This document shows, piece after piece, positions 1 to 64,000 of a stretch of DNA of 64,000 bases. The position numbers and the translations under genes were made by a program. How positions within the stretch are numbered: the stretch's first letter is position 1; every line of letters starts with the position of its first letter. The stretch comes from Octopus sinensis (lineage: Eukaryota). The stretch is from the NCBI RefSeq assembly GCF_006345805.1, contig NC_042997.1:99944001-100008000 (forward strand), written 5' to 3'. Under the pieces are notes generated by a model. That model worked only from the letters and a program-made list of their open reading frames with translations. It had not been told where the DNA came from and made no database searches.

Positions 1-328
1 CCCCAATTGTTTTCCCCTAAAATTCCTATGTCCTTGGAATCTACATAGTCTGAGGTATATTTGTAGAGAATTTCTTAACAAATATCCATTTTCTTGAAAG
101 TTAAGATGAATTGAAGTGGACTCCAGTGAATTTTCAGAAATTCACCACCCCAACCCCTCCTAATACACTTTCCCCAAAAATTTTTTATATATTCGCAATC
201 TACATGATATAACACATATTCGTAGAAAATTTCATTAAAAAATATCCATTTTTCTGAAAGTTATCATCATCCAAAGTCGGGTAGGGGGCAGAAATCTGTG
301 GTCATGCCAATTTGTCTACAATATAAGG

Positions 329-1847
329 TCAGCGAAAAGTATGTCTCTGTCCAGGGAAAGAGAGATAGCTGCAGAAAGAGAAGCATGCCAAGAAACGAAC
401 AGACTGTGCACCACAAAAGTTAGAGCATCTCAAAGTGATGAACAGAGGTATGCACGACTGACAAGGAATAGGATCTCCACTGCAGAATGAAGAGCAGTTG
501 CAACAGCTCAGAGAAGCAACTTCTATGAAGCAGCTTTCAATTATGATCCAGCAGTTCATTATGCAGATGACACCAGAGTTTCCATTGGTGCAATGACAAC
601 TGAGTGTATACATTGTAAAGCAAAGAAGTAGTCTGGAGAGACACCTGCACTGTGCTGCAGTGGTGGAAAGGTTAAACTCCCTGCAATCTCCCAACTTCCA
701 GAGCCATTGAAGAAACTGTCAATTGACCAAGATTCCAAGCACTTCAATAAACAAAATTAGACAGTACAATGCTGCACTACAGATGACATCTTTTAGAGCC
801 ACAAGAGATATAACTGAGCCAGGATACATGCAAATTTTCAAGGTCCAAGGTCAGATTTATCATCAGATTGGCTCTCTGCTACCTCTGTCAAATGAAAGAC
901 CAAAATTTCTTCAAATATATTTTATGGGTGATTCTCAACAAGAAGGGCAAGAGAGGTGCAAGAACATTTCTGACATCAAGATGAACATTGTAGTATCTCT
1001 GCAAAAGATGCTGCATAACAACAACAACCTGATCAGAAGCTCCAAGACAGCACTTGAAACAATTCCACCTGACTCCACCAACAGAAAATGAAATAGCTGT
1101 GCTTCTGGTTGGGCAAGAACATGACAAGCATGACATTGTCCTCCATCTCAGAGACAGCACACTGACAGACACAGTCCATCTACAAATGGAAGCTTCCGAA
1201 AATACCACATTCACGGCATTCTTCAAGCTCTTTCAAGATGATGAATTTGCTACAACACTGCTATACAATGAAGTTCCACAATTCTATATCTGGTATCAAA
1301 AGAAATGGATGAGACATGCACTTGGAACACCCACACATCATCCAGGAATCAAGAAATCAGACACACTTAGCAGAGTCTATGTTGTCCATCCCAACTACTC
1401 TGAGTGGTACTATCTAAGGTTTCTGTCACACTATGTCAAGGGACCCACATCATTTACAGCCTTATGTACAGTTGATAACACAGTATGTCAAACATATTGC
1501 CAGGCTTGCCATCTCAGAGGTCTTCTAGAAGATGATGCACACTGGGATACCACTCTGACAGAGGCATAAATGTGCAAGTCTCCTATGCAGCAGAGAAACC
1601 ACCTCTCTGTCAAGGCAACATAATGGGTGAGAATGTCTTCATTCCAAGGATACCTCTCATCTCAAATGATCTCCCCTTTCAGTTCAAGAGACTGTGGTTT
1701 CCTGTCAAACTTAGCTTTGCAAAGTCTATCAACAAAGCACAAGGTCAATCTCTAAAGGTGGTGGGACTTAACCTCCTTCAACCTTGCTCCTCACATGGTC
1801 AGCTGTATGTTGGATGTTCTAGAGTTAGAGATGAAAAGAACCATTGA
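329..1847 (+). mobile_element. Internally deleted, frameshifted Helitron RepHel relic (N-terminal region, post-Rep segment, PIF1 helicase C-terminus)
   Basis: Typical Helitron peptides: CIHCKAKK..GETPALCCSGGKV (~600-680), YNAALQMTSF..FKVQGQIYHQIGSLLP..PKFLQIYF (723-1091), TTFTAFFKL..YYLRFLSHYVKGPTSF..ACHLRGLLEDD (1054-1569), IPRIPLI..FPVKLSFAKSINKAQGQSL..HGQLYVGCSRV (1572-1847). The Rep HUH core and most of the helicase are absent. Confidence 0.9.
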
Positions 1848-2136
1848 GTGTTAAGGTATTACTATTATACTTTCACTTTTCGACTGACATGCATGAATGT
1901 ATACCTGTATAAAAGTGTATAAAAGTGAAACAATAACATGATATATTCGCTGTGTGTGTGTACTCTATGCACAGCCTTTCATTGTTTATAATTTGTACCT
2001 GTTTTTTGGTTACGAAATAAGATAGACAAACTTGTATTTACTTTATATATATATGAGTATTCAAAACTTTCTTTTCCCATTTCACTTAATGACTATGTTC
2101 CATGTTGTAATGGATTGCAGAGCTATGTAGAAAGTT

Positions 2137-2580
2137 GGTAGGTAGGTAGGTAGGTAGGTAGGTAGGTCAGTAGGTAGGTAGGCAGATATGTAGGTAGATA
2201 GGTAGGTAGGTAGATAGGTAGGTAGGTAGGCAGATAGGTAGGTAGGTAGGCAGATAGGTAGGTAGGTAGGGAGGTAGGTAGGTAGATAGGTAGGTAGATA
2301 GGCAGATAGGTAGGTAGGGAGTGAGGGAGGGAGGTAGGTAGGTAGACAGGCAGGCAGGCAGGAAGGAAGGAAGGAAGGAAGGAAGGAAGGAAGGAAGGAA
2401 AGAAAGAAAGAAAGAAGGAAGGAAGGAAGGAAGGAAGGAAGGAAGAGGAAGGAAGGAAGGAAGGAAGGAAGGAAGGAAGGAAGGAAGGAAGGAAGGAAGG
2501 AAGGAAGGAAGGAAGGAAGGAAGGAAGGAGGAGGGAGGGAGGGAGGGAGGATGGATGAATGGATAGATGGATAGGTAGAT
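2137..2580 (+). repeat. Compound purine-rich microsatellite (GGTA)n/(GGAA)n/(GGGA)n
   Basis: Directly visible; explains ORF 2082-2630. Confidence 0.95.
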
Positions 2581-4419
2581 AGAATAACCATCATCATCAT
2601 CATTTTAACATCACTTTTCCATGTTGGCATGAGTCAGAGAGAGTTTATTGAGGCAGATTTTTTACATGTGTATGCCCTTCCTGTCACCAACCCTCACCTG
2701 TTTCTAAGCAAGGTAATAAAAGTAAATATTTCCCAGTGACCAGACATGTCCTAGTAGAATACTGGAAATGGCTCACACGCACAAAGATAGCATGTCTTTA
2801 TGTCTGCCTCTTTCTCCCTTTACTTTGCTTCCATCTCTTCCTCAGCCTTTTTCTTTGTCCTGTTTTCTCTCTCTCTCTTTCCTCCCCTTTTTGGTACAAC
2901 ATGACCATCCCAGTTCTCCATTCAGCTTTCCTTTTTATGCTTGACCATTGACATGTTCAGTCATGGTTCTCCTGGGCTCTCATCATCGCCCTGGGTTTGT
3001 CTTATTTTTCCACGTTTCGTTCTATCTCTCTTTCTATTTCTTCCATCCTTCTACCTTTTTATTTCTATCTTTCTATCACTATACTTTCTTTTTCAAGTCC
3101 TATAGGACATCATTTTCCATTAGCATTACTTTTATCTTTTACCTTTTACCTGTTTCAATCATTTGACTGCAGCCATGCTGGGATACCACCTTGAAGAATT
3201 TTTAGTCATTGATTGACAACTGATGCTGGTGTGTTTATGTCCCCATAACTTAGCAGTTCAGCAAAAGAGAATTAATAGAATAAGTACTAGGTTTACAAAG
3301 AATAAGTCCTGGGGTAAATTTCTTCAACTAAAACCCTTTAAGGCAGTACTCCAACATGGCCACAATCAAATGACTGAAACAAGTAAAAGAGTAAAAGAGA
3401 ATGAATAGACCACAGTATAGTATGCTTTGAAGAAAACTTGGTTGCTCTTTTGAGCAAGGGCAGGTCAAGTGACCCTGCATTGTGGCTTCCTTATTGGTTA
3501 AGTATATCTGCTTTTTATCAAGAGTAATGTTGGATGAAGTCAGAATGGCAGTGGGGAAAGGGAGAGGAGATCATGGAAGAAGGTCATATTAAGGGAAATG
3601 TGCTGGTCAGAATTACATTTAACCTCACTTCTGTTTGTAATGGCAAAGTGACAAGGAGGCAAGGAAACCTTTAAAATAATGCTATCAATCAGAAGGCAGA
3701 GTTAATAATTACAGATGCCCTTAAACACCACCACAACCACACCACAACCACCACATCCCTACTACCTACACTAATTCCACCAACAGCAGCTATATCCACT
3801 TAACTGGTCAGAATAATCTTGAAATAAAACACTGTGCTGGCTCCTTTTGCTTATCATTATTAAGAAGTTGACAACCAATCAAATTAGGATATTCTTTTCT
3901 TTCAAACAACACATGAAATTATGGTAATAACATAACATGGACAGAAAAGAGGAGGTGGAATGAATCTCTGGGTGAAAGAGTGAGAGAGACCAACAATAGT
4001 TCATTATTATTTATTTACTTGTTTATATTTTCAAAGCTTCAACCTTCTTCCTACTATTCAACTATGATGGTTATTGTCAGATGTGATGGAGAAGTGCTAT
4101 TACTGGTTTCCTGTGGGCTAGGAAAAGTATATATGTATTCAATGGATGTGTAGAAGAGCTGATATTAGTAACAAAAATGTGAAAAGTTAAGAGAGCAAAT
4201 GTTTAGGTTGAAGGGGTAACTGTGTATTATTAAAGAAAGAAAAAGACAAATGTACTTCTATACAATATATAATTATTAGCAGATGTCTTTACAATAATAG
4301 TTGATTATTTGATTCACATTTATCTATTTGTCTTACACAGCTGACGTAACAATTTCCAATTTGATGCATTTAAAGTTTACAGATAAGTTCAATTTCAGTT
4401 TCCATCTTTTCAACAAATA

Positions 4420-4820
4420 GGTGCGGGTATGGCTGTGTAATAAGAAGCTTGCTTATCAACCATATGGTTCCCAGTTCAGTCTCACTGCATGGCACCTTGG
4501 GCAAGTGTCTTCTACTATAGCCTCAGGACAACCAAAGCCTTGTGAGTGGAGTTGATAGACAGAAGCTGAAAGAAGCCTGTCATATATGTATATATCTATG
4601 TGTGTGTATCTTTGTGTCTGTGTTTGTCCCAATGCCACCACTTGACAACCAGTGTTGGGGTGTTTACGTCACTGTAACTTAACGGTTGGCAAAAGAGACC
4701 AATAAAATAAGTACCTGACTTGAATAAATAAGTCCTAGAGTTAATACATTTGACTAAAAATTCTTCAAGGTGGTGCCCCAGCATGGGCACAGTCTAATGA
4801 CTGAAACAAGTAAAAGGTAA
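4420..4820 (+). mobile_element. tRNA-derived SINE, family B (head GGCTGTGTGGTAAGAAGCTTGC, tail GACTGAAACAAGTAAAAG)
   Basis: Head and tail recur at approximately 16640-17060(-), 23280-23710, 28490-29020(-), 31095-31460, 35560-35940, 38825-39205(-) and 48615-48990, usually with an internal CA/TA microsatellite. Confidence 0.85.
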
Positions 4821-5059
4821 ATATTCTTTTCTGAATATAGAAGACTACAGAAAAGAGAAAAATATTGTCTGTTTGTTTTGTTTTTTTCTTTTATACATAT
4901 AGGTATGGCTGTGTGGTTAAGAAGCTCGCTTTGCAACCATGTGGTTTCAGGTTCAGACCCAATATGCAGCATCTTAGGCAAGTATCTTCTAATATAGTCC
5001 CAGGCTTACCAATGTCTTATGTATGAATTTGATAAACAGAAACCACATGGTAGTGTGTC

Positions 5060-5119
<60 letters not shown>

Positions 5120-5124
<5 letters not shown>

Positions 5125-5432
5125 GCACCCCATCAATTACAAAAATGAGGGTTCTGGTTGATCCAATCAACAGAACAGCCAGCCCATGAAATTAACATGC
5201 AAGTGGCTGAGCAATCCACAGATGCATGTACCCTTAACGTATTTCTCAGGGAGATTCAGCATGACACAGAATGTGACAAGGTCAGGCCTTTGAATTACTG
5301 GTACAACTCATTTTTGCCAGCTGAGTGGACTGGAGCAATGTGAAATAAAGTGTCTTGCTCAAGGACACAATACATCACCAGGAATTGAGCTCATGACCTT
5401 ACGATTGTGAGCCAGATACCCTAACCACTAAG
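5120..5432 (-). mobile_element. tRNA-derived SINE (head GCTTAGTGGTTAGGG, box-B-like TCAATTCC, core TGTGTCCTTGAGCAAGACACTT)
   Basis: Pol III-like boxes on the minus strand; a related copy lies at ~16030-16250. Confidence 0.7.
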
Positions 5433-5905
5433 CAACATCACACTTTCACTCTGTGTGTATGTGTGTGTGTACAGATTATAGACAGACAGACAAGATAATA
5501 TATATATATACATATATATGAGTGTGTTTGTGTTTGTCCACCCCACCCATTGCTTGACAACTGGTGCAGGTTTGTTTATATCCCCATGAATTGGCAGTTC
5601 AAGAAAAGAGACCAAAAGAATAAATACCAGACTCATTAGTACTGGGGTTGATTTAGTTTTGAGATATCTCTATATATATATCATAGACATCATCATTATC
5701 ATCATCATTGCTTTCACGTCCATTTTTTTCCATGCTTGCAGCTATTCTATGTCTAGATACCCTTCTTGTCACCAACCCTCACCTGTTTTCAAGCAAGGTG
5801 AGATTTGCCCCATGCCCAGACATGTTCCTGCAAAATATTGGATATGAATGACACTTATTTACAACAATCAGAGGATGACAAGGAGACACACACAAACAAA
5901 CATAT

Positions 5906-5957
<52 letters not shown>

Positions 5958-7735
5958 GGCTTCTTTCAGTTTTTATCTGCCGAATGCACTCACATGGCTT
6001 TGGTCAATCCAGCAGTGTAGACGATACTTTTTCTAGGCGCCACACAGTAGGACTGAACCAGAAACCATGTGGTAGCAAAGCAAACTTCTCAATCACATCA
6101 CATCACATCTCATATGCATGCACGCATGCATGCACATACACACACGCACACACACATCTATATCAGTAATTATTTGGACCTTGGGTATATGGTTAGTAGT
6201 ATGCTGATTAGAGCACTTTCCCTGTTTAGGCTGCCTGGTGTCATCCACAGTTTTGATATATCTGTCACTGGATCTACTTCAGCAATCCCGCAATGTTCAC
6301 TGAGTCTATTATAGGCAACAACCTACTGGTTATAACAACATTCCAATCAAAACTGAGTATATTTAGCAAAGTATCTTATTTAAAATAAGACACCAGATGA
6401 GATGCATTCTGCACAGGTGGATGCAACACAACCAGTTGTATGGTATCCCACCCTCAAGGGACAGATGCGAGATGAGCCAAAACAACTGTTGTGTTGAATA
6501 AAGATTCTTGCAAACTCCATTTTCCATTTCCCTCATTCACTGTACACACACACACACTCACACATCCTTTTATTTTTTCTTTTAATTTTTTTACTGGTTG
6601 CAACCACTGGACTGTAGCCATGCATTCAAGCTTACTTTTCAGGAAGCAGATTGCTGCTTTTGATTTTTGGGGTTTTTTTCAACATTCTTGAATTTTTGAT
6701 GGTTGGAAGTTGATCAATAATTGAGTTTGTAGCAGTTGGTCTAACCTGAATTTAACCTTGTTAGAGTTGGCTGCTCTGGTATTCTACTTAGAAGTTTTTC
6801 TTTCATGTTCCAGCAGAGGTCATCCACTTTTATATCTGTGATTTCTTTAGATGAGGTCATCTAAATATCAGACTGTTACAGTGGGGTATCCTTATTTTTG
6901 ATTGAAAAGATGATACATGTAAAAGCTAACAGTATACACCAGTTTGTGTATTAATGTTTTCTTTAAATGCTGGAATTTACATCAAACCCTTCCAAAAAAA
7001 AAATATATATATATATATATATCTTTCTCTGCCATCATTCAACAGAATAGAAATATAGAACTTAAAAGATATTCACAGTAATTGGGGATTTTAACTTAAG
7101 CTATTTTATTAATAAACAATATTTGTAACTCCCCAATTTCTTATAAAATCCCCAGGTGTATTTAAGGACCAAAGCTGTGAACAGAAATCTAATCTACTCA
7201 AAGATCAGGTTTTCCATAAAGTCAACAAAAACATTGGTTCTCTTGCAAGGAATGTTTGCAGGATCAATCCTGTGAGATGTTTGCATTCAGCGGTTAGTGC
7301 GATAATGTATCTGATGAAAGATGCATCATTTGACATAACTGCACCTAATTCTTGTATTGCATCAGAGCTTGGAGTTGCCTTATTCTTCGGAGTTGAATAA
7401 ATTGCCTATTCACTGCCTGCTGTGCCTATTCACTCCATAGTTAAGAACCTGAAATATTGGTGCATTATATTGCATATTATTTTCATCATTATTCATAATC
7501 TTTACTAACACACACACACACATACACCCAGACACACAAACATGTGTATGTGTGTGTGTGAGAGAGTGTGGGGGTGTATACATGCATATATAGGCTTGAA
7601 ACATAAAAGACTTTCTCGTTTTCCAAGCATCAAACTAATACACCTGTCTTTGTCTTTTGTTTTTCTGTAAATTTCAACTATATACATGTTTATATGCATG
7701 AATGAATGAATGAATGAATGAATACATACATACAT

Positions 7736-7774
<39 letters not shown>

Positions 7775-7909
7775 CACCACACACACACACATACATACAT
7801 ACATACATACATACATACATACATACATAATACATACATACATACATACATACATAGACACACACACACTCATTCATTCATTTCCAACATAATACGTTAC
7901 AACTGAAAT

Positions 7910-8017
7910 AATACATTACAACTGAAAGGCTCTGATTTCCAGCACTCAGAGTTACTCATTTCCAGAAATGAGTAACTCTGAGTACTGAAAATCAGAGCTT
8001 TTCAGTTATCATGTATT
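7910..8017. repeat. Spacerless ~54-bp-arm palindrome centred at 7963/7964
   Basis: TACATTACAACTGAAAGGCTCTGATTTCCAGCACTCAGAGTTACTCATTTCC|AGAAATGAGTAACTCTGAGTACTGAAAATCAGAGCTTTTCAGTTATCATGTA, with about 6-7 mismatches. Confidence 0.9.
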
Positions 8018-8155
8018 TAAGAATACTCTACATTTGTATTGAGTCCTGTAATTTATTGCTTTTGGTGAATCAACAGAGATTTATATATATATAACGGTTT
8101 GCAGCTGTACACTCAACATGCAGGACTTGAACACTTATTTGTATATCTTAAACTA

Positions 8156-8239
8156 CCTCTGATGAGATTCAACTTTCAAATAATTTTTAATTTTATTAAT
8201 TAATTTTCTGAAGGTCTAGAATTGAAACAGCTGTAAGAG
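8156..8239 (+). ncRNA. Degenerate type I hammerhead ribozyme motif in a PLE-like terminus
   Basis: CTGATGA 8159-8165; stem II GATTC/GAATT; GAAA 8224-8227; palindromic stem III ACAGCTGT; GUA site at 8235; stem I only partly paired. Confidence 0.5.
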
Positions 8240-8347
8240 ATGTCAATTTTTTAATTAATAAATAATTTATTGTCTCTCTATTTTCTTATCTTATTTATAT
8301 ATACATATAGATAGATAGATACACTCACATATGTATATATGTATACA

Positions 8348-8378
<31 letters not shown>

Positions 8379-8381
8379 GAC

Positions 8382-8605
8382 CGGCGAGCTGGCAGAAACG
8401 TTAGCATGCCGGGCGTAATGCGTAGCCGTATTTCGTCTGTCGTTACGTTCCGAGTTCAAATTCCACCGAGGTCGACTTTGCCTTTCATCCTTTCGAGGTC
8501 GATAAATTAAGTACCAGTTACGCACTGGGGTCGATGTAATCGACTTAATCCGTTTGTCTGTCCTTGTTTGTCCCTTCTGTGTTTAGCCCCTTGTGGGTAG
8601 TAAAG

Positions 8606-8607
<2 letters not shown>
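8382..8607 (+). mobile_element. tRNA-derived SINE, family A (core GGTCGACTTTGCCTTTCATCCTTTC..TAAGTACCAG, Nin-domain-like)
   Basis: More than 10 copies, e.g. 22113-22322, 22337-22555, 26585-26790(-), 31497-31706(-), 33870-34080, 36945-37130, 43296-43505, 45450-45685(-), 61530-61760. Confidence 0.85.
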
Positions 8608-8642
<35 letters not shown>

Positions 8643-9152
8643 CATCAGAAACATGCGTCTGGGAATCTATTCGGGGGAAAGCACTGGAAAGACATTTGGT
8701 TTTACACTTTTTACTATAAAAGAGAATTTTTTCTCAACTGTAACTGCAATGAATTTGCCTTTAGAAGTTAAAATATGTCCCAAACATATTTTAACTAACC
8801 CAAAGTGTGTTTATTCCTAATCACAGCTTTGTTCTAATGTGCTGCTGTATTTATCCCATCCAGGTGGTCCAATAGCACAACTCAGTCGCTGATACTGAGT
8901 GATTTTTAGTCAAAGCTACAGCTTTGAATCTGGCCAGTGTTATCTCTCTTCAGTATTTCCCATTGAGAAAGGCTAAAGAGCCAGAAATATGCATCTGAGA
9001 ATCCAATAGGGGGAAGCACTGGGCAGATATGGTGCTTTTTCACTTTTTACCATAAGGGAGAATTTTTCTCCATTGTAACTACAGTGAATTTGCCTTTGGG
9101 AATTAAAGTATGTCACTAAATATACATGTGTGTGTGTGTGTGTGTGTGTATA

Positions 9153-9196
<44 letters not shown>

Positions 9197-10489
9197 AATT
9201 TTTAATTTAGTAGGTTTGGGAATGACTGTGTGGTTGAGAGGTTAACTTCCAACCAATGATTTTATAATTTTATATATATGTAAGCATAGTGTGTGTATGT
9301 GTATGTGTGTGTAAATTTATATATATACACACACACACAGGTGTGTGTGTATGCATGCATGCTGGCAGTATTGATTGCTTAAATATCTAAAACTGATGCA
9401 CACCATAAACCAATCATCTTAGGAAATTCTACGTGAGATTGTTGGGAAAGTGTATTTAGAAACAAAAACAACTGCTTTTAAATGAAGCCAAGTAGAGTAA
9501 CTATCAGATGTCTTAGTCTATGACACATCGGGGAATCCTGTTTCATAGTGAGAATGGAAGAATATATTATCTCTCTCTCTCTCTTTTTCCATAACCCCCT
9601 CCCCCACCTCTGCCTCTCACTTCAGTCTTTTTCTTCCACTCTGTTATTTTTTTTTGTGTGTGTGTGTGTGTTAATCCCCCCGAGCGACTCCAGGCACATC
9701 TCCCTTTTAGCTAATGCACTTTTCAATTACCAGCTAAATGGATTGATGACTGTAAGATGGTTTCAGTTAAATTGTTTGATTTTTACAGCATTTCATAAGT
9801 AGGCTAGCTGAGAGTATAGATTTCTTCAAGCAAGATGAGTTCAGAGTGATGAATGCCAACCAGCAACAAACACACACACTTACACACACACACACACACA
9901 CCTGTTGGCTGTTGAAAACCATGTATAATCGATTTATTTTCTTTGTGTATCTTTTTAAGGGATTCCTAAATCCTTTGAAAATCTCCACTAAGGAACTACA
10001 AAGATTATCATCATTTTCATTAACATTTTGATAACCATTTTTTGACCATATGTTATCATATATTATCATATAAGCTAGGATTTGAAATTCTTGAAATTCA
10101 ACATTTCCTCATCTTGTCATTGGTCAGATCTCATCTCAACAGTCCTCCTTGAAACAAACTACTTTCCAAAGTTTTTTTTTAAACTTAACTTACAAGGTGT
10201 TTGGACTAAATTTGAAAGTTTGCATAAATGGAAAAGAAAACACAATATATCCCATCCAAAAATAAAAGTATTTTAAAAAATCAAAAAATATCAACTAGGT
10301 TATGGCAGTTTCCGCCATAACCTGAAGACCTCTTTTCATGCAAACTGTCAAATTTAGCCCAAAGACCCTGTGGTTAAATTTTTAAAAAACTTTGGAAAGT
10401 AGTTTGGTCAGATCTCATCTCAACAGTCCCCTTTGAAATAGTGACAAGACGAGGAAATGTTGAATTGCAGGCATTTCAAATCAAAGCTT

Positions 10490-10900
10490 ATACACTGTGT
10501 TCTTTACTATTTCCCCTGGAAGATCTTCAAACACCGCCTTGATCTTGGCTTCCATTTTAGCCTTGATGTTGCAGACAGAGTGGTTAGTGTCTTTCTCAAC
10601 TGTAACCCACACATAGTACTCATGGGATTATAATCAAGGGAATTACAAGGTGAAGCTGAAATTTTTTGGCATCTGTTTTTAACTCTTCCTGGAAGTATGG
10701 CAAGGACATGAATCCTGCTTCCACACATATGGCCTTCAAGCAGCAACCCTCTTCAGTCAGGATTTGAGCACAATCTCTAGTAGCTTCATATAGCTGTTTG
10801 AATTGATCCTAAATCCTTGTTCAAAGATGTGGGTTGGCATGGTGTAATCCTCACTAGAGACACACCCACAGACCATCTTAGTTTGGGGAACTAGGTTTCC
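10490..10900 (-). pseudogene. Tc1/mariner superfamily (maT/DD37D-like) transposase fragment
   Basis: Minus-strand translation PQTKMVCGCVSSEDYTMPTHIFEQGFRINSNSYMKLLEIVLKS*LKRVAA*RPYVWKQDSCPCHTSRKS..EYYVWVTVEKDTNHSVCN, with stops and frameshifts. Confidence 0.8.
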
Positions 10901-11129
10901 ATGATGTCTATATCAAATCTTATAGCCTTCATAATGTTCACAGAGCATTGAGCAACAGTCATGATGTTGACATTTTGATATTCATCATGAATCATCATTT
11001 TCTAATATTCAAATGGCTTCCAGTTCTCCATGCTAGCTAACATTTTTTCAACTACTTTTCTAATCTTTACACTCTTCAAAACCATTGACTGTTCATTAAT
11101 ACATCAAGCTCACATACAAGAGGTAAGGA

Positions 11130-13340
11130 GCTTCAGCCAGAGTCCTCACAAGCAAAGCACATAGGTATAAACTCTTCTGGGAAGGTAATAGTAATGGAAT
11201 TGGGGGTGAGGACATACTTCTTGCAGAGAAATGGGTGGATAAGGTCATAGAGGTAGTGAGGGTGTGTGATAGAGTATTAAACTCAGGCTAGTCTTGAAGA
11301 ATGGTATAGCTACAATTATCTCTGCCGATGCCTCACAAGCAGGCTTACCAAATGAACAGAAGGATCACTTCTATGATATTCTTCTGCAGGCTACCTCAAA
11401 GACAAGTAACAATGACCTCATCTTTGTGGCTGGAGATTTTAATGGGCATGTGGACAGCAACCTAGTATTTTCCATGGTGTACAAGACGCCATGGAGTTGG
11501 TACCAGAAATGAAGAGGGAACTAGGCTCCTGGAGGTCTGCGATGCAAATAACCTATTGATCTGCAACACCAAGTTCAGGAAGCCAGCAAGCCACCTAATA
11601 ACCTATCAATCAGGTGACTCTGCTAGCCAGATTGATTTCATTCTCACCAGACAGCGGGATGCATGGTTGCTCTTAAATACAAAGACCCTCCCTGGTGAAG
11701 AATGTGTCCCCCAGCATAGACCAGTTATTAGTGACTTTAGACTTGGGGCCAGAAGGATGCCAAAAAGCAGATCAATCTGGAAAAGAAGGACTTGGAAGCT
11801 TAAGAACCCTTCATATTGTCAGAGATTTAGGGATAACCTTACTGAAAAATTTGATGATAGGGAGGAGAAGCTACAGTCCTGAGACATAGAAGGCAACTGG
11901 GAATTCTGTGAGACAGTTTGCTGAGTGCCACAGACCAAATCTGTGGCTGGTGCAAAGTCCTTTCCAGACCTAGGGTAACATGGTGGTGTAACATTACTGT
12001 AGACAGGGCCATTAGAATAAAGAAAGAGGCCTGGAAGAGTGGAGATGGCAAGGGACTGTATCAGATAGTTAGAAGGGAAGTTAGGAGACAGGTATATATA
12101 ACCGAGGGAGAATCAGATAAGAAGTTTGCCAATGTTCAGCAACGTGAGGACCAAAGAACTGAAATGTTTCAGATAGCAAGACAGTGTGTGAGAGAAAATC
12201 ATGATGTCATAGGAGAGAAATGTGTCTGCTTAGATGATGGTACACTTGCATTTGATGATTCTGTAAAGAAAGAGGCTTGGAGATGCCGTTATGAAAGACT
12301 GCTGAATGTGGAGAATGAATGGAAGGAGGAGAGTCTGCCAAAGGTTGACCCAATTGAGGGACCAGCTACCCAAATCAACAGTACCCTGATAGATAAAGCA
12401 ATTAAGGATATGAAAACAAGGAAAGCACCTGGCCCATCAGGAATCACCACTGAGATGCTTAAAATATCAGGCAATGTGGGTTAAGGTCTTGTCACCCGCA
12501 TCGTAAATCAGGTAGTTCATGAAGGAGTCATACCCAATGACTGGTGTAGCAGCACCACAGTCAACTGCTACAAGGGAAAAGGTGATGCTTTAGATAGAAA
12601 TAACTACAGGGGTATCAAATTATTGGATCAGGTGATGAAAGTTACAGAGAGGGTCATAGCCCAACTAATTGGGGAGAGAGTCTGCTTAGATGAGATGCAG
12701 TTCAGTTTTGTGCCAGGCAGAAACACCACTGATGCTATATTTCTGGTAAGGCATCTGCAGGAGAAATACCTAGCCAAAGATTAACCATTGTACTTGGCTT
12801 TTGTTGACTTGGAGAAAGCCTTTGACAGGGTCCTCCGGTCCCTTATCTGGTGGTCAATGCGGAAACTGTGAATAGACGAGTGGCTGGTAAGAGCTGTACA
12901 AGCTCTATACAGGGACGCTATCAATAAGGTGAGGGTTGGCAATGAGTATAGTGAAGAATTCTGAGTAGAAGCAGGGATTCACCAGGGATCAGTCCTCAGA
13001 CCCCTCTTATTCATTACAGTCCTCCAGGCAATAACAGAGGAATTCAAGACAGGCTGCCCCTGGGAGCTCCTCTATGTTGATGATCTTGCTCTAATAGCCA
13101 AGTTACTGCCAAAACTAGAGACGAAGTTTAGAGTGTGGGAACAAGGTCTAGAATCAAAGGTTCTTAGAGTTAACCTAGCAAAAACCAAAGTCTTAGTAAG
13201 ACGGCTGACAAATCACAAACCCCTTCAGGTAGATGACCCTGCTTGATCTGTAGAAAAGGTGTGGGTAGAAACTTCATACAATGTACCCAGTATAAGCTAT
13301 GGATGCATAAAAGGTGCAGCAATATCAAAGGAAGGTTATG
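11130..13340 (+). mobile_element. RTE-clade LINE (AP endonuclease plus RT), decayed
   Basis: EN motifs IFVAGDFNGHV, SQIDFIL, QHRPVISD; RT motifs YRGIKLLDQVMKV, FVDLEKAFDRV, GIHQGSVL, LLYVDDL; multiple stops and frameshifts. Confidence 0.92.
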
Positions 13341-13700
13341 AATAAATGTGCATAGACAGTAAGATAAACAAGCCTTAATGAGTCTCTCATTGATGAAGCA
13401 AAACTGGTCATATTAAGCCACACTTGTAGTTGCTGATGTTTCTGTATCTTAACCATGGGTACCTTTTTTCACATCAAGATTAAAATATATGCTTCTTATA
13501 TATACTGAATATTATTTCTGGATAAATGCAAGAACACATGGAAAAGACATAGCCTCCACAAAACTCATTCAGACAACACTTCTAGGAGAGCCATGACAAT
13601 AAAAACTATTACTAAATAGAGAAGACTGATTTTGTCTTATGACAGAAATTGTCTCTACAACCTGTGGCATGAGAAAATACACCTAGTCCACACTCTACAG

Positions 13701-14251
13701 CAGTGTTTCCCAACCCATTTACCCCCAAGCCCCACTATAACTGTGAAGAAAAATGTATGGCCCACCAGTGGTTGGAAAAAAAAACATCTTCATTTTTTTA
13801 TATTTCATGATTATACAAGGGGTGCTGAAAAATTTCTGGTTTTGAGTAAAAGAAAATACAGGAGGATCAGTTAATTATGATTCTATTCAACATATTCCCC
13901 TCTCAGATTCACACGCTTATTACATTGGTCCTTCAGTTTCTCTAAGTTTTCTTGTTGGGCGTTCAACAAGGCTTTTTGCAATACCCTTAAAGTCAGGAAC
14001 CTTTCAGCACTTCCACAGAAAGTTCCTTACAGAAATATCCACATTAGAATAACACAAAACTATAACAAAGTCTTCACACAGTATGCTTGGCTGGAGGAAT
14101 TGGTTTGGCTTGGCTGGGTATAGGTGTAGTATGTTTGCAGTAAAAAAGAGATTTTCACAATTCCAGGTCCCACTAAAAAAAAAAAAGAGCAAGAGATTTG
14201 GACCCCACATCCCACCACAATTTTCCTAGACCCCCGTATTGGGAATCACTG
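13701..14251 (+). mobile_element. hAT-like MITE with 8-bp TSD
   Basis: TIRs CAGTGTTTCCCAA / TTGGGAATCACTG; flanks CTCTACAG (13693-13700) and CTCTAAAG (14252-14259). Confidence 0.75.
13816..14013 (+). mobile_element. Mariner-like MITE nested in the hAT MITE
   Basis: TIR-like GGTGCTGAAAAATTTCTGG / CAGGAACCTTTCAGCAC after a TA; a second copy flanked by TA lies at 34758-34938. Confidence 0.7.
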
Positions 14252-15109
14252 CTCTAAAGTGATTGGCAATGGGACACCTACCAAAAACAAAACCCAAATG
14301 TCTTTTAACCCAACCGCCAACTTTCAACTGCCTCAAAAAACACAATATACAACAAAGATTAACTATTATTTTTGTTGTTGAATGTATCCAATAAAAAGAA
14401 AAATGATTAACAAGTGGTGAGATGTTGCGAGTCCCCATTCAACCCATTTCAAATTAGAAGAAAAACTATAAAATGATGATGATGATGATGATAAAGATGA
14501 TGATGACAATGATGATGACAATGATGATGACAATGAAATACTTATTTTATGCCTCCTTCCGCTTCTATAATTTTCAAAACATATTTCTAAGCAAGTGGCA
14601 ATCACAACATTATCGGTTATTATTACAAACGGAAAGAGGAAGTCTGACCTGAACACTTTCACCTTTATCTAGAACACCTCACCAAAGCCAGACAACAGGC
14701 TCAGACTCAGACGTTTGAGAATTAAGTTATAAAGAGATAATGACCAACAAAAGGAGAGGGAAACAGAAGAAAAGAAGAAGCTTATTGACCTGACATCTTT
14801 TAACACATTACTTGATTTTTGATTCTAGTCCAAAAAAAAAAAAAGAGAGAAATAATTAAAAATTAGAATTATTTTATAGAACACTTTTTCTAAATTGCTA
14901 TTTGTTTATTCATTCATTCATATAATTTTTTTCTTTCTCTTTCCAGGGACTATTTGAGGCATATGACTGAATGCTTTTTCTGTGGCCAACCCTTAACTGT
15001 TTTTCAATGAAGAAATTTTTTTATACCACTTAGTCATTGAAAGCATAGGGTAACCAATCATGATGTCAATATTCACACACACATGCACAAACACACACAC
15101 ACACACACA

Positions 15110-15302
15110 GTACAGTATATTTTTCTTATTGAAGAGAGCATAAGAAGAATAGGAGCAAGAATCTTGGAAGGCAACACTTGAAGTCTATGACTTATTTCTC
15201 TTTCCAATATCTAATCCATTTTACTAAATTTTGCTCCTCTCACACTCTAAGTCTTGCTCCTATTCTTCTTATGCCCTATTCAATAAGAAAAATATACTGT
15301 AC
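15110..15302. repeat. Inverted repeat with 51-bp arms (15110-15160 / 15252-15302)
   Basis: GTACAGTATATTTTTCTTATTGAAGAGAGCATAAGAAGAATAGGAGCAAGA versus its near-exact reverse complement, next to a (CA)n tract. Confidence 0.85.
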
Positions 15303-15351
15303 CTATTAGTAACTGACTTTTGTATGTATCGGCTCTCCTAACCATCTAGAC

Positions 15352-15474
15352 CCTCTGATGAAGCCTAGAGGCACGCTCAACATCCAAACTCTATCTACCC
15401 ATTCCTACAGAATACTGAAGAGACGGAGCTAGCATGGAGGATATTGTGGCCTCTTGGCAGAAACAGCCATAAGG
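15352..15474 (+). ncRNA. Degenerate hammerhead ribozyme motif with long stem II loop
   Basis: CCT-CTGATGA (15355-15361); stem II GCCTAGAGGC/GCCTCTTGGC (9/10 paired); GAAA 15460-15463; stem III mutated; TA then AGG pairs with CCT. Confidence 0.45.
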
Positions 15475-15661
15475 AATTCATCTTTTGATCTTTTAATCTT
15501 TTACTCTTTTATGTATTACTAGTATATATTTATGTAGCAGTCTTTGCATGTGTATGTATTCTTATAATACTCTCTTTCGTTTTGGAATAAATAGACATAA
15601 TAGAATTCTACCAGGTGATGTATGTCATTCATATATCCCCTCTATTTTCTTTTTGCCATAT

Positions 15662-15694
<33 letters not shown>

Positions 15695-16851
15695 TGAGTG
15701 TGTGTGTGTGATCTTTTATGTTTTACTTGCTTCAGTCATTAGACTGCAGCCATACTGGAGCACTGCCATGAAGAATTTGCCCCAAATATTCTTTTAAGTT
15801 TGGTACTTATTCTATCACAATCAGTCTCTTTTGCCAAACTACCAAGTTACAGAGATAAAAACAAACCAACACCAGCTGTCAAAGCAAGGGGAGAAATGGA
15901 CAAACACACACACATGCACAGACATTATAGGCTTCCACACAATTTCCATCTACCAAATTCACTCACAAGGCATTGCTTGGTCTGGGACTATAGAAGACAC
16001 TTGCCTAAAGTAGGTTACCTTCTCAAGTCATGCTGACTCATAAGGGACGGTTTCCCAGTTTCCATGGCATATAAATTCCTCACTGGATGAGACACCAAGC
16101 CATTGCAGGATTACTCATTTTTGTCAGCTGAGTGGACTAGAGCAATATGGAATGAAGTTTTTTGCTCAAGAACACAATGTACTGCCTGATCCAGGAATCA
16201 AAACCACAATTTTATGATCATGAATCCAACACCCTAACCACTAAGCCATGTGCCTCCACACTTGCCCAAGGTGCTGTGCAGTGGGACTGAATTTGAAACC
16301 ACATCGTTGAGAAGCAAATTTCTAAGGCTCTTATCTACACAGCCATTCCTGTGCCCACCCCTCTCTATATGTATGTGGACTATTGGCGATTTTTTTTTCC
16401 TCCTTCTTCCTTCTCTTTTGGACTCTCCCATGTCTCCTTTTTCCAAAGAAGAGCTTTCTTTCCTCCTCTAGGTGTCTTATGAATACTTTGCATGTATCAT
16501 GTCCTTATGTTGTTTTTTCTTGTCTTCTTTCTCCATTTCTTTTATTAACTATAAATATTTATATATACTAGAAGAGGCACCCAGCATTGCCTGGGAATGA
16601 AATTGTTCCTTAAATATAAGAAGAAAAAAAGGAAAATATGTTACTCTTTACTCTTTTACTTGTTTCAGTCATTTGACTGCGGCCATGCTGGAGCACCGCC
16701 TTTAGTCGAGCAAATCGACCCCAGGACTTATTCTTTGTAAGCCCAGTACTTATTCTATCGGTCTCTTTTGCTGAACCGCTAAGTGATGGGGACGTAAACA
16801 CACCAGCATCGGTTGTCAAGCAATGCTAGGAGGACAAACACAGACACACAA

Positions 16852-16886
<35 letters not shown>

Positions 16887-17224
16887 CATATATACAACAG
16901 GCTTCTTTCAGTTTCCGTCTACCAAATGCACTCACAAGGCATTGGTTGGCCCGGGGCTATAGCAGAAGACACTTGCCCAAGATGCTACGCAGTGGGACTG
17001 AGCCCGGAACCATGTGGTTGGTTAGCAAGCTACTTACCACACAGCCACTCCTGCGCCTATAGATGTTGTATAGAAATTTGTTATTCTAAATTCAATTTAT
17101 TTTTCAATTGGGAAATCAATTCTGAATTCATAATACAACAAAAAAATAATAATAATAAAAAACGAAAATACAAAATTTACCACTTTTATGAAGGGAGATA
17201 AATTTTATCACATATGTTGAAGAA

Positions 17225-18185
17225 AATCTCATAAGAGCTTCTGGGTAAACAACATTCCTTGTTTTCTGGTTTGGAGCATAGACAAATAAGTCTTGCAAAC
17301 TACCAATCCTTGAGCAACCAACATAAAGTTGACTATGAGAAAAGCAAGACTCAATTAAGTGCAAGTCAGTAGATTTCAAAGTCTGACCTTGAGCTTTATT
17401 AGTAGACATTGTGAAGAAAGTTCCATTGGGAGTTGTGTTCATTTGAACTCAAATGGCATGTTTGTTGGTTTGATTGGAATTCTTGGAATGAAAATCTCTT
17501 CCCTCAAGGTACATCCAGTGATAATGGTAGCTTCTATCATATTAGGTGATAATGTCTTCACAATCAATCTTGTCCTATTGCATAATTTAAGAGGATCTAC
17601 ATTTCTTAGAAGCATTATTAGGACTTCTACCTTCAGAAAAATTCATGTGGAGGAGTTCTGAGTGGCTCAAGAGAATTAAGGAACTCTGTTGGGTAATGAA
17701 CAGCTTGATTTTCATCAACTGATTTGTACACCTTAAGGACTGTTGGAATCTTATTCATTAATTCATGGTTAATTCTTACTACTGTATTATTTTTTGGAGC
17801 AAGAATTGCCCTTTCACACAACCATTTATGTGAATTATAATTATTACTTAAGTCTGGAAATACGCTGTCCTTCAATTCAGCTGGGGAATTTACCATGATA
17901 GCAATATGAGCCAAATTGATATAATCATGCCCATCAAATGGTACTTTCCCATTTCCTAATTGGAGGAGCCAGGTTGAAAACTGTTCTGCACATTGATCCC
18001 CATGTAATAAAGCTCACGTGTCATTAAATTTTTGTAATGCAAATATATAAATGAAAATAAAGTTTATTTGGTAGCCAAAAGATTACTGAATCTTTTGATA
18101 CCCTATACATCAAAATTGGCAACTAAGTTTCTGAATGCATAAGGAACATACACACACACACAATTCTGCTTTATATATATATATA
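17225..18185 (-). mobile_element. Helitron derivative: 5'-end-like sequence joined to PIF1 helicase C-terminal half
   Basis: WLCERAILAPKNNTV, YPTEFLNSLEP, IMLLRNVDP.KLCNRTRL, NKAQGQTL, HSQLYVGCSRIG, TRNVVYPEAL; a TATATAAAGCAGAATTGTGTG Helitron-type 5' motif near 18185. Confidence 0.85.
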
Positions 18186-18795
18186 CATACATACAAAGCC
18201 ATGATGAAATTTATAGGGAGTGGCAAGAATTTAGGCTCAATTTTACTGAAGAGAAAGGAGAAAATATGAAAATAATCAATATAACTTTCAGAACAAAAGG
18301 GAATTTTTAGCATCACTAGAAAGAAAGAATATTCTTTCTATTGGTAAAAATAAAATATATTCGGAAGTAAGTAAAGTCAGGTCATCAACCTTTGGAGTTA
18401 GATGAAAGCTGAAAGGCAGAACAAATAATTGACCCCACCACTACCACCACAAGCACAATGAATATATTTGGAAACAGAATACAAAACAGAACATGATCCT
18501 TTAATCCATTTACTCATTTCAAATTTTCTGCCATCTAAAACTGAGTTACCGAATTGACAGTGAAATGGGAGGGAGAGGGTTATATGCATAAAGTGTCAAA
18601 TTCAATTTTACATGTGATGAAAGTTAAATTATAATAAAATTCTTTTGCTCCTTTTATTTTTCCTTTCCTGTTTTTTTTTTATTTTTTGACAGAACTCCAT
18701 TACCTTTTGATATATTCACAGTTCCTTACAATAATAAGTCTTTAAAAATATATTCTAAGAGAGGTCAAGGGTACAAGTTAAAATAAATATACGTG

Positions 18796-18829
<34 letters not shown>

Positions 18830-18989
18830 TGTTTCTTATTGGATGGATATATGGATGGATATATGGATGGATAGATGGATGGATAGATAGATATACAGAT
18901 AGATAGAAAAATAGAGGGAGAGAGAAAGGGAGAGAACGTTTCTCTTTATAATAAATTCTAAGAAAGATTGAACATTTCAAATGAGAGTG

Positions 18990-19270
18990 TGTGTACACCT
19001 ACAGGAATATTGAGTATATATAATATATATATGTATGTAAATGTTGTATGCAAGAGAGAAGATTGTGCTGGTTTGGTGATGTGATGTGTATGGATGAGGA
19101 CAGTGGAATAAAGAAGTGCCAAGCTCTAATTGTGAAGGGATAGACCCAGGAAGACATGGAATGAAGTGGTGAAAAAGAATCTTCAGATGCTGGACCTCAC
19201 TGACGAAATGACAAGGGAGCAGGAGCTGTGGAGATTTGCTGTACTTGAGAAGACATGCCAAGCTAAGTAA
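18990..19270 (+). mobile_element. RTE LINE 3' fragment
   Basis: Matches the 3' end of the RTE at ~51480-51700 (GGAGATTTGCTGTACTTGAGAAGAC). Confidence 0.7.
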
Positions 19271-19940
19271 AATCGCTGTCATCCATACATACAGGCTTGT
19301 CTTTTACAGGTGCCAGTGTCACATAAAATGCACTTGTGCAGGTGCTGCATGAATGCACCTGCGCCAGTGGCACATAAAAAGCACCCAACACATTCTGTAA
19401 AGTGGTTGGCATTAGGAAGGGCATCCAGCCATGGAAACCATGCCACGATAGACAACTGGGATTTGGACAGCTCCCCAACTAACCAGCTCCTGTCAAACTG
19501 TCCAACCCATGCCAGCGATGATGATGATCAAATAGGAGATGGACAGGTGATTCTAAGTAGTATCAAAGCATTTATGACTCATAAATGTATTGATGCCATT
19601 AGCAACCAGCTGTATCTGTATCCTCATTATTAACTTAACAGCTGAGTTTCCTATAGCCAACTCATTTTTACCTAAATTACATTTCCCATCATTTGACATT
19701 GGATTTCAGGTTTTCAATCTGGTCTCTGCACTAATCTATCTGTATTTATTGCATGTGTTTTGACAAACTCTTACCCTTTGTAAATATAAATATATAAGAA
19801 GCTTGCTTCCCAACCACATGGTTTCAGGTTCAGTCCCACAGAGTGGCACCTTGAGCAAGTGACTTCTACTATAGCATCAGGCTGACCAAAGCCTTGTGAG
19901 TGGATATGGTAGGCAATAAACTGAACGAAACCCATAGTAC

Positions 19941-19971
<31 letters not shown>

Positions 19972-20779
19972 TATCTATGTGTGTCTTTATGTTTGTTTGT
20001 CCCCCACCAACGCTTGACAACTACTGTCGATGTGTTTACATCACCATAACTGAGTTCCATGCCCATTATAGATGATTCTTGTCTACTGTGGTTCATGTCT
20101 GTGCTTTAATGCACTTTACACCTATATGAGAGGGCCTATCAACAGTAATAACACAGTTTTCATTGTTCTAACAAGACATCCCTATTAAGTTGGATATAAA
20201 GATTGTTTTTTGGTACTAATACTGCTTCTGTTACTAAAAATATATAAATACACACACACATAATAGAGTAGCATAAACAAATATGCAGAAGTCACAATAT
20301 GTCAAATAAAGCTATATTTAGTCTCATTGTGAAAACAGAACCTGTGAATAAACCACAGGAACTTTGCATGCAATGTTACTTTTGACAGCATGTCAAAATT
20401 AACACATACAAGAGAGTTGGCCAGTTTTCCTATGTTGCCATGTGTACCAGATTACAAAGGATCATGTTTTTCTCTATCTAATGCCAATAAAATAAATACC
20501 AGTAATGTGTATGAGTTAAGTTAGTTCAATCAGCTGTATCCATCCACTACAAATTTGAAGTTTCGTGGTCAAAGCAAAATACACACACACACAGAGGAGT
20601 TTGACTGGCAGAGATGATCAGGTTGCATATGTGGAACCTGATCACCTCTGCCAGTCAAACTCCCAACCCATGCATACCCATCGCAACACTGATTCTGTAG
20701 AACAGGGTTGGGTATGAAAACCAACTTTAAAGTATAAATATAGGTTTTTTGAATCAGCAATGTTATGATCAATTAAGTC

Positions 20780-21217
20780 TTATTTGGGGTGAAAAATCAA
20801 TAAACTGATTCCTTATGGGGTTTTCCATTCAATCAGGATGAAAAATCGATAAACAGATTCCTTATAGGATTTCTCACTAAAATTGGCTACACCCCATTTT
20901 CAACCATAACTTTTACCAATTTTGATGTATTTTGTTCAAACTTGATGCCGGGTTACTTAGGACTCATGAGATCTTTGAATGCTTTAAGTTCTCCAAAAAT
21001 AAAAAAACAATCAATGAGTGGAAAAAATGATAAACTGATTCCTTATGTGATTTCCCAATCAAATTGTCTGCAACCCATTTTCAGTCAAACACTTACCAAT
21101 TTCAACAGATTTCGCTCAAATTTGACGTCGGTGTTACTTAGTTTGGTTTGAAACAAAGTGCTTGATTAGCTTAATAATCCTAACTTAATCCTGGGCAACG
21201 CCAGGCTATACTGCCAG
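20780..21217 (+). mobile_element. Non-autonomous Helitron 3' portion with internal subrepeats
   Basis: Subterminal hairpin CCTGG-GCAACG-CCAGG (21190-21205) followed by CCAG|T (CTAG-like terminus); three GAAAAATCAATAAACTGATTCCTTAT-like subrepeats. Confidence 0.6.
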
Positions 21218-21814
21218 TTATTAATAAGAACTTATGTTAATGCCAAAGTTTAAATGTTCTTGGCAATTTGAATCTACAACTTATCACTATTTCTATCTGA
21301 AGTCATATCATGACAATGAATGTTACAGAATTCCACCCTTTCCACTTCAATGCTGTAAAGCTGAAGACTTGTGACTAGTCATAAGAAATTGATATATAAT
21401 TATGGGTATTCATTATGGAGCAATGGAAACTTTTAGGGAAGCCAAGTTTATTGTAATTTCGAATCCCAGTTGGAAACCTTTTCATTTAACATTGCTAAAT
21501 ATTTTTGATTGGTTACACTTTCCTGATTACTTATAATTATTCATGCATATGTATGAAATTATCGTTAATACTTTTACAATTAATCCAAACAGAAACCAAG
21601 GTCAGTAGGTTGAGTGACACAGTAGAGTGTTGGACATTTTATTTTGCTAATGCCCATGAGAGAGGCAGTCACACAATCTCATTCACCTCCCTCGTAAATA
21701 TGAGGTTTTAACGCCGACAGAAGGAAAAAAAAAACATGAATGACAATATGGGAATTAGAGAAAACATTAATATAGTAATAATCATTGAGCACCAAAGGAA
21801 ATACCTTTCAATAT

Positions 21815-22110
21815 TTAGCACCAAGCCAGTGCCGCCTCGACTGGCTTCCGTGCAGGTGGCACGTAAAATGCACCAATCCAACCGTGGCCGATACCAGCCT
21901 CGCCTGGCACCAGTGCAGGTGGCACGTAAAAAGCACCCACTACACTCTCGGAGTGGTTGGCGTTAGGAAGGGCATCCAGCTGTAGAAACTTTGCCAGATA
22001 AGACCGGAGCCTGGTGCAGCCTTCTGGCTTCCCAGATCCCCGGTCAAACCGTCCAACCCATGCTAGCATGGAGAACGGACGTTAAACGATGATGATGATG
22101 ATGATGATGA
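21815..22110 (+). mobile_element. RTE-tailed SINE-like repeat, family C (GGTGGCACGTAAAAAGCACC units; tail GGTTGGCGTTAGGAAGGGCATCCAGC..(GAT)n)
   Basis: Copies at ~19290-19530, 38060-38270, 41385-41790 and 62612-62930; reverse-strand copies at ~29780-30000 and 39810-40000. Confidence 0.8.
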
Positions 22111-23426
22111 AGGTGGTGAGCTGGCAGAATCATTAGCAGGCTTAGTGGTATTTCGTCCATCATTACATTCTGAGTTCAAATTCTGCTGAAATTGACTTTG
22201 CCTTTCATCCTCTCAGAGTCAATAAAATAAGTACCAGTTGAGCATTAGGGTCAATGTAATCGACTTAGTTCCCCACCCCACCCCCAAATTGCTGGCCCTG
22301 TGCCAAAATATGAAACCAATATTTAGCACCATTAAGGCGGTGAGCTGGCAGAATCATTAGCATGCTGGGTGAAATGTTTAGCAGCATTTCATCTATCTTC
22401 ATGTTCTGAGTTTAAACTCTGCCAGTCGACTTTGCCTTTTATTCTTTCAGGCTTGATAAAATAAGTACCAGTTGAGTACTGGGGGTTGATATAACTGACT
22501 TACCCCATTCCCCAAAATTGCTGGCCTTGTGCCAAAATTTGAAATCAATATTTAGCGCCACTTTTCTATACTGAAAGTCAATTCTACTAATGTTAACTTT
22601 GCCTTTCATTCCTTTGGAGTACAAAAAAATAAGTAACAGGTATATACTAAGTTCACTTCAATCAACTCCACACTTCCCATCACAAATTTGTGTCTTTGTA
22701 TTAAAGTAATAGATTAATGTTCTAAGAGATCTAGTGAAACTGAGAGAATCAGTAACCAGGTTCTGGATGTATAATTATTACAAAATAATTAAAATAAAAT
22801 TGAATATAACAATATGTGTTGTTAATTACTGCAATGACACTTTTACCATGATACAATTGTTTTTAGGCCCAAAACATCTGAGATAAAATTTCTTGCTTAA
22901 TGAGTGCAACTCAACAATATTACAAGGATTAGCAAAAAATGAAACAGACTAGATGCTTTACTACACAATACAGCTTTGTTCTAGTCTATTTTCTGTTCTA
23001 ATTGTCTTTGCTTTGGAGTCCCCCAGGAAGACAACCAAAGACTGGATATTTGTCTTCACCCAAGGAAATCTAAGACCAAGTGGTTCCACTTCTTCACATA
23101 GTGGAAAGAGAACACTCCTTAAGACTCAGCAAGAATAACTGCATCACAATCCAGGTTAGTAATCCTAGCTGCACCAATGACTGCTCTACAACTCAATCTA
23201 GCCACCATCTAGCCAAGTATCTGGACCTCATTAAGAAACAAAGGGAAAAAAAATTTTAATCCATCTTATAAAGCACAGGTGGTAAGAAGCTTGCTTCCCA
23301 GCCACATGATTCAGGGTTCAGTCCCACTGTGTGGCACCTTGGGCAATTGTCTTCTGCTATAGCCTTGAAACGACCAAAGCTTTGTGAGTGGATTTGGTAG
23401 ACAGAAACGGAAAGAAATCTGTCATG

Positions 23427-23546
<120 letters not shown>

Positions 23547-24264
23547 TTATGTGTATGTGTTTTTGTGTCTGTGTTTGTCTCCCACCACTAGAATAAGTAC
23601 CAGGCTTAAAAAATAAGTACTGGTTCAATTCATTCGACTAAAAATTCAATGCAATGCCCCCAGCATGGCCACAGTCTAATGACTGAAACAAGTAAGAGAT
23701 AAAAGATAAGGAAATTTCTAAATTTAACACTATATACCAAATAAGTAAACTTGACTAAGAGCTTTGCATGCGATTGTTTTTGCCAAACAGTTTAGATGAA
23801 ATCATAAATTGCTGAAACTGCACACTAAAATGCTACAAATCTTCACCTAGGACACATCAAGAACATTAGGATGGTATGTGAATTAAACCATGGACAGAAA
23901 AGATGCTGCCTTATAAATTTAGCCAGCTTGACTATGTTTCAATTGTAAATTCATTTTTAAAATTTAAATTCTAAACTGCTAATATTTTTCTTTAATTAAA
24001 GACCTATACAGATTCCTTAATGCCACTAAGACCTATACAGATTCCTTAATGTAATGTCTTGAAGACCTTTCAAAAGTTTAAAGAGCATTGTAGATAAAAG
24101 TTCTAAAAAACGTAAAATAATTTCTTCCTGTTTGTTTGAAAAATTAACTGTATAACCTTAATAATTATTGGAATTTGCCCTCACAGTAATACAAAAACCA
24201 TTCTTTAAAATATTAAATCTTTAAAGAAGAACAATGTTAGAGCATGTGCATATATTTATGTGTG

Positions 24265-24305
<41 letters not shown>

Positions 24306-25129
24306 CAGCAGCAGCATTTTACATCCGTTGCTTTCTACGCCGGCGTAGGTTGGGGGTATGTATGTATGTACACATACATGTACATATGCAGACACTAAGA
24401 CCACTGGAGTGCAATCTTAGTATTTAACCTGGTCTTCACTTGTCAAATCTCTCGTTATCTTCACCTTTTAATTCTTGATTATGGTATTTCCATTTTTGGC
24501 ATACATCCCATCTAAAATGGCAGATGGAAAAAGGACATTGCCATCTGTGTAATTCATTACCTACCAGTGTCAAGCAGTAGATCTTTATAAAGACAAACAC
24601 ATTGATAACTATGGTTTCTTTGCCCTTGCCCTTCATCCAGTCACAGCTCTTTCACTCTTTCCTTTACCACTTCATTTCCCTTTTGCTCTTTCCTCTTCCT
24701 ATTGTCCTTCATTCAGGCTTGCTTCTCCTTGCTGGCCACCCCAACAATGCAATTATATTTTCAGCTTAACCAATACTTTTAAAGCTGTTTATCTGCTGAA
24801 GAGCATATATATATATAAAAAAAAGAAGAAACAAACAGTATATAAATATTTGCAAAAAGTGACTAAATATTAGACAAGACATTTCCAACTTTACACAAGA
24901 CCTTAGTAAAATATGAATCAAGAACAGAGAAATTGGCACACTGACTGTTCGGAAAGGATATACCCCTGTCCTAAAGTTGACAGTAATAGCTATTTTATAA
25001 GTAGTTGGAAGAAAACAATATGTGTTCAGAAGCGAAATTACAATTGTATTTATGCATTATTACTCCACCAAAGAATGTCACCATCATGATAAGTATTGCA
25101 ACGATGAAAATGACATTGATAATGCTGTT

Positions 25130-25435
25130 GTTGTTGTTGATGATGATGATGATGATGATGATAATGATGAAGTCGAGGAGGAGGGGGAGAGGGAGAAGAG
25201 AGGAGGAGAGGAAGAAGGGGGGATGGAGGAGGGGAAGGGGAGGAAGGAGAAGTGGAAGAGGAGGAAGGAGAAGAGAAGGGGAGGAAGGAGAGAAGGGAAG
25301 AGGAGGAAGTGGAGGAGGTGGAAGAAGTGGAGGGGGGGGCGAAAAAGAGGGGAAGAGGGGGAGAGAAGGAGGAGGAGGAAGAAGGGGAAAGAAGATGAGG
25401 AAGAAGATGAGGAAGAAGATGAGGAGGAGGAAGAA
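25130..25435 (+). repeat. (GAT)n plus GA-rich polypurine low-complexity tract
   Basis: Directly visible; explains four overlapping ORFs between 24995 and 25532. Confidence 0.95.
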
Positions 25436-25849
25436 TAATCCTTTCAACTATAGGCAAAGGCTTGAAATTTTGGGGGAGGAGACTAGACAGTTACATCAAC
25501 TTCAGTACTCAACTGGTACTTATTTCGATTAAATAAGTACCAGTTACACACTGGGATCGATGTAATCGACTTAATCCGTTTGTTTGTACTTGTTTGTCCT
25601 CTCTGTGTTTAGCCCCTTGTGGGTAGTAAAGAAATAGGTACTTATTTCATTTACCTCAAAAGATGAAAGGTAAAGTCAACATGGCAGCATTTGAACTCAG
25701 AATGTTAAGTCAGAAGAAATGCTGCAGAGCATTCTGTTTGCCAAACTAATGATTCTGCCAAGAATTTCACCCAGCGTGCTAACGATTCTGCCTTGGAAAA
25801 AATAAGAGGGATTGGCTGATGAAAGGAACACTAAAAAAAAGAAACTAAG

Positions 25850-26500
25850 AGCACTATAGTGGTAGCGCAAGACCAAGCTTTGGCCATGAACTGGAGGAAT
25901 GAGCAAGTGTCTCCGCTGTGCTGCATCTGCAACAGAGTGGATGAAACCATTGCCCATATCATGAACGGATGCCCTAGACTTGCCCCAAGCCACTACAAGT
26001 TGTGGCAACTCAATCAGGTAGTGAAAGTGCTACACTGGAAACTCTGCAAAAAGTAGGAGTAGAGAGAAGAAAGACATGGTATGAGCACAAACCACAGAGA
26101 GTGGTGAAGACAGAAACTAGCAAAATTCTCTGGGATTTCCCAATCCAAACAGATCAGGTGCAAGAGCAAAACAGACCAAACCTAGTGGTGGTGGACAAGA
26201 TGCACCACATATGCTATATAGTTGATGTTGCATACCTCTTTGGCCCACAAAATGTCAAGAAAGAAGGCAAAAAGATAGATAAATACAACCCTCTTAAGTT
26301 GCCTGGCTATGGAAAGTGAAGATAGTGCCAATTATTGTTGGGTTCTTGAGAACAGTATCAGAAGGCATCAAGAGGAATATAAAGTAAATTGAAGTAGAGT
26401 TCCCAGTAGAACTGTTACAAAAGGTTTGCCTCCTTGGCATAGCGAGAATAATCAGGGAAGTACTAGATAGCCAAAAAGAATGAATAACATGATACCGTAG
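25850..26500 (+). mobile_element. 3' fragment of an RLE-type non-LTR retrotransposon (R4/Dong/NeSL-like)
   Basis: CCHC knuckle LCCICNRVDETIAHIMNGCPRLA, LHWKLC, KILWDFPIQTD, RPNLVVVDK..CYIVDVA..KE.KKIDKY. Confidence 0.85.
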
Positions 26501-28802
26501 GCTGCAGGTAGTAAGCCTGCAATGCATGCAAGACTCCAGGAGCTCCAACAAAACCTGTGATAAAGAGAAACAATAATAATAATAATCCTTTCTACTATAG
26601 GCACAAGGCCTGGAATTTTGGGGGAGGTGGGTAAGTCAATTACATCGACCCCCAGCACTTGACTGGTACTTAATTTATCGACCCCGAAAGGCAAAGTTGA
26701 CCTCAGGAAAATTTTTACTCAGAATGTAGTAGCAGACGAAATGCCACTAAGCATTTCGTCCAACATGCTAACAATTCTACTAGCTCACCACCTTAAATAA
26801 CAACAGCAGCAGCCGTCCAAGAATTTGGACCTGGAGATCTCTATTTCCAGTGACTTCGAGGGCCACCTCCCAGTGGTGTCGGGCGTCAACGAAGATGACC
26901 AAAGTTTTTTTTTTCCAAGGTCTGGAGTCTCCCACCCCTAAGCCCTAGACCATCACCTAATCACCCTTACCCATCTTGTTGCTTAACAACAACAACAGCA
27001 GCAACAAAGGCAACAACAACAATAATAATAATCCCTAAATATTGTTATTAAAATGGATCAAGAATACAATAGATCATCAAAACTGCTCACCCAAATGCAC
27101 ACTGTACAATGATTTAGATGAGAGCATAGATTACATTGTATTGTATTGAAATGTCCACAGTTAGCTTCAAATAAATATATAGAGTGTAAGCATAATAAGA
27201 TTGCTGCCAATTCAATAGATACTTCAAACATGAACAGTGAAGAATGATCCTGTGATGTAGACCCAGCCATGTGATTTCTTGGCAAAAAAAAACATGTCCA
27301 TAAGCAAGGTCACAAGCAGGTCAAGGTCAAAGTAAACATGATGGGTGTTACTCTTAGATTTTGCCACAAAACATAATATGAAATTGTGAGTGTGGCTGAA
27401 TCATAGGAAGTCAGGTAATCACTTCTTTATATGACACACCAGCATCCACAATGGAGCCTCTACATAGTCACTTGGCTTACTAGAAATAGCAACCAAAATT
27501 TCCTCAATCCATACCCTACCATCTTGAGAAAGGAAAGACTATATTGGATAATATAGTTTTACATAAAATTGTTGAAGTGCTAATTCTGGTATTTCAGGAT
27601 CTACTAGGATTAGAAGGTTCAAATTTTTTATTAGTTATCAAGCTAAACCAAATAATATTTTTTCCTTAAAAACTAAGTTGGTTTTCTTTTTTTTCTTTTT
27701 ATCACAAGTTATTTGGATAAATTAAGTAAACAATAACCCAGTTCTACTCTAGATGCCATATGTTGGGCAAAATATGCAGGTTTATAAAAAACAAAACCAG
27801 TGACACAAAAAAAAACTCCAAATCTTCATGTGCTACTTCCTACTTCAACAGTCTATGAATTGTGATGCCTCTTTCCCATTTTTTTTCCACCAATTTCAAA
27901 AACCCTGTCAAGGGCATAGGAATTAATGTTCCACTTTTAAGCAGAAAGAATGGAAGGCATATAGCTGTAAAACCATTTTCTCCAGTAAAAAAAATAAAAG
28001 TAATCCCACCTATGTAAATATAGAAGAATGTGTGTCTGTAAAAAGTAAAATGACCTTGGAACTTATGCCATATCATCCTATATTTCTTTATACCCATTTC
28101 CAACCGGCTACAAACACATTATAATATATCATTATGTCCTTTTCCAGAAATGTCATTGCCTTAGGTGTCATAGTCACTTATAATTTTCATCATGGAAAAG
28201 TGTGACAACCACTTTTCCATGCTTCTACAAGTCAGATAAGATTTTGTTAAGGCAGAAAAATTTCTCTACACAGATGCACTTCCAGTTGTCAATATTCACC
28301 TGTTTCCAAGCAAATTAGTATTTGCCCCAGTCTATTGAACAATAAACACCCTGGTCATGCTTTTGAAGATTGCAAACAAATGATACCACTTGTATGAATG
28401 GTAATGCTTCATCTAAAATCAATATGCACGCACAACAAAGCAAGAGGGAGAAATACTTACCCATGCACACATTTACACACATATATATTCTTTTACTCTT
28501 TTATTCTTTTATTCTTTTACATGTTTCAGCCATTTGACTGCAGCCATGCTGGAGCACTGTCTTAAAGAGTTTTAGTCAAAGAAATCGACCCCAGGACTTA
28601 TTCTTTGTAAGCCTAGTACTTATTCTATCGCTCTTTTGCTGAACCACTAAGTTACGGAGACGTAAACACACCAAGCGGTGGGTGGGTAGTGGGGACAAAC
28701 TCAGACACACACACACATAAATATATATACATACATTCACACACACATATATAAATATATATATATATGTGTGTATATATATATATATATATAATATATA
28801 TA

Positions 28803-28862
<60 letters not shown>

Positions 28863-29021
28863 ACACACACAATGGGATTCTTTCAGTTTCCATCTACCAA
28901 ATTCACTCACAAGGCTTTGATGAGGCCGAGGGTATAGTAGAAGACACCTGCCCAGTGTGCCATGCAGTGGGACTGAACTCAGAACCATGTGGTTGGGAAG
29001 CAAGCTGCTTACCACACAGCA

Positions 29022-29058
<37 letters not shown>

Positions 29059-30039
29059 GATGTCACATAAAAAGCACACAGTTCACTCTGTAATGTAGTT
29101 GGGATTAGGAAGGACATCCAGCCATAAAAACCATGTCAAAACAGACCATTGCTGGTGTTGGTGTCACATAAAAAGCATTCACTCCACTCTGTAAGATGGT
29201 TGGCATTAGGAAGGGCATCCAGCCATAGAAACCAGCCATAGAAACCAAGCCAAAAACAGACAATGAAGCCTTATTTTTCTGTTTCAAAAAAATTAAACAA
29301 TATCAGTATGCCACACCTTCTCATTTCTATATCTGGCTGAATATTTTATTGCAATTTAAAATCAATTAATTAACAATGATATAACAGATTTAGAGCTATG
29401 TTATCATTTTAACAATATAAATATTTCACAACCCCAAGGGACTTTTAACTCTTTAGCATATAAACTGGCCCAAAAAGTCTACCTATTTTATGCTCAAACC
29501 AATCAGATCCAGCCTCATGTCATTCTAAAACAAACAATCACATCATTGAAATATTGAAGCTACAAGACAATGCATGATTAATTGAATATAATGTGAACAA
29601 AGCATTATACAGGCACAGGCAAATCTGTGTGGTAAAAAGCTTGCTTCCCAACCACATGGTTCCAGGTTCAGTCCCACAATGTGACACCTTGAGCAAGTGT
29701 CTTCTACTATAGCCTTGGGCCAACCAAAGCCTCATGAGTGGATTTAGTAGACAGAAACTGAAAGAAGCCAATGGGACAGTTCACAAGAGCTGGCCAGGCA
29801 GAAGCCTGCACCAGACCTCTGTGACAGTTTGGGCAGGATTTTTACAGTTAGATGCCCTTCCTAACACCAACCACTCAGCCAAGTGGATTTAGTGCTTTTT
29901 ATGCAGCACAAGCACAGGCGAAGCCAGTTTTGGCAAGGTGTTTGGATGCCTTTTCAAACACCAACTGCTTTACAGTGTTTATTGGGTGCTTTTAAGTGGC
30001 ACCTGCACTGACAAGGTCACCAAGTACTTGCAAGATAAA

Positions 30040-30071
<32 letters not shown>

Positions 30072-30679
30072 CTTTGTGACTGTGTTTGTCACCCCCATGA
30101 CCACTTGACAACTGGTGTTGGTGTGTTTACGTCCCTATAACAGTTCAGCAAAAGAGCCCAATAGGATAAGTACTAGGCTTTAAAAAAAAGTCCCAGGGTC
30201 AATTTGTTTGACTAAAACCCTCAAGGTGGTGCTCCAGCATGGCCACAATCAAATGACTGAAACAAGTAAAAGAATAAAAGAATATCTGACAGAATAATCT
30301 GAATGCTTAGCTCCAGTTTGAAAAGCTAATCAAAGCACACGCATCCTAACACAAGGAGAGACAGCTTTAATCAATCACACCTTTGAAATATATTTTATTG
30401 AACACAAAATCATGAATGGTTGAGCAAAATTAGCTTTTTATATAAACCAGAAAAACCTGCTCAAATTGAAACAAAATGTAACCAACACAAAACAACTTAT
30501 GCATTCTTAACCCTTTAGCATTTATACCGGCCATATTCAGCACAAATTTTTTACATGTTTTATGTTCAGAGTGGTCAGATGTGGCATGTCACACACCTAC
30601 CCTACAATGAATGAATGAATGAATTCCAATATTCTAAATCCGGGTTTGTCCCCATTAACAGAGGCAGCCAGATCTACCT

Positions 30680-31070
30680 CACTCTTACAGCAACCACTCT
30701 CACACCATCTCGCCAAGTTTTGAGCATCCTCCCTCCTCAAGTCAACCCTCCCAATCTACTCCTCCACTTGTCCCCTCCACGTTTTCTTTGGTTAACCTCA
30801 CTTTCATGATTCATTCACTTTAAACTCAAGCAATCTCCTCAGAACATGATCCTCATCCCTCCTCAATATATGTCCATACCACCTCACTCCGTTCGTACTT
30901 GCCAGCTGTTCCACTAATTCCTCCAACCCCAGCATCCCCATCAAGTCTTCAGCCCCACTTTTATCCAATAGTTTCACACCATACATTGCTCTCTCTCGGT
31001 CCTTCTCAAAATTGCCACTTCACTTTCCCTCAGACACCATGTCACACTCCCATACAGCATTGCAGATCTC
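30680..31070 (-). mobile_element. RTE LINE 3' fragment
   Basis: MYGVKLLDK..LMGMLGLEE..VRWYGHILRRDEDHVLRRLLEFKV. Confidence 0.8.
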
Positions 31071-34000
31071 ACGCAACTCCATAAAAATATATATGCAGGA
31101 GTGGCTGTGTACTAAGAAGCTTGCTTCTAGAAACGACTGGGTCCAGGTTCAGTCCTACTGTGTGGCACCTTGGGCAAGTGCCTTCTACTATAGCCTCAGG
31201 CCAACTAAAGCCTTGTAGGTGGATTTGGGAGGTGGAAGCTGAAAGAAGCCCATCGTGTGTGTGTGTGTGTGTGTGTGTTAGTGTTTGTCCCCACCACTGC
31301 TTGACAACTGGTGTTAATGTGTTTACATACCCGTAAATGAGTGGTTCAGCAAAAGGCTTAAAAAATAATTAAAAAAAGCACTGGGGTCAATTCATTCAAC
31401 TAAGATCCTTTAAGGTGGTGCTCCAACATGGCCACAGTCTAATGACTGAAACAAGAGAATATAAAAGTCACATCATTGAAATCTCAAAGCTACTCTTTTC
31501 TACTCTAGGTACAAGGTCCAAAATTTTGGGGGAGGGGGCCTGTCAATTAGATCAACTTCAGTACACAACTGGTACTTAATTTATCGACTATGAAAGGATG
31601 AAAGGCAAAGTCGACCTCAGCAGAATTTGAACTCAGAACGTAAAGACAGACGAAATACTGCTAAGCATTTTGCCCGGTGTGCTAACGTTTCTGCCAGCTC
31701 ACCACCTTATTAATTAAAAATGTTAATAAATATAGATTAGATTTGACAAAATAATCTGAATGCTAAAGGGTTAAAGAGTTGTTAAAAACCAGTTGTAGAA
31801 TGCTAATAGGTTGTTCTTGGTGAAATTTATTTATCATATTATCCATCACAATCATTAAATCAGAGGTATGTAAGGCATGTTTGTAGAAAACACTCAAGCA
31901 AATAGTACACATCTTGATGGAAAGTGTTCTTCTTACCCATGATGCAACAAAAAAAAACATTAAGGAATTCAAACAAAATAGAACCAGTCAAGCTATTAAG
32001 CATCCACTCTGATACAACTTGGTGAAAATGAATGTTAAACTGGTGATGATGATAATGATGATGGTGGTGGTGGTGGTGGTGGTAGCTAATGGTTGTGATA
32101 CTGAAGTTGGTGGCAGAGATGGTAGCTATGCCTGTGGTGGGGTGGGGTGGGGGAGAAGAGGACTCTTGTCAGTGGTAGTAGTAATAATGATGATGATGGT
32201 AGTGGTTGAAATGATAATGATGACAGTTGTGGTAGTAGCAATGACAGTGGTGGCAGTGGTGGTGGTGGGAGGAAGGGAGGGAGGGGATTGTAATAATGAT
32301 GGTAGCGGTTGCAGCCATTTCCACTTGGGTTATCTATGTAAATAGGAAAGCAAGTAAAAATTCTTAAATATTGTATGAAGAATATTATCAAGAGAATTAA
32401 TGTTGAAATTTATTTAGTTTAAGAGAATATTATTTTTATGTAATTCCAAATGAGTTAGCATAGCAAAATAATTTTACAAGTCTACAAAAATGTTTTCCAC
32501 ATGTTAATCAGAAAATCAGCTAAGTAGCATTTAACAGCTGGCATTGGAAGAGTAGAACGGACCCATAAATTAATTAGACACTACAAAACAAGAAGATTGT
32601 ATTTTGAATGATGGGTTATGAAACTGGATTTGGTAGCTGCCTATTATGTTGTCTTTTGAAAGGCACTAAACTGTAATTGCTGCAATATCATACAGAAGTG
32701 GAAAATACCCATCTTCTACAACACCAGGTCACATACATGTGCCAAGAAAAAGAAAAACAAGCAAATGCAACAGTAGATATCCAATTTGATCATGACATGT
32801 CTCAATGAATTACTGTTACTACACACAGTAAGACAAGTTCATTGTAGTTTCTCTTGGAAATTTCACAGTGTCTGCATGATCTTGGATCTTCTGATCACTG
32901 CACAATGTAGCATTGATCTTCCAATCAATTATTACATCTCCCTTTGTATTGAAATATTACACAATAGCTACAATTTTACATACTCTATGGTCAGATCCTT
33001 GATAAGTCCATGATCATTCATAGCACCAAATATGCTTTACTTATGATTTGCCTGAGCTTACCCAAATGAGAACACAAGAGACAAGGCATATCACCCCACA
33101 GTTCATCCAACTGCACCAAATCTTGTGAGATATCCACTCCAAAAGGATTCACAAGATGTGCTGCTGCTGTACAGACCCAAACCACAACTTACAACATCTG
33201 AAATTAATAACCTGGCAAGAGATATTGATTTAATAATGTAACTTCAATAAGAAGACCATCCAAGATAGTAAAATACTCTGTTATGATGTTCTATATCTAT
33301 AAGCTACCATACATATACAACTACATTCAGATTTCTTGCTAAACTCATCTCAACAAACTTTAGAGAATACTCAAATCTATTCAGAAGGTTTTGTAAGCAG
33401 CAGTCCTGCAAATAATGCTGCTAAATTTACTGCAGAATCTTATTGCAATCTACATACAGCAAAAAAATCTCCTGCAAGATTTCCCTTTCCAATCTCACTC
33501 TCCTCACTTACCAATGGTACACAGACACCAAATATAGCATACTCTGTATGTGGACAAAAAAATGGAACTAGCATGGTTGGAATGCTTTTGATCATAGATT
33601 TGCTAGATCATAGATTTGCTAGATCTGGACTAAACAACGACAACTTCTTTGACCACAAAAGTTCAACAAAGCAACAAGACCAGAAGAGTTCTAAACCATC
33701 TACAAATCAGTATGTTCATGATTTGGGCCTGTTTCTTGGGGTAGTTACTATAGATCTGGAAGCAGGTAAAAAAATGAAAATCATCTCTTTGAACAAATTA
33801 ATATCTGTAACATTAGCAAATAAGCAGGCCTGCTACTCTCACTTTTAATATCTTAAAATATATAAGACAGCAAGCTGGCAGAATTGTTAACACATTAGGC
33901 AAAATGCTTAACAGTATTTCATCCATCTTCATGTTCTGAGTTCAAATTCCGCCAAGGTTGACTTTGCCTTTAATCCTTTTAGGGTCAATAAAATAAGTAC

Positions 34001-34757
34001 CAGTTGAGCACTGGGGTCGATGTAATCAACTTGCCCCCTTCCCCAAAAATTGCTGGCCTTGGGTCAAAATTTGGAATCATTATTTTAAAAGACATGTTAA
34101 TAATCAGAAACAATCACTTTTTAAAAATCTTTTGCTCCTCCAAGTAATCTCCAATACAATTTTCACAGAGTCAAATTAATTAGAGAGCTTCTATCTGACA
34201 TCACACCTCAGTGATTATTTACCCTTGAAAGCTTTGTGATAACAAAGTCAATATCTTGCATTTTATTGTCTCTCTAAAATAATGATCTTCTGGTTATCAA
34301 TTCTGCCTCTAAGCTCCACCACTAACATCTTGATTAAATAGACACCTCCTGCACCCATATTCTGTTGAGGTTCTTACACAATCAACTTCGTCTATCTCAG
34401 GCAATGGGATATTACCTGGGATAGACCACCTAAGATACCTCAGCATTCATCATCATCATCATCATCATCGTTTAGCGTCCGTTTTCCATGCTAGCATGGG
34501 TTGGACGGAAGCATGTGTTGGAAAGTCCAAAGTAAGTATTATCTCTCATCAAATTAGCAACATTAAACAAAGATACAGCACAGAGCTTTAGCCATTTGCC
34601 TGTACAAAACATTTTCATAAGTTTATTATAAATGCCCGTGCTTGTTTTCAAACTATAAGTTAGTCCCTGTTTCTCATGTTCTGAGTAATATAGAGCTTTC
34701 CTTTCATAAGTCCAAACTTACTCTAGTGGTTGAGAAAAATTGGGAATGTGTATCATA

Positions 34758-34938
34758 TGAAGGAATACTGAAAAGTTCCTGTCTTTGGGTAAAAGAAAAT
34801 ACAGGAGGCTCAATTAATTATTATTTTATTCAACATATTCTCCTCTCAAATTATCACAATGGTCCTTCAGTTTTTCTAAGCCCTGTAAAAGACTTTTCGC
34901 AATACCCTTAAAGCCAGGAACATTTCAGCACCTGTTCA
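34758..34938 (+). mobile_element. Mariner-like MITE with TA flanks
   Basis: Same family as 13816-14013; TA on both sides. Confidence 0.7.
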
Positions 34939-36319
34939 TATATGAAGCTAGGGATGTTAGGGAAATATGTCCTGTATCTCATATATGATATACACAACGG
35001 GTAAAGGGTTAAAAGGCTTTGGGAATTAACCCTTCAGTATTCACATTATTCTGAGATTTTGATGAGGTGACTGTTAATTTTTAAAATGATATTGTAGGGT
35101 TGGTGTGAGAGGCTGGATCTGGTCAGTTTGAACATAAAACAGGTTGAATATTTTGGTTGGATATGGCAGGTTTAAATGCTAAAGGATTAAAGAAATATAG
35201 TTTGTAAGATGCATTGTAAAATAAAATTAAATGTATTTGAGAAGGCCACAGCAATGCACATTGAAAATAAAACAGCAAAGTCAAAATATAAATACAAAAC
35301 AAAGATTTATATTTGTATTTCAATATTTTGGCTTTACAAAGCTCTCATCTCTTGATAACAGCTTTTTAAAGCTAAGCTCTGATCTGAATGTGGGGTATTG
35401 AGGAATGATTGTGATATGCACAGATTGGAAGTGTTGCTGAAAGTGGACCTTAATTTTTAAATATACTTACATTACATTTTGTTGAATCATTTTCAAAATC
35501 ACCAATGAATATAATTTATTGCAAAAAAGCCCACCAAGTAAATTATATTGTCTCCCAGACATGGCTGTGTGGGAAAGAAACTTGCTTCCCAACCATATGG
35601 TCTTGGGGAACACCTTGGGCAAGTGTATTCTACTATAGCCTCAGGCCAACCAAAGCCTTGTGAGTAGATTTGGTAGACAGAAACTGAAAGAAGTTTGTCG
35701 TGTGTGTGTGTGTGTGTGTCTTTTGTGTTGTGTTTGTTCCCCACCACTGACTAACAATCAGTGTTGATTTGTTTACATCCCCAAAACTTATCGGTTTGAC
35801 AAAAACAGACCAATAGAATAAATCGAAGGCTTTAAAAAAAATTAAATACTGGACTCAATTTGTTTGACGGAACCCTTCAAAACAATACCCCAACATAGCT
35901 GCAGTCCAATGACTGAAACAGGTAAAAGATAAAAGATATGTGAGCTAAATAAAAATTAACAAATTGATTCATTGGTAAATGAACCTTAAAAGCTAATGAG
36001 CCACACAGCAGTTGAAAAAGGTAAGTGTATATTACAGTAAGAACCAGAATTTACCCAAATTTCCTATATTTCAAACATTTATACTTTATTTCAAAATTTA
36101 TATTGAATGGTTAATAAAATTCCAATATTTCTATGCTTGAAACATTTGAATAACTCAAGAATTAAAATAAAGAATGAAATAATAACAAAACATTTTATAT
36201 ATGGGACAGTCATAAAGATGTAAGGTAGCTAGCATATTTGAGAGACAGTTATAACACTATTCAAAAATGTAAGCCATTCTTCCTTTGGTAATCAACTATA
36301 TTAACTGAGACAGAAAGAG

Positions 36320-36368
<49 letters not shown>

Positions 36369-39300
36369 GATAAATAGAAAGATAGATAGACAGACATACA
36401 GATACTAGCTTAAAAGCCACACTCCATATGGCCTTTTGAGCTAACTCCTGTGGAGGGCTAATTAGGCCGGTGGCCCAAAACTAACAAGAGCTAAATAGCA
36501 TGACTATAATATGTCTATAATGACTATATGCCCCAGTGGTGTTTGATTAGGGGTTAAGGACGGATGAGAATTAATTCTGTAATGCAATCATTCTATTGTT
36601 CCAGTCCCAAGTTGAATTCCAACTGTTGGCCAATTTGTCCAAAAGTTCTTGACGTAAAATTAACAAATTGAATGTCATTTATTTCCCCCCTTGATCTCTA
36701 ACCCCATCTGACAAATGCCAACCATGATGGCATGAATCAGTCAAGCTTTACCTGCTAGAAATAGCAACCTAAATGCTTTTAAATCAGATCCCAATACTGG
36801 ACTGTATAAGATACAACACTACACATCGATGCAAACTTATAAGTTTGATTAACTCAACACATATCATCAATATCATCAAATTAACCTTTTCAAAAATATA
36901 ATAGGTCTCTCTCACATATATAATACTATAAATATTATCCATGCAATTAGACGGCAAGCTGGCATAATCTTTAATACTTGTCCATCTTTATGTTCTGATT
37001 TCAAATTCCGCCGAGGTCGACTTTGCCTCTCATCCTTTTGGGGTCGATAAAATAAGTCCCAGTTGAACACTGGGGTCGATGTAACCGAACATGCTGGCCT
37101 TGTGCAAAAATTTCAAATCAATATTATCCATGCAATTAAGAAAAATGTTTTTCAGAATAGTTTAAAGAACTAAGGGAGATAACTCTGTTGAAAAAATTTC
37201 AAAAATGCTTCGTGAAGAAAAGCTAAGGGAAATAACTCTTCCATATAACTAGAGATTTCAAAATTTGGCACAAGGCCAGCAATTTCGGGAGAAGAGGTAA
37301 GTTGATTGCATATAAATATAGACTTGAAAATATATTATTCTCTTTATTCACCAAAGATTGCCCCTGCATAGCATCTTAGACAAGTGTATTTTACTACTTT
37401 CTACGGATTGTTACTGAAAATTGTGTAGATAGGAATTATACTCACACCTATGTCTCATGCTGAGCCTCTTTATGTCAACTTGGCTTTTCAATAGAAAGAA
37501 ATCGATAAAATATGTACTAAACTGATATCAGTATTGATGATTGACTAAAAAGCCTACAAGACACTCCAATGGCTGGAATCAGTGGGAAAAGTAAATTCAT
37601 ACATTAAGTAATTGACTGAACGAAATTCTAAATACTCACCCTTCAAATAGTAAAATGATGAAATATTTGAAAGGCAACAGAGTGATATAAAAGCATGGAA
37701 TATAATTATATTCTCCTAAGTTGAAATTCAAGAAATACTAGTTACGTACTGGAATCAATTCAATCAACTGTGCCTGTGGCTTCATAACAACACAAAAAAT
37801 TCCTTATAAAAATTTTTTTTATACCAACTACCTGAAACTGCCTCTGATTCTATAATACAAACATTGTTTTAATATGATCTAAATTAAAACTTCCCACCAA
37901 AATTCCATGTTAATCTATGTTCCTAACACCAGCTTAATAATGACAGTTACTTTACTAAATTTTTAATTATTTATGAAATTAATCAAAATAGAGGCAGTTT
38001 ATGGGCTAGGTTGTCCACAATGTAAATGTTCTGACTTTAACCTGGAAGATTTATGCTATGTAGATGCCACAGAAAAGCGTTCATGCAGTACCATGTAAAA
38101 ACACCCAGTACACTCTGTCAAGTAGTTGGCATTAAGAAGAGCATCCAGCCATAGAAACCATGCCAAATCAGAATGGAACCTGGTGCTGCTCACTACCTTG
38201 CCAGCTCTGGTCAAACCGTCCAACCCATACCAGAATGAACAATGGACAGTAAATAATGATGATGATGATGATGTAGATACACATATTGATCACATCTAAT
38301 GAGCATAAAAGTTTATAGATATCTCTACAGAAAATAAATCATGAAAAACTGTTGTGTAAATAAAGCTCCTACTTTATACCACTGTTAAAAGAAGCAAATT
38401 TCTTTTTAACTGTTACAATATTAGTTTTCTTTTTGATAAGTTTTTTTTTATCAATGATATTAACACTTTAATTCTTAAAACTGTAATTATTTGTGTATAA
38501 TAAGCACTTGTGTATAATGTGCATCCCTCGTTATGGGCAATGAAATTCTACAAAACAAAAATTATCCCTCATGTATGATACTGATCATTTCTTAGTTTCA
38601 TTTCATGCTGTCATACATGGAGATCATGGTGACAAGCCATGATCCAATACATGGAAAAAGAAAGTTTTTTTAGTCAGATATATTATAATTGCAGAGCAAA
38701 ATAGTGAATGAAATCATGTTTGCATCCTAAGTGATACAAAATGCAAATTTGAATATAACCTGTGACCTTTGTCAGTAAAGACTATAAATGTGCATCTGCT
38801 GTGAAGTCAAAATTGTAGAAATCACTTACTCTTTTACTTGTTTCAGTCATTTGACTGTGGCCATGCTGGAGCACTGCCTTTTAGTCGAACAAATCGACCC
38901 CAGGACTTATTCTTTGAAAGCCTAGTACTTATTCTATCTGTCTCTTTTGCCGAACCGCTAAGTTATGGGGGACGTAAAGCGATGTTGGGGGGACAAACAC
39001 AGACACACAAACATATACATGCACACATACATATATACATATATATGACGGTCTTCTTTCAGTTTCCATCTATTAAATCCACTCACAAGGCTTTGGTCAG
39101 CCTGAAGCTATAGTAGAAGACACTTGCCCAAGGTGCCACGCAGTGGGACTGAACCTGGAACAATGTGGTTGGTAAGCAAGCTACTTACCACACAGCCACT
39201 CCTTCATCATATTTCAATAAGTTTATACTTAATTTTAATCATCAGTCTGTACAGTGATGAACAAATGATACAATAAATGGAAAATAAATAAATAAACTGA

Positions 39301-40257
39301 CAACAGCCTATGAAGAAGACAGGTTTGAAATAGCAGTCATTTGAAAGGTACAAATCAGTGACTTCCAACTTATGGGTCAAGAAGACAAAAAAAACGAAAT
39401 CTTTTACTTTAAGGACTGTAACACATATACACACCAAGTAAAAATTTTGATATATTTCCCCAAACAAAGTATCAAGTTTTAAATTAATCTTTTTGGAAAA
39501 TTATTTCTTTATATACCCTTTAGCATACAGATTACTCAGTCAAATGTAATACTTATTCATTCACTTTGTTTTAAATGAATCATTCATCATCTCATATTCT
39601 CAAAATTTCAATGATCTGACTGTTTATTTCTAGAATGACATTGCAAGCTAGGTGTAAGAGGCCAAACAGAATATTTGGGCCAGATATGACTGGTTTAAAT
39701 GCTAAAAGGTAAAATATTAGAACAGGGTCAAGGGATATTATTGATTTACCAGAATGAGTCATAATCATAAAAGGTAGGAAACTACAGGCGTAAATGAATA
39801 TGTAAGCTTATATCGTCATCATCATTATCATTTAACATGCATTTTCCATGTTGTCATAGGTTAGACAGTTTGACAGGATCTGGTGAGCCAAAGGATTATG
39901 CCAAGCTACTTGTGAGCTTTGGTAGGGTTTCTACGGCTGGATGCCCTTCCTAACACCAGCCACTTTACAGAGTGTACTGGGTGCTTTTTACAAGGCACTA
40001 GTACCAGTGAGGTCACCAAGTAACTCACAAGACCCTTCAATTTAGGATGGGGTATAATATTGAGGGAAGTGGCTTTAGGCCAGGTAATGAGAGGTAAAAG
40101 TATGATACAGAGACAGAAACAGGCGTTTTGCTGAGGAGGAGATATATAAGGCTACCACAATTGGAATGGAGAGAACATGGTGGATGATATGTCAGGGCAT
40201 ACCCTCAAGTAGTTTCAAGAAGGTGAATATAAAAGAAGCAGAGATGGATGGATAGAT

Positions 40258-40318
<61 letters not shown>

Positions 40319-40384
40319 GGGAGTATAACTCCAAACTTACAGGGAAGAATTCAATTTAGTATTAAATCAAATTTCACCATATAA

Positions 40385-40692
40385 ATATATAATATATAAA
40401 TTAGAGAAAAACCACTATTATGCAATTCAAACAATGATAGACATAAACCAAATTATAAATAAAAATAAAATATATTTTTTAAAAACATAGCTAGATCACA
40501 AAAAGTACAAAAATGAATAAACAATATATAATAAGTAAAAAAAACTTATATATTGTTTATTCATTTTTGTACTTTTTGTAATCTAGCTATGTTTTTAAAA
40601 AATATATTTTATTTATGATTTATGATTTGGTTTATGTCTATCATTGTTTGAATTGCATAATAGTGGATTTTCTCTAATTTATATTATATATA
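40385..40692. repeat. Inverted repeat with ~150-bp arms and a 7-nt A loop, adjacent to (AAT)n
   Basis: AATTAGAGAAAAACCACTATTATGCAATTCAAAC..ACAATATATA versus its reverse complement; centre TAAGT-AAAAAAA-ACTTA at 40532-40548. Confidence 0.9.
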
Positions 40693-41783
40693 TATACAAA
40701 GAGACAGACAGACAGATAAATACAGTACCACTATAAAATTAGGCCTACATATATTAGTTTCTGTCTACTAAATCCACTCAGAAGGCTTTGGCCAGCTCAG
40801 GGCTATTTCAGAGACATCTGCCCGAAGTGCCACACAATGGAACTGAACCAGGGACCAAGTGTTTGGGAAGTAAGCTTCTTACCACACAGCCACATCTGAT
40901 ATGCAAAAAAAAAATACAAAAAAATTAGATGGTCAGAGCTGGCTATTCCATTGCTGTTTCTACCATGACAAATATCACATAGAAGTTCCCTTGTTGGTTC
41001 ACATATTAGTGGCATGCAGCATAGAATATATGTTGTTTGCTGTTTACCTTCAAGTCAGGCCTGATTGTTTGTCATAATAGAAATAGCAACAAAATAGCCA
41101 GTTAATCACACCCTTCTGAATTAGTAAAAGAAAGAAGGATATGCTAATTAATATAATCTAACTGACATCTAAAATGATGAATGATCAAGAAAGGAAGGCC
41201 TTTGATCATAAGTCTGCTAAGAGTTGATCTGGGTTAAACATCAATAACAACACAACTTCATGACATTTATTCTACCAAGGATCTCCCTAAAAATCAACAC
41301 CAATTCCTAAGTGCCAAAGGGACAATCCTTTAAGTCAATAAATACTTGGGATCCAAGAAAATTGGAATTTTGTGGTTCAGAGTGGACCCGCTGTTCTTGA
41401 GGAGACCTATTGAGTCAAGTACATCAACACCAACATCAAAATAAAAATCAAATGGTAATTGTAGTTAAGATACCCATGCCGGTGACACGTAAAAAGCACC
41501 GTCCAAACGTGGCAGATGCCAGCGCCGCTTGACTGGCATCCGTGTCGGTGACACGTAAAAGTACCAACCGATAATGGCCATTTACCAGCCTGCTTTGGCC
41601 CGAGCCGGTGGCACGTAAAAAGCACCCACTACACTCACAGAGTGGTTGGCATTAGGAAGGGCATCCAGCTGTAGAAACACTGCCAGATCAGACTGGAGCC
41701 TGGTGCAGCCTCCTGTCTTCCCAGATCTTGGTCGAACCGTCCAACCCATGCTAGCATGGAAAACAGACATTAAACAATGATGA

Positions 41784-41831
<48 letters not shown>

Positions 41832-42048
41832 TAGGCAAACAGACAGACAGACAGACATAGATAGATAGATAGTGGTATTTCATGTCTTTCTGTTCTGAGT
41901 TCAAATTTTGCCAAGGTCAACTTTGCCTTTCATCCTTTCAGGATCAATAAATTAAGTACCATTTGCGTACTGGGGTCAATCTAATCGACTGGCCCCCTCC
42001 CCCAAAATTTTGGGCTTTGTACCTAGAGTAGAAAAGATTCTTGTAACA

Positions 42049-42412
42049 TCTCTATATATATAAACAGCAAAATGTCTGTGTGCATGTCCTTTATACAAAT
42101 CCACAATTTTTCAGTTAGAGGGCTCGCACTTTCTATGGTCATTCAAAACCGTCCAAGGGTGATCATGCACATCTTTACATTTCGCCAGTCACCCAACAAA
42201 GCCATTAAAAAATCAATAGAAGTGACTTTTTTGTGAATTTTCTATCCAAAACCCAATCAAAATGCTCGAAACTTGATACGCCAATTGAATGCCAGCTAGC
42301 TGTATGTGATTGGTTGGAGATTTGGACAGTAATCACGTGTATGTGCACATGCACGCAGCTGTATATGCATGCACTAATACTATGACCTGGCATTGTCAGA
42401 TCATAGTGCTAG
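42049..42412 (+). mobile_element. Complete 364-bp non-autonomous Helitron
   Basis: A|TCTCTATATATATAAACAGCAAAATGTCTGTG start, subterminal hairpin CTATGACCTGG/TCAGATCATAG (42380-42406), and CTAG|T end. Confidence 0.8.
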
Positions 42413-44993
42413 TTTCGATATGTTTTGGGTTGGTACAATACTCATTTTCAAGTATATAACAGAAATCTAGGAAGACTTAAAGTTTTTGAAGACCTAGAAT
42501 AAATATATGTACCAAACTGAGTTGTTAGGTCTTTTGATTTGAAAATAGAGAATGGAGACATTAAATCCTAAAGGATAAATCACCAAGACAAGTACAAATT
42601 TCAAAGTGAAATCACTGTGTAACAAAATTTTTTTTCTTTTTTTTAGTCTTTGGTTAGTAAGTATTATTTCTTATTTGCTTCTATCCCTTCAAACTTTGTT
42701 TTTGTCACCTGGGCATCAATGTTTTTGAAACTGACCTATTTTTCATTACACTTCAGATTCAGTGCTGAGTTGTTGAAGCAGAAATATTGTTATAGCAAAT
42801 ATTCTGCTCAATACCACAGATTTGCTTGTCAGTTGCTTGACCATAACAACTTGAGTATGTCCCTTAGTGGTTAACAATATATGCATCTCTGAGGAGCAAT
42901 TGGGGAGCATCATAGCCATGTGTTGAGAAGGATTCTTTGGGATTTGAATAAATGTAACAAAAGCAAAGTCTGAAGGACATATTTAGACAATTTTCATACT
43001 TTCTAGGGCTAAGCAAATAGGAAATAACAGTTGCCACCCAAAGACAAAAATCATGCCACAGTGTTATCAAAGTAATGTAATTTTTGTTGCTGAAGATGCC
43101 AAGATTAGCACAACAGTTGAGCCATTTTTATGTACATAGTTGAGACTGGTTTTAGATATGCAAATATAGTTTTAACAAAGTAGAGAAACAGATCCTGGCA
43201 AATGTGTGTCCAACACATTCTTCTAATTAAAAATGTCAACTAATTCAATAACAACATGTTTATCTAAATGTATTTAATATTACCTATATCATCAGGCTAT
43301 GAAATGACAGAATCATTAGCATGCCAGACAAAATGCTTGGTGGCATTTCTCCCGTTTTTATGTTGAGTTTGAATTCTGCCAAGGCTGACTTTTCCTTTCA
43401 TCCCTTTGTGGGTCAATGAAATAAGTACCAGTTCAGCAATGGGGTCGATGTAATTGACTTCTACCCTCCCCCAAAATCGCTGGCCTTGTGCCAAAATTTG
43501 AACTCATTATTACCTATACTATTTAGGAAGGTTTTTCTCTCAATATAATAAATATTTTTATCACAATCATTAATGTAAATATTCAGATGGCAAGCTGGCA
43601 GAATCTTTATCATACTGCACAAAATGTTTTGTGGCATTTCTTCCAGTCTTACATTCCAAGTTCAAATTCCATCAAGGCCAACTTTGCCTGTCCTCATTTC
43701 AAGGTCAATAGAATAGGTACCTGTTGAGCACAGGGGTTTGATGTAATTGAAAAGCCTCTTCCCTCAAAATTTCAGGCCTTGTGCCTATATTAGACAGGAT
43801 TATTAATTCTTTTATTTGTTTCAGTCATTTGACTGCGCTAATGTTGGAGCACCGCCTTTGGGGGGGGGAGGCTTTGATAAAATATTTATTTGTCGATAAA
43901 TCTGTTTTCAACAAAAACAAAAGCATATCGATATTTCATAGTCCTCATCCAACAGAAGAAATAAAAGAAAGAAAACCCTTTTTTTCTTTAATATGAAGAT
44001 TTCAAAGTTCTTGAAAAGGGTATGAGATTGTGTGGTATTTCATCTTTCACACCAGCAAGTCCGATGTTTAATTACGGTTGAAACAGGTATCCATGGGGTC
44101 AGTTTCATGAAAGATAAGAGAATATTGTATTGTTAAATTGGATACATTTGATGTTGTTTAGCTCGATGCTGGCCCTGTCTTTACAAACATTTGTCTCAAA
44201 CTATATTACCTTAAGCCCTTTTTCTTAACACGGCAGAGTGTTATTTGAGTGATTTGGTTACTATTTCTAGCTGATAGAACGACCACGTGTAGAAGCTCTA
44301 TGTTCTCTATACATTACTTGTGTCATCGACCTCGATAATTGAAAAAATTTAAGGAAGGGAGATAATTCTAAACAAATTGCTGGCGAAATTTGAAAAACAT
44401 GCCCTGCGCTATTGATAAATAAATTAAAATTTAAGAAATGAACAGAAGTATAACTCTGTGTAAAACACATATACAAAGATCGGCATCTACAATTTTAAAT
44501 CAATATAAAGGAAGGGTACAGATGGGAACAACACACATAGAAATGAGCACATTAGTAACTGAAATTTAGAGGTGAAAAGGTTCATATTCTTAGAAACAAG
44601 GAGACAAACTAAAGAATTGGTAACCATGAACAAAAAACTTGCAGAGTTCACTGATAGTAGATCGCGAAAATTATTGAAAGCATAACGCTACGTATAACGC
44701 ATTAACTTGTATCTTAAAAATTACCTATAATACAAAATCTTCTCAACAAAACACTGATGGTAGCTTGTAACTAAAATACTTTTTCTTTCATAAACAGTGA
44801 TTTCGCTTACGACGAAGTACTGCCCTTCTCACAGAAACATGGGGATTCTGAATTTAAAACTGACTTGTGGATAAGTGGACACTAAAGTCTAGTATATTCC
44901 TAAAGAGCAGCTTTCCCCCAACCTTTTTACCACAGTAGACCGGTCTCATGCGAGACAATTTTTCCACAGGCGTATTACAAACCACAAAGTTCG

Positions 44994-46053
44994 GGGCTAA
45001 TGCCGTTTCGCACCTCTCCTTGAGAAATGCATTTTTTTGAAAAAAGTTTTTCGGATTCCCACGTGTTAGATGTCGGAGAATACGAATATGCAAAGAAAAT
45101 TTTTTTTTATTTCACCCCACATCCCTCATTTAAAATTTAGAACATTTTCGAAATTTTTTCCCCAATGTTTTAGATGACGGAGATTCCGAATATGCAAGAA
45201 ACCACGTTTTCAAAATTTTAAATTCAATAAGCATATAGATATATATATAAAGATATAGATATGAATGTCTTCCTAAAAACAACAGTAACACCATCTTCCA
45301 TAGGACCGCCACATTTGGTTGACAAATATATTTTATAAATAAACGGACAGGGATAAACAGACAGATACATAAATAAATGGATGAAAAAGTTCAAAATTTA
45401 AAATTGGAGGAGGGGTGAAATTTGAGCCCCTTTTTTAACTTTATAACATTTATTTCTTTACTACCCACAAGGGGCTAAACATAGAGGGGACAAACAAGAA
45501 CAGTCAACGGAATTAAGTCGATTACATCGACCCCAGTGCGTAACTGGTACTTAATTTATCGACCCCGAAAGGATGAAAGGCAAAGTCGACCTCGGCGGAA
45601 TTTGAACCCAGAACACGTGACAGCAGACAAAATACGGCTACGCATTTCGCCCGACGTGCTAACGATTCTGCCAGCTCGCCGCCTTTATACATTAATTATT
45701 AAACATTGCTTGTTTCTCATAAAATAGTGTATATTATTTAATTTACATTAAATTATTATTTACGATTATTTAAGGCAAACACAAGTAAAACGCAAATTCT
45801 TTTCACTTTAATGTTTTTGTGTGTATTTAATTTTGATTTGCATATGCTCGTCAATTCGCTACGATCTCTTTAAAATAAACAAAATCAAAAATTCTAATGG
45901 GGGAGGCGGGGGTGAAATTTAAAAAAATTTTTTTTTTTTTTTTGCATAATCGTAATCTCCGACACCTAAAACGTAGGAATCCGAAAAAAGATCGCCAAAA
46001 CTTTTTTTTTTTTAATGCATTTTTCAAGGAGAGGTGCGAAACTGCATTAGCCC
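44994..46053. mobile_element. DNA element with ~130-150-bp imperfect TIRs (GGGCTAATGC..), superfamily unassigned, containing a nested SINE
   Basis: 44994-45125 is the reverse complement of ~45898-46053; no clear TSD. Confidence 0.7.
45450..45685 (-). mobile_element. Family A SINE with CpGs retained
   Basis: Near-consensus core CGACCCCGAAAGGATGAAAGGCAAAGTCGACCTCGGCGG. Confidence 0.85.
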
Positions 46054-46439
46054 ATTTCTTATATAATACATATATAATGCAAAACATTCGGCAGACTGCG
46101 ATAGTCACGAAAACAGAAATAAAATTTTAAAATTTATTCTTTCTATGCGTCCCGGTGAGTGGATGCACCAGCTCTACTACAACATTCAACATGTGAAAGG
46201 AAATACGTTATTTTACACCTGATCATACAACCGTATTCATGTGTGCATCTATATCTACGCACAGACAGATAAATAGATTACAAAAATTACTCTGTAAGAA
46301 TATATTACAGTAAATATTTTCGATGATCTGTGATATGTAAAAAAAAATCTTTGATCGTAAATAACAACATCAACTAGGTTACGTAAGTTTCTCCCTCTCT
46401 TGCATGCATGTATGCACGTATTTACGTCACCTGTCAGCT

Positions 46440-46810
46440 GTATAGACCAGAGTATCAGGTGTTTTTATACACCTCTGATCACAATGCACTTTCAATTCTT
46501 TTTCCTTTTCTTTTAATTGCGCTCTTTTTTTCTATCTTGGCTCAAGATCGTCGAACTAAATCGTCTTCCCATCATCGTAGAAGCCTTCCGAGTAGCTTTT
46601 TCCGATCTCTTGGATACCACTCGGCAACTGCATAGGTTGTCTGTGAACCTTGTGACATGTCCTGCCCAAAGGAGCTTGTGCTTTCGGTATTCTGCAATCA
46701 TATCGTTCACTCCGCTCTATTCTCGAATTACTTACTTTCGGATATGCTCTTGCAATAATATCCCTAACATAGATCTTTCCATGGCCCCTTGCGTCGTAGT
46801 CAATCATGTT
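46440..46810 (-). mobile_element. RTE-1-like LINE 3' fragment (second RTE lineage)
   Basis: AMERSMLGISLQEHIRK*VIRE*SGVNDMIAEYRKHKLLWAGHVTRFTDN. Confidence 0.8.
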
Positions 46811-47268
46811 CTTCCCCCTTTGTAGTAGCCTACGTCTCGTATATGTATAAATATGCATAGGGTTTGTAAACATGTGGTTGTTGAGTTGGTGTGTTCATAT
46901 ATGTAGCTTCGTGTGTCTGCATTTATGTTCTGTGTGACCATGTCGTTTTAGTGTTTAAGAGTGTGCACGTGTGTGTGTAGTTATTTTTTATATATGCACC
47001 TATGTATAAACAAATTTATGCCACTAAATGCCCTTGTGAAGGACATGAAAGTCACATTTAATTTTTTTTTTTCTCTCTCTGTTTTATTAAATTTCCCCTA
47101 AAATAGGGAGCCATCGCGTCTACCGAAAAAGAAGCCTTTATTTTTTCGCTTTATAATTGTTTACAAACGTAAGTAGATCGACAGAACTTACCGATGTGGC
47201 ATCATGTACACTAAGAAAGCTAATCGTTGTATTGACCATCTGAATCGTCGTAAGTTAGGTAACCTCAC

Positions 47269-47307
47269 CAGATTCCGAGAGACGAAAATCCTGCACATGG
47301 AAGACAT
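47269..47307 (-). CDS. Candidate first coding exon MSSMCRIFVSRNL of an unidentified host gene
   Basis: ATG at 47307, 39 nt, then donor CTG|GTGAGG, within the CpG-retaining zone; no downstream exon could be linked with confidence. Confidence 0.3.
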
Positions 47308-47309
47308 TA

Positions 47310-47400
47310 TTGTGTTGTTGCTAAAACGGTTGTTGTAACAACATGAGTTTCATTTCCGGTCTTACATCGGTTAGTTTTGTCTAACTGATTACCATGGTAA
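47310..47400. promoter_or_regulatory. Candidate promoter motifs (X-box-like and ETS-like)
   Basis: GTTGCTAAAAC 47317-47327, ATTTCCGG 47352-47359 and palindrome TTACCATGGTAA 47389-47400, in non-repetitive, CpG-retaining sequence. Confidence 0.3.
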
Positions 47401-49407
47401 TGCAATCATTAGAAATATAAACAAGACCAGCTGACAAATTCAATTTAACTTTTCGACTGATCGTGATTGCAGATCGTGCGAGCTAATGAAGAAGGGCTTC
47501 TATGATGTATTTGCTAGAATTGGCAGCCAAATCTCTCTCAAACCACACTACAGCAGGCATGGGCTATCTTTTTCTTCAAACGGGCCGTATGAGACATAGG
47601 TATCATCAGGCGGGCAGCGCTACTAAAAATATTCAAGGTAATTTTTCGTTAGATGTGTCATTCAGAAAGCCCCGCGAGCCACTGCTTGCCTTTTACTGCT
47701 CTACAGTCTATAAAGAGTGGGGAACTATATGGCAATGGATATTTTAGTCTTAGATACAGTGTCTGAGAAAAAAGGGGAAAGGTTACAGACGAACACCAAC
47801 CATGGGCCTCAAGGATTAAAGCTAACCTGGTGTCAAATAACAACAATAGACTAAATACATTGACTATATTCAGTTTTGTCTCAAGCAGATAAGTGTTCAC
47901 ATCTCAACAGAGTCAAAACTGTTTTTATTTATGCAGGATTCAATATAATTAAGACAATAACGTGCAGTATTTAATCAACTATATATCCATATCCTACAAA
48001 AGTTAATTTTGTGTCAAGCTGTAAGTTTTGTTTTGACTCATGGTTCTGAGTTCAAATATGGCATCACATTTCATCCTGACTGGTTGGCTGGCTTCATGCT
48101 CTTGTTTGATGTGGGGCAGGGGTCATCCCAGATTAGTGGTCCCAGAGGCATCATTATGCGTAGAGCTGACCAGATCCACCAGTGCTCTCCATCGCTGTTG
48201 GTCCTATGCCAGACCCCCTGCATCCACCAAGGTGACATCAAGCCTCTGGAGGTCTTCCCCAATTATATCTAGCCATCTGGTGCGAAGCCTGTCACAAGGC
48301 TCCTTCAGGCCCACAACTTCTGCATCAAATGAGAGTAAAGTATTGGTAGGATGATCTAGCAGGAGACAGAGGACATGTTCCCACGACATTTCATCCCAAC
48401 AGACAAAAAAAATCAAATAATTATCTGGCAGAAATACATAGTGGTATTTCTTTACATACTGAGTTCAAATTCAATTACGGTTAACTTTTCCTTTCATCCT
48501 TTCAGGGTTGATGAAATAAGATATCTATCAAGTACTGAGGTTCAGTGTGATCGTTTTGCTCCTTCCCCTCCAAATTGGTGGCCTTGTGCCCAAATCAGAA
48601 AGAATTCTTTACCTAAGTAGGCAAGGTTGCTTCCTAACAATCATGTGGTCTACGGTTCATTCCCACTGCTTGGCACCTTGGGTAAGTGTCTTCTACTATA
48701 GCACCAGGCCAACCAAAGTAGATTTGATAGACAGAACTTGAGAAAAAGCCCATTATATATATATATGTACATATGTATGTGTGTGTTATGTTTGCCCCAC
48801 CACCACCACAGCCTGAAAATTGGTGTTGGTTTGTGTATATCCCTATGACTTAGAAGATCAACAAAAGAGACAGATAGAATAAGTACCAAGCTTTTTAAAA
48901 ACATAAGTGCTGAGGTCAATTTTTTCAGTGAAACCCTTCAAGGTAGTGCCCCAGTATGGTAGCAGTCCAATAACTGAAACAATCAAAAATAAAAAAATAA
49001 AAATAATACAGTCAATAGTTTTTCATCTTTCAGCAATTAACTTAATGATGGAGAAAAAATTTTTTATTTGCATTAAATGGTTTTGAAAAATATAATGCTG
49101 TACTCTTCCTCCTCGGCAGCTTGATCTAAAACAGTGGGAGGCTCCTAGTCTGGTGTTGATATAGTCTCTCAACAGGCTGCTATTGAGTGTCCCTTCCTTG
49201 GGTAATATTTTCATTGTCAGAAGGTAAAGGTGAACTGGTTTCCTCAGTGGGCAGGACCAGCTGAAGGTACCAGCATCTAAGTCCCCTGGAGTGTCACATG
49301 CCTGGTGGGTACAACAGCTTGTATTTGGGATCAAAATAACAAGGGGGACATGACTATACATGCATACATACATACATACATACATACACACGTACATACA
49401 TACATAC

Positions 49408-49455
49408 CTGCTGCTGATGAGGCACGAAACATGCCAAAATCATGTGATACAGCAG
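49408..49455 (+). ncRNA. Compact type I hammerhead ribozyme motif with one core substitution (G12 to A)
   Basis: CTGCTG-CTGATGA-GGCA-cgaaaca-TGCC-AAAA-TCA-tg-TGA-TA-CAGCAG; stems I (6 bp), II (4 bp) and III all pair; follows a (TACA)n tract. Confidence 0.7.
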
Positions 49456-49899
49456 TTCTGCTACCTGTGCTGGATAGTTCTCATCAGCTACCAATATCTC
49501 TGCTTTTATGCACTAAACATCTGTATTGTCTGTATGAGAGGCTTTCCCCAGATGGATACCACAGTATTACAGTGCCATTATAATACATCCCCATTGCTGA
49601 AAATGTATGAAAATAGCAACAATACCTGTGAAAATTGGAACACTTACCCCAAAACATAGAAAAAACACAATGACTGGCCTAAATTATAACCATGACACGC
49701 TGAAAAGTAAGTAGTGACCTAATAATAGCTAGACTAAAATACTTAGCTATTTGGATAATAAATGTACCAAAACTATCAACTGAAAATACAGTGGATAACA
49801 TAAGAAATACATATTTCTTTCAAATGAACAGTAACTATATTATTGGCAATGTAAACACATGTGCATATACATATAAATATTATATACTTCCAGTCCTTC

Positions 49900-50200
49900 C
49901 ATGCCTGTTTCTTTACCCTAATGGCCCTGTCAACTACTTGTTCCACCACATTACCTTAGGTCAAGAGGGGACTTTGCACCATCCACAGATCTGATTAGTA
50001 GCCTTCAACAGGTTGTCCCATAGGAACCTCCAGTTGTCCTCCACATTATGGGATGCTATATTCTCCTCTTTTTCATCAAAAGCTTCAAGTAATATGTCTC
50101 TAAATCTCTGTCCATTCACAGGATCTTTCTGTTCATCAGGTAGCCCTGGCTGAGGAGCATAAGCCAAGATAATGGTTGCTAAACCATGTTGCAGCACTAG
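49900..50200 (-). mobile_element. RTE endonuclease-region fragment
   Basis: IATIILAYAPQPGLPDEQKD; homologous to 11300-11970. Confidence 0.75.
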
Positions 50201-50539
50201 TCTAAGCTTAAGTATTCTATCACAGATTCTGACTACCTCGATTATCTTATCAATCTATTTCTCTGCAAGAAATATATCCACACCCCTAACCCCATCAGTG
50301 TTCCCTGACCAGAAAATCTTATACCTATGTTCATTACCTGTGAGAAACTTAGCAGAACCTCCTATCCACCTTACTTCTTGGATGCAACACAGATCTATAT
50401 GTTTCCATGCTGCATCCAAGAAGTAAGGTGGAGAGGAGTTTCTGCTAGGTTACTCACAGGGAAAAGAAACAGGAATGGAAGGATTGGGAGTGCGATTGTA
50501 GCAGGGAACTGTATCAGATCACCAGAAGGAAAGCCAGGA

Positions 50540-51700
50540 GGTAGGTTTACTTAGTCAGAGGGGAAGTAGATAAGAAAATACTTGCTAACACTCTGCATTG
50601 TAAGGACCAAAGACTTGAAGTGTTGCATATTGCAAGACAGTGTGTGAGAGAGAATCATGATGTCATGAAATGTTGCTAAATGCAGAGAATGAATGAGAGA
50701 AAGAGAGCCTGCCAAATATTGACCCAACAAAGGGACCAGCTATCTAAACTGACAGTACTTTGGTAGATAAAGCAATTAAGGGTATAAAGACAAGGAAAGC
50801 CCCTGGCCCATCAGGAATCACTGTAGAAATGCTTAAAATATCTGGCAGTATAGACTATAGACTAGTCACCTGTATGGTCAACCAGGTTATACATGAAGAA
50901 GTTATACCCAGTGACTGGTGTAGCAACACCATAGTCAACTGTTACAAAGGAAAAGGTGATGCATAAGATAGGAATAATTACAGAGGTAGCAAATGGTTGG
51001 ATCAGATGGTGAAAGTCACAGAGAGGGTGAGGGTTATAACCCAACTAATCAGGGAGAGAGTTAATTTAGATGAGATGCAGTTTGGGTTTGTGCCAAGGAG
51101 AAGCACCACTAATGCTATATTCTGGTAAGACAGCTGCAGAAGAAATTCCTACCCAAAGATAAACCTCTGTACCTGGCTTTCGTTGACTTGGAGAAAGCCT
51201 TTGATAGGGTCCCCCGATCTCTTCTCTGGTAGTCAATGTGGAAATAGCTCCTACCTCTACTGGTAACAAAGGGCTTCTCGCTCAGGATGAAAGGTAGACT
51301 ATGACGCATGTGTATGAACAGCCATGCTACATAGCAGTGAAACATGGGCTGCAACTGCTGAGAACATGCATAGGCTTGAAAGAAATGAAGCTAGTATGCT
51401 CCACTAGATGTGTAATGTCAGTGTGCATACACAACAGAGAGTAAGCACCCTGAGAGAAAGTTGGACATAAGAAGCATCAGGTGTGGTGTGCAAGAGAAAT
51501 GACTATGCTGGTATGGTCATGTGTTGCACAAGGATAAGGACAGCTGTGTAAAGAAGTGCTGATCTCTGAACCTGTGAAAGAGGTAGACCCAAGAAGACCT
51601 GGAATGAGATGGTGAAGCACGACCTTCAAACATTGGGCCTCACTGAGGCAATGACAAGTGACCAAGACCTTTGGAGATATGCTGTACATGAAACCACCCG
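50540..51700 (+). mobile_element. RTE LINE RT and 3' portion with internal deletions
   Basis: KAPGPSGITVEMLK, CYKGKGDA, LAFVDLEKAFDRVP; 3' end GACCTTTGGAGATATGCTGTAC. Confidence 0.85.
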
Positions 51701-52560
51701 GCAAGATATAACCTATGAATCCTCTTGCTGATGCCTTTTACTAGGTTCTTGAATACTATGGGTGGGTGACTGGAGGCTGTGTTTATGTACGACAGCCTCC
51801 CATTTGGTTTGCAGTAGCACCTGTAAGTACCGGAGCCCAGGTCAAGTGTGATGTCTAAGAAGTCTGCTGATGTAATGTTGGTCTCTATGGTGAACTTCAA
51901 GCCCATGGAGGCAAGTATGCTGGTTAAGTCTTTCCTAAGTCTGTCTAGTGTATGGCCACTTGTTCTCCTTGAGATGGCCAGGGCATCATCTCTGTAGAGG
52001 CCAAAGAGGATGGAGGGGAACTTTTTTCTAAGGGTATCTAGGATACATAACCCGATAAGGTTGCAAATATCAGTCCTGTCGTAGGATCCCATAGAGTTGG
52101 ATTGCTTGATCCATGCCAAGCCTTTGTTGAACAGTACTGCCTTCCTGACATGCATGATTATCTCTACATATCTGTCTCTAATGTTAGTGAAGCCCCTAGT
52201 GAAAGAAAGCGCCTTGATCAGTAGCCCTTTTGTTACAGACGGGTAAAAATTGACTATATGAAATTGGGTGAACCTTGCCCTGCTTCTACTTTTGTTGGCG
52301 TCGAACCAAGTTGTCACCTCATTGGTGCTGCACCACAAAGAAAGGTTGGTGTAAATGATTTCTTTAAAAATGTGTTTGCTCGCCAAACCGATCTTGGATT
52401 TGACCGTTTAGGGTCAGAGACAAAGTTCAGTTAATGATTTTTTATTGTGATGAACATGTTTCTTTTAGCCAGGATCTCTACCCTATCATCTATCTCTAGT
52501 TCGTTAGCTAATTTTTTGGCTTCACTGTTGGTGTCATTATACACGTGACATCGCTGGCCA
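51700..52560 (-). mobile_element. Penelope-like element RT fragment (YRDD type), older and from a different subfamily than the palindrome
   Basis: WCSTNEVTTWF, FHIVNFYPSV, EIIMHVRKAVLF, MGSYDRTDICNLIG, GLYRDDAL, DFLDITLDL, YINTASSHPP. Confidence 0.85.
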
Positions 52561-53066
52561 GCCGTATCTGTCAATTACAAGACAAAGAGATTCCATACTT
52601 GATTGCATAGAAAATACTCGAGAACCCAGGCCCCTACATCAACAGGACAAAATGGTGCAAGTTATTGCCAAATGCATGAGGATCCTTAAAGACTCGTTCA
52701 TGCCAGGAGGCATCCTGAACTCCAGGACAGATTTTCGGACCATGTTTGCATTTTAGACAATTCCTGCTAGATTTTTGGAATCCGCATGGTGGCACCATAG
52801 CCCAAAAGCAATAGCCAAGGCTAAAGGGGGACAATCATCTACGTTCGTGGTGCTCTGAGGACTGCAAGATGGCAACGTGGCCGAAGATCGATGGACAATG
52901 GCAAAGGGAGATAATCACCTAGGGTTTTACCCTTGAAAGCAAAGCATTTCCCCTTCCATATTTTAAAGAGGTCTCAGGCCAGCAGTGTTTGGGGTTTGAA
53001 GATATACCGTAAGGCTAAACCCCTTATGAGTGAGAAACACAGGATAACCCCATAACCAGCCTACCC

Positions 53067-53142
<76 letters not shown>

Positions 53143-53143
<1 letters not shown>

Positions 53144-53702
53144 CGGGAAGCTTTATGAAAATAGACAAAAGACGAAGGCAGGTGGAATACAAACAAACAA
53201 TTGTATTAGTATGGCGCTCAGGAAATATAAATAAAACAAGTCTTCAACAGAAAGATACACAGAGAAAAAACACAGAAAGAAGGAGAGAAAAAAAATAAAG
53301 CATGAAATGAATGTAAAAAAAAGGGGTAATATATGAGAAAATAAAAATAAAACGAACGGGACAGTTTATGCGAACAAGTTCAAGGTTGAGAGTTCAAGGT
53401 TAAAAATGTATAGACGTCGTGGTATATTTTTTAAGGATTTCACAACACATATGAAAGGGAATCCACTAAACTGGACGCCCTTACGCTAAAGAGATCCGCA
53501 TGAGTCTCAACCACTAAAAATTTTTCTGAAGAAAAACTTAGCACAACATGAACGTAAGTGAGCAGGACAAATGAAAAATAACAAAAATATAGATTAACCC
53601 CATACAATTGTTTCACTGTTAATAAATTATGCAACTTTACTTACACAATTAATTTGCAGATCCTCTTACTAAATTAATATACAATTTTTTCACCCTCATT
53701 TT

Positions 53703-53735
<33 letters not shown>

Positions 53736-53940
53736 ACGGGAAGCTTTATGAAAATAGACAAAAGACGAAGGCAGGTGGGAAACAAACAAACAATTGTATT
53801 AGTATGGCGCTCAGGAAATATAAATAAAACAAGTCTTTAACATTTCGAGCCTACGCTCTTCAACAGAAAGATACACAGAGAGAAAAAAAACACAGAAAGA
53901 AGGAGAGAAAAAAAATGCGTGCAGTAACTAACGAATCATA
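53143..53940 (-). mobile_element. 5'-truncated PLE-like insertion with pLTR-like direct repeats (53143-53300 and 53735-53915) bounded by (TA)n
   Basis: Two ~160-180-bp direct repeats. The internal segment gives a weakly GIY-YIG-C-terminal-like peptide IPFICVV..RRLYIFNLELSTLN. A hammerhead-like motif at 53834-53871 is deleted (23 nt) in the other repeat. Confidence 0.55.
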
Positions 53941-54026
53941 TATATATATATGTATATATATATATATTATTAGTGAATTGAAGAAATGGAGTTGAACGAA
54001 GATTGAACAGAATTCCTTTTATTGCA

Positions 54027-54106
54027 TTCTACACATGTTTCAAAAGCCACAATTTTCCAAATTCTGGTTAAATAAGGATACCATATTGTGGCTTTCTCTT
54101 CAGGAA
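54027..54106 (-). ncRNA. Type I hammerhead ribozyme motif, complete (left arm 3' UTR/pLTR)
   Basis: UUC-CUGAAGA-GAAAGCCACAAU-[31 nt]-AUUGUGGCUUUU-GAAA-CAUGUG-UA-GAA; 12-bp stem II, palindromic stem III ACAUGU, 3-bp stem I, GUA cleavage triplet ending at 54030. Confidence 0.8.
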
Positions 54107-54700
54107 AAAAATAGGAATTCCGTTGGCAGAACAAAACAGAACAGAGGCGCAGCAAAGCAATTTGAATGAAGAGGCTCTTTAAGAGCCCATGGCTGAACTG
54201 ATTATCAATGTACGTTGAAATCGGGTGGTGGGTGCGTTGAAGATATTTATAGGTCAGGCGGCGGTCAAATCCAGTAGGTGAGAGCAAGGGGTGTGGAGAT
54301 GTTCTGTGTGACCAAAACTAAAATTCTGAATATTTTAAGAATACTGGGTGTATTTTTTGGGGGCGAGACAAAAACTACCTAGAAGCATGTATGTGTGTAC
54401 TGGCCTATGTGTGCGCGGCCGTATGTTGGTAAAAGGCGCTACATAATGGTCACTGCTGAAAAATTCGTCAGGCGGCAGAAAATATTTTTTGTGTTCGTGT
54501 GTTCGTCTAGGCCTGCTTGTCAAAAAATTAACGTCGTCAAAGAATCCTAAGGGTATATAAAATTCCTGCGTTTGCTTCCAAAACAAACCACCATTCGCCT
54601 AATGGGAGTAATTTCCCCTTGCAAGGGTTATTCATATATTTCTTAAAAAGCTTTTTCAAAAATTATTTCCAAGGATTATTGGTGCTAATTATCTTAGGTA

Positions 54701-56542
54701 TCATTTATAAGCAAGATAAGTATAACGCCGCCAATGGGGACATCGAAAAGCCGACTGTAAAAGTCCGTTTACCAACCGGTCTCTGGCGAACAATATGTGG
54801 AAAAGCTCAGAGACACAAAGATTGCACTTCCTTCTGCCCCTATCAAATGGGAGGGCCACCGACAAAATCGACCATTCCAGCCTGAAACCTGAGTTCGCGT
54901 TCTTCAAACCCCATATAAGCTTGCTAAGTCCCGTAGCTTGGTATTTATTCACGTCGCGAAAAGTTGCGAAATGGTTGGAAATTCGCAAGGCCAATTTTGA
55001 CGATGAGGCCCTGACATACGAGTAGACATCTGAGTCCGTGTAAACCTTACATTGGTAAATGGCATTTCTGATCTTGGAGTTATTCGACAAGAACCTTATT
55101 CTATTGGGATTAGCTTCTGAAATTAGAACTGCGTTACTGTTACTATATTGATTGCGAGAACTGCGGCCGCTTACTACTTTATATTCCTCAAATTCACTGT
55201 TAATTAACGGACTAACCCCTGAGTCTTCCCTATCACTGAGAGCGCTGTAATTGCTAATATCCGTGGGCCTACTATTGCCGGAAACGATGCTGGAGTTGCT
55301 ATTAGGACTCTCTACATTAATGACCCGAGCTGCGCTCACCTCACTATTGCCATTACTAACGTTAATGACATCACCATTTCTTCTATCGCTACATCTAGTA
55401 TTTAATCCCTGGTTGGTACTGAGATTATCAGTCACTGTACTGGCTCTCTTATCATTATTACTACTATTATTATTCCTACTGAGCGCTAAACTGGGAGCGG
55501 ACGGAGCTGCGCCTCCGGACAAAGGTGGTAGGGTCTTAATAAGCAGCCTATTATTATGGGAGGCGATTATCTGGGAAAGATTTTTTGTGTTGGAGAAAGC
55601 TATCCTAACTTTATGCGAATTGACCGTGGAGTAATATTTGGAATCTCTGGGGAAGTTACTGGCGATGGCTTGTCGAAACAGGAGGGGAAGGTTAGTTCTA
55701 ATCTGCTTACCAAAGGGAATTACAAACCATATATACTTATTCCTATTTATGTGATGGGTCGGGAAGCCAGCTCTAACATTAGGGTGGGTGATTATAGGAT
55801 GAATAACGGGTTTTGGTTTAGTGTGGACTCCCCCGGACCGATAATTATCTTTGTTCCCTAAATTAAATCCGGAAGTACCTGCTCTAACACTCCCCGCGCT
55901 CCCGTCGCTACTTAAATTATTTATGTTATTATAGACGGTCCTATCCTGATGACCGAATGGTGGCATCGGAAGGGCTGGATCAATATATACTACCTTCTGC
56001 CTATAACCGGCTTTGGATAGTGCGGCGTTATAAAATTCCGCTTTCTGCATAAAAATGTCGGCACTAGCGGACAAGTTAGACAATCTTAGAGAGATGTTTT
56101 TAACCAAATTGTCTGTTACGGTTTTGGCATGATTGGAGAAGATACTGACATACTTCAAATTAGTGGAAGGCTTATGGTAAGGGCAGTATGAATCGCTATG
56201 GAGGTTTAGTATAACGTCTAGGAAATTAGCCTTGGTGAGTTCATTATCAAAAACTATATTCATGCCCATTCTATTAAAGAACCTAGCTAACCTATTCTTA
56301 GTTTTCTGTACGATTCTGTTCGTGGTGTTTTGCAGGTAAAACAGACAATCGTCCCGATACAGGCCGCCCGCGATATCCGGGAATTGGTCGGACAATTCGT
56401 AGAGAATATAGATTCCGACCAAATCGGCTATCTGCGCACTATCCGAACTACCCATAGGCACATCGAATTCATTGGGAGTATCTTTACGAATCCACAACTT
56501 ATTTTCAAACCTTATAAATGATTTTCTGGCAACTAAAATAAT
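54701..56542 (-). CDS. PLE RT-GIY-YIG polyprotein, N-terminally truncated (left arm)
   Basis: Open frame from the palindrome centre: IILVARKSF..FDVPMGSSDSAQIADLVG, GLYRDDCL, NFLDVIL, IWFVIPF, AIYQCKV..YSYVR, LRISNH, KCNLCVSE. The annotated start is TTG, not ATG. Confidence 0.9.
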   Translation of the reverse strand: MILVARKSFIRFENKLWIRKDTPNEFDVPMGSSDSAQIADLVGIYILYELSDQFPDIAGGLYRDDCLFYLQNTTNRIVQKTKNRLARFFNRMGMNIVFDNELTKANFLDVILNLHSDSYCPYHKPSTNLKYVSIFSNHAKTVTDNLVKNISLRLSNLSASADIFMQKAEFYNAALSKAGYRQKVVYIDPALPMPPFGHQDRTVYNNINNLSSDGSAGSVRAGTSGFNLGNKDNYRSGGVHTKPKPVIHPIITHPNVRAGFPTHHINRNKYIWFVIPFGKQIRTNLPLLFRQAIASNFPRDSKYYSTVNSHKVRIAFSNTKNLSQIIASHNNRLLIKTLPPLSGGAAPSAPSLALSRNNNSSNNDKRASTVTDNLSTNQGLNTRCSDRRNGDVINVSNGNSEVSAARVINVESPNSNSSIVSGNSRPTDISNYSALSDREDSGVSPLINSEFEEYKVVSGRSSRNQYSNSNAVLISEANPNRIRFLSNNSKIRNAIYQCKVYTDSDVYSYVRASSSKLALRISNHFATFRDVNKYQATGLSKLIWGLKNANSGFRLEWSILSVALPFDRGRRKCNLCVSELFHILFARDRLVNGLLQSAFRCPHWRRYTYLAYK

Positions 56543-58384
56543 ATTATTTTAGTTGCCAGAAAATCATTTATAAGGTTTGAAAATAAGTTGTGGATTCGTA
56601 AAGATACTCCCAATGAATTCGATGTGCCTATGGGTAGTTCGGATAGTGCGCAGATAGCCGATTTGGTCGGAATCTATATTCTCTACGAATTGTCCGACCA
56701 ATTCCCGGATATCGCGGGCGGCCTGTATCGGGACGATTGTCTGTTTTACCTGCAAAACACCACGAACAGAATCGTACAGAAAACTAAGAATAGGTTAGCT
56801 AGGTTCTTTAATAGAATGGGCATGAATATAGTTTTTGATAATGAACTCACCAAGGCTAATTTCCTAGACGTTATACTAAACCTCCATAGCGATTCATACT
56901 GCCCTTACCATAAGCCTTCCACTAATTTGAAGTATGTCAGTATCTTCTCCAATCATGCCAAAACCGTAACAGACAATTTGGTTAAAAACATCTCTCTAAG
57001 ATTGTCTAACTTGTCCGCTAGTGCCGACATTTTTATGCAGAAAGCGGAATTTTATAACGCCGCACTATCCAAAGCCGGTTATAGGCAGAAGGTAGTATAT
57101 ATTGATCCAGCCCTTCCGATGCCACCATTCGGTCATCAGGATAGGACCGTCTATAATAACATAAATAATTTAAGTAGCGACGGGAGCGCGGGGAGTGTTA
57201 GAGCAGGTACTTCCGGATTTAATTTAGGGAACAAAGATAATTATCGGTCCGGGGGAGTCCACACTAAACCAAAACCCGTTATTCATCCTATAATCACCCA
57301 CCCTAATGTTAGAGCTGGCTTCCCGACCCATCACATAAATAGGAATAAGTATATATGGTTTGTAATTCCCTTTGGTAAGCAGATTAGAACTAACCTTCCC
57401 CTCCTGTTTCGACAAGCCATCGCCAGTAACTTCCCCAGAGATTCCAAATATTACTCCACGGTCAATTCGCATAAAGTTAGGATAGCTTTCTCCAACACAA
57501 AAAACCTTTCCCAGATAATCGCCTCCCATAATAATAGGCTGCTTATTAAGACCCTACCATCTTTGTCCGGAGGCGCAGCTCCGTCCGCTCCCAGTTTAAC
57601 GCTCAGTAGGAATAATAATAGTAGTAATAATGATAAGAGAGCCAGTACAGTGACTGATAATCTCAGTACCAACCAGGGATTAAATACTAGATGTAGCGAT
57701 AGAAGAAATGGTGATGTCATTAACGTTAGTAATGGCAATAGTGAGGTGAGCGCAGCTCGGGTCATTAATGTAGAGAGTCCTAATAGCAACTCCAGCATCG
57801 TTTCCGGCAATAGCAGGCCCACGGATACTAGCAATTACAGCGCTCTCAGTGATAGGGAAGACTCAGGGGTTAGTCCGTTAATTAACAGTGAATTTGAGGA
57901 ATATAAAGTAGTAAGCGGCCGCAGTTCTCGCAATCAATATAGTAACAGTAACGCAGTTCTAATTTCAGAAGCTAATCCCAATAGAATAAGGTTCTTGTCG
58001 AATAACTCCAAGATCAGAAATGCCATTTACCAATGTAAGGTTTACACGGACTCAGATGTCTACTCGTATGTCAGGGCCTCATCGTCAAAATTGGCCTTGC
58101 GAATTTCCAACCATTTCGCAACTTTTCGCGACGTGAATAAATACCAAGCTACGGGACTTAGCAAGCTTATATGGGGTTTGAAGAACGCGAACTCAGGTTT
58201 CAGGCTGGAATGGTCGATTTTGTCGGTGGCCCTCCCATTTGATAGGGGCAGAAGGAAGTGCAATCTTTGTGTCTCTGAGCTTTTCCACATATTGTTCGCC
58301 AGAGACCGGTTGGTAAACGGACTTTTACAGTCGGCTTTTCGATGTCCCCATTGGCGGCGTTATACTTATCTTGCTTATAAATGA
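56543..58384 (+). CDS. PLE RT-GIY-YIG polyprotein, N-terminally truncated (right arm)
   Basis: Mirror copy that differs from the left arm at 3 residues (P/S, A/T, I/T). Confidence 0.9.
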   Translation: MILVARKSFIRFENKLWIRKDTPNEFDVPMGSSDSAQIADLVGIYILYELSDQFPDIAGGLYRDDCLFYLQNTTNRIVQKTKNRLARFFNRMGMNIVFDNELTKANFLDVILNLHSDSYCPYHKPSTNLKYVSIFSNHAKTVTDNLVKNISLRLSNLSASADIFMQKAEFYNAALSKAGYRQKVVYIDPALPMPPFGHQDRTVYNNINNLSSDGSAGSVRAGTSGFNLGNKDNYRSGGVHTKPKPVIHPIITHPNVRAGFPTHHINRNKYIWFVIPFGKQIRTNLPLLFRQAIASNFPRDSKYYSTVNSHKVRIAFSNTKNLSQIIASHNNRLLIKTLPSLSGGAAPSAPSLTLSRNNNSSNNDKRASTVTDNLSTNQGLNTRCSDRRNGDVINVSNGNSEVSAARVINVESPNSNSSIVSGNSRPTDTSNYSALSDREDSGVSPLINSEFEEYKVVSGRSSRNQYSNSNAVLISEANPNRIRFLSNNSKIRNAIYQCKVYTDSDVYSYVRASSSKLALRISNHFATFRDVNKYQATGLSKLIWGLKNANSGFRLEWSILSVALPFDRGRRKCNLCVSELFHILFARDRLVNGLLQSAFRCPHWRRYTYLAYK

Positions 58385-58978
58385 TACCTAAGATAATTAG
58401 CACCAATAATCCTTGGAAATAATTTTTGAAAAAGCTTTTTAAGAAATATATGAATAACCCTTGCAAGGGGAAATTACTCCCATTAGGCGAATGGTGGTTT
58501 GTTTTGGAAGCAAACGCAGGAATTTTATATACCCTTAGGATTCTTTGACGACGTTAATTTTTTGACAAGCAGGCCTAGACGAACACACGAACACAAAAAA
58601 TATTTTCTGCCGCCTGACGAATTTTTCAGCAGTGACCATTATGTAGCGCCTTTTACCAACATACGGCTGCGCACACATAGGCCAGTACACACATACATGC
58701 TTCTAGGTAGTTTTTGTCTCGCCCCCAAAAAATACACCCAGTATTCTTAAAATATTCAGAATTTTAGTTTTGGTCACACAGAACACCTCCACACCCCTTG
58801 CTCTCACCTACTGGATTTGACCGCCGCCTGACCTGTAAATATCTTCAACGCACCCACCACCCGATTTCAACGTACATTGATAATCAGTTCAGCCATGGGC
58901 TCTTAAAGAGCCTCTTCGTTCAAATTGCTTTGCTGCGCCTCTGTTCTGTTTTGTTCTGCCAACGGAATTCCTATTTTT

Positions 58979-59051
58979 TTCCTGAAGAGAAAGCCACAAT
59001 ATGGTATCCTTATTTAACCAGAATTTGGAAAATTTTGAAACATGTGTAGAA
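58979..59051 (+). ncRNA. Hammerhead motif with a 7-nt deletion in stem II (right arm)
   Basis: The core CTGAAGA (58982-58988) and GAAA (59037-59040) are intact, but GTGGCTT is missing, leaving at most a weak 4-bp GAAA/TTTT stem II. Confidence 0.7.
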
Positions 59052-59252
59052 TGCAATAAAAGGAATTCTGTTCAATCTTCGTTCAACTCCATTTCTTCAA
59101 TTCACTAATAATATTAAAATTCAATTATCCGCACCAAAGCACGGTTGCAACACCAAATGGTTTTATCTCCAACCGTGCTTTCTTCTGCTGTGATTTTTGC
59201 TACCAAGGTATCGGTTAAACTTTTGAGTAATCTGCAACAAGATTATTCATCT

Positions 59253-59255
<3 letters not shown>

Positions 59256-59324
<69 letters not shown>
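59256..59324. repeat. (TA)n microsatellite closing the palindromic insertion region
   Basis: Directly visible; its counterpart (TA)n at 53938-53966 abuts the left arm. Confidence 0.95.
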
Positions 59325-59329
<5 letters not shown>

Positions 59330-60199
59330 AAGATAGATAAAAAAAATAACAGCTTGCATTTCTAGAATACTTAGCAACCAGCAAATAGCTGTCAAACAAG
59401 ATCACTGGGAGGAGCTGAAGAATGGCAGCACTAAAATTTAAGAAGCATTTCACTTTCAAGCAAGATTACATCTAAATTGATTCAATAAAAAATTACTAGA
59501 CCAATGTAGGTGCTTTGGTACTTTTAGTCACACTTAGTGACATTTGAATTTTTCCTTTATGGTATCACATTGTGTCTGTCTATTTAAATTTATATATATA
59601 TATATATATAATGGGGTTATATTTTCATCTCAAATTTTATTGGGGTGGTCTGGAGGAAGGGGTTACACTCATGTTTTTCAGACTAATGAGAATGATAATT
59701 AACCTTCCTCTTCAACAGTTTCAAATGAATAGCTTCAAGAAAAAAAGAAATATAAATTCCAGAGAATTGACTTTATGGGAAAGAAGGGCTGGATCTAGTA
59801 GAGAAAGATTTAATTACAATATGAGTGGTAAGAGGAGGAGAGACAAGTGAACCAAGTGTGCTTTGGTGGAGGCGGTATGATACCAGCCACCTCCTAGAAT
59901 TAGTGGTCACTGGAATAGTAAGTATGTAAAATCCCAAGCTGGTGACCAGAAAGAGAGGTTGTCCTCTGCTGTGGGTGCCACTGGATGACAGACTCTGGAC
60001 CTTAGCATGCTTAAGGTCAAGATGCTGCAACTTCAGGTCTCTGTTAATTTGTTTCTTCTGTGTCTTTTTTAGTGTGCTGCACTGGATTCTCTAGTACATG
60101 GATCGCTACCACCACAAAGAGTGGTGTTGTAGCGTCAGGAAAGCTAATAGTCTGTTTGTGCAGTCACTGAATGAGCACCTTCAGTACTGAAGAGATTTC

Positions 60200-60430
60200 T
60201 ATGAAGAGCCACAACTCACTCCTGGGACTGCCACAACCCTCCTGATACTCTGATGACCAATACTGAGCCTGCATCAAAGGAAGTGAAAGAAGCTGTGCAC
60301 TTGTTGCTGGCTTGGGCCAGGAGGCATAGTGCTGCTTGAACAACTTGTGCTCATCCAATTCATATGATGTTCAGAACAGCATACCTTCGAGATGGAAGAA
60401 GGCCATCATCATTCCCATTCATAAGAAAGG
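60200..60430 (+). mobile_element. LINE RT N-terminal fragment
   Basis: IPSRWKKAIIIPIHKKG, followed by (GTA)n(GTG)n. Confidence 0.55.
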
Positions 60431-60435
60431 CACTA

Positions 60436-60475
<40 letters not shown>

Positions 60476-60989
60476 GGTGGTGGTGGTGGTGGTGGTAGGA
60501 GGAGGAGAGAGGAATGTGTTGATGAGAAACCTCCATCTAATAAGTTTGGTGGCCTTATTTTTTTTAATGCAGCCTAGGATGTTAGTGTGTTTAGTAGCAG
60601 TACCATTTAAGAAGTGGGAGCAGTATTTCATTGTAGTTCACCTGGGTTTTATATTTTATATTTTGAAAATTATTTCGTTTAACCCTTTAGTATTCATATT
60701 AGTCAAATGTAATACTTATTTATTGTTTTGAATTATTCAAGCATTTATCTTGTAGCCTCATGATTTTAATTGTGTGATTGCTTATTTTTAGAATGGCATT
60801 ATAGGGTAGATAGCGGAGGCCAGATCCAGCCAGTTTCAACATAAAACAGGTAGAATTATTTGGCCAGATATGGCTGGTTTAAATGCTAAAGGGTTAAGGC
60901 GCATAAATTTTTCCTTTCATTTGACATATCACACAAATATGCCACATTTTTATAGAACTCCTTTTTAAACAAGTCACAGCCTGTACATT

Positions 60990-61390
60990 CGTTAAAAGTT
61001 TAATTATTTTCTCAAGGGATAAAATTTTTAATAATTCCTGTCCTTAAGGTAGCCAGTATACTTTTGAATGGCATGGCAAATTCTATGCTGAACATGTCTT
61101 CATTCACAAAAAGCATGTTACAAAATTAATGGTGATATGTTGTTTGCTTGGATAAGTTTAATAATGTATATTATCTTTTCAACTGTATCACTCAAAAAGA
61201 GATTTAGTGCAAAGGTTTCAATGATGTTAATTGCAAAGAGAAGAAAATAAAGCAACTGAATCAGACATTTTTTTTCTTTTATTAGAACAATAAATCCTTT
61301 CCATCATAGAAGGTGCACCATCTGTACATGCACTCACTATAACATCAAAATTCATCCCAAATTCATAGAATATAGCTACAACCCTGTGAT
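60990..61390 (-). pseudogene. hAT (Buster/Charlie/SPIN-like) transposase fragment
   Basis: IVSACTDGAPSMM motif followed by decayed NLCTKSL..VEKIIYIIKLI..LPCHSKVYWL. Confidence 0.65.
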
Positions 61391-62215
61391 GGCATAAGTA
61401 AATTATAAGTTTTTTTCTTTTTTGCATCATTTTTAATGTCCATTTTTCCATGCTCGGATGGAATTTGTTTAAGTTTCTATGACTTGATATTTTCCGGTTT
61501 CCAAGGTAATATTTTCTCATGGTTAAGGGTGGCAAGCTGGTAGAATCAGAGGAAGTTAGTATGTGGGGCAAAATGATTAGTGACATTGCATACACCTTTA
61601 CATTATGAATTCAAATTCCAATGAGATCAACTTTACCTTTCATCCTTTCAGGAACAATAAGTAGCAGTCGACCACTGGGGTTGATATAATCAACTTCCCC
61701 ACCCCCACACCCCACCCCAGAAATTGCTAGCCTTTGTACCAAAATTTGAAACCAATATTTTCTCAAGACTGGAAACAGACAATACTGAATGACAATGATA
61801 TTAACCTCTATCATATAATGTCAAGACAAGGAGACATCAACTCACCAAGAGACTCAACCCAGAACTCTGTGGTTGGAAAGTAAGCTTCTTAACCACACAG
61901 CCACACCTGCACCTACAATACTAGCAATAATTCAATAATAATATAGTAAGACAACACCATTAGGAGAGGTTAGGAAGGTAGAGGAAGATGAAATGCTGTA
62001 ACTGAATAAATTTACCTCCCTAATCTCTCCTGCTAATGGCATTACTGTGATGTGCTAGTATACTATACCATAAATCATTAATATCAGTTGACTGCTCCAA
62101 TGCTATTAAGTACGTTGTTTCTTCTTTAATTATTATATGGTGTTGTTCTGCAATGTCAAGGCTAAATAATTTATCCCTGTATGGCTTTCCCTTTTTTCCT
62201 CAAATATGTATTAAC

Positions 62216-63328
62216 GCACCCATGCTAGTGCTGTGTAAACACACCAATGCCAGTGTCATGTAAAATGCACCCAGCACACACTGTTAAATGGTTGGCATTA
62301 GAAAGAGCATCCAACCATAGAAATCATGCCACAACAGACATCATGAGTCTGGACAGCTCCCTGTCAAACCATCCAACCTATGCCAGCATGGAAAGCAGAT
62401 GTTAAACGATGATGGTGATGATATGTGCTACTTACATATTGCTTCATATCTGTCTGTCCAAAGCGTTTTTATAAGTTTGTCCTAAATGCCCATGCTTGTT
62501 TGCAGATTTTTAGTCAGTTCTTGTTTCATAAATTCTGAGTAATATAAAGCTTTCTTTTCATAAGTCCCAAGTTGCTCTGGTGATTGAAATAAATTGGGAA
62601 TGTATATCATATATGGTGGCACGTAAAAAGCACCATCCGAACATGACCGATGCCAGCGCTGCCTTGACTGGCTTCCGTGCCGGTGGCACATAAAAAGCAT
62701 CAACTGATTGTGGCCGTTTGCCAGCCTCCTCTGGCCCCTGTGCCGGTGGCATGTAAAAAGCACCCACTACACTCATGAAATGGTTGGCATTAGGAAGGGC
62801 ATCCAGCTGTAGAAACACTGCCAGATCAGACTGGAGCCTGGTGCAGCCTTCTGGCTTCCCAGAACCCGGTCGAACCGTCCAACCCATGCTAGCATGGAAA
62901 ACGGACGTTAAACGATGATGATGATGATGCACCCGTGCTGGTGCTGTGTAAACACACCAATGCTGATATCATATAAAAAGTACCCAGCACACACTGTTAA
63001 ATGGTTGACATTAGGAAGAGCATCCAGCCATAGAAATCATGCCACAACAGACATCATGAGTCTGGACAGCTCCCTGTCAAACCATCCAACCTATGCCAGC
63101 ATGGAAAGCAGATGTTAAACAATGATGATGATATGTGCTACTTATTTATTGCTTCATATCTTTCACCCTCAGTCTGTACAAAGCATTTTTATAAGTTTGT
63201 CCTAAATGCCCATGCTTGTTTTCAGACTTTTAGTTCTTGTTTCATATGTTCTGAGTAATATAAAGCTTTCTTTTCATAAGTCTCAAGTTGCTCAGGTGAT
63301 CAAAATAAACTGGGAATGTATATCATAT
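62216..63328 (+). repeat. ~400-bp direct duplication (62216-62612 / 62929-63328) flanking a family C repeat
   Basis: Both copies contain a SINE tail plus non-SINE sequence (ATGTGCTACTTA..GGGAATGTATATCATAT); a partial third copy lies at 34600-34758. Confidence 0.85.
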
Positions 63329-63433
63329 CTGATGCATGGATGCCTGGAAAATACGCTCTGTGTATCCCAGATGATACACAGGACAGACAAAGGGTTAAGA
63401 CTGCTTGAAACAATTGTATTTGCTTTAACTTAC

Positions 63434-63523
63434 TATCTTCCAACTTCTGCAATGCAATTGTTCATACCATGCCTGAAGTGTTTGTGTGCCTTGTGAGTAG
63501 TGTAAAGCTGCATGACATTGATA
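63434..63523 (-). CDS. Probable 90-nt internal exon of an unidentified host gene
   Basis: Acceptor TTTTGTTTGCTCAG, donor GTAAGT, not T-rich; open as INVMQLYTTHKAHKHFRHGMNNCIAEVGR (phase 2-2) or YQCHAALHYSQGTQTLQAWYEQLHCRSWKI (phase 0-0). Confidence 0.5.
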
Positions 63524-64000
63524 CTGAGCAAACAAAACATTTTTCTTTAAAAGGGGCAAGATTAAATAACAATTCATCAATCATTATTAGAAATCCTGTT
63601 TTCTTTTAGTACTGACTTTATTTTATTTTCCAAACATTTTATACATATAGAAAAAATACTGTATTTACTCAGGTAAAAGGTAATTTTTTTAGACCATTTT
63701 TTAAGGTCAAATTTATGGGGTCAACTATTACATGGATACTACTTGTGAGGGGCTGAAATTCAAGCCAGAATCCATAGTACCATATCAGAAGCTCAACTGA
63801 TCTCTAAGTGAATAAAAACAAAAAACACAATGAATTACGGTAATATTACCAATTCTATGCATCAAAATACACGTCCTAGTAAATAACAAAACCCATAAAA
63901 ACCATGTAGCTTTTGTTGTTCGCCAATAGTGCTGTCTGTGAGACACATTTCTCACCATGTAAACAGACGAGTGTATGACGCATGTATTTATTGTATTTGG

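Follow-up and report, generated by a model that had tools for sequence, protein, structure and literature searches.

Insertions of Penelope-like elements (PLEs) were described in which an inverted, 5'-truncated copy adjoins the 5' end and a tail is present at one end only (PMC8557442). Head-to-head inverted PLE copies with palindromic junctions, together with a proposal of self-priming, were published in 2013 (PMC3846280), and the novelty that a sequence-only reading had claimed for the locus considered here was therefore overstated. Purified PLE protein was also shown to cleave and extend both target strands, and to begin reverse transcription at two internal sites, which accounts for the tail (PMC11167929). 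This 2024 in vitro result hints that both ends of a (TA)n tract could prime on one RNA. The locus lies in a (TA)n microsatellite within a 64-kb stretch of DNA (the window) from an octopus-type genome and adds an unusually long, symmetric example to the insertion pattern already described for PLEs. In LINE-1 twin priming, the RNA is also used as template by the 3'-OH of the second target strand, which results in an inverted segment within one insertion, and the two segments represent different, adjacent parts of the RNA. Twin priming of this type was rejected here, as both arms of the locus span the same 2.57-kb interval of the element. Hairpin self-priming by reverse transcriptases (RTs), as in classical second-strand cDNA synthesis or the snap-back of group II-like RT, duplicates the nascent cDNA in inverted orientation and normally leaves a loop, hence a spacer; we know of no demonstration of this reaction for PLE RTs.

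The repeat search of the 64-kb window revealed a palindrome of 5.15 kb (~2.57 kb per arm; Table 1), whose centre of symmetry, at 56542/56543, has zero spacer, and the sequence across the centre passes directly from AAAATAAT to ATTATTTT. The main mirrored block (54048-56542 and 56543-59037) is 2495 nt long with 0 nt between its halves, and an outer mirrored block of 82 nt (53964-54045 and 59033-59114) is offset by an indel. Chance is not possible as an explanation of the mirror. No second comparable palindrome was found elsewhere in the window, which contains no N bases. The 3' ends of both arms face outward, into (TA)n. On its outer side the left arm stops in a TA-rich patch inside the element (..CACTAATAATAT); the same boundary recurs in an independent O. 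sinensis locus (L001, 8766-8800). The spacerless centre, the outward 3' ends and the unmirrored flanks, with a tail on the right only, had all been read correctly from the sequence. The claim that the arms mirror exactly is true only of the innermost 2 x 962 nt; beyond them the arms differ by nine transitions and a 7-bp indel.

Table 1. Features of the palindromic PLE locus (positions in the window)
Feature	Position	Strand	Evidence
Left (AT)15 microsatellite, half of what is presumed to be the (TA)n target	53938..53967	.	TRF and sequence
ATAT of ambiguous origin, target or element (junction microhomology)	53964-53967	.	sequence
Left arm, 5'-truncated PLE copy, sense on minus, without the terminal 141 nt	53964..56542	-	repeat search, alignment
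GCCACAA (7 bp), in left arm and O. sinensis, deleted from right arm (59032/59033)	54046..54052	.	alignment
Left-arm open frame, 613 codons counted from the centre	54701..56542	-	translation, motifs
Centre of symmetry TAAT/ATTA, zero spacer, 5' truncation point of both arms	56539..56546	.	repeat search, sequence
Right arm, mirrored part of 5'-truncated PLE copy, sense on plus	56543..59114	+	repeat search, alignment
Right-arm open frame, 613 codons and stop	56543..58384	+	translation
141-nt tail, terminal 3' sequence of the element, right arm only	59115..59255	+	aligns to 3' end of O. sinensis copy
Right (TA)34.5 microsatellite, other half of the presumed target	59256..59324	.	TRF

Each arm is a PLE copy cut between RT motifs A and B. 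As the sequence-only reading had stated, both copies are cut at the same base and each has a frame that stays open right up to the centre. From there it runs to a stop codon, whose last base is 58384 in the right arm. The frame contains RT motifs B to E, the thumb, an N/S-rich linker and a GIY-YIG-type endonuclease region. Both arms retain motifs B (MGSSDSAQ) and C (YRDD), and motif A (FxQFDI) was lost to the truncation, which, judged by full-length relatives, occurred ~27 aa past motif A and ~25 aa before motif B. The Pfam search with the window protein and neighbouring ORFs and the profile search of PDB sequences with the window protein gave no match; therefore, the RT identity was taken from homologues, motifs and a fold search. 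The exact-protein look-up of the window ORF gave no record. [quoted passage not shown] When the AlphaFold model of P0003 (pLDDT 86.7) was used in a PDB fold search, the TERT structures 3du5 and 6usr were at the top, followed by retron, group II, LINE-1 and R2 RTs; among the matches was also 9d4s, an RT on a snap-back substrate. The motifs and the modelled fold point to an RT of telomerase-related type. A C-terminal GIY-YIG endonuclease of PLE type is also predicted in the arm ORF from its sequence: the residues Y..Y-G..R..H..E..N are (nearly) invariant across 49 relatives, and the window copy reads IYQ..YVR..R..NH..E..N. One relative (P0017) showed a weak Pfam GIY-YIG match under the cut-off (E=0.0011), and another (P0047) is named GIY-YIG endonuclease by one source. 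Compared with the O. sinensis copy, the window copy gives a dN/dS of 0.12, which indicates that the family spread as an active element. Both copies at the locus are dead, because motif A is missing.

The Hydra clade of PLEs is characterised by DKT in place of DKG, an N-terminal RWK motif, a CxCX5C linker, a GIY-YIG core without CCHH, CxxC and CxH flanking the conserved E and N, and (TA)n insertion (PMC8557442). By these published diagnostic motifs only, the element may be placed as Hydra-clade-like. The relatives and the two O. sinensis copies alike have DKT, and RWK is the consensus of the relatives, read as RW-L in O. sinensis; in the window copy these regions were truncated away. Around E and N, the window copy reads CNLC..E..N..CPH, with no conserved Cys pair within the GIY-YIG core, and (TA)n insertion was seen in the window and in loci L001 and L003. 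The octopus family resembles the Hydra clade in DKT, RW(K), the GIY-YIG core without conserved Cys, CxxC and CxH, a single ORF and the (TA)n target. It differs, however, in the presence of the N/S-rich insert, in its length of ~3.65 kb compared to <3 kb (PMC8557442), and in the lack of the CxCX5C linker. This linker lies upstream of GIY-YIG in P0002, P0003, P0017 and the 49-sequence consensus (CNCRxKxxC) and is missing from the O. sinensis copy as well as from the window copy, both reading NPNRIRFLSNNSKIRNAIYQC. No hammerhead was detected in the window copy or L001 by Rfam and a core-motif search, and both arms lack the 5' region that normally harbours this motif; Rfam also missed the hammerhead core visible by eye in a relative (L003, 5795-5825), and these negatives therefore carry little weight. 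All that Rfam reported were spurious miRNA-hairpin matches, which stem from the palindrome and from the (TA)n tracts.

The O. sinensis copy, which is ~79% identical to the window arms, extends onward past motif A as far as the N-terminus and is not mirrored. Long terminal inverted repeats as the normal architecture of the family were rejected on this ground, in line with the earlier interpretation of the palindrome as a truncation product. The same copy is annotated as 'myb-like protein I'. The relatives were sampled at one genomic place per protein, which shows inverted and tandem habits in numbers too few for frequencies. At the O. sinensis locus L001, two copies, 79% identical, lie within one (TA)n region, and a 35-nt inverted 3' fragment is placed beside (TA)n; its neighbour does not mirror it, and it ends at the same element coordinate as the TA patch of the window left arm. 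Non-mirrored inverted 3' pieces are located upstream of a forward copy in L003 and L006, and partial tandems are present in L005. Complex insertions, tandem or inverted and with a tail on one side, are a PLE trait; the window shows the inverted form with its tail, and the relatives show inverted fragments and tandems. The search for an orthologous or empty site with the window flanks gave matches only to dispersed repeats in L001 and L002.

The locus shares many features with the inverted-copy or inverted-pLTR architecture of EN+ PLEs (PMC8557442, PMC3846280, PMC2377424): the head-to-head arrangement, the 3' ends directed outward, the heavy 5' truncation, the tail at one end, the AT-rich or (TA)n target and the palindromic junction. 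However, in the examples that these papers describe an inverted fragment, often a pLTR of ~200 bp, is paired with a longer forward unit, and the quantified junction palindromes are 15-38 bp, whereas here the partners are equal, 2.57 kb each, and mirrored down to the base. The locus also lacks both a full-length unit and a direct pLTR. When compared with the in vitro reaction of the Anolis Poseidon PLE (PMC11167929), priming on both target strands would yield an outward-facing pair, and two start sites would leave a tail on one side only, as in this locus. On the other hand, Poseidon comes from another clade and has a tail of 30-40 nt, compared to 141 nt here, and completed integration has never been reconstituted.

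The arms are 99.6% identical. Their nine substitutions are all transitions, located (left/right) at 55580/57505, 55525/57560, 55486/57599, 55271/57814, 55257/57828, 54417/58668, 54299/58786, 54250/58835 and 54167/58918, and three amino acids differ between the protein products. Every difference is placed >962 nt from the centre, and the probability of zero differences within this distance is P ~0.01. Six of the eight polarised changes are on the right arm, as is the indel. A-to-I editing as the source of the differences was set aside, as the four T>C changes on the right-arm sense strand are too few to build a case on. The divergence of 0.36% corresponds to ~0.5 My if the differences postdate the insertion. 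Such an age would be unexpected because long perfect palindromes are unstable.

We read both arms as products of a single integration event, because they share one truncation base with zero spacer. The opposite possibility, that two members of the family inserted independently head-to-head, can draw on the preference for (TA)n and on the repeated hits of one tract seen in L001. Still, the chance of identical breakpoints is ~1 in several thousand, and arms that are 99.6% identical to each other are only ~79% identical to the O. sinensis copy; the shared breakpoint effectively refutes this possibility, to which we assign a negligible probability, and the sequence-only reading had already found it implausible. 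An assembly artefact, formed by a fold-back or chimeric long read or by a graph mis-join, deserves more attention, since a zero-spacer palindrome is the typical signature of a missed adapter or fold-back read and inverted PLE structures trouble assemblers (PMC8557442). It is nevertheless improbable, considering that the arms differ by substitutions and an indel, that the limits of the mirror coincide with element boundaries instead of lying in unique flanks, that the flanks, both starting with (TA)n, are unlike each other, and that the window is free of N bases and of other such palindromes. About equally poor, or slightly poorer, are the prospects of an inverted duplication of an ordinary 5'-truncated copy at the DNA level, after insertion, by replication template switch or fold-back repair via TA microhomologies. 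Hairpins and template switching readily arise at (TA)n tracts and at AT-rich micro-palindromes, and microhomology exists at both junctions (ATAT at the left end, AT/AT at the centre). In that case, however, both breakpoints must match element landmarks, namely the 5' junction and the TA patch shared with the independent O. sinensis insertion; there is also no host DNA inside the mirror, and the formation of such structures in the course of PLE transposition is documented (PMC8557442, PMC3681739).

The remaining choice is between two routes coupled to integration. We favour priming from both target ends, with cDNA snap-back as a close alternative. A single retrotransposition event into a (TA)n microsatellite, in which both target ends primed on one broken RNA, is a tentative proposal whose chances we put somewhat below even. 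It would begin with the opening of both strands of the (TA)n tract by the element nuclease, after which both 3'-OH ends would prime reverse transcription on one RNA, the right one at the RNA 3' terminus and the left one 141 nt upstream of it, at the UA-rich patch. Synthesis of both cDNAs would proceed to the same 5' end of the broken template RNA, inside the RT gene, and their 3' ends would meet via a self-complementary patch (ATAT to TAATATTA) or by end-to-end template jumping. Each cDNA would then be copied on the other, giving a perfect centre with no hairpin loop. If the left-end cDNA aborted early, short non-mirrored inverted fragments would result, like those in the relatives. The proposal requires that the two cDNAs terminate at one and the same nucleotide, meaning that the template RNA was broken exactly there. 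It is favoured because both outer ends adjoin (TA)n and the tail is one-sided element sequence, because the inverted fragment of L001 ends at the same coordinate without being mirrored, and because L003 and L006 carry inverted 3' pieces that are likewise not mirrored. The difference-free inner 962 nt are left unaccounted for by this model, and the unexpected age of the palindrome, if the differences postdate the insertion, counts against it as well.

In the alternative, snap-back or self-templating of a single cDNA, synthesis would be primed at the right (TA)n end, and the cDNA 3' end would switch onto the nascent cDNA at the truncation point and copy this strand back; the opened hairpin end would then join the left (TA)n at the TA-rich patch by microhomology, trimming the last 141 nt. 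This route accounts without further assumptions for the identical truncation points and the zero spacer, the ATAT microhomology is present at the left junction, and self-priming of PLEs was proposed from palindromes at inverted junctions (PMC3846280). The sequence-only reading had invoked a micro-palindrome at the fold point with snap-back from it. For the former part, the two O. sinensis copies make a patch of 4-8 bp (ATAT up to TAATATTA) at this position plausible. Snap-back itself would be just one of two or more routes, coupled to integration, that end in the same sequence. A loop of 3-4 nt is required in a real hairpin, and closure by 1-2 bp makes a very weak primer; an asymmetric loop would leave a spacer, and none is seen. 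Snap-back alone also leaves unexplained the non-mirrored inverted 3' fragments of L001, L003 and L006, with their outer ends at the same kind of TA patch. If the differences date from formation, they would be expected on the copied left arm, against the observed excess on the right. Taking both sides into account, we regard snap-back as possible, although unlikely. Slightly more doubtful is the far-reaching claim that the locus is a fossil of both-ends target-primed reverse transcription in vivo, with the cDNAs copied on each other, and also a spacerless 5-kb palindrome that persisted for about half a million years in the octopod germline while correction between the arms maintained the identity of its inner kilobase.

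The mechanism of PLE integration is still unsolved, and a clean, young and fully symmetric pair could be used as a reference when deciding between both-ends priming and cDNA snap-back, its assets being the one-sided tail and the recurrent inner start site at the TA patch. Such loci can break assemblies and can be mis-annotated as genes, as exemplified by the O. sinensis 'myb-like protein I'. If transcribed, the locus would yield a long hairpin RNA; otherwise it is a dead transposon copy within repeat-rich DNA.

Two copies of a Penelope-like element (PLE) stand head to head in the window and abut at 56542/56543, with AAAATAAT to the left of the centre, ATTATTTT to its right and, in the repeat search, 0 nt between them. 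The sequence-only reading of a zero-spacer palindrome is borne out, except that its arms, said to mirror exactly, are 99.6% identical (divergence 0.36%). Comparing the arms base by base as mirror images, and in a three-way alignment, gives nine substitutions, all transitions, and a 7-bp indel, which displaces the outermost block of each arm. All ten differences lie outside a perfectly symmetric central part, none within 962 nt of the centre (P ~0.01 if differences were evenly spread); this gap may be due to correction of one arm by the other, or to chance. When O. sinensis serves as the outgroup, the indel and six of the eight polarisable changes are assigned to the right arm. Of the five differences that fall within the ORF, three are non-synonymous and two are synonymous, in keeping with copies that are dead. 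The perfect hairpin obtained on folding 200 nt spanning the centre merely restates the symmetry. The window contains no N bases and no second palindrome of this kind.

Coordinates of features in the window and at related loci
Locus	Position	Strand	Feature
Window	53964-56542	-	Left arm
Window	56543-59114	+	Right arm
Window	54048-56542 / 56543-59037		Arms in repeat search, 2495 nt each
Window	53964-54045 / 59033-59114		Outer 82-nt block
Window	54046-54052		GCCACAA, left arm; missing from right arm
Window	55581-57504		Symmetric centre, 1924 bp
Window	55035-55635 / 57450-58050		N/S-rich insert, mirrored
Window	59115-59255		141-nt tail, right arm only
Window	53070-53296, 53708-53925		(TA)n plus 155-190-bp A/G-rich unit, two copies
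Window	51640-52401	-	Divergent Hydra-type PLE RT fragment
Window	49405-49435	+	Hammerhead-like core
Window	1054-1569, 11918-12484, 33336-33848		ORFs, 170-190 aa
L001	8766-8800		35-nt inverted 3' fragment
L001	10001-11056		'myb-like protein I' gene model (P0001)
L001	10300-11100		N/S-rich insert
L003	5795-5825		Canonical hammerhead core
L004	9384-9681		Zero-spacer palindrome, 149-nt arms

The arms are PLE copies, and on this point the earlier interpretation stands. Each carries an uninterrupted 613-codon frame from the centre to a stop, and starts ~27 aa past motif A (FxQFDI); the frame covers RT motifs B to E, the thumb, an N/S-rich linker and an endonuclease of GIY-YIG type. Pfam gave no match to the 613-codon product; the homology search returned ~120 relatives, mostly proteins of 650-760 aa, the nearest being O. 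sinensis P0001 (72% identity across the portion covered), and the flank repeats match O. sinensis and O. bimaculoides loci, which together suggest an octopod genome. The AlphaFold model of a related protein, P0003 (pLDDT 86.7, pTM 0.85), matched telomerase TERT best in the PDB, then retron, DRT, group II intron, LINE-1 and R2 reverse transcriptases, the order expected for a PLE. The dN/dS of 0.12 between the window and O. sinensis copies (329 codons) indicates that the family was functional as it spread. The P0001 gene model is itself an internal piece of the PLE ORF, from RT thumb to N/S-rich linker, hence a transposon fragment given a host-gene annotation; O. bimaculoides 'GATA zinc finger domain-containing protein 14-like' (P0068, locus L002) is also a 5'-truncated PLE copy.

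The diagnostic motifs of the Hydra clade were defined by Craig et al. 2021 (PMC8557442). The relatives and the full-length O. sinensis copy resemble this clade in DKT replacing DKG, in RWK, in CxxC and CxH flanking conserved E and N, in a core without CCHH and in (TA)n insertion. The octopus family departs from the description in its length (~3.65 kb), in the loss of the CxCX5C linker, present in relatives, and in an N/S-rich insert between thumb and endonuclease, which recalls the asparagine-rich inserts of rotifer Penelope elements (PMC3846280). Neither Rfam nor a core-motif search found a hammerhead core in the octopus family, a weak negative, since even at E<=5 Rfam did not report the core (CTGACGAG-CGCGTAAGCGCG-AAAC) obvious by eye within the pLTR of a related PLE at L003. 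The minimal hammerhead-like core elsewhere in the window (CTGATGAGGCACGAAAC), adjoining a (CATA)n tract and under every Rfam threshold, could be part of a remnant of another PLE or a retrozyme. The RT fragment 1.5 kb left of the palindrome spans motifs A to D, with QFHI rather than QFDI as motif A and 33% aa identity to P0003; having no DNA similarity to the arms, it comes from a different family. Pfam gave nothing for the three ORFs, no host gene was recognised, and the window overall looks like repeat-rich intergenic DNA.

Both arm 3' ends face outward, each against a TA microsatellite, and the flanks are unmirrored, as described from the sequence: (AT)15 on the left, the tail and (TA)34.5 on the right. 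The tail belongs to the element, because the O. sinensis copy aligns with it at its own 3' end. On the left, the arm stops inside the element at a TA-rich patch (..CACTAATAATAT), where it is joined in register to the microsatellite, with ATAT common to both. The A/G-rich block immediately to the left (copies 84% identical, no further copy in the window) either arose by duplication on the spot or is a short element likewise targeting (TA)n.

The separate O. sinensis locus L001, whose flanks are unrelated, is an independent insertion. There a microsatellite is followed by an inverted fragment, which does not mirror its adjoining sequence, and then by a forward copy running through motif A to the N-terminus; this arrangement shows that the palindrome is not the form normal to the family. 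In element coordinates, the outer ends of the inverted fragment and of the left arm in the window coincide, both stopping ~140 nt before the true 3' end. Downstream lies a fragment of another copy, which is only 79% identical and so entered this microsatellite separately. More distant relatives show similar behaviour: L003 has a 331-nt inverted pLTR that adjoins (TA)n and is displaced by 168 nt relative to the forward partner, L006 has a full copy with an inverted, 5'-truncated one (aa 531-721) immediately upstream, and L005 has partial tandems. A 99% palindrome at L004, adjoining a tRNA-like match on an unrelated contig, lies clear of the PLE protein matches there.

The common breakpoint and zero spacer imply that both arms derive from one template end; two independent insertions, considered unlikely before, are thereby excluded, and the single-event origin holds. 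The snap-back step stays a hypothesis: priming on one RNA from both (TA)n ends would give the same final sequence. In the latter scheme, the right end would prime at the RNA 3' terminus and the left 141 nt further upstream, at a UA-rich patch; the two cDNAs would then run off the same broken RNA 5' end, where their 3' ends would meet and each be copied on the other. Early abort of the left cDNA would yield non-mirrored fragments as in L001, L003 and L006, and for this reason priming from both ends is ranked a little higher than snap-back. Folding back of a single cDNA makes the breakpoints equal automatically, but requires a near-loopless hairpin and leaves those relatives unaccounted for. The homologous fold site reads GAT ATA ATT and AAT GTG A in two O. 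sinensis copies; the parent may have had a self-complementary patch right at the centre, ATAT or as much as TAATATTA. Inverted duplication of the DNA after insertion is possible but less likely, and so is an artefact of assembly, as the breakpoints lie on element landmarks and host DNA is not in the mirror; against an artefact, the arms also differ at ten sites.

Spacerless palindromes are known to be unstable, so an age of roughly 0.5 My, estimated if the arm differences post-date insertion, would be a long survival. This rough figure follows from the octopus transposable-element clock, in which a Jukes-Cantor distance of 0.09 equals about 25 My (PMC13282606). The arm differences may instead be as old as the palindrome itself, having come from RT errors or from two template molecules.

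The novelty first claimed was overstated. PLEs, already known from octopus genomes (PMC13282606), can have an inverted 5'-truncated copy beside their 5' end, often carry the tail at one end only and target (TA)n (PMC8557442). From palindromes at inverted junctions, Arkhipova et al. proposed self-priming for them, and long tandem or inverted structures broke the assembly (PMC3846280). Penelope copies that are rearranged and contain long inverted repeats occur in transformed D. melanogaster strains, where the siRNAs detected correspond to the inverted regions (PMC3681739). Work from 2024 on the purified PLE protein of Anolis showed cleavage and extension of both target strands, with reverse transcription beginning at two internal sites, separated by an interval that corresponds to the tail (PMC11167929). 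The palindrome is an extreme, clean example of this documented insertion pattern, and the locus is of modest interest, chiefly as a test case for PLE integration.
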